A stretch of 32,000 bases of DNA from assembly GCA_030606485.1 (NCBI GenBank), contig JAUWGH010000001.1, forward strand, positions 750,001 to 782,000, in the 5' to 3' direction. Of this stretch, positions 1-32,000 are shown piece by piece. Source of the DNA: Promethearchaeota archaeon (GTDB lineage: Archaea > Asgardarchaeota > Lokiarchaeia > Sigyniarchaeales > SOKP01). Within the stretch, counting starts at the first letter, position 1. Each line of letters starts with the position of its first letter. The notes beneath the pieces were generated by a model. That model had not been told where the DNA came from. It did no database searches and worked only from the letters and a program-made list of their open reading frames with translations. Both the position numbers and the translations under genes were made by a program.

Positions 1-1186
1 CAAAAGGCAATGCAGCAACAATTCCACCAGAAAGATCGGCTAATATTTTATATTCATTATAAATCTCCTCGCCAGCTAATCTCCTTCCTGCGTTAGTTAA
101 TATTTCATCCGGAATGTAGGTCCCGGAGGGTGCTTTTTCAGCACGATACGCGCTTGCTATACCTGCAGCATTTACAAGCTCAGCTGTTCCTATTAAATGA
201 GACAATTTATCTCTAACATGAGAAGTTTTTTCGATCCCGTTATATTCCGCCACTAATGCGGCAGCGCTTGCAATAACTTCAGATACAGCTGGTTTACAAC
301 CAGTATATGAATGTCGATGATAATGAGCGAACATTAAAGCCAAAAAACCAGCGTAGGGAGTTTGCCTTGGATCCGCATTTCCGTTTAAAAAAACTCGCTC
401 ATTTGGAACAAAAACATCATCAAAGATAATCATGGTTTCAACATCACCTAATCTTAACCCCGGAGCTTCCAGACCATATTTACTTTGCCGGAAATATGCT
501 GGTCTAACAAGTAATTTAACACGATCCCAATCTGATGGTAAAGCAAATGCAACTGCATAATCATTATCTTTAGGCCCCATAAATCTTGTTGGAACTGCGA
601 CAAGTTCATCAGCATAAGCTGTATTTGTGATACATATTTTACAACCTCTCACAACAATACCATCTTCTTTTGTTTCAATCACCCTCAAATATTGATCAGG
701 ATCTTCTTGTTCGTGAGGACGTTTTAATCTATCTCCCTTAGTATCAGTTTGTGCGCAGCTTGCGACCAAATCGTTTTCTTGGAAATATTTAAGATACACT
801 TCAAATCGTTTATAGAAATCAGTTCCTAATGCTTGGTCAACCTCATATGTAATAACAGATAATGCATTTATTGCATCTATTCCCATACATCTCTGAATAC
901 AACCTCCTACTCTATGGCTAAGAACACGGGTCATTTGTTGCTTTTTCAATAGATCATCTACACTATGGTGTATATGACAAAAACGGTTTATCCTTTTCCC
1001 AGTTAAATGAGAGGTTGCAGTGCATAAATCCTTATATTCTTCTTCATCTACATGATCAAAAGTTTCTTTTATTATATTCATACCTCCCCTAATTCGGGGG
1101 TCGTCTCTTCCCACTATTTCTTCCCCTATCCAAATATTATGCTTCATCTTTTTAAGATCTTCATAATATTGCTCAAAAGTTCTCAT
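1..1186 (-). CDS. abfD: 4-hydroxybutyryl-CoA dehydratase / vinylacetyl-CoA isomerase family (HpaB-like fold, FAD + 4Fe-4S); partial, C-terminus runs off the left edge
   Basis: Manual translation from ATG at 1186 (MRTFEQYYEDLKKMKHNIWIGEE...) is open to base 2. It contains TSHLTGKRINRF, GGCIQRCMGIDA, AQTDTKGDR, ETMIIFDDVFVP and HRHSYTGCK, matching AbfD motifs with the Cys/Cys/His/Cys cluster ligands. Missing from the ORF track because there is no stop in the window. Confidence 0.88.
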   Translation of the reverse strand, partial: MRTFEQYYEDLKKMKHNIWIGEEIVGRDDPRIRGGMNIIKETFDHVDEEEYKDLCTATSHLTGKRINRFCHIHHSVDDLLKKQQMTRVLSHRVGGCIQRCMGIDAINALSVITYEVDQALGTDFYKRFEVYLKYFQENDLVASCAQTDTKGDRLKRPHEQEDPDQYLRVIETKEDGIVVRGCKICITNTAYADELVAVPTRFMGPKDNDYAVAFALPSDWDRVKLLVRPAYFRQSKYGLEAPGLRLGDVETMIIFDDVFVPNERVFLNGNADPRQTPYAGFLALMFAHYHRHSYTGCKPAVSEVIASAAALVAEYNGIEKTSHVRDKLSHLIGTAELVNAAGIASAYRAEKAPSGTYIPDEILTNAGRRLAGEEIYNEYKILADLSGGIVAALPF

Positions 1187-1559
1187 TTTTTTATTTATCC
1201 CTTTTATATTTTTCAAATAAATTTTTTTAAATTAATATAGTTAATTAAAATAATCAACTCGGATGTTAATAAGTCTATTTTTTTTATTTAAAATAAGAAA
1301 TTTTACATTGTAATATAACAATAATAGGCGATTTGATATATTTGAAATAAAACTGAATATTTAGAAGAATTCATAAAAAGTAAATGGCTTGCTAATGCAC
1401 ATATATTATTTGTGTATTATTTGGATATTCTCTGGATCACATACAAGTATAATTTAGAAATAGATCGTGATATTTTTCGAGTTTAAATATCATCATAATT
1501 CAATTTACTATAAAAAATTAGATTTAAATAATTTTTTAAAAAAAAGGTTGTGTGTTGGA

Positions 1560-1916
1560 TTGAAACTGTGGAAAAAAGGTCGATATGATTTTAGAACGTC
1601 AGTAGAGGAGACTATGGGATGTTTACACAGAATGGGGGCAGTTGAGAGCTCACATCTCTCACAGTATTTAATTAAAAAGTATAATTTGTCTTCCTTAGAT
1701 CAGGTTGAAGATGTAAAAAAGCAGTTATTGAGGGGTAATATTTTAATTATTAATGTAGCTACTATTTTGGGGGATCAAAATGTGTCAATAATTGATTTTA
1801 AGAGATCTATTGATCAAATAAGGGCGGAGATTAATTTAACAGGAGGATCTATAGGAAGGATCGGAGATACTTATTTAATAATTACACCAAATAGCCATAT
1901 AAAGATTTCCCACTAA
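1560..1916 (+). CDS. sepF: Archaeal-type cell division protein SepF (DUF552)
   Basis: C-terminal core ...SLDQVEDVKKQLLRGNILIINV...KRSIDQIRAEINLTGGSIGRIGDTYLIITP matches archaeal SepF. The track start at 1467 adds low-complexity AT-rich sequence. The in-frame TTG at 1560 (MKLWKKGRY) is the more plausible start, but this is uncertain. Confidence 0.75.
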   Translation: MKLWKKGRYDFRTSVEETMGCLHRMGAVESSHLSQYLIKKYNLSSLDQVEDVKKQLLRGNILIINVATILGDQNVSIIDFKRSIDQIRAEINLTGGSIGRIGDTYLIITPNSHIKISH

Positions 1917-1993
1917 ATAATTCCAAAGCGAAAAACTAAAAACCATAGTAACTTTGAATATAAATAGAGATTTTGATTTCAATTATTTTGTGA

Positions 1994-2509
1994 GTGAAAT
2001 TTTTGGACATTAAACAGCGGCATTTTATTCGATCTTCTGAAATAAAAGAAATTATTTCACAAATTAAAAAAACTTATTTTCAAGGTTTTGTTGATAAAAT
2101 TTTTCCAAAAAAATCAAAAGTTGAGCGAATCTTAATTGAACATGGCGATGAGTTAATCGCAATTAATAATAAACTTAGCTTGTGGAAAAAGGGAAAAATC
2201 TACATTCCTATACTGTCCTTATTATTAGAAGGTAATTTAGGATTAAAAACCATCGTTGTAGATATGGGTGCAATAAAATTTGTGACTAATGGTGCTGATA
2301 TAATGCGTCCTGGAATAACAAAAATTGAACCTTCAATTAAAAAAGGTGATATAGTCAGAATAGCAGATGAAACACATGATCGAATTCTGGCTGTTGGACA
2401 AGCTACGTTTGATGCGAGGGAGATGGAAAAAAAGACGTCCGGGAAAGTTGTTAAAAACCTTCACACTATAAAAGACCCGGTCTGGAAATTTGCTAAAACC
2501 TTTAAATGA
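1994..2509 (+). CDS. PUA-domain RNA-binding protein (DUF1947 + PUA; MCT-1/Tma20 homologue)
   Basis: VVDMGAIKFVTNGADIMRPGI and the N-terminal RHFIRSSEIK are typical of the archaeal MCT-1/Tma20-like family; GTG start. Confidence 0.9.
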   Translation: MKFLDIKQRHFIRSSEIKEIISQIKKTYFQGFVDKIFPKKSKVERILIEHGDELIAINNKLSLWKKGKIYIPILSLLLEGNLGLKTIVVDMGAIKFVTNGADIMRPGITKIEPSIKKGDIVRIADETHDRILAVGQATFDAREMEKKTSGKVVKNLHTIKDPVWKFAKTFK

Positions 2510-2605
2510 AAATATTTTTTTAAAATTGAAGATATACACTGATAGAAGGAAGAAATGGAATATATTGTTTAAATTATGAAAAAAAGGAAGATTTAATTAG
2601 ATTTT

Positions 2606-2860
2606 TTATATTCCGCCTGCTTGAGTGGCCATCACTGTAATTACATCCTTTTTGGGATGAATCCCGACTTTGGTAAATTTAAGATTATCAGGAAGAACTT
2701 TTCCTTTAAAAATAAACTGGATTGCTAAGATTGGATTGAGTTTATACTCTCGTTGAACTGTTTTCTTAATTTCTGCTATGCTATTATTTGGGTCTACTTC
2801 TACTAATTTAATTGCTTGGTCTGGGGGTACCCCAGTAAGTCTAAATCTATATTGCGTCAT
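2606..2860 (-). CDS. Ubiquitin-like protein (eukaryote-type beta-grasp), precursor ending Gly-Gly-Ile
   Basis: 84 aa. LVEVDPNNSIAEIKKTVQ aligns with ubiquitin TLEVEPSDTIENVKAKIQ, and FIFKGKVL with LIFAGKQL. The C-terminus QAGGI-stop was checked in the DNA (gca ggc gga ata taa). Confidence 0.85.
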   Translation of the reverse strand: MTQYRFRLTGVPPDQAIKLVEVDPNNSIAEIKKTVQREYKLNPILAIQFIFKGKVLPDNLKFTKVGIHPKKDVITVMATQAGGI

Positions 2861-3104
2861 TATTTTTTCAGTTTCTTTTATTTATTTTAAGTCTAAATTA
2901 ATATTTACTAATTATTTTTCAATTTGGATTGTTTTTTGTTATTTATAATTTTTCAAAAGAAATTATAAAATATTTCAGTTAATTATAGGTAATCGATACA
3001 AATATTTAAAGTTTAGGTGTTTAGTAGTTATCTTTTTGTTCAATTCTTTAGTTTTAGTTCGAACAATGGTATAATTTTTATTTCTATTTTTCTTATTTTA
3101 TTTC

Positions 3105-4328
3105 ATGAGTATTTCAAATGAAAAACGAAAAATTAAAGAAGAAATATTAAGTCAAGATTATTTTAAATCGATGGCCAAATCTGATAGAATTCTTTTTGTT
3201 CTTCGGACTTTTGGGCCACAGAATTTTACTTCATTAAAGGATCTTTCAAAAATGAGCAAATCAACGGTTTCGAAATATGTAAACCTTCATCTCCAGAAAG
3301 ATTATATAGAAAAAAGATTATTTGAATTAGAAAATAACCAAAGAAGGCCAAAATATGTCCTTACTGAATCTGGTAATAAAATTTCAAAAGAACTTTTTGA
3401 AAAATTTGATGATAACTTAATTTTAATGAATAAAATTAATCGTAGTATTTCGAAACTATCACAACTAATTCAATTTTATGAGAATATTTCTGTAGATCAG
3501 TCAATAATTAATCGAATAATTAGGATTATATCAAAACTGGGAGATCAGTTTTTTACTTTAGAACAAAACGAGGATTTGTATATGTCCCTCTTTTTTATGT
3601 TTTATAACTCCGCTCTAACACCGAATTTTAGATTTGAACTTAAGGAGTTTTGTACTTTATACAAGGTAAATGAAGTCAGCATTGATTATCATATCTATAA
3701 AATTATGTCTAGTAATTTAGGATTTCATTTGTTTGAACGAGGAGATGATAAGTTCTTTTTTCATTCTGAAGATCTTTTAGGAACTATCACCTTGCGTTTA
3801 ACAAAAGATCTGCTTATAGAAGAATTGATACATTTTAATATTGAGGGAAAAACGAGAATTGATAATTTGGATAAAGTTGCAGAAGATATAGCAAAATCTC
3901 TTTTAAAAATGGGGCTTATCTGGGGTAGAATTAAAAAAGAATTTGAATTATTAATAGAAAAATTGTTTATTAAAATGGCGTTAGATATGGGATTCCCTAA
4001 AATCAATTTAATAAATTTAATTCTCTCTTCAAAAAAATTTAATGAAAATAAATTACCAATTGACTCATTAATTAAAATTTTCAATGGTTCTGAGGATTAT
4101 GTTGATTTAAATTTGGTTCCAAGTAAAATAAAATCAGACGAAAAAATTAAAGATATTTCTGGAATTAAGTTAGAGGGAGTAGTAGGGTTTTGTTCTTCTT
4201 GTGGACAATTAATTTTAAATAATGTTATCCAATGTCCTGAATGTAAAAAAAGAATCAATAAAGATCATTTATTAATGGAAATTGATAAAGCTCTCAAATT
4301 AAAAAATAAATATCAAAAGGGAACTTAA
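3105..4328 (+). CDS. Winged-helix (MarR/ArsR-like) DNA-binding protein with C-terminal zinc ribbon
   Basis: N-terminal HTH (NFTSLKDLSKMSKSTVSKYV) with wing (RPKYVLTESG); C-terminal CSSC-x10-CPEC; middle region unassigned. Confidence 0.7.
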   Translation: MSISNEKRKIKEEILSQDYFKSMAKSDRILFVLRTFGPQNFTSLKDLSKMSKSTVSKYVNLHLQKDYIEKRLFELENNQRRPKYVLTESGNKISKELFEKFDDNLILMNKINRSISKLSQLIQFYENISVDQSIINRIIRIISKLGDQFFTLEQNEDLYMSLFFMFYNSALTPNFRFELKEFCTLYKVNEVSIDYHIYKIMSSNLGFHLFERGDDKFFFHSEDLLGTITLRLTKDLLIEELIHFNIEGKTRIDNLDKVAEDIAKSLLKMGLIWGRIKKEFELLIEKLFIKMALDMGFPKINLINLILSSKKFNENKLPIDSLIKIFNGSEDYVDLNLVPSKIKSDEKIKDISGIKLEGVVGFCSSCGQLILNNVIQCPECKKRINKDHLLMEIDKALKLKNKYQKGT

Positions 4329-4466
4329 CGATACTAATAATTTTATGCGATAACTTGCGAAAATTTGGATAAAAAAATATTTTTTTTTTATTTCATTTTA
4401 TTAAAAAGACAAAGATTTTTTTGATTTTGAGATTTTAGTTATTTATTCAATAATGGAATTAATCCG

Positions 4467-5996
4467 ATGAAATGGAATAAAATTCTACTTTTAGTGGCCA
4501 ATTATAGATGTACGGGTTATGATTTTTACGATTCTGCATTTCCACCATTAGCCCTTGAATATATTGCGGCTTACGTGGAGGACTTAGTCGATGTAATAAT
4601 TTTAGATTCTAAAGCAGATAATTTGAGTTTAAAACAGGTTAAAAAAAAGATTAAGGAATATGGACCTGACTTAGTAGGTTTATCGGTTCCAGTATCAAGT
4701 GCAATTAATGATGTATTATTATATGCAAAAATTGCTAAAGATTTTAGTTGCACTACAGTAATTGGGGGCTGGCATCCAACTTTAGCTGTTGAACAGACTT
4801 TATCATCTCCTTGGATTGATATTTTAGTTAGAGGAGAGGGAGAATTTACATTTCGAGAGTTGATTGAAAAGGGGACTCCAGAAAATGTAAATGGTTTATC
4901 TTATAAATCGAATGGAGAATTAATTCATAATCCAGATAGACCTTTTCTTAAAAATTTAGATGAGTTAAAGTTTCCAGCGAGACATTTAGTCAAACAATAT
5001 AAATATAAAGCATTTAATATGAATTGTGATGCTATAGAAACTTCACGTGGATGCCCTCAAGCATGCAGATTTTGTAGCACTCACGTGGTTTACAAGCGGA
5101 GCTGGAGACCTAGATCTGTTGAAAATGTAATTAGAGAATTAGAAGTTATATCAAAAAATAAAAAAATTAGTGATGTATTCTTTGTTGACGATAATATACT
5201 TGTTAACATGAAACGAATTGAAAAGCTCTGTATGGAAATTATAAGAGCTAAAAGAGAGAGAAGGATTAAAAAACATTTGCATTTTTTCTTCCAAGGAAGA
5301 TTAGATTCAATGGCAAGATATCCGGAAATCACAAAATTAATGGGTAAAGCAGGTTTTTGGCTTGTTCTTGTAGGAGTTGAAGCAACTGATAATAAAGGAT
5401 TAAAACATGTAGAAAAGGGCTGTAGTATAGAAAATATCAAAAAAGGAATAGAGGTATTACATGAAAGTGGGATAATTGTTATGGGTAATGTAATTATTGG
5501 TGCAAATCTTGATGATACTGTGGAAGATGTTCTAATTACGATTAAACGAACGAGAGAATTAACGTTAGATTTACCAAGTTTTACTTTGTTAACACCATTT
5601 CCTGCAACAGGGTTTTACATAGAATTAAAGGAAAAAAACCTATTATTAACTGAAGATTATTCAAAATATAATTGGCTCACACCTGTAATAAAAACACAAA
5701 ATTTCAGTCCTAAAGTTCTTAGAAAATTATTATTTCTTGGTTTCTATCATGTTGGCTTTTATGGTGGAGATTGGCCTACTAAATGGAATTTACTTCGTAG
5801 AGGAATTAAATCAAGAGGAATTAAATACATTTTTCATCCTGGAAGAGCATACAGAACTGTTAAGTCTTATTTTACGTGGCGAAAGATTGTTATGGATAAT
5901 ATACAAGGCTTAAATAAAGAAGAAAGGAATCAACTACTCTTAGGAAATGTTAAGGATATGATTGAATTAAAGCAAGCAATCATAAAAAGGAGTTAA
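4467..5996 (+). CDS. B12-binding domain radical SAM protein (paralogue 1)
   Basis: PPLALEYIA, GGWHPT and GEGE (cobalamin-binding region), then TSRGCPQACRFC (CxxxCxxC), FVDDN, GVE and LTPFPAT. Confidence 0.92.
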   Translation: MKWNKILLLVANYRCTGYDFYDSAFPPLALEYIAAYVEDLVDVIILDSKADNLSLKQVKKKIKEYGPDLVGLSVPVSSAINDVLLYAKIAKDFSCTTVIGGWHPTLAVEQTLSSPWIDILVRGEGEFTFRELIEKGTPENVNGLSYKSNGELIHNPDRPFLKNLDELKFPARHLVKQYKYKAFNMNCDAIETSRGCPQACRFCSTHVVYKRSWRPRSVENVIRELEVISKNKKISDVFFVDDNILVNMKRIEKLCMEIIRAKRERRIKKHLHFFFQGRLDSMARYPEITKLMGKAGFWLVLVGVEATDNKGLKHVEKGCSIENIKKGIEVLHESGIIVMGNVIIGANLDDTVEDVLITIKRTRELTLDLPSFTLLTPFPATGFYIELKEKNLLLTEDYSKYNWLTPVIKTQNFSPKVLRKLLFLGFYHVGFYGGDWPTKWNLLRRGIKSRGIKYIFHPGRAYRTVKSYFTWRKIVMDNIQGLNKEERNQLLLGNVKDMIELKQAIIKRS

Positions 5997-6006
5997 AAAT
6001 AGTATT

Positions 6007-7461
6007 ATGGTAATTAACGTCCCTAAAGAAAATCATTTCAGATGGAAAAGAATTCTTTTAATCAAACCAAACTATAGGACAACTGGTTGGGATTACTATA
6101 ATGTGGATTTCCCACCAATAAATTTGACATATATTGCGAGTTATTTAACAGATTTAAATGTTAAGGTGGAAATACTCGATGCTAAAGTAAATAATTTAAC
6201 CCATAAACAAATAAAGAAAAAGATACAAAAATACAACCCTGATATTGTAGGAATTTCAGTATTTGTTTCTGCAGCGATAAATTTTTGTTATGATATCGCA
6301 AAAATTGTGAAAGAAGTTAATTCTAATTGCACAGTCGTATTTGGGGGACGACATCCAACCTTCGAACCCGATGAGACATTAAAATGTAATGAGGTCGATT
6401 ATATAGTTAGGGGAGAAGGAGAGTTAACATTCAGAGATTTAATAATAAAAGGAACCCCAGAAGCTGTTAAAGGACTTTCTTATAAATTGAATAGAAAAAC
6501 ACTCCACAATCTTGAACGCCCATTAATTCAAAATTTTGAAAGAATTAGATTTCCAGCAAGACATCTTACAAAAAAAAACAAGTATAAGATGTTTACAGTA
6601 AGGTTGGAAACGATTGAAACCTCAAGAGGATGTCCTCATACATGCACATTTTGCACCACTCATATTATCAATAAAGGTAAATGGCGACCTAGACCAATTG
6701 AGAAAATAATTACAGAGATGAAAATGATATCACACAATAGAAAAATTTCGGATATCTTCTTTGTAGATGACAATTTAACCGCCAATACCAAAAGAATTGA
6801 AAGATTGTGTGAGCGAATTATTGAATGTAAAAAAAATAAGGAAATTAATGATTTCAAATTTTTTGCCCAGATTAGAGTGGATTCTATAGTGAAATCACCT
6901 CATATGGTGAAGAAAATGGCAGAAGCCGGATTTTGGGTTGTTTTTATTGGAATTGAAAGCATAAATGAAGAAACATTAAAAGAAGTAAGAAAAGGATTTA
7001 ATTTCTCTAAAGTTTTAAAAGCTTTAGAGATTTTACATAAAAGTAACATTATTGTTATCGGAAACTTAATAATTGGGCTTGATTTGAATGCAACCGAAAT
7101 GGATATTAAAAAAGAAATTCAATTTATGAAAAATGTCGATGTAGATATCATTAGTTATTGTTTATTAACGCCCTTTCCTGGAAGCGAGACTTTGAAGGAT
7201 TTAGAAGCAAAAAACTTAGTTATCACTAAAGATTGGTCGAAATATACGGTATTTGACCCTGTTATGAAAACATTTCAATTAAGCCCAAAAAGTTTACTTG
7301 ATCTATTATATTACTCTTTTAGAGAATTAAAAATTCTGAATAATTGGAGAGGTATTGCATCCCGAATTGTTAAAACGCGCGGACTTATTTTTGTTCTTAA
7401 TCCAATTAAATTAATATCACTTATTAATTCCTATTTAAAAGTGAGATATTTATTTAAATAA
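6007..7461 (+). CDS. B12-binding domain radical SAM protein (paralogue 2)
   Basis: PPINLTYIA, GGRHPT and GEGE, then TSRGCPHTCTFC, FVDDN, GIES and LTPFPGS; 10 bp downstream of paralogue 1. Confidence 0.92.
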   Translation: MVINVPKENHFRWKRILLIKPNYRTTGWDYYNVDFPPINLTYIASYLTDLNVKVEILDAKVNNLTHKQIKKKIQKYNPDIVGISVFVSAAINFCYDIAKIVKEVNSNCTVVFGGRHPTFEPDETLKCNEVDYIVRGEGELTFRDLIIKGTPEAVKGLSYKLNRKTLHNLERPLIQNFERIRFPARHLTKKNKYKMFTVRLETIETSRGCPHTCTFCTTHIINKGKWRPRPIEKIITEMKMISHNRKISDIFFVDDNLTANTKRIERLCERIIECKKNKEINDFKFFAQIRVDSIVKSPHMVKKMAEAGFWVVFIGIESINEETLKEVRKGFNFSKVLKALEILHKSNIIVIGNLIIGLDLNATEMDIKKEIQFMKNVDVDIISYCLLTPFPGSETLKDLEAKNLVITKDWSKYTVFDPVMKTFQLSPKSLLDLLYYSFRELKILNNWRGIASRIVKTRGLIFVLNPIKLISLINSYLKVRYLFK

Positions 7462-7585
7462 TTTTTACTGAATTAATGATATTTTAACTCGAAATAATTT
7501 TTAAAGATCGAATATAAAATAATTATAAATTTAATAAACAACTTTTTTATTTAGAAATAATATCGCAATAATCAGCAACATTAAT

Positions 7586-7703
7586 GCAGGGATAACCGAG
7601 CCTGGTCAATAAGAAACTTGAATATGGGTCAAGACTGATTATAGGTGCTGGACTTAAGATCCAGTGGCGTAGGCCTTCGGGAGTTCGAATCTCCCTCCCT
7701 GCA
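7586..7703 (+). tRNA. tRNA-Leu(TAA) with a 33-nt intron (7610-7642) at position 21/22
   Basis: Acceptor stem GCAGGGA/TCCCTGC; anticodon arm CTGGA-CTTAAGA-TCCAG; long variable arm; T arm GGGAG-TTCGAAT-CTCCC. Removing 7610-7642 restores the canonical D arm ACCGAGCCTGGTCAAAGGT. Confidence 0.93.
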
Positions 7704-7704
7704 C

Positions 7705-7725
7705 ATTTTCTCTTTTTTTCTTTTC
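7705..7725 (+). terminator. Oligo-T/pyrimidine-rich archaeal terminator candidate after tRNA-Leu
   Basis: ATTTTCTCTTTTTTTCTTTTC immediately follows the tRNA 3' end. Confidence 0.5.
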
Positions 7726-7784
7726 AAGGATGAAATATAGACTAAAAGAAGAAAAATTAAAAAAATAAGATTATTTACTAATAT

Positions 7785-9104
7785 TTACTCTCTTTTTATA
7801 ATTGTCGCTTGTCCCATTCCAAATCCAACGCACATACTGCTAATTGCATAGGTTTTATTGAATTGCTCGAGTTGCTGCAAATTGGTTCCTATTAATCGCG
7901 TTCCAGTAAATCCTGTAGGATGACCAAGTGCGATAGCCCCACCCCATACATTAAAGCGCTCATCCCGCCAATCTATTCCTAAGTCATGGCAGCATGCAAA
8001 TACAACTGTTGAAAAAGCTTCATTAATTTCGATAAAATCCATCTCATCAAATGTTGTTTCGGCTCTTTTTAACGCTATTGGCATAGAATGTATAGGTCCT
8101 TCAAGCATTGTAATTGGATCACATCCAATCACGGCAGAAGAAACAATTGAGGCTCGAGGTTTAAAACCCAATTCTTCCGCTAAATATCTTGACATCCATA
8201 ACTGCGCTCCAGCTCCGTCAGAAGTTGGACAACTATTTCCCGCAGTTAATAATCCTTTCCTTTTACTTCCTAAAACTTTTAATTTTTGTAATATTTCAAA
8301 GGAAGTGGTAGGTCTTGGAGCTTCATCTTTTTCAACTAATTCAGAGGTGCTACTATCTTGTGCCACATTTCCATTTTCATCATAAATTGGTTCTCCATTC
8401 TCATCTAATTTAGGAACCCATATTGGTTCAATTTCTTTGCCCCTTCTATCGTAATTTGCGCACGCTTTCTTATGGGAGTCTAAAGAAATTCTATCTAGTT
8501 CTTCTCTCATCCTTTCCCGAGTGAATCCCGCTTTCTCTTCCCAAATCCGTCCCATCAGATCTGCAGCCGAGATTTGTGTTTGAATTCCTTGTTTGTATTT
8601 TTCTGCACTTGCTTTTATTTCTGGATTATGTACAATTTCTTTATGTGGGCTAACCATGATAACTTTTCCATCTTTAAGAATTTTAAGATCCTCCATGATT
8701 GGATATCTATTTTGAACCTCAATACCACCAGCTAGAATACAATCACAATAACCTGAGGCTATTGCTTGCCAAGCTGAGAGCACTGCTTGAGAACCTGAGG
8801 CACAATGACGATTAATTGTCATACCAGGAACTTTCACAGGTAATCCAGCTGCTAAAGCAGCATTTCTTGCAATATCCATACCACATTCGCCAATTTGGGT
8901 GCAGCAAGCAACTATAGAATCATCAATAAGAGTTTGATCAAATTTATTTCGCTCCAATAAAGTCCGATAACTATGTACGATTAAATCATCCCCTCTTAAA
9001 CGGATAACCTTACCCCTTCTCCTCCCAATAGGAGTTCGAACATAATCAATTAATACTGGTTCTCTTTTTGGGTCCTTAAAATACGATTCATACCAAATTT
9101 TCAT
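7785..9104 (-). CDS. Thiolase (acetyl-CoA C-acyltransferase) family
   Basis: DYVRTPIGR, NRHCASG (nucleophile Cys), TAGNSCPTSDGA, EINEAF, GGAIALGHPTG and SMCVGFGMG. Confidence 0.95.
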   Translation of the reverse strand: MKIWYESYFKDPKREPVLIDYVRTPIGRRRGKVIRLRGDDLIVHSYRTLLERNKFDQTLIDDSIVACCTQIGECGMDIARNAALAAGLPVKVPGMTINRHCASGSQAVLSAWQAIASGYCDCILAGGIEVQNRYPIMEDLKILKDGKVIMVSPHKEIVHNPEIKASAEKYKQGIQTQISAADLMGRIWEEKAGFTRERMREELDRISLDSHKKACANYDRRGKEIEPIWVPKLDENGEPIYDENGNVAQDSSTSELVEKDEAPRPTTSFEILQKLKVLGSKRKGLLTAGNSCPTSDGAGAQLWMSRYLAEELGFKPRASIVSSAVIGCDPITMLEGPIHSMPIALKRAETTFDEMDFIEINEAFSTVVFACCHDLGIDWRDERFNVWGGAIALGHPTGFTGTRLIGTNLQQLEQFNKTYAISSMCVGFGMGQATIIKRE

Positions 9105-9298
9105 TTATTTCACGTTCAATAGTTATTATTTCTTGTTTATTATCTTTTAATTAATCAATATGTAATGAATTATTAGTTTTTTTTTATTTAAAATGGATAG
9201 GTTATAAATTTCCAAATAATTATTTATTTTTTGACTTAATCATTAAAAATTAATTAAAAAAAGTTTAAAGGGAAAAAAGATTTTAATATTTACTTAAA

Positions 9299-9907
9299 AT
9301 GGGTCTAAGAAATTCATTTAATAAACTTCTGGATTGGGATAAAAGAACATTTTTAAAACTGTACAGAAATGAGTTATCCCGGAAATATATGATAGTTGCA
9401 AGGATAATATCATTTTTTGGTAATCTTTACTTTTTAATTGGTGTTTGCATTGTAATTCTCATTGTAAATTATATAATTAGAGATTATTATTTTTTCTCGC
9501 TAGTGTCGGGAGGGTTTAACCAGACTTTTTTCTTTTATATTATAATAAGATATGTAATAGTAAAGAGAAAACGACCTTATGTTGAGCTAAAAGACCATTC
9601 AATTAAAAAAAGAGATAAAATTACTAAGACGAAAAAGGCTTTTCCAAGTGGGCATATAACCTTTTTTCTTTTTTTCATATATTTATTTGCCTTTTATTTT
9701 AATTCGTGGATAATTTTACTGGTGGGAGTCATTATAGCGTGTTTAATGGGTTTAACACGAATAACGCTTGGTATGCATTATCCATTGGACATAATTTTTA
9801 GTATAGTGTTTGGTTTTATATTCAGCTTCTTATATATTCACTTAACTGCACCTATGTGGGTTGGGGGATACCTCACCTTTTTTCAGTGGATACAAGATGT
9901 GTTTTGA
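9299..9907 (+). CDS. PAP2-family membrane phosphatase
   Basis: KRKRP, FPSGH and TRITLGMHYPLD motifs plus several hydrophobic TM segments. Confidence 0.88.
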   Translation: MGLRNSFNKLLDWDKRTFLKLYRNELSRKYMIVARIISFFGNLYFLIGVCIVILIVNYIIRDYYFFSLVSGGFNQTFFFYIIIRYVIVKRKRPYVELKDHSIKKRDKITKTKKAFPSGHITFFLFFIYLFAFYFNSWIILLVGVIIACLMGLTRITLGMHYPLDIIFSIVFGFIFSFLYIHLTAPMWVGGYLTFFQWIQDVF

Positions 9908-9976
9908 TTCAAGATTTTTATATGTTCTCAATATGTTTCTTCATACATGACGTATTTAACTACAAATAAAATATAT

Positions 9977-9991
9977 ATATCTTTAAGATAT
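9977..9991. promoter_or_regulatory. 15-bp palindrome overlapping a TATA-like element upstream of aor; candidate operator
   Basis: ATATCTT-T-AAGATAT (perfect 7-bp arms), overlapping ATATATATAT at 9971-9980, 65 nt before the aor ATG. Confidence 0.4.
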
Positions 9992-10056
9992 TTTCAGTAA
10001 ACGCTAAAAAATATTATTTTAAAAAAAAAATTAGATTAAAAAAAAAGGTGTAAATT

Positions 10057-11793
10057 ATGCCTAGGAAAATTATAAGAGTAAATATGAAAAAGCTTGAAAC
10101 AAATTATGAAGATTTGCCAGAGAAATATCAATATCTGGGCGGACGCGGTCTTACTTCAACAATTGTTGCAGAAGAAGTCCCCCCAACTTGTCATCCGTTA
10201 GGACCTCATAATAAGGTTGTATTGGCTCCAGGGATTGTTACCGGGACAAATGCTCCAAGTTCCGGTCGTCTTTCCGTTGGAGGTAAGTCTCCTTTAACTG
10301 GGGGAATAAAAGAAGCCAATGTGGGAACAAATTTTGCACAGATGCTTGGGAGAATGCGTATTGGAGCAATTATTATAGAGGAACAAACTGAAGGAAAAGA
10401 TTATTATCTTCTTAAAATTACAAATGATGGAACTGAATTTATTAAAGCAAATAAGTGGGTAGGAAAGGGACTCTATGAGGTATATAAGGATTTGCGCAAA
10501 GAATTCGGAGAAAAAATCGGTATATGCGGTGTTGGTATAGCTGCAGAACTATTTGGAGGTAATTCAGGACTATGTTTTAATGACCCAGAAGGATTACCTA
10601 GTAGATATGCTGGAAGAGGTGGACTTGGAGCCGTCATGGCGTCTCGGGGTTTGAAATTTATAGTTGTTGATGAAACTGGTGCTCCAGGAGTAGAAATCAA
10701 GAATGAAGAAGTCTTTAAAAAGGGTACAGCAAAGCTCCTCAAAGCACTTGGAGATCATGATGTGACTAAGCCAGGTGGAGCTCTCAATACTTACGGTACA
10801 GGTGTCTTAATCAATATTATAAATGAAAATGGTGGATTACCTCAGAGGAATTTTTCACGAGGACAAGATGACAGATCCGAAAAAGTATCTGGTGAAGCAA
10901 AAGCTGAGGAAATAAAGAAAAGAGGTGGAGTACGTCCTCATGGTTGTCATACAGGGTGCGTTATTCAGTGTTCTGAGGTTTGGACAAAACCTGATGGAAA
11001 AGATCCTGTTGGGGTTCTAGAATATGAATCTGTTTGGGCATTAGGTCCAAATTGCGAAATCTATGACTTGGATACCATAGGCGAACTCAATCGCGCATGT
11101 AATGATCTCGGGTTAGATACAATTGAGACAGGTACTACTCTCGCTGTAGCTATGGAAGGTGGATTAGCTGATTTCGGAGATGGAAAAGCATCTTTAAATC
11201 TTCTAGAAGAAATACGCAAAAAAACACCAACTGGGAGGATTTTAGTTAATGGAACGGAATTTACTGGTAAAGCTTTTGGAGTAACGAGAATCCCTACTGT
11301 AAAAGGTCAGGCTATGCCTGCTTATGATCCGAGAGCCATAAAGGGAATAGGGGTCACCTATGCGACCTCTCCTATGGGAGCAGACCATACTGCTGGATAT
11401 GCAATAGCTACAGAAATCATGGGCGTAGGAGGTGAAGCTGATCGTTTGGATACTAAAAAGGCAGAACTCTCACGCAATTTACAAGTTGCCACAGCTGTTA
11501 TAGATTCGGTAGGTTACTGTCTATTCATAGCTTTTGCGATCCTTGATATTGTTGAAGGTTTGGAAGGCGTTGTAGAATCAGTTAATGGTGTGTTAGGGAC
11601 AAGTTTAACATTAAATGATATCCCCACAATTGGAATGCAAGTCATTGAAACTGAAATTAAATTCAATAAAGCAGCTGGGTTCACATCTTTAGACGATAGA
11701 CTTCCTGAATTTATGAAGGAAGAAAAATTTCCGCCAGATAATGAAGTTTTCAATGTTTCAGATGAAGAACTGGACAGTGTCTTCAAGTTTTAA
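10057..11793 (+). CDS. aor: Aldehyde:ferredoxin oxidoreductase (tungsten-pterin, 4Fe-4S)
   Basis: LGGRGL, SGRLSVGGKSPLTGGIKEAN, GRGGLGAVM, GCHTGCVIQC, DLGLDTIE, AYDPR, GADH, SVGYCLF and DDRLP; AGGTG at 10046-10050 upstream of the ATG. Confidence 0.96.
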   Translation: MPRKIIRVNMKKLETNYEDLPEKYQYLGGRGLTSTIVAEEVPPTCHPLGPHNKVVLAPGIVTGTNAPSSGRLSVGGKSPLTGGIKEANVGTNFAQMLGRMRIGAIIIEEQTEGKDYYLLKITNDGTEFIKANKWVGKGLYEVYKDLRKEFGEKIGICGVGIAAELFGGNSGLCFNDPEGLPSRYAGRGGLGAVMASRGLKFIVVDETGAPGVEIKNEEVFKKGTAKLLKALGDHDVTKPGGALNTYGTGVLINIINENGGLPQRNFSRGQDDRSEKVSGEAKAEEIKKRGGVRPHGCHTGCVIQCSEVWTKPDGKDPVGVLEYESVWALGPNCEIYDLDTIGELNRACNDLGLDTIETGTTLAVAMEGGLADFGDGKASLNLLEEIRKKTPTGRILVNGTEFTGKAFGVTRIPTVKGQAMPAYDPRAIKGIGVTYATSPMGADHTAGYAIATEIMGVGGEADRLDTKKAELSRNLQVATAVIDSVGYCLFIAFAILDIVEGLEGVVESVNGVLGTSLTLNDIPTIGMQVIETEIKFNKAAGFTSLDDRLPEFMKEEKFPPDNEVFNVSDEELDSVFKF

Positions 11794-11806
11794 GAGTTCA
11801 TAAAAA

Positions 11807-12100
11807 ATGCCTATACAGGTAAGATTGTATGGAGATCTGAGAAAAATATTACCACAACACAATTATTCAAAAGGTGCTCCAAGTGTCATTGAGATCGATG
11901 GTACAGAGATTAAATTAGTAAGTGATATTTTTAAAAAAATCGGCATAGAAGAAAGTGAAACAAGCCATATTTTTGTTAATAGAATTTTTTCCGGACTTCG
12001 TAAAAAGGTTAAAGATGGAGATGGAGTTGCGATTTTCCCAAAAAATATGGGATTACTATATAAATGGTACTTTAAGAAGGTGGAAGATAATGATGAATAA
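11807..12100 (+). CDS. MoaD/ThiS-like beta-grasp protein lacking the C-terminal Gly-Gly
   Basis: IQVRLYGDLR...HIFVN...VKDGDGVAIFP is the MoaD/SAMP pattern, but the protein ends KNMGLLYKWYFKKVEDNDE. Confidence 0.8.
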   Translation: MPIQVRLYGDLRKILPQHNYSKGAPSVIEIDGTEIKLVSDIFKKIGIEESETSHIFVNRIFSGLRKKVKDGDGVAIFPKNMGLLYKWYFKKVEDNDE

Positions 12101-12332
12101 TTTGATTTCTGTTATAGTTAAATTATTTGCCGATTTAAGACAATATGGAGCGGCTAAGTCAATGATGGATTTACCAAAAGGTAGTGATGTAAACTCTATT
12201 ATTGAAAAGTTTAAAATACCTAAGGAAGAGAAAAGGTTAATAACATTGGTTAATAGAAAACGTCAAAAAAATGATTTCACTCTCAAGGATGGTGATATTA
12301 TAGCAATTTTCCCATTAATCGGTGGAGGATAA
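12090..12332 (+). CDS. moaD: MoaD/ThiS/SAMP-family sulfur carrier or small archaeal modifier with C-terminal GG
   Basis: From ATG 12090 (or 12093): VKLFADLR...LVNRKR...LKDGDIIAIFPLIGGG-stop. The track start at 11955 lies inside the previous gene and was not used. Confidence 0.88.
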   Translation: MMNNLISVIVKLFADLRQYGAAKSMMDLPKGSDVNSIIEKFKIPKEEKRLITLVNRKRQKNDFTLKDGDIIAIFPLIGGG

Positions 12333-12513
12333 TCAATCTTTACCAAAATACATATTAAAAATAATTTTTTCTTTTTTTTACTAATTTATTTCAAATTATT
12401 TATCAGTTAAGAAATGCTTAAGTAGATCTTTTTATCTTTTTCTTTTTAAGGTTAAAATTAAACTCAATCATTGTTATTATCTCAAATATTTTATTATAAA
12501 GAGGATATGAATT

Positions 12514-13182
12514 ATGGGAAAATATACTTGTCATTTGAGTAAAAAGGTAATAGCTCCTTGTACATTTAATCGACCAGGCATTGAAAATTGCCCTATGAGA
12601 ATCGCCCCAGAAATTTTGGAAAAAGCAAAAAAAATATATGAAGAAGTTGATGAAATTAAAGAAATCACAAAAAATGCGTCAATAGTTGAAGCAACGGGTT
12701 ATATCAAGTGGCCAAGATTGAAAGACACTATTGAATTTGCCAAACTTCAAGGATATAAAAAATTAGGTATCGCTTTTTGTGTCGGATTAATGAATGAAAC
12801 CAAGAAAGTAGTAGAAATTCTTGAACGGTATGATTTTGATGTGACAAGTATTTGTTGTAAAACAGGAGGTCTTTTAAAAACAGAAGTTGGTGTTCCTAAA
12901 GAATTTGAAATGAAATCAAAGACCGGATACATGATAGGGTCGGTGACTTGTAATCCTGTTGCTCAAGCATTACTTTTAAATGATGCTGGGACTGAATTAA
13001 ATATAATTTGTGGTTTGTGTGTTGGGCATGATATTACTTTTACAAAATATTCAAAAGCCCCTGTAACTACTCTTATTGCTAAGGATAGAATGACACAACA
13101 TGCTCCATCATCGATATTATTTACACATTATGGAAATTCTTTCTTTTCTGAGGATCTTCGGGGAAAAAAAATCAAAAAATAA
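12514..13182 (+). CDS. DUF1847-family Cys-rich putative metal-binding protein
   Basis: LGIAFCVGL, SICCKTGG, CNPVAQA, GLCVGHD and LIAKDR motifs characteristic of DUF1847. Confidence 0.85.
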   Translation: MGKYTCHLSKKVIAPCTFNRPGIENCPMRIAPEILEKAKKIYEEVDEIKEITKNASIVEATGYIKWPRLKDTIEFAKLQGYKKLGIAFCVGLMNETKKVVEILERYDFDVTSICCKTGGLLKTEVGVPKEFEMKSKTGYMIGSVTCNPVAQALLLNDAGTELNIICGLCVGHDITFTKYSKAPVTTLIAKDRMTQHAPSSILFTHYGNSFFSEDLRGKKIKK

Positions 13183-13290
13183 AATTTCTATTTTCTTTTT
13201 ATTCAATTTTAAGTCATTGGGTAATAGTAATCCAAGAGATTATTCAATAGAATTGATATTCTCAAAATATAAATAACTAAAAAATTTATT

Positions 13291-14379
13291 GTGATTATGC
13301 AAAAAAAAATTGATATACCCCAAGAATATTTTAATAAATCTTATTCTGATTCAATAGTTGATGGATTTAAACTTTTTAAGAAAACCTATTTTAAGATTTT
13401 ACCAATCTTTGTCTTAATTTTAATCATTTTTTATATTATTTCAAGCCTAATTATGATAGATCTAAACAGGCAATTATTGGAATTAAATGTACAATTAAAT
13501 CAAATGCTTGAAAATATAGATTATGAAACAGCAAGCATTGAAGAATTACAGGAAATAATGAATTTTATGTTACCCATTTTAGGTTTCAGTTTTCTACTTA
13601 TAAGCACAGAATTATTTTTTTCAAATTTTCCTCAATTTTTGGCCTTTGGTATTGTTGGGGGATATTTATATAAAACATATCTAAAACAAGAGGTCAATTC
13701 TGCAGTAGAATTTAAAAGATCTATGAAAATCGAAATATTACTAATTCCTCTATTGTTTGCTTTATTAGTTTCAATCGGTTTTTTACTTTTACTTATACCA
13801 GCCTTTTTAATATATGTTTTTTATATATTCTCTCCAGTAATGCATTCAATAGAGTCAGAAGAAAAATTAATGTGTATTAAAACGAGTCGACGTTATTCAA
13901 AAAAGAATTTTTGGAGAATTATAGGATTGTGGTTTATAAATTTAATAATATTAGGTGGTAGTTCATTGATATATAACTTAAGTCTTGATCTAACAATCCC
14001 TGCTGCGTTTTATCCTACAGTTGGAAATTATTTGATGATTATCCTATATAATTTAATCTATGACATTGTTTATATTCTACTGTCCCCACTTTTAGCGTGT
14101 CTTTTAATTACTTTTTTGGTTTTTAGCAAAAAAGAGTTGTATAACAGAGAGCAAAGAATGCAATATTACCAAAGAACACCACAACAACAAATTCCTTTAC
14201 CTAGTTCTACTCCCTATGAAATTCCAAGGCACCCTGCTCCTAAACCTAAAATTCAACCAGAAACAACAGACTCAGAATCACCTATCTTTTGCCCCTATTG
14301 TGGATTTGCAATGGAGAGACATTTTAATTTCAGATTTTGCCCTAATTGTGGCGAGAAGATTCCTAAAACCGGCATGTAA
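13291..14379 (+). CDS. Multi-pass membrane protein with Pro/Gln-rich linker and C-terminal zinc ribbon
   Basis: About six hydrophobic segments, linker QRTPQQQIPLPSSTPYEIPRHPAPKP, then CPYC-x12-CPNC; ATG at 13297 is an alternative start. Confidence 0.75.
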   Translation: MIMQKKIDIPQEYFNKSYSDSIVDGFKLFKKTYFKILPIFVLILIIFYIISSLIMIDLNRQLLELNVQLNQMLENIDYETASIEELQEIMNFMLPILGFSFLLISTELFFSNFPQFLAFGIVGGYLYKTYLKQEVNSAVEFKRSMKIEILLIPLLFALLVSIGFLLLLIPAFLIYVFYIFSPVMHSIESEEKLMCIKTSRRYSKKNFWRIIGLWFINLIILGGSSLIYNLSLDLTIPAAFYPTVGNYLMIILYNLIYDIVYILLSPLLACLLITFLVFSKKELYNREQRMQYYQRTPQQQIPLPSSTPYEIPRHPAPKPKIQPETTDSESPIFCPYCGFAMERHFNFRFCPNCGEKIPKTGM

Positions 14380-14542
14380 TAAGAAAAAAATTGCGATATT
14401 AATTCCAAAATTTTAGAATAATGCTCAATTTTAGTTTTTTTTTTTCAAAAAGCATAAATGTTTTAAAATATATAGTTATTTAAATTTCCACTTTTACATT
14501 TTTAAATATAAGAACCCATTTGGTTTGAAGTCAGAGATTTAA

Positions 14543-15322
14543 ATGATTTTCAATACAGAATATAAGTTTGAGATTCCAAAAAGTGATATTAAAAATCCAA
14601 TAATGTTAATTGGATGGCCAGGAATTGCTTTAGTTGGAAAAGTTGCTATTACAACTATAATAGCGTCAATAAACGCAAAATCCTATATAAAAATCGAATA
14701 TAACGATTTTCCTCCAAAATCGATTGTTGAAAAGGGCAATATGAAATTACCAACTGCAGATATTTATTATAAATCTGGTGAGGAATATGATTTTTTCTTT
14801 TTAACGGCAGATTTTCAGCCTCAAACTGCTGATGGTATCTATGAGTTTAGCAAAAATTTATGTGAATTAATGAAAATCATCACTAATGATAGTATACAAA
14901 TGTATATAAGTACTGGAGCGTTAATTCCTGAAGTAATACCGGAAATTGTTAATGTTCACATATCTGGAACAGATCCAAATATTGTTAAGGATTTTTTAAA
15001 ATTAGAAAACACAAAATTAATGGAAGGAGGGATCATTGCAGGAGCTAATGGAATATTACCTGCGTATGCTGGTGTTAAAGGATATGCACCTGGAGTTTGT
15101 TTGCTAGCCGAGACCGTACCAGTTCCTATGTTAAATGCAGATCCAAAAGCTTCAAGAGCTCTGGTTTCAACTATTAAAGATTATTTTTCTCTTTCAGAGG
15201 TAACCTTTGAAGAGTTAGATAAACAAGTTATCGATCTCGAAAAATTGATTTCTTCATTAAAGTCTAGAGTTGTAAGTGATTTTGGGAAAAAAAAAGCCGT
15301 CGACGAATCATATTTTCGATAA
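14543..15322 (+). CDS. PAC2-family proteasome assembly chaperone (Pba-like)
   Basis: MLIGWPGIALVGK, DFPP, ADFQP, STGA, GGIIAGANGIL, CLLAET and DPKASR, followed by a C-terminal helix. Confidence 0.9.
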   Translation: MIFNTEYKFEIPKSDIKNPIMLIGWPGIALVGKVAITTIIASINAKSYIKIEYNDFPPKSIVEKGNMKLPTADIYYKSGEEYDFFFLTADFQPQTADGIYEFSKNLCELMKIITNDSIQMYISTGALIPEVIPEIVNVHISGTDPNIVKDFLKLENTKLMEGGIIAGANGILPAYAGVKGYAPGVCLLAETVPVPMLNADPKASRALVSTIKDYFSLSEVTFEELDKQVIDLEKLISSLKSRVVSDFGKKKAVDESYFR

Positions 15323-15410
15323 AAATACATTTTAAATATATAGGCTCTATTTTAGGAAAAAAAAAGGTCAAATAATAAATAAAATTAATGTATATTCAGA
15401 TGACCAATAA

Positions 15411-15863
15411 ATGGATAATTCGAAATTATTAGCACCTTGCGGTGTATATTGTGGTGTTTGTCCATATTTAATCGCATATAAAAACAATGATGATAGGTTA
15501 AAGCAAAAATTATCAAAGAGTATCGGGATAAAACCAGAAAAAATAATCTGTGAAGGTTGTAATTCCGATTTAACTATTTTCTTTTGTAGAGTGTGTAAAA
15601 TAAAGGAGTGCGTGCAAAATAAAAGCATTCAGAGTTGTGCAAATTGTGAAGAGTTTCCTTGTGATTTAATAGAACGGTTTCCATATAAAGAATTCTTTAA
15701 GAAAGTAAAGTGGGATGTGAATTATCAAAAGAAATTCGGTAAAGAACAATGGATTTCTAAAACTATTGAATTAAACACTTGTCCAACATGTCAAACATTG
15801 CAGCATTGGAGAGCTAGAATATGCAAATCTTGTGGCACAAAATTAGAAGAGCGATACTTATAA
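15411..15863 (+). CDS. DUF3795-family Cys-rich protein with C-terminal zinc ribbon
   Basis: APCGVYCGVC, CEGC, CKIKEC and SCANCEEFPC, then CPTC-x10-CKSC. Confidence 0.85.
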   Translation: MDNSKLLAPCGVYCGVCPYLIAYKNNDDRLKQKLSKSIGIKPEKIICEGCNSDLTIFFCRVCKIKECVQNKSIQSCANCEEFPCDLIERFPYKEFFKKVKWDVNYQKKFGKEQWISKTIELNTCPTCQTLQHWRARICKSCGTKLEERYL

Positions 15864-15939
15864 AAATAACAGAAACATTAATATCTTCATAAATTTAATC
15901 GAAAAATTCACAAAAGAAAATAAGTATCTTTAACATTAT

Positions 15940-16461
15940 ATGCCATTAACACCATTTCATTTAGGTCCAGGTTTATTGATTGGATTAATATTACTTTATT
16001 ACATTGATTTCCCAACTTTTTTGATAGCAAGCGTAATTGTTGATGTGGAACCAATTATTGTTATCCTATTTGATTTAGATTATCCTTTACATGGTTTTTG
16101 TCATAGTTTTTTGGGAGGGACCATTATTGCTTTTCTCTTAGCAGCAGTGATGAGTAAAATCAGAAAACCAATTTCTCCTTTATTGTCATTTTTTAAATTA
16201 GAACAAGAAATATCATTTAAAAGAATCTTAGTAGCTGCTTTAGCCGGTGTTTATATCCACATTCTATTCGATGCCCCAATTTATACCGATATTCAACCAT
16301 TATTCCCTTTAGAGATAAATCCCTTCTATCGAAGTTCTGGAGCACCTGGATTAATGGAAACAATGATATGCGTATGGTGCTTTATGGGTGCAGTTCCTGT
16401 TTATTTAATTATATTGTTACAAGCTTGGAGAGCTTCAAGAAAGATAAATTCGATTGAGTAA
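15940..16461 (+). CDS. Membrane protein of the YdjM/DUF4184-like putative metal-dependent hydrolase group
   Basis: MPLTPFH, IVDVEP, HGFCHSF and HILFDA give the conserved His/Asp set; several TM segments. Confidence 0.7.
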   Translation: MPLTPFHLGPGLLIGLILLYYIDFPTFLIASVIVDVEPIIVILFDLDYPLHGFCHSFLGGTIIAFLLAAVMSKIRKPISPLLSFFKLEQEISFKRILVAALAGVYIHILFDAPIYTDIQPLFPLEINPFYRSSGAPGLMETMICVWCFMGAVPVYLIILLQAWRASRKINSIE

Positions 16462-16592
16462 GAGACCAGATAATATTTAGGTAAATTTCATCCTTGGGCG
16501 AAAAATAGAATTAATTACATTTTTAAAATTCCATTGATACTTCTAAATTAATTAATCTAATAGGATTCAAATTAAAAAGAGATGTAGAAAAA

Positions 16593-18611
16593 ATGAAATT
16601 TTTTAAGCTGTTTAATCCGATAAAAATCGGACAGATTGAATTAAAAAACAGAATTGTAATGCCTGCGATGCATACAGGCTATGCAAAAGATGCTTTTGTA
16701 ACAGAACGATTAATTGATTTTTATACTGAAAGGGCGAGAGGTGGGGCGGCATTACTTCTAATTGGCGGATGCCATGTTTCAAAAGTTGCAATGGGTTTAC
16801 CAAGCATGATTGGGATAAGTGATGATAAATATCTGCCTGGTTTAACTGATTTATCCAATGAAGTCCATGAAGCTGAAATTAATGTTAAAGTTGGAGCTCA
16901 ATTATATCACTCTGGGAGATATGCATTTCCATTTATTATTGGGGAACAACCAGTATCTGCTTCTGCAATTTATTCAAGATTTTCAAAAACCACACCAAGA
17001 GAATTGTCAAATGATGAAATAAAAGAAGTTCATAACCAATTTGCCGCTGCAGCAGTTCGATCGAAGGATAGTGGTTTTGATATAGTAGAAGTTTGTGCAT
17101 CCGCAGGTTATTTAGTTGGTCAATTTCTATCACTGGTGGTAAATAAGAGAACTGATCGATATGGTGGCGATCTCGAAAGTCGGTTAAATTTTCCTTTAGA
17201 GCTAATTGAAACTGTCCGGGGTAAAATAGGAAATTTTACATTTGGATTTCGAGAATCAGGGGATGATTTTATGCCAGGAGGTTTAACATACAACGATAAA
17301 AGAAAAATTGCTATAGAATATGAAAAAGCAGGTTTAGATTTCATTAATGTAACTGGTGGATGGCATGAAACAAAGGTACCTCAAATAACGGCTGATGTTC
17401 CACCAGGAGCGTATTCATATCTTGCTGAAAATATAAAAAACGTATTATCTATTCCTGTATTTGCTTCAAATAGAATTAATGATCCATTATTAGCAGAAGA
17501 AATTTTAATAGCAGATAAAGCAGATTGCATCTGTATGGGGAGAGCCTTAATAGCCGATCCTTATCTCCCAAATAAAGCAATGAACGGTGAATTAAGAGAT
17601 ATTCGTCACTGCGTTGCATGTAATCAAGGTTGTTTCGATAGAATATTTATACCAAAACCAATTCAATGTTTAAGAAATGCACAAGCAGGAAATGAGAAAA
17701 AATATAAACTTAAAAAGATTGACAGTGTTAAAAAAGTAATGATTATAGGAGCAGGTCCAGCAGGTTTAGAAGCAGCAAGAATAGCACGGATGCGGAGTCA
17801 TACTGTAGAATTATTCGATAAAGCCGATAAAATTGGTGGTTTAATTTATTCAGTATATACTCCACCAGGCAGACAAGAATTTGAAAAAATGATTGATTAT
17901 TATAAATACCAGATTGAAAAACTTGGAATCAATTTACATCTAAATATAAATGTCACAGAGCAAATAATCGAACAAATTAATCCTGAAGTTATAATTTTCG
18001 CAATAGGTACGATACCAATTATTCCAAATATTCCAGGAATCGATAATGAAAATGTCTTTTTAGCTACTGACATTTTAGAGAGAGAAGCGCCATTAGGTAA
18101 AAATGTCGTAATCATCGGAGGAGGTGGAACAGGTATTGAAGTGGCGATTTATGCAGCAAAATATGGTGCTATGAAAAATGATGTACTTGAATTTTTAACT
18201 TTTTATAACTGTTTAGAACCTGAGGTTGCTTTGAATATGCTTCATAAAGGAAATAAAAAAGTTACTGTATTGGAAATGTTACCTCGTCCCGGAAGTGACA
18301 TAGGTAAAACCACAAAATGGACTTTATTAGGAAAATGTGATAAGTTAGGAGTAAATATAATCACTAATGCAAATATTACTAAAATAGAAAAGAATAGAAT
18401 AATTTATTCACTTCCTGATCAAGAGAATTTAGAAATCGAGGATGTTGATACATATATTATAGCAACGGGTGTAAAACCAAATAATGAGCTCTATAATCAA
18501 GTCAAAAATACGGGAAAATTCAAGAGCTTATTCCTAATCGGGGATTGCAGGGAACCTGCAACAATTTTAGAGGCAATTCACAGGGCATATAGAGTCGCAA
18601 ACAAGATTTAA
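16593..18611 (+). CDS. fadH: NADH:flavin oxidoreductase, 2,4-dienoyl-CoA reductase (FadH)-like
   Basis: LKNRIVMPAMH, ERARGG, SAGYLVGQFLS, NKRTDRYGG, GRALIADP, CVACNQGC (Fe-S), IIGAGPAGLEAA and IIGGGGTG; 672 aa. The family is secure; the substrate is not. Confidence 0.85.
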   Translation: MKFFKLFNPIKIGQIELKNRIVMPAMHTGYAKDAFVTERLIDFYTERARGGAALLLIGGCHVSKVAMGLPSMIGISDDKYLPGLTDLSNEVHEAEINVKVGAQLYHSGRYAFPFIIGEQPVSASAIYSRFSKTTPRELSNDEIKEVHNQFAAAAVRSKDSGFDIVEVCASAGYLVGQFLSLVVNKRTDRYGGDLESRLNFPLELIETVRGKIGNFTFGFRESGDDFMPGGLTYNDKRKIAIEYEKAGLDFINVTGGWHETKVPQITADVPPGAYSYLAENIKNVLSIPVFASNRINDPLLAEEILIADKADCICMGRALIADPYLPNKAMNGELRDIRHCVACNQGCFDRIFIPKPIQCLRNAQAGNEKKYKLKKIDSVKKVMIIGAGPAGLEAARIARMRSHTVELFDKADKIGGLIYSVYTPPGRQEFEKMIDYYKYQIEKLGINLHLNINVTEQIIEQINPEVIIFAIGTIPIIPNIPGIDNENVFLATDILEREAPLGKNVVIIGGGGTGIEVAIYAAKYGAMKNDVLEFLTFYNCLEPEVALNMLHKGNKKVTVLEMLPRPGSDIGKTTKWTLLGKCDKLGVNIITNANITKIEKNRIIYSLPDQENLEIEDVDTYIIATGVKPNNELYNQVKNTGKFKSLFLIGDCREPATILEAIHRAYRVANKI

Positions 18612-18667
18612 TTTTTTTTTATCATTTTATTTATATCATCCAATTTCAAAACTTAAAAGGAAAAATA

Positions 18668-19576
18668 TTGGTCAAATCTACAACAAAAAAAAGACAAAAG
18701 TTTTCACTTAGCTCTATAGAAAAAATATCCGGTGTATCTAATCAAAAAGTAATAGAGTACATAGATGATTTAATTAGATTTCTTAAAAAAAAAGTTGGTT
18801 CAGATAAAATAATATCAATTATCTTATTTGGAAGTAATACTTATTTGAATGATACATCTAAGATTTCAGACTGTGATATATTGGTAATCTTATCTGATGA
18901 TATCTCAGATGCCGAAATCAATTCATTAGAAAAATATTTCTTCGAATTAGAGATTAAACACGAGTTAAATATTAAACCAAAAAATTTTTTGGATTCTGTA
19001 CTCAAAATTATTGAAAAATCTACGGGAATGTATGTATCTCATTTTGTAACAAGAAAATCATATTGGTTAACAAAAAAATTTGCAAAAATCTTTCGAGTGA
19101 ATAGAATTTTTGCTTATATGTTCGCTCCGAGAAATATTGTGATAAAAAGTATGATTAGTTCCTCAATTATTCTTTTGGGAGACGATTTACGATACATTGA
19201 TAAAGAAATTACCATTACTTCATTTGGAATGATTAAAAGTATTCTTTTAAATTTAATTATTTCAATTTTTTCAATTGGATTTGGTTTATTTTATAAAAAT
19301 AATTTAAAATATGAGTTAGAAGCAATAAAATGGTCCATAAAAGCAACAAATTTTTATTTATTTAATGATACTTGCGAGCTTAATAAAACAGTCAAACGTT
19401 TTTTAAAACTGAGTAATCAAAATAAAATGTTAATCTCTTTTTTCAAGAGATTTTTATATTTAAGACGGTCACCAAATAGACGAAGTTTTGGACATTTTTT
19501 TTTGACTCCAATAAATATACTTAAAGTCCATCTTTTAGGATTATCGTATAAAAAATTAATTAAAGATAAAAAATAA
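18668..19576 (+). CDS. Nucleotidyltransferase (Pol-beta/MNT) domain protein with long C-terminal extension
   Basis: IILFGS...SDCDILVI (hG[GS]-x-DhD signature); TTG start. Confidence 0.75.
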   Translation: MVKSTTKKRQKFSLSSIEKISGVSNQKVIEYIDDLIRFLKKKVGSDKIISIILFGSNTYLNDTSKISDCDILVILSDDISDAEINSLEKYFFELEIKHELNIKPKNFLDSVLKIIEKSTGMYVSHFVTRKSYWLTKKFAKIFRVNRIFAYMFAPRNIVIKSMISSSIILLGDDLRYIDKEITITSFGMIKSILLNLIISIFSIGFGLFYKNNLKYELEAIKWSIKATNFYLFNDTCELNKTVKRFLKLSNQNKMLISFFKRFLYLRRSPNRRSFGHFFLTPINILKVHLLGLSYKKLIKDKK

Positions 19577-19669
19577 TATGATTATTAAATAATTACAAAT
19601 TAATAGATTCAAATTTTTATTATAATTAATACAGTTTGAACTAATTAAATAATTCCTTGGGATGAATTA

Positions 19670-20212
19670 ATGTCCAGAATTGGCACAAATTTGAAGGATA
19701 TATATCTAGAAATTATATCACATGTAAAATTTGAATTAGAATTTCATAGGGATAAAGAAAATCCAATGTTTGAGAGGATTATGAAAACTCGTCAATTCCA
19801 AACGAAGCTCCAGAGTTTGAAAGATTTTATATTTGAATATTATGATCTTCTCTATAAAGATAAAGAAAACCCAGTTACTAGGGCCGCTCTTAAAGAGCAG
19901 CTCAACAATCTCTCTCGCTTAATCAACTACTATGATGATCTCAGTAATTTCTACGATGATTTGGTGCTTGGAAAAATAACAAAAGAAAAATTTAAAGATA
20001 TAATCAACTATAGTCATATTCAGTTACTTTTTTTAATTCTAACTTCAATATTGGACTGGGAACACTACAGAAACTCTTTTATTTTCCCTGAAGATAAAGA
20101 AAAAGAAAAAAAGTTTAAACAATTTCTTACAAAAATAGCTTCTGAAGAAATCAAGAGTATTGATGATATTCGGGAGTTAGAACAAAAAATTTTCCAGGAT
20201 TTAAAGGTTTAA
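19670..20212 (+). CDS. Hypothetical all-helical protein
   Basis: 180-aa ATG ORF with no competing long ORF; the pentapeptide DKENP occurs twice; no family recognised. Confidence 0.7.
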   Translation: MSRIGTNLKDIYLEIISHVKFELEFHRDKENPMFERIMKTRQFQTKLQSLKDFIFEYYDLLYKDKENPVTRAALKEQLNNLSRLINYYDDLSNFYDDLVLGKITKEKFKDIINYSHIQLLFLILTSILDWEHYRNSFIFPEDKEKEKKFKQFLTKIASEEIKSIDDIRELEQKIFQDLKV

Positions 20213-20220
20213 ATTCATTT

Positions 20221-22506
20221 TTAAAAAATTTTAAAATCTTCTTCCCTTAATTTATCATATTCGTCAAAGATTAAATCAATTTTATTTAGAAGTTTTTTAA
20301 CAATTTTTTGTTTGTCTTTATGAGCTTGCATTGTATCTAAGATAATTTGTTCAATATCCACCTCATATTCACCTGTAATCGCAGAAATTTTCTTAAATTC
20401 TTTTTGACTGATACCTAAGGTGTCCAATTCACTTAAAATTTGAGTCAGATTATCTTCTAATTTTTGAGTGGCACTTTTAGCTTTTATACTTTTATCATGC
20501 AATGACTCAATAGTTTTAAGATACTTTTTATCTTCTTCAGAAAGCTCTATCTCTTGAATGCTATAACCCTCAATACGCTCTTTCAAAAGTAATTCCACAC
20601 GATTGTAGATTGCTATTGCTCGTTTAACATCTAATAACACAGCAAATAAGTCGTATTTTCTTTTTAAACGTGCTTCACATATCCACAAATAACCATCATC
20701 ATATAGAGTTTTAAGTTTACCTAGGCTACTAATTTCCCACTCATCAAGGGATAATATTAATTGTGATTTATCTATCTCTAACTCTTTTCTTCGCTCTGGT
20801 GAGATATCTTCTTTTGATAATTCTTTTTGTAACTTTTTATAGTCTTGTTTGAGGAGAATCGCTTTTAATTTGAGAATATGAGCCTTATTTTCAATATTGG
20901 TAATACTTCTACTTTCACCCCTTTCCTCACAAAAGGAAAAAATATCTATTGCCTCATCTAATAAAGATATAAATTTTTTTACATTTGATTTGAAGTAGAA
21001 TCTTAAATCATATACTTTCTGCAATGCTCGATCAATTTGAATTTCTAATTCAAATATATAGTCAATTAATGATGTTTGTTTTCTTTCTGATAATATTTTT
21101 GATTTTTCATCCATGTCCTTAACTACAGATTTCAGAGATAATGCCCAACAAATTCCTCCAGGAATCCAAAATAATATTGCGATAATCATCATATTATAGA
21201 CACTTCCTAATAATTGTATTAAAGTAAAGGAAATAAGGAGAGTGATACCTTTTCCAGTTTGTTCTGAAAGACGAAATAGGGATGCAGTAGTACCTTTATG
21301 CTCGGGTAAATTAACATCAAACATTACAGCATTTCTATTTGCAATGGGTCCCGCACTTAAAGTTGATCCAATCAATGCAAAAATGAAGAAAATTATATAG
21401 GAAGGATAGTTAACAAATATTGCTCCAACAGCAATAAAAATATACTGGCCTGTTTGTTCAACGGGAATTGGTTCGGGAATATTTAAAGATTCCACAAAAT
21501 CTGAACTTATTGGTTTTAACATGAAAAATGCAATTAAGCATAATGGAACTGTTGTAATCATACAAAAAACCGCCAATCTAACACGATTTTTACGATTCCT
21601 TCTAAATAATGTATCGCTTAACCTTGAAAGGAGCATATTTCCTAAAATATATCCAATCCCAACTAAACCCCCAAAAATTGTTGCTGTTTGTATACGTATA
21701 GCTGCAGGCAATATATTAAAAAAAGATTGGGACAACATAGAAATTAAAAAATATACAATTATCGTTCCCGGGATAATTGCGAAAAATCCTTGAATTATTA
21801 GATATTTATTTGTATTTTTTTGTATAATTTGTGTTAATTCACTTTTAGAGATCTTATAAACATATTCTAATTCATATTGGGATAAATCTAATAATTCTGC
21901 CTCACTGGCACCTCGTTGTGGAAAGTCCACAAAAAATAATATAAAAGTCACAATAATGCTTATTATTGAGAGAAGAATGAAGGGAAATTTCCACCCAAAT
22001 CCTAATATGTTTAAAGGGCCTAAAAATGAAGACAAACCCTGGCCAACACCGTTGGATACACTAGAAAGAATAGCAATTGTTCCAAACCAACCAGAACGCT
22101 CATCTGGCGGAATAATATCTGATATAATAGAGTATCCTACTGGTAAAACACATCCCAACCCAAAACCGCTTAAAATTCTGGATAAAATCAATACTTCAAA
22201 ATATTCACTTGTTCCAGTAAGAATCATTCCAATCGTCCAAGCAAAAGCCCCAGCCATTAAGACTTTTGACCTATTTATTCTATCAGTGTAATAACCCCAA
22301 AGTAAGGCAAAAAAAGCACTAGTCAATACAAAAAAGGCATCCGGAATTGCTACAAGTGAGTTATCAATATTAAAATATTCTTTTATTACACCATAACTTG
22401 GTATTAGCATATTCGCACAAGCAACGGAAATAAATAAAAGAATCATGATTAAAATTACGGGAATTAATTGCGAACCCCTAATTTTAGTAATAGGAATATG
22501 AGTCAC
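20221..22506 (-). CDS. MFS transporter fused to a ~300-aa C-terminal helical soluble domain
   Basis: About 12 TM segments with GYYTDRINRSK (motif A) and LSDTLFRRNRK, followed by a charged helical tail; GTG start. Confidence 0.88.
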   Translation of the reverse strand: MTHIPITKIRGSQLIPVILIMILLFISVACANMLIPSYGVIKEYFNIDNSLVAIPDAFFVLTSAFFALLWGYYTDRINRSKVLMAGAFAWTIGMILTGTSEYFEVLILSRILSGFGLGCVLPVGYSIISDIIPPDERSGWFGTIAILSSVSNGVGQGLSSFLGPLNILGFGWKFPFILLSIISIIVTFILFFVDFPQRGASEAELLDLSQYELEYVYKISKSELTQIIQKNTNKYLIIQGFFAIIPGTIIVYFLISMLSQSFFNILPAAIRIQTATIFGGLVGIGYILGNMLLSRLSDTLFRRNRKNRVRLAVFCMITTVPLCLIAFFMLKPISSDFVESLNIPEPIPVEQTGQYIFIAVGAIFVNYPSYIIFFIFALIGSTLSAGPIANRNAVMFDVNLPEHKGTTASLFRLSEQTGKGITLLISFTLIQLLGSVYNMMIIAILFWIPGGICWALSLKSVVKDMDEKSKILSERKQTSLIDYIFELEIQIDRALQKVYDLRFYFKSNVKKFISLLDEAIDIFSFCEERGESRSITNIENKAHILKLKAILLKQDYKKLQKELSKEDISPERRKELEIDKSQLILSLDEWEISSLGKLKTLYDDGYLWICEARLKRKYDLFAVLLDVKRAIAIYNRVELLLKERIEGYSIQEIELSEEDKKYLKTIESLHDKSIKAKSATQKLEDNLTQILSELDTLGISQKEFKKISAITGEYEVDIEQIILDTMQAHKDKQKIVKKLLNKIDLIFDEYDKLREEDFKIF

Positions 22507-22979
22507 CTACTTGTGTCAAAGAAATATTAGAAAAAAAAATGATTATTATAATAAAGTAAAATTTAATTGAAAAATCTTATTAAATCAATCATACGTATGG
22601 ATCCTTCACAATTTCTGCTTTTACAACAATTATTTATTATACAATTTTCACTCTTACAGAGATACATTTTATAAAGTTAAATTCGTATAATTGAATAGAA
22701 AGGGTGTAATTAAAACTGACCTATATTGGCAGTGGCCAATTAAAAAATTTGGAGATAAAATCGATTTTTAAAAATAAAATAGAATCTTGGGATTAATAGT
22801 TTTCTGTTAAAAAAGAGCTAAATGTAAATATCGAATGTAATTATCTTTATATTAAGAAAAATAATTAATTTGCTTCGATTTTATATTTATGCATTGTGAG
22901 TTTTGAAAAAATTTATTTGAAATAAATAACAATTATAGTTAAATCTAAAAAGAGAATTAATTATTTAAAATCTATTTCT

Positions 22980-23054
22980 GGGCCTGTGGATTAGTGGAAG
23001 ATCGCTTGCTTGGCATGCAAGAGGTCGCGGGTTCAATTCCCGTCAGGTCCACCA
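22980..23054 (+). tRNA. tRNA-Ala(GGC), CCA encoded
   Basis: Acceptor GGGCCTG/CAGGTCC with G3:U70; anticodon arm CTTGC-TTGGCAT-GCAAG; T arm GCGGG-TTCAATT-CCCGT; ends ACCA. Confidence 0.96.
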
Positions 23055-23216
23055 TTTTTAATTTCATTATCTTCGCCTTAATCAAATTTTTTTCTAAAAT
23101 AAATCTATGTAGATTCAACAATAAGATTTAAATATATAGAATTCTTTTTTTAAAGTAAGATACACTATGTATTTTCAACAATTAACTTAATATTAAAATA
23201 TAAATTGTGAAAAAAT

Positions 23217-23732
23217 ATGGATGTTAGTTCTAAGTTTTCTGAAGAAAGTTTGAGAAAAATTGCTGAAGAAAAAATTAATTATAGAATATCTGTTAAAATT
23301 CATGTAACTGCTTTCCTCTTGGTGAATGCACTACTCTTTTTTATAAATATCTTAACACTTCCAGATAAGTTATGGGTAATTTATCCATTTTTTGGATGGT
23401 TAATTGGATTAAACATCCATACTATGTTATATATTTTATATGCACGGGGAGTATATCCTATGGCAAAAAGAGCTTTTATTGTTAATTTAACTGCTTATCT
23501 CTCAACAATGTTATTATTGTTTCTTATTAATATTTTAACTCTCAGTTCATATATATGGGCTATTTATCCAGCCATAACTTGGGGATTTGCTTTGGTCGCA
23601 CATCTAATCATTTTCTTGCTATATTTTCAACAGTCAAAAATTAAAGAAGATGAAAGAAAATCAAAAAAAGAAATGTCTATTGAAAAAGAACTCCAAAAAA
23701 TGAAGATTAGATTAGAAAAACAGAAGAAGTAA
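23217..23732 (+). CDS. 2TM-domain membrane protein (tandem 2TM units)
   Basis: Two repeats of H/N..A(F/Y)L...LFxIN..T....W.IYP...WG/LI...H. Confidence 0.82.
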   Translation: MDVSSKFSEESLRKIAEEKINYRISVKIHVTAFLLVNALLFFINILTLPDKLWVIYPFFGWLIGLNIHTMLYILYARGVYPMAKRAFIVNLTAYLSTMLLLFLINILTLSSYIWAIYPAITWGFALVAHLIIFLLYFQQSKIKEDERKSKKEMSIEKELQKMKIRLEKQKK

Positions 23733-23746
23733 TTTGTGAGAAATTT

Positions 23747-24406
23747 ATGTGGTTTGGAAAATTTTTAGACATTAAAGATCAAGTAGAAGCAGAGACTTCT
23801 GAATTTAAGAAGAAATTATTTGCTGATATTAAAAAAGATAAATTGACGCCCTTGGAATTCTCAATACTAGAGAATATTTTTAACCATGAAGAGATTTCAG
23901 GTTATGATCTTATTCATTATTTAAACGAACATTTTGCAGGAACTTGGGAAGCCAAATCCGGCACGATTTATCCTATTTTATCAAAATTAAAGGTCAAAGG
24001 TTTCTTAAAAACAAGAACTGTTAAAAGCCCAATCGGTCCTTTGAAGAAACTATACCAATTAACCGAAGCAGGAAAAGTGATTTTGAAAGGAAAGGTAAAA
24101 CAACATTTCTTTGACCAAATAAAATTTATGGAAAATTATTTAAACGAATTAATATCGATATATATTCATTCATTTCCAGAAGAGGAGCATAAAGACAAGA
24201 TTTCTGAAGTTCAAGATTTAGTAGAAAAATCATTTGAAAGAATTATTAAAAACATTCCCTTAACAGTTGCCTTTAAAGAAACGTGTCCAAAATGTAAAAA
24301 CGAGATTGAAAGAAAAGTTGCTTTTTGTCCGCATTGTGGAGAACCTATGTATTCAGATAAATCAGAACGTTCACATGTAGAAAATGAGAAGGAAGTAAAA
24401 ACATAA
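23747..24406 (+). CDS. PadR-family transcriptional regulator with C-terminal zinc ribbon
   Basis: SGYDLI, WEAKSGTIYPILSKL and KLYQLTEAG, then CPKC-x10-CPHC. Confidence 0.9.
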   Translation: MWFGKFLDIKDQVEAETSEFKKKLFADIKKDKLTPLEFSILENIFNHEEISGYDLIHYLNEHFAGTWEAKSGTIYPILSKLKVKGFLKTRTVKSPIGPLKKLYQLTEAGKVILKGKVKQHFFDQIKFMENYLNELISIYIHSFPEEEHKDKISEVQDLVEKSFERIIKNIPLTVAFKETCPKCKNEIERKVAFCPHCGEPMYSDKSERSHVENEKEVKT

Positions 24407-24450
24407 TTATGAAAAACAATTTTATTTTTCCAACTTAATTTTTTTAATTT

Positions 24451-25173
24451 CTATTGTTTCTCAAATTTTTGAACAGAACCATCTTCTTTACCAATATAAG
24501 CAATTGATGCCATATTTATAAAAAGTCCAGTATCGACAATCCCTGAAATACTTAATAATTTTTTATTTAAATCCTGAGGGTCTTTTATGATATTAAAATC
24601 AACATCAATAATGAAATTACCATTATCTGTAACGACAGGACCCATTTTGGCTACACCCATTCTTAAATTAGGAACACCACCTAATTTTTTCATCTCTTTC
24701 ATTATTGGAATGCAAGCTCCGGGCAAAATTTCAAGTGGAACACCCTTTTTCCATTTTTCGCCAAGATATGTTGACTTTTTTCTAAAATCTGCTATTATAA
24801 TTAATTTTTTAGAATAAGAAGCGAGAATTTTTTCCTGAAGCAGGCAACCGCCGCCACCTTTTATTAAATTAAGGTTTTCATCAATTTCATCAGCCCCGTC
24901 GAGATCTACATCAATCTCGGGATTTTGATTTAATGTCCCTAAAGGTAATCCATTTTCAATTATTAACTGCTCTGCCTGATATGATGTAGGAATACAGATG
25001 ACATCCCATTTATTTTGTTTTACAATTTTGGCTAATTCCTTTACGGCAAAAACAATAGTAGAACCACTACCTATACCAATTTTTATATTATTTTGAATAT
25101 TTTCTTCAACTGCAAGTTTTGCAGCTTCACGCTTACATTTTTCAATAAGATTAATATCTCCCATCTTTTTCAC
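24451..25173 (-). CDS. rpiA: Ribose-5-phosphate isomerase A
   Basis: IGIGSGST, DGADE, KGGGG, PLEI and VTDNGNFIID; ATG at 25164 is an alternative start to the GTG at 25173. Confidence 0.97.
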   Translation of the reverse strand: MKKMGDINLIEKCKREAAKLAVEENIQNNIKIGIGSGSTIVFAVKELAKIVKQNKWDVICIPTSYQAEQLIIENGLPLGTLNQNPEIDVDLDGADEIDENLNLIKGGGGCLLQEKILASYSKKLIIIADFRKKSTYLGEKWKKGVPLEILPGACIPIMKEMKKLGGVPNLRMGVAKMGPVVTDNGNFIIDVDFNIIKDPQDLNKKLLSISGIVDTGLFINMASIAYIGKEDGSVQKFEKQ

Positions 25174-25193
25174 ATTCCATATCTTCCCCCAAC

Positions 25194-25619
25194 TTAGATC
25201 CTCCTCAACAACCCCAAAACCCGAATGGCTAAATATGCTGCATTATCACCGCGATCAATTCCCACACAAGCAACAGGTACTCCTGGTGGCATTTGAACAA
25301 TAGATAATAGTGCATCTAATCCCCCTAAATTATGATTTACAGGAACCCCTATTACTGGTTTTTCTGTTTTGGAGGCTATTACTCCAGGTAAGGCTGCAGA
25401 TAAACCTGCAACTGCTATAAAAATTAAGGATTTTGTCGAGTTAATGTATTTATCCAATTCTTCGGGATTTCTATGTGCAGAAAGAATTTTAAATTCATGT
25501 GGTACATTATTTTCTTCTAACACTTTTAGTGCTTTGTCAAAAACTAACTTATCTGAATTACTACCAGCAATAACTGATACTAATGATTCCTCATTTTTAC
25601 CTATGTTAAAATTGGACAT
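25194..25619 (-). CDS. purE: AIR carboxylase / N5-CAIR mutase PurE
   Basis: [42 protein letters not shown] and NAA. Confidence 0.96.
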
Positions 25620-25821
25620 AATTAATCTAAATATTTTAAAAATAAAAAGAATTCTAATAGGTTCTTAATATTTTCAAAAAAATTTATCAAAAACTATAAT
25701 GTTATGTTTTGATATTCAAAATCTGTTTATCAAAAAGTTTAATATAATTTTTTTATTTGATTAATTAACATCAAAAACTTATTGTTAAAATAATTTTTAG
25801 AAAAAAGAGGGAACTTTAAAA

Positions 25822-27111
25822 ATGGGTAAAGAAATGAATGAAGTATGGCTTATAGATTATGCTCGTACGGCTTTTTCCCGTTCAAGACCAAAACAACCTG
25901 AAAGAGATGTATTTGGAGAAATCCGAAGTGATGAATTACTTGGTATGTTAATGAGAGAATTCTTTGATCAAAAATTAGCCGATAAAGGAATCGAAAAAAA
26001 GGATTTGGATGAAGTAACAGTTGGTACTGCAATGGCAGTCTATGAAAATTGGACTTATGGGGGTCGACTTCCCTGTTTTATAGCTGAGATTCCAGCGGAA
26101 GTACCAGCATTGTTTGTGGATAGACAATGCGGATCTGCTGGTTCGGGAATGCATGTTGGCATAATGGAAATTATGACAGGTTATAGTAAAATATGTTTGG
26201 CTACTGGAGTTGAACACATGACCCGAGTTTCAATGCAAAATGATTGGATTAGACCAAACTTGGCTATGGTAAATAAAAAGAGCAAATGGTATAGACCCCA
26301 ATACGACCTTATGACTACAATAAATATGATCCAAACCGCTCAAAAACTATACGAACAAGAAATACCTGCCTTTACTAAAGAAGATTTGGATAAATTTGGA
26401 GTAAGATCTCATAATTTAACGGTTAAAAACCAAAAAGAAGGATGGTTTAAAGGAGAAATTATTCCAATTGAAGGACATGCTGAAGGAAACGTTGAAGAAC
26501 CAATGATGGTTGATAGAGATATGGCAGCGAGAGCCTCCACCTTAGAAGGTGTTGCAAAATTAAGGAGATTATCAAGGCCTTTCTTTTTAGAAAAAAATGG
26601 CGGCAAACAAGGATATTTTGATCGAGAAGGCACTAAAGAAGGAGTAATTACAGCAGGAAACTCATCACCATTAAACGCTGGAGCGACTGCAGCTCTTGTG
26701 ATGGATGCTAAAGAAGCAGAAAAAAGAGGGCTTAAACCAATGGCGAAAATTGTTTCTATTGGTTGGGGTGCTGTTGATCCATCAGTTATGGGCAGAGGAC
26801 CTGTCCCTGCAACGGAAATGGCTTTAAAATATTCTGGTCTAACTGCTGATGATATGGATTATTGGGAGATAAACGAAGCATTTACTGTTGTTACTTTAAA
26901 TTGTATGAAACACTTTAACATTCCGGAAGAAAAAGTTAATGTTATGGGTGGTGCGACAGCAATTGGTCATCCTTTGGGCTCGACAATGGTTAGATTACCA
27001 GGTACCTTAGCCCGAATTATAAATGACAAGAAGGCTAAGTATGGTTGTGCTAATGCTTGTTGCGGTGGTGGTCAAGGAGTAGCTGTTATATTGGAAAATC
27101 CAAATGCATAG
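25822..27111 (+). CDS. Thiolase (acetyl-CoA C-acyltransferase) family, second copy
   Basis: DYARTAF, DRQCGSAG, TAGNSSPLNAGA, EINEAF, GGATAIGHPLG and ACCGGGQG. Confidence 0.95.
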   Translation: MGKEMNEVWLIDYARTAFSRSRPKQPERDVFGEIRSDELLGMLMREFFDQKLADKGIEKKDLDEVTVGTAMAVYENWTYGGRLPCFIAEIPAEVPALFVDRQCGSAGSGMHVGIMEIMTGYSKICLATGVEHMTRVSMQNDWIRPNLAMVNKKSKWYRPQYDLMTTINMIQTAQKLYEQEIPAFTKEDLDKFGVRSHNLTVKNQKEGWFKGEIIPIEGHAEGNVEEPMMVDRDMAARASTLEGVAKLRRLSRPFFLEKNGGKQGYFDREGTKEGVITAGNSSPLNAGATAALVMDAKEAEKRGLKPMAKIVSIGWGAVDPSVMGRGPVPATEMALKYSGLTADDMDYWEINEAFTVVTLNCMKHFNIPEEKVNVMGGATAIGHPLGSTMVRLPGTLARIINDKKAKYGCANACCGGGQGVAVILENPNA

Positions 27112-27146
27112 ATTAACTAAATTTTTTATATACTTTTTTTTTTAAT

Positions 27147-27869
27147 TTAAATTTCATAATTTGCAAGATAAGTTAAGAAATTATCCAACTTTGACTCATT
27201 TAAGACTAAAAAATCTCCATTAATCTTAAATTCGAACTTTTCAGCCCATAAAATAATTAAATTTAACACATCTTCTTTATTCAAATGAAGTATTATTCCT
27301 ATATCCTCTATTTTTATTTGTGAAGAAATCTTAATCAATCTTTTTAATTTATCAATAAAATCCTTAGGGAAAGAATGAAAATTAATAGACTCTAAATCAG
27401 TATCAGATTCATTTGACATTTTTAACATTTTTTCTGACTCTCGTTTCCCTTGGATTGCATAACTAAATGAAGGATCAATTTTTAATGATCGGTTATAATA
27501 ACATAGAGATAATACATAATCCTTTATATCCTCATAGAGAAGCCCCATATTATATAATACATATTTATCTTTGGGATTTATTTTAAGAGATTTATTATAA
27601 AACTCGATTGCCTTTTCAAATTTTTTCTGTTTGAAAGAAAGAATTCCTAAATTATACCAAGCTTTTGTGTTGTTTTTATCTAATTCAATAATTTTTTCAT
27701 AACATTGAGCAGTTTTTTTATAATCGGGCGTAAAATTATCATCTAAATATAATCCATATTTAAATAGACAATTGATTAAGTGTTTTATTACAATAGGATC
27801 ATTTACATTTATCTTTAATAAATCTTCAAATTCATCGATTGCCTCCTCATATTTTCCTTGACTAAGCAA
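27147..27869 (-). CDS. TPR-repeat protein with C-terminal PCI-like winged-helix domain (true start probably upstream, near 27914)
   Basis: TPRs (AWYNLG...AIEFYNKSLKINP; VLYNMG...YNRSLKIDP), then SSQIKIEDIGIILHLNKEDVLNLI...FKINGDFLVL. Confidence 0.85.
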   Translation of the reverse strand: MLSQGKYEEAIDEFEDLLKINVNDPIVIKHLINCLFKYGLYLDDNFTPDYKKTAQCYEKIIELDKNNTKAWYNLGILSFKQKKFEKAIEFYNKSLKINPKDKYVLYNMGLLYEDIKDYVLSLCYYNRSLKIDPSFSYAIQGKRESEKMLKMSNESDTDLESINFHSFPKDFIDKLKRLIKISSQIKIEDIGIILHLNKEDVLNLIILWAEKFEFKINGDFLVLNESKLDNFLTYLANYEI

Positions 27870-28012
27870 TAATAATCCTTTTTCTATGTCATTCTGATCT
27901 CTATCATTAGAAATATTAACGCACCTAACTAATTAGAGTACTTTTTTGTTTAAAAGATATGTTTAAGAAAAATTAAATAAAAAATATTAAATTTTATTAA
28001 TAATCTTACTAA

Positions 28013-28468
28013 TTATAACTCTGTTTCATATAAAACTTCTTTAGATTTCTTGATACCTAATTTTAATAATAAAGATCTTAAAGCACTATCAGAGTCGCGA
28101 CATTTAATGTATGCTTTGTTTATCTTTAAGGTGGTTTTTACATATTTCATTAATTCTCTTATTATGCGCTCTTCTATACTACGTTTGTAAGAATCTTCTT
28201 TTTTTGTCATCACTTGATGAATTAGACAATTTTCGTTTCCCAATATATCGATGTATGTAGAAACAAACCCAGCACCTACAATTTCCCCATTTTCTCTTGC
28301 TAGAATTATTGAATTTCGATATTTAAGATCGAGAACTCTTTTATTCATTTCTGATTCAAATCGTTCCTTATATGAGAAGAAGTAAGATTTGTTTTCGATA
28401 AAATCCTCAAAAATTTCTAAAATTTCTTCTTTATCTTTTCTGGGATCGTATCTATCAATAACAATCAT
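28013..28468 (-). CDS. GNAT-fold protein (acetyltransferase-like, degenerate motif A)
   Basis: IILARENGEIVGAGF, then LIHQVMT...IEERIIRELMKYVK and a ...SLLLKLG ending; GGAG upstream of the ATG. Confidence 0.6.
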   Translation of the reverse strand: MIVIDRYDPRKDKEEILEIFEDFIENKSYFFSYKERFESEMNKRVLDLKYRNSIILARENGEIVGAGFVSTYIDILGNENCLIHQVMTKKEDSYKRSIEERIIRELMKYVKTTLKINKAYIKCRDSDSALRSLLLKLGIKKSKEVLYETEL

Positions 28469-28720
28469 AGATAATTCTCCATTTATAGATGTTAAATTAA
28501 ATTTAAGTTATAATATTTTGAACTTAACTTTAATCTTATCTTTTTTCTTTTTAAGTGTGTTATTGCAAAATTATTCATATTTAATGATAAAAAAATTTAG
28601 AAGTTACAAATTAAAATTAAAATTATTTATTGATTGATAAAATTTCTTTTTATTTTTATTTTTATTATCATACCTATTGTACTAATTTTGATTTAATTAT
28701 ACATTTAGAGTCTAAAATTT

Positions 28721-29212
28721 ATGAAAATTCCTTTCAAAAAAATTGATAAAGAGATTCAAATTCCCATTCCTTCTAAACCCGATGATGCTGGAGCAGATGC
28801 TCGGATAACCGGTTTTAAAAAAGTTATTATTGATGATAAAGGTGAAAAACAATTGGAAGTAGTTAAATCCGACACATATATCTTACGCCCTCTTGAAAGA
28901 ATTGGATGTTCTTTAGGATTTGCAACTGCAATACTCGAAGGATTTTATTTTAAGGTTGTTCCAAGAAGCGGTCTTGCTTTATGGGAGGGTTTAAGTATTG
29001 TAAATGCACCAGGAACTATAGACTCTGGTTATAGAAATGAATGGATGGCAATTGTAGTAAACTTATCAAACTCAGATGTTGTTTTGCATAAGGGTGATAG
29101 AATTTGCCAAATAATTTTAGCTAAAAAATATGATTATGAATTTGTAGAAATAGATAAACTCCCCGAGTCAGAAAGAAATTTTGGGGGTTTTGGTTCTACT
29201 GGTAAAAAATGA
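28721..29212 (+). CDS. dut: Trimeric dUTPase
   Basis: All five motifs are present: AGAD, PRSG, GTIDSGYR, GDRICQ and ERNFGGFGSTG. Confidence 0.96.
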   Translation: MKIPFKKIDKEIQIPIPSKPDDAGADARITGFKKVIIDDKGEKQLEVVKSDTYILRPLERIGCSLGFATAILEGFYFKVVPRSGLALWEGLSIVNAPGTIDSGYRNEWMAIVVNLSNSDVVLHKGDRICQIILAKKYDYEFVEIDKLPESERNFGGFGSTGKK

Positions 29213-29220
29213 AAAGTAAA

Positions 29221-30729
29221 TTAATTAAATCTCTTTCGATATTCTGAATATTTTGCTAATACACCCATACATTTTGTTGGATAATCCCAGAAATCGAAAA
29301 TAGGAACATCATAAGAGATAAACTTTTGATACCAAGGATATCTATAAGGATATGGTCCAACATAAAATACGGGAATTGAATACTTTTTCATTAAACGTTT
29401 TATTGGTTTCAGAACACGGAGATCTATTATTTGTGATAAACTTTTCATTGTTTCGTCAATATACATTCCAGATTTACTCATAGTTTCCATAACATCATCA
29501 AAATCGAAGACTCCATAAATTATTATTGCGTCTATCTCATTTGATTTCATTAAAAGTTTAGGAAATTTGAGAAACATATTCAAAAAGTCAATATCGAAAG
29601 TTACGTCAATAGGATTACATGCACTGGCAGTAGGAGGAATATATTTTCTAATCTCTGATTGTAAATATTCAGAAAACTCAGGGACTTTAAGACCATACAT
29701 TTCGGCGGTTTTAACCATCATTGAACCTGAGCCTCCAGAATCTGTAATTATTCCCAATCTATTTCCGTTTGTAAATATTTTATTATTTTGAGCAAAAGAT
29801 AAAGTTCTAAGATAATATAAAAAATCTGTTATAGAATCAGTGGAGATAATGCCTGTTTCCTTGAAGACTGCATCAAATATTTTTTGATTTCCGCCAATTG
29901 CACCAGTATGGCTCATAATTGATCTTGTTGTCGCTTCTGTCCCACCAGCATAAATCGCCACAATAGGTTTTTTAGGAGTTATTTCCTTGACTAATTTAAT
30001 AAATTCTTTTCCACGCTTGATTTCTTCTATGTATAATCCAATTACGCTTGTTTGAGGGTCTTCTTTGAAGAATTCTAAGATATCAACTAAATCAATATTA
30101 TTTTCATTACCCACTGATATTGATTTACCAATTTTAACAGCCCAATCATTAGCTTGCCAAAATGTGTGACATGCAATAGTTCCAGATTGACTAGCTATGG
30201 AAATATTACCCCTTTCAGGGAAATAATAAATCCACATTGTATTAAAATGAGATTTTATAATCTCTGGCTGATACCAACCATTATAAATACCGAGACAATT
30301 TGGGCCAATAAACCTCATATTATATTTCTTCGCAATACTATCTATCTTTTGTGAGAGTTTAGTTCCATCAAGACCAACCTCTCTGAAACCACCAGATGTG
30401 ATAATTAAACGTTTTATTCCTTTTTGACCACACTCTTCCATTATTTGAGGGATGATTCTGGGTGGTAAAATAATAAATGCTAAATCAGGGGTCTCGGGCA
30501 AATCTAGTATATTCTTATATGCTTTCATTCCTTGAACTTCATTTAGCCGAGGATGAATGGGGAAAATTTTCTCTTTAGGAAATCCTCCAGCAAGAATGTT
30601 CCTTAATTGCATTGACCCCATTGTAGTAAGTAAATTATTATTTGCTCCAAAAATGCAAATACTCTTTGGATTCAATATAGAGTAAAGAAAATGTGATTCA
30701 TTTAAGTCTTCTTCATGATTTGAAGTCAT
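29221..30729 (-). CDS. acdA: ADP-forming acetate/acyl-CoA ligase, alpha-subunit-like (CoA-binding)
   Basis: NPKSICIFGA, GFRE, IGPNCLG, SQSG, SVGNE, GLYIE, SHTGA (phospho-His), DSGGSG and NPIDVT. Confidence 0.9.
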   Translation of the reverse strand: MTSNHEEDLNESHFLYSILNPKSICIFGANNNLLTTMGSMQLRNILAGGFPKEKIFPIHPRLNEVQGMKAYKNILDLPETPDLAFIILPPRIIPQIMEECGQKGIKRLIITSGGFREVGLDGTKLSQKIDSIAKKYNMRFIGPNCLGIYNGWYQPEIIKSHFNTMWIYYFPERGNISIASQSGTIACHTFWQANDWAVKIGKSISVGNENNIDLVDILEFFKEDPQTSVIGLYIEEIKRGKEFIKLVKEITPKKPIVAIYAGGTEATTRSIMSHTGAIGGNQKIFDAVFKETGIISTDSITDFLYYLRTLSFAQNNKIFTNGNRLGIITDSGGSGSMMVKTAEMYGLKVPEFSEYLQSEIRKYIPPTASACNPIDVTFDIDFLNMFLKFPKLLMKSNEIDAIIIYGVFDFDDVMETMSKSGMYIDETMKSLSQIIDLRVLKPIKRLMKKYSIPVFYVGPYPYRYPWYQKFISYDVPIFDFWDYPTKCMGVLAKYSEYRKRFN

Positions 30730-30912
30730 TAATAAAATTAATTAAAATTGATATTTAGATTTTTTTTTAATTCTAAATCCAATAATATCACAATTGTAAC
30801 TGAAATTATTTATTTTTGAAAACGATATAAATAGTAGAAGAAGAGCGTATAAGATAATAAGTAAAATTTAAAAACACTTTTATAATAAAATTCCCTGAGA
30901 TGTGCTCCAAAA

Positions 30913-31923
30913 TTGTATTTCATAAACCCTCCAAGCTCATTACTAGCCTTTGGAACGAAATCCGGGGTAGAATTAGGAGGGAATAAATGTGTTTTAAGTA
31001 TGGATGATGTTAGCAACTTAAAATTTGAACAAGAAATATTCACGGAGATTTCATGGGGTGAGTTTTATCGTGAAGAAGGTATTGAGGATCAGATTAAAAG
31101 TTTTACCACACAAGAGTATTCATCAATTAGAGAAGATCCTGAAGAATTAACAAAGAGATTGGTAGATGTTATTTATAAAATAATGAATGAAAAGAAACTT
31201 TTTTTTGGGATTTTGGACGTTGAAGTTGATGCTTTTATGAATGAGAACGTTGCAATTAACGGATTAGAGTTAGATTATGAAACAGTAAATAGATTAATGA
31301 AAGCTCATAAACATGGAAGGGACTTAGATCTTTTTCCAGATTTAATTACTTCTTCAATTGAAAAAGAAGATAGAATAAATATAGAATTTCAGGGCAAGGC
31401 AAAAAATTTATTTCATATAATTGGAGAAAGAATTGAAGATTTAGCAGATAAAATTAGAAATGCAAAGGGATTTGGCATTGGATTGGTTGCTACCTCGAGA
31501 GGTGCTGCAAATTTTTACATTTTGACCGAAAATATTGTAATGAAAGAAGGTGAGGTAAAGGAGATGATTATTGATCAAGATAATATTGATACGGTTTTTT
31601 ACGCCATCCAGAGAGAAGTATTAGTTCCAATTTGTTGGTTTAGAATCGATATGGGTATAAGTGCGATAGAAACCTTGGAGTTATGGGAGAAAATAAAGGA
31701 GAAACCAGAATTAATTAAAGCAATAAAAAGATATGATGATTATATTCAGGCTTTAATTTATAAAAAATATAAAGCTATGTCTCAACCTCCGAGGGGTAAA
31801 GACATTAAGAAAGATTCCAATGATATAACTCCTGAAGAGAGAGAGAAGGCATTGCGAGAAATGGAGAAAACTATAGAAGTTTTAACCAACCATCTAAAAG
31901 AAGCGAGAGAAAGAGAAAAATAA
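30913..31923 (+). CDS. Hypothetical protein with C-terminal coiled coil
   Basis: 336-aa ORF with TTG start and normal globular composition; no family recognised. Confidence 0.8.
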   Translation: MYFINPPSSLLAFGTKSGVELGGNKCVLSMDDVSNLKFEQEIFTEISWGEFYREEGIEDQIKSFTTQEYSSIREDPEELTKRLVDVIYKIMNEKKLFFGILDVEVDAFMNENVAINGLELDYETVNRLMKAHKHGRDLDLFPDLITSSIEKEDRINIEFQGKAKNLFHIIGERIEDLADKIRNAKGFGIGLVATSRGAANFYILTENIVMKEGEVKEMIIDQDNIDTVFYAIQREVLVPICWFRIDMGISAIETLELWEKIKEKPELIKAIKRYDDYIQALIYKKYKAMSQPPRGKDIKKDSNDITPEEREKALREMEKTIEVLTNHLKEAREREK

Positions 31924-31951
31924 TTTCTACATCTGTTTTTTGTATTTTTTA

Positions 31952-32000
31952 TTATTCTTTAATTATTCTAGGGGCTTTAAAAAATCCGTCTTGCTTTTCA
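31952..32000 (-). CDS. gatC: Probable C-terminal end of Asp-tRNA(Asn)/Glu-tRNA(Gln) amidotransferase subunit C (partial)
   Basis: Manual translation from 31999 gives EKQDGFFKAPRIIKE-stop (TAA at 31954-31952), resembling the GatC terminal motif (E/D)DGFFK(A/V)P(R/K)I. Only 15 codons are visible. Confidence 0.55.
   Translation of the reverse strand, partial: EKQDGFFKAPRIIKE

Follow-up and report, generated by a model that had tools for sequence, protein, structure and literature searches.

The stand-alone ubiquitin gene of a Lokiarchaeial genome and its setting among described archaeal ubiquitin systems

The ubiquitin systems of Asgard archaea bear on the origin of eukaryotic protein tagging and of ESCRT sorting. 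In Caldiarchaeum subterraneum the genes for ubiquitin, E1, E2, a small RING protein and Rpn11 are gathered in one operon (PMC5654768, PMC6043591), and the ubiquitin precursor is trimmed by Rpn11 (PMC6043591). In Helarchaeia, a cascade of E1, E2 and RING E3 was reconstituted in vitro with a pro-ubiquitin that carries four residues after its di-glycine (GG-SPKN); the UEV-Vps23 protein is both substrate and reader in this cascade, whose genes are clustered with ESCRT genes (bioRxiv 10.1101/2023.07.25.550441). For Lokiarchaeia themselves, Hatano et al. (2022, Nat Commun, PMC9192718) listed the sequence 'Lokiarch_37670|Ub' of Lokiarchaeum sp. GC14_75 in their Supplementary Data 1 and reported by yeast two-hybrid that Lokiarchaeial ubiquitin interacts with UEV-domain proteins, including UEV/Vps23.

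We examined a 32-kb stretch of DNA, hereafter the window, from a nearly complete Lokiarchaeial (Asgard) genome (3.75 Mb in 13 contigs, 100% complete by marker genes); this DNA also occurs in cold-seep and marine-sediment metagenomes. The window carries a real open reading frame that is a member of the ubiquitin family (Table 1). Its 84-aa product is the orthologue of Lokiarch_37670, with 77 of 84 residues identical when counted by eye and seven conservative substitutions. Both proteins have the same RFRLTGVPPDQAIK start, the same VMATQAGG end and an Ile directly after the di-glycine, and they differ in the length of the cap that follows, which has five residues in Lokiarch_37670 (GG-ISIIH) and a single one here (GG-I). 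Since the Lokiarchaeum sequence stands in Supplementary Data 1 of Hatano et al. (2022), the gene is already published, and the suggestion of the original prediction that it belongs to an undescribed conjugation system has to be given up. What the window carries is a Lokiarchaeial ubiquitin that is already known, standing alone as it usually does, and there is no new conjugation system at this locus. We regard it as highly likely that it is the sole ubiquitin gene of the genome, and that it acts through precursor trimming, an E1, an E2, RING proteins and UEV-type readers.

Table 1. Coordinates of the features discussed in the text. Plain numbers are positions in the window; C, G and L numbers designate contigs, genomes and loci.
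Feature	Position	Strand	Basis or remark
SepF-like (PF04472) and PUA genes	1467-2509	opposite to ubiquitin	just downstream of the ubiquitin 3' end
Universal archaeal PUA-domain protein gene, convergent with the ubiquitin gene	1994..2509	+	TIGR03684 1.6e-45, PF01472
Oligo-T run (T7 on the minus strand, A7 on the plus strand)	2579..2585	-	21-27 nt after the ubiquitin stop
Ubiquitin precursor gene	2606..2860	-	ATG start, 84 aa, TAA stop; predicted mature form 83 aa with GG end
Codons G82-G83-I84, conserved di-glycine and one-residue cap, trimming predicted	2609..2617	-	sequence; G82 2617-2615, G83 2614-2612, I84 2611-2609, then stop 2608-2606
Codons I50-F51-K52-G53-K54, ubiquitin I44...G47-K48	2699..2713	-	HMMER alignment to ubiquitin
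AT-rich divergent intergenic region, 244 bp, common to the ubiquitin and wHTH genes	2861..3104	.	sequence
Inverted repeat	2942-2969		perfect, 10 nt
wHTH protein gene, 407 aa, divergent neighbour of the ubiquitin gene	3105..4328	+	fold comparison
Aldehyde:ferredoxin oxidoreductase gene, then two overlapping small beta-grasp genes	10057-12332		
First small beta-grasp gene	11807-12100		Ub-Mut7C match, sub-threshold
Second small beta-grasp gene	11955-12332		ThiS match, 38.8 bits
PAC2-family (proteasome assembly chaperone 2-like) gene	14543-15322		12 kb from the ubiquitin gene
UBC-type E2 gene (UQ_con)	C10:380536-381048 (L010:8537-9049)	+	top matches Ubc1/UbcH5, 2.5e-21; HPN and catalytic Cys aligned
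IS200/IS605-type TnpB gene	L010:7042-8094	-	about 0.4 kb upstream of the E2 gene
E1 gene, 530 aa	C10:381803-383392 (381.8-383.4 kb), minus strand		best PDB matches are active adenylation domains of UBA1 (3.9e-31), UBA7, UBA3 and SAE2
Adjacent JAB/MPN pair	C10:797356-799170 (L041:481-1902, L043:517-1932)	-	about 470 aa each, coiled-coil tails
UBC/RWD protein, 561 aa	C12:166-168 kb		N-terminus matches Lokiarch_16100 'Vps23'
Compact ThiF/MoeB-type proteins	C10:686.9 kb; C1:42.6 kb		
Extra divergent ubiquitin paralogues of relatives (examples)	L057-L066, among them G004:C189:986-1222; G060:C3:479161-479409		
Interrupted ubiquitin orthologues	L075:3266-3545 (G019:C105); L097, about 470-500 (G039:C61); L100:3001-3285		L100 is a metagenome contig
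Interrupted E1 genes	L103:166-1758 (G019); L104:183-1763 (G032); L105:151-1761 (G026); L106:153-1763 (G007)		

Sequence and fold of the ubiquitin precursor

A Pfam search of the 84-aa protein returned PF00240 at an E-value of 4.5e-10 and 39.6 bits (curated cut-off 25.4), a match also recovered in the six-frame search of the genome. With phmmer, poly-ubiquitin, Get5/Mdy2, Rad23 and SUMO were matched among PDB sequences. An AlphaFold2 model computed from 38 orthologues (mean pLDDT 91.5) has the beta-grasp order of elements; its top Foldseek matches are ubiquitin chains, including 1ubq (TM 0.76 by query and 0.83 by target, rmsd about 2.3 Å), followed by NEDD8, SUMO and the Caldiarchaeum ubiquitin 6fnn_C. 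The eukaryote-type ubiquitin-family modifier that had been predicted from the letters is therefore what profile and fold comparison return.

Most of the residue equivalences proposed at the outset stood up as well. R-L8-T9-G10 is present letter for letter, the HMMER alignment pairs K32 with ubiquitin K27, I50 with I44 and G53-K54 with G47-K48, and the lysine pair said to lie near position 63 is K70-K71, aligned with ubiquitin 64-65 beside K63. The protein ends in ATQAGG-I and then a stop codon, as expected of the proposed precursor with one residue after its di-glycine. The exception is the methionine assigned to position 70: Met77 takes that place only when the alignment is anchored on the di-glycine, since this tail exceeds that of ubiquitin by one residue, and HMMER puts V76 opposite V70 instead.

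Likeness to eukaryotic ubiquitin and NEDD8 thus extends from the fold and the PF00240 match to the equivalents of L8, K27, I44, G47-K48 and V70, to a terminal di-glycine, to synthesis as a precursor and to the presence of a Uba1-like E1 and a UBC-type E2 that would serve it. Identity to eukaryotic ubiquitin is about 20-22%, however, the loop between beta1 and beta2 is five residues longer in the Loki protein (VPPDQ), and its tail reads MATQAGG against LRLRGG and so has no counterpart of Arg72 and Arg74. Unlike its eukaryotic counterpart, it is encoded neither as a poly-ubiquitin nor as a fusion to a ribosomal protein.

Archaeal SAMPs and Urm1 combine the roles of sulfur carrier and of conjugated modifier. 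A protein of this type could in principle be encoded here: a MoeB/UbaA-like E1 would thiocarboxylate its di-glycine for use in tRNA thiolation or in making a cofactor, whether or not the protein is also conjugated, and two compact ThiF/MoeB-type proteins of the genome might serve it. The searches make this a very improbable reading: no ThiS, MoaD or Urm1 family of Pfam matched the protein even at an E-value of 1, whereas by fold it matches ubiquitin, NEDD8 and SUMO. Moreover, the genes for sulfur transfer are unlinked to the ubiquitin gene and separate ThiS/MoaD-type proteins exist, one of them in the window itself. The latter belongs to the two overlapping small beta-grasp genes that follow an aldehyde:ferredoxin oxidoreductase gene; their MoaD/SAMP-type products are distinct from the ubiquitin gene.

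Copy number and conservation

The ubiquitin gene is the only PF00240 gene above cut-off in the genome by six-frame search, and a protein search of the genome with its own ubiquitin gave one match. A further PF00240 match of 13 bits at C10:571 kb, inside a 365-aa open reading frame in which nothing else points to a ubiquitin domain, was taken as spurious. Orthologues were detected in 56 of the 61 related genomes. Their identity spans 67-99% overall, with 93-99% inside the genus, 89-94% for the most part at family level, 73-94% at order level and 67-71% at class level. The homologue search retrieved 189 proteins, including Lokiarchaeum ossiferum NEF87_002374, and the named ones among the matches listed all come from Lokiarchaeota/Promethearchaeota. 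The ubiquitin of the cultured Lokiarchaeia Lokiarchaeum ossiferum and Prometheoarchaeum shows 73-82% identity. At family level, where ubiquitin keeps 89-94% identity, the E1 keeps 62-66% and the wHTH neighbour described below 41-48%; the E1 falls to 50-54% at order level. For the one genome documented here, Lokiarchaeial ubiquitin is more conserved than its own E1.

Seventeen positions are invariant in the 38 orthologues aligned, namely F6, R7, L8, T9, G10, P12, P13, K32, N42, I50, G53, K54, F62, G66, D72, T75 and G82. The tail from V76 through M-A-T-Q-A to G83 is at least 90% conserved, with G82 invariant and G83 at 90% or above, so that the survey of orthologues bears out the GG-X ending, the lysine equivalent to K48 (K54) and the positions of the I44 patch; chance falls far short of explaining such constancy. 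A recognisable Q-x-GG end was found in 111 of 120 cluster representatives; what follows it varies from nothing (25 of the 111) through one residue (53) to between 2 and 63 residues in the remainder, and the residue directly after the di-glycine is of 16 different kinds. Full-length orthologues that have lost the di-glycine did not appear in any sizeable proportion. Ends of this kind, with a near-invariant di-glycine and a hypervariable cap 0-63 residues long, are characteristic of modifier precursors that undergo trimming before activation.

The original prediction had described the gene as a ubiquitin paralogue uncoupled from its ligase operon and as the best candidate in the window for an undescribed conjugation system, which would make it a second ubiquitin with a separate system. 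The window, which contains no E1, E2, E3 or JAMM gene, is compatible with such a departure, as are the additional divergent ubiquitin paralogues (about 30-38% identical) of some relatives. Against it stand the single copy in the genome, the 92% identity to the published Lokiarchaeum ubiquitin, an E1/E2 locus at 380 kb that holds no other ubiquitin-like gene, and the divergent paralogues of the relatives, which likewise do not adjoin E1 or E2 genes. We give this reading next to no weight and retain that of a sole, orthologous ubiquitin.

The extra stand-alone paralogues were found in several relatives and are absent from the host genome; most are 29-38% identical to the ubiquitin and one is 61% identical. 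At ten of their loci examined, no homologue of the host E1, E2, JAB or RING proteins lies beside them. Fusions of ubiquitin-like domains to long proteins occur in the relatives G009, G049 and G018, in open frames of 389-1542 aa.

Enzymes and readers elsewhere in the genome

Pfam scans of all larger ORFs found no E1, E2, RING or JAB gene in the window, in agreement with the lack of such neighbours already noted from the sequence. An absence of E1 and E2 from the whole genome, which had been envisaged as evidence against the proposal, is not what the genome search gave: a Uba1-like E1 and a UBC-type E2 are encoded at C10:380.6-383.4 kb, about 370 kb from the ubiquitin gene at 752.6 kb on C10. 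The E1 keeps an AACTLKGIP motif whose CTLK aligns with the catalytic-cysteine motif of UBA1. It is separated by about 0.8 kb from the E2 gene, with a HAD hydrolase gene between the two. The E2 frame has 170 codons, the first 50 of which include no ATG, GTG or TTG. At the top of the frame a GGTG motif resembling a Shine-Dalgarno sequence is followed at a distance of 6 nt by an ATT, which suggests an AUU start. No hidden ubiquitin-like gene was found at the E1/E2 locus among ORFs of at least 60 aa. A TnpB gene of the IS200/IS605 type is located upstream of the E2 gene.

Candidates for the remaining functions are encoded at other sites. The genome has RING proteins of three kinds (RING-TPR, Prok-RING and vWA-PHD-RING) and five JAB/MPN proteins of eukaryotic type, four of which have an intact HxH...S..D motif (MPN+); these four are encoded at C10:798.8 kb, 810.7 kb and 886.1 kb and at C8:325.1 kb. 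The 561-aa UBC/RWD protein is the UEV/Vps23 orthologue, corresponding to Lokiarch_16100, the partner of ubiquitin in the two-hybrid assays of Hatano et al. (2022). Two of the JAB/MPN genes are adjacent and lie some 45 kb away from that of ubiquitin; one product has an intact JAMM motif and the other does not, which recalls MPN+/MPN- pairs of the Rpn11/Rpn8 type. A PAC2-family gene is also present in the window.

The arrangement differs from that of Caldiarchaeum, where ubiquitin, E1, E2, RING and Rpn11 genes share an operon, while here none of the partners lies within the 32 kb. Common to both are a precursor form of ubiquitin and a JAMM/Rpn11-type protease as the expected maturase. It likewise differs from the Helarchaeial arrangement: that system also has a pro-ubiquitin with residues after its di-glycine, an E1, an E2 and a RING E3, but the Lokiarchaeial ubiquitin gene stands alone and its predicted enzymes are encoded elsewhere. 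The proposal that the gene is uncoupled from its ligase genes holds insofar as it is encoded away from E1, E2 and E3; it fails as a peculiarity of this locus, this being the normal condition in Lokiarchaeia. E1 orthologues occur in 59 of the 61 related genomes. Megabases separate the ubiquitin and E1 genes in three closed genomes (G044, G050 and G055), in others they are on different contigs, and only in family f4 (G039, G045) is the distance between ubiquitin and a large E1-like gene as short as 3 kb or less. Scattering of the ubiquitin and enzyme genes is the rule in most Lokiarchaeia. Without extending the range of known systems, the locus documents a single ubiquitin gene with its enzymes scattered over the chromosome in one nearly complete genome.

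The following mechanism may be proposed. The divergent promoter region would drive a transcript of the ubiquitin gene by itself, and a JAMM/MPN+ (or other) protease would remove Ile84 from the 84-aa precursor to expose Gly83. The 530-aa E1 would then adenylate and thioesterify the trimmed ubiquitin, which would be handed to the nearby E2 and, with RING E3s, joined to lysines of substrates; proteins of the UEV/ESCRT-I type would read the mark. We infer activation and conjugation to lysines from the precedents of the Helarchaeial cascade and of Caldiarchaeum Rpn11, while chains of the K48 type through K54 are purely conjectural. Eukaryotic Uba1 uses Arg72 and Arg74 of ubiquitin. As the MATQAGG tail has neither, we infer the pairing with the Uba1-like E1 from co-occurrence only.

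Transcription unit, divergent neighbour and interrupted genes of relatives

On the gene map the ubiquitin gene is the sole minus-strand gene between a convergent PUA gene and a divergent gene for a winged-helix (wHTH) protein, and is therefore taken to be monocistronic, as had been proposed together with its divergence from a wHTH regulator; a search for RNA data over positions 1400-4400 of the window found none listed. The PUA gene marks the 3' boundary of the transcription unit, and the T7 run past the ubiquitin stop is likely to be an archaeal terminator signal. Synteny of the PUA/SepF flank is confined to the genus. The intergenic region contains a perfect 10-nt inverted repeat, TTTATAATTT-N8-AAATTATAAA, which is kept in three of four genomes of the same genus and was not seen beyond it, so that its role as an operator is a putative one; no palindrome common to 21 orthologous ubiquitin-wHTH intergenic regions was found.

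The wHTH protein consists of an N-terminal winged helix of MarR/PadR type, a second winged-helix-like or helical body and a C-terminal CxxC...CxxC zinc ribbon, the last of which is lost in several genera. Its sequence matches are below threshold (Pfam MarR 17.8 bits against a cut-off of 24.6, NCBIfam Lrs14 21.9 against 90), and the assignment comes from the AlphaFold2 model (pLDDT 83), in which residues 23-102 superpose on MarR regulators with a VIA-align Z of about 12 and an rmsd of 1.6-2.7 Å. The roughly 300 residues beyond this domain had no match in Foldseek against the PDB, in VIA-align wide, in the Atlas fold search or among Atlas features.

This neighbour is linked to ubiquitin well beyond the genus. 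Of 29 orthologous loci, 24 have it divergently beside the ubiquitin gene. The search of the family detected it in 31 of 36 genomes, almost without exception on the contig that carries ubiquitin, and the pair remains adjacent across at least 10 genera in which the other flank is reshuffled. An HMM search found no homologue within 4 kb of ubiquitin in 12 genomes of other families, where the neighbours are MutL, enoyl-CoA hydratase, RIO kinase, AsnC and proteins of unknown function; the pairing is therefore family-specific. This family-wide link is possibly the one new point of the locus, and the only lead that is perhaps worth an experiment.

In its simplest reading the wHTH protein is a local transcription factor whose gene has its promoter region in common with that of ubiquitin. 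Complex prediction suggests that it is possibly a ubiquitin-binding regulator. The ubiquitin-wHTH pair scored 0.59, against 0.00 for the best control, which counts as weak support; in the calibration 58 of 80 solved complexes passed the mark, as did 2 of 110 mismatched pairs, and the passes at 0.60 or less comprise only 7 of the 80 solved complexes together with both of these mismatches. Three runs shared at least 81% of the contacts, with a partner pLDDT of 85 or more. We entertain, as a speculative and rather unlikely extension, that in one Lokiarchaeial family this MarR-type wHTH/zinc-ribbon protein, restricted to Promethearchaeota, controls the ubiquitin gene, binds ubiquitin and, by sensing its free form, feeds back on transcription of ubiquitin and of itself. 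If true, this would be an archaeal circuit of ubiquitin homeostasis without a described counterpart.

Binding to the wHTH protein would also suit a ubiquitin-like adaptor which is never activated by an E1 and acts by non-covalent contacts alone, as do the UBL domains of Get5/Mdy2, Rad23 and Dsk2, with UEV/ESCRT proteins as other conceivable partners. The top single-domain PDB sequence matches are indeed UBL domains of this non-conjugated kind (Get5/Mdy2 at an E-value of 1.8e-5, and Rad23), and the missing arginines of the tail and the unlinked ligase genes fit equally. Nevertheless, a free-standing 83-aa beta-grasp protein with a near-invariant terminal GG under a hypervariable cap has the signature of a processed and activated modifier, an E1 accompanies it in nearly all the related genomes, and related Asgard ubiquitins are conjugated in vitro. 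We therefore hold the adaptor role to be improbable and keep to that of a conjugated ubiquitin.

Although the ubiquitin gene of the window is uninterrupted, the orthologues of some relatives, each the only ubiquitin copy of its genome, are broken by inserts of 30-31 nt at three different sites. In G019, excision of 31 nt yields the full conserved ORF; the insert can form a 4-bp helix (UCUC/GAGA) with a 3-nt bulge on either side, and the junction is obtained exactly if both bulges are cut behind their second base. The 30-nt insert of G039 has a TAA in frame and can fold into a hairpin of 9 bp (fold z-score -6.05); its removal restores the ORF, and its motif, likewise cut behind the second bulge base, is of a relaxed form. 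At the third site, between KDVI and TVMATQAGG, 14 of the 120 cluster representatives have a hypervariable in-frame insert of 30 nt.

The E1 gene is interrupted in the same manner in the four genomes of genus g4, where a 30-nt insert splits the GxGxxG nucleotide-binding motif (GVGAL|...|GCEIAKD). The insert contains two stop codons, both of them TAA except in G007, where one is TAG, and its excision restores the E1 ORF in the three genomes checked (G019, G032 and G007). The ubiquitin and E1 inserts are, to judge from these sequences, probably mRNA introns of the bulge-helix-bulge type known from tRNA genes, the only genes for which the literature searched describes such introns in Asgard archaea. 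The E1 insert folds into a 9-bp hairpin, in which two pairs have changed in a compensatory way between species, and has a central helix of 4 bp (GCGU/ACGU) flanked by the 3-nt bulges UAA and AAG.
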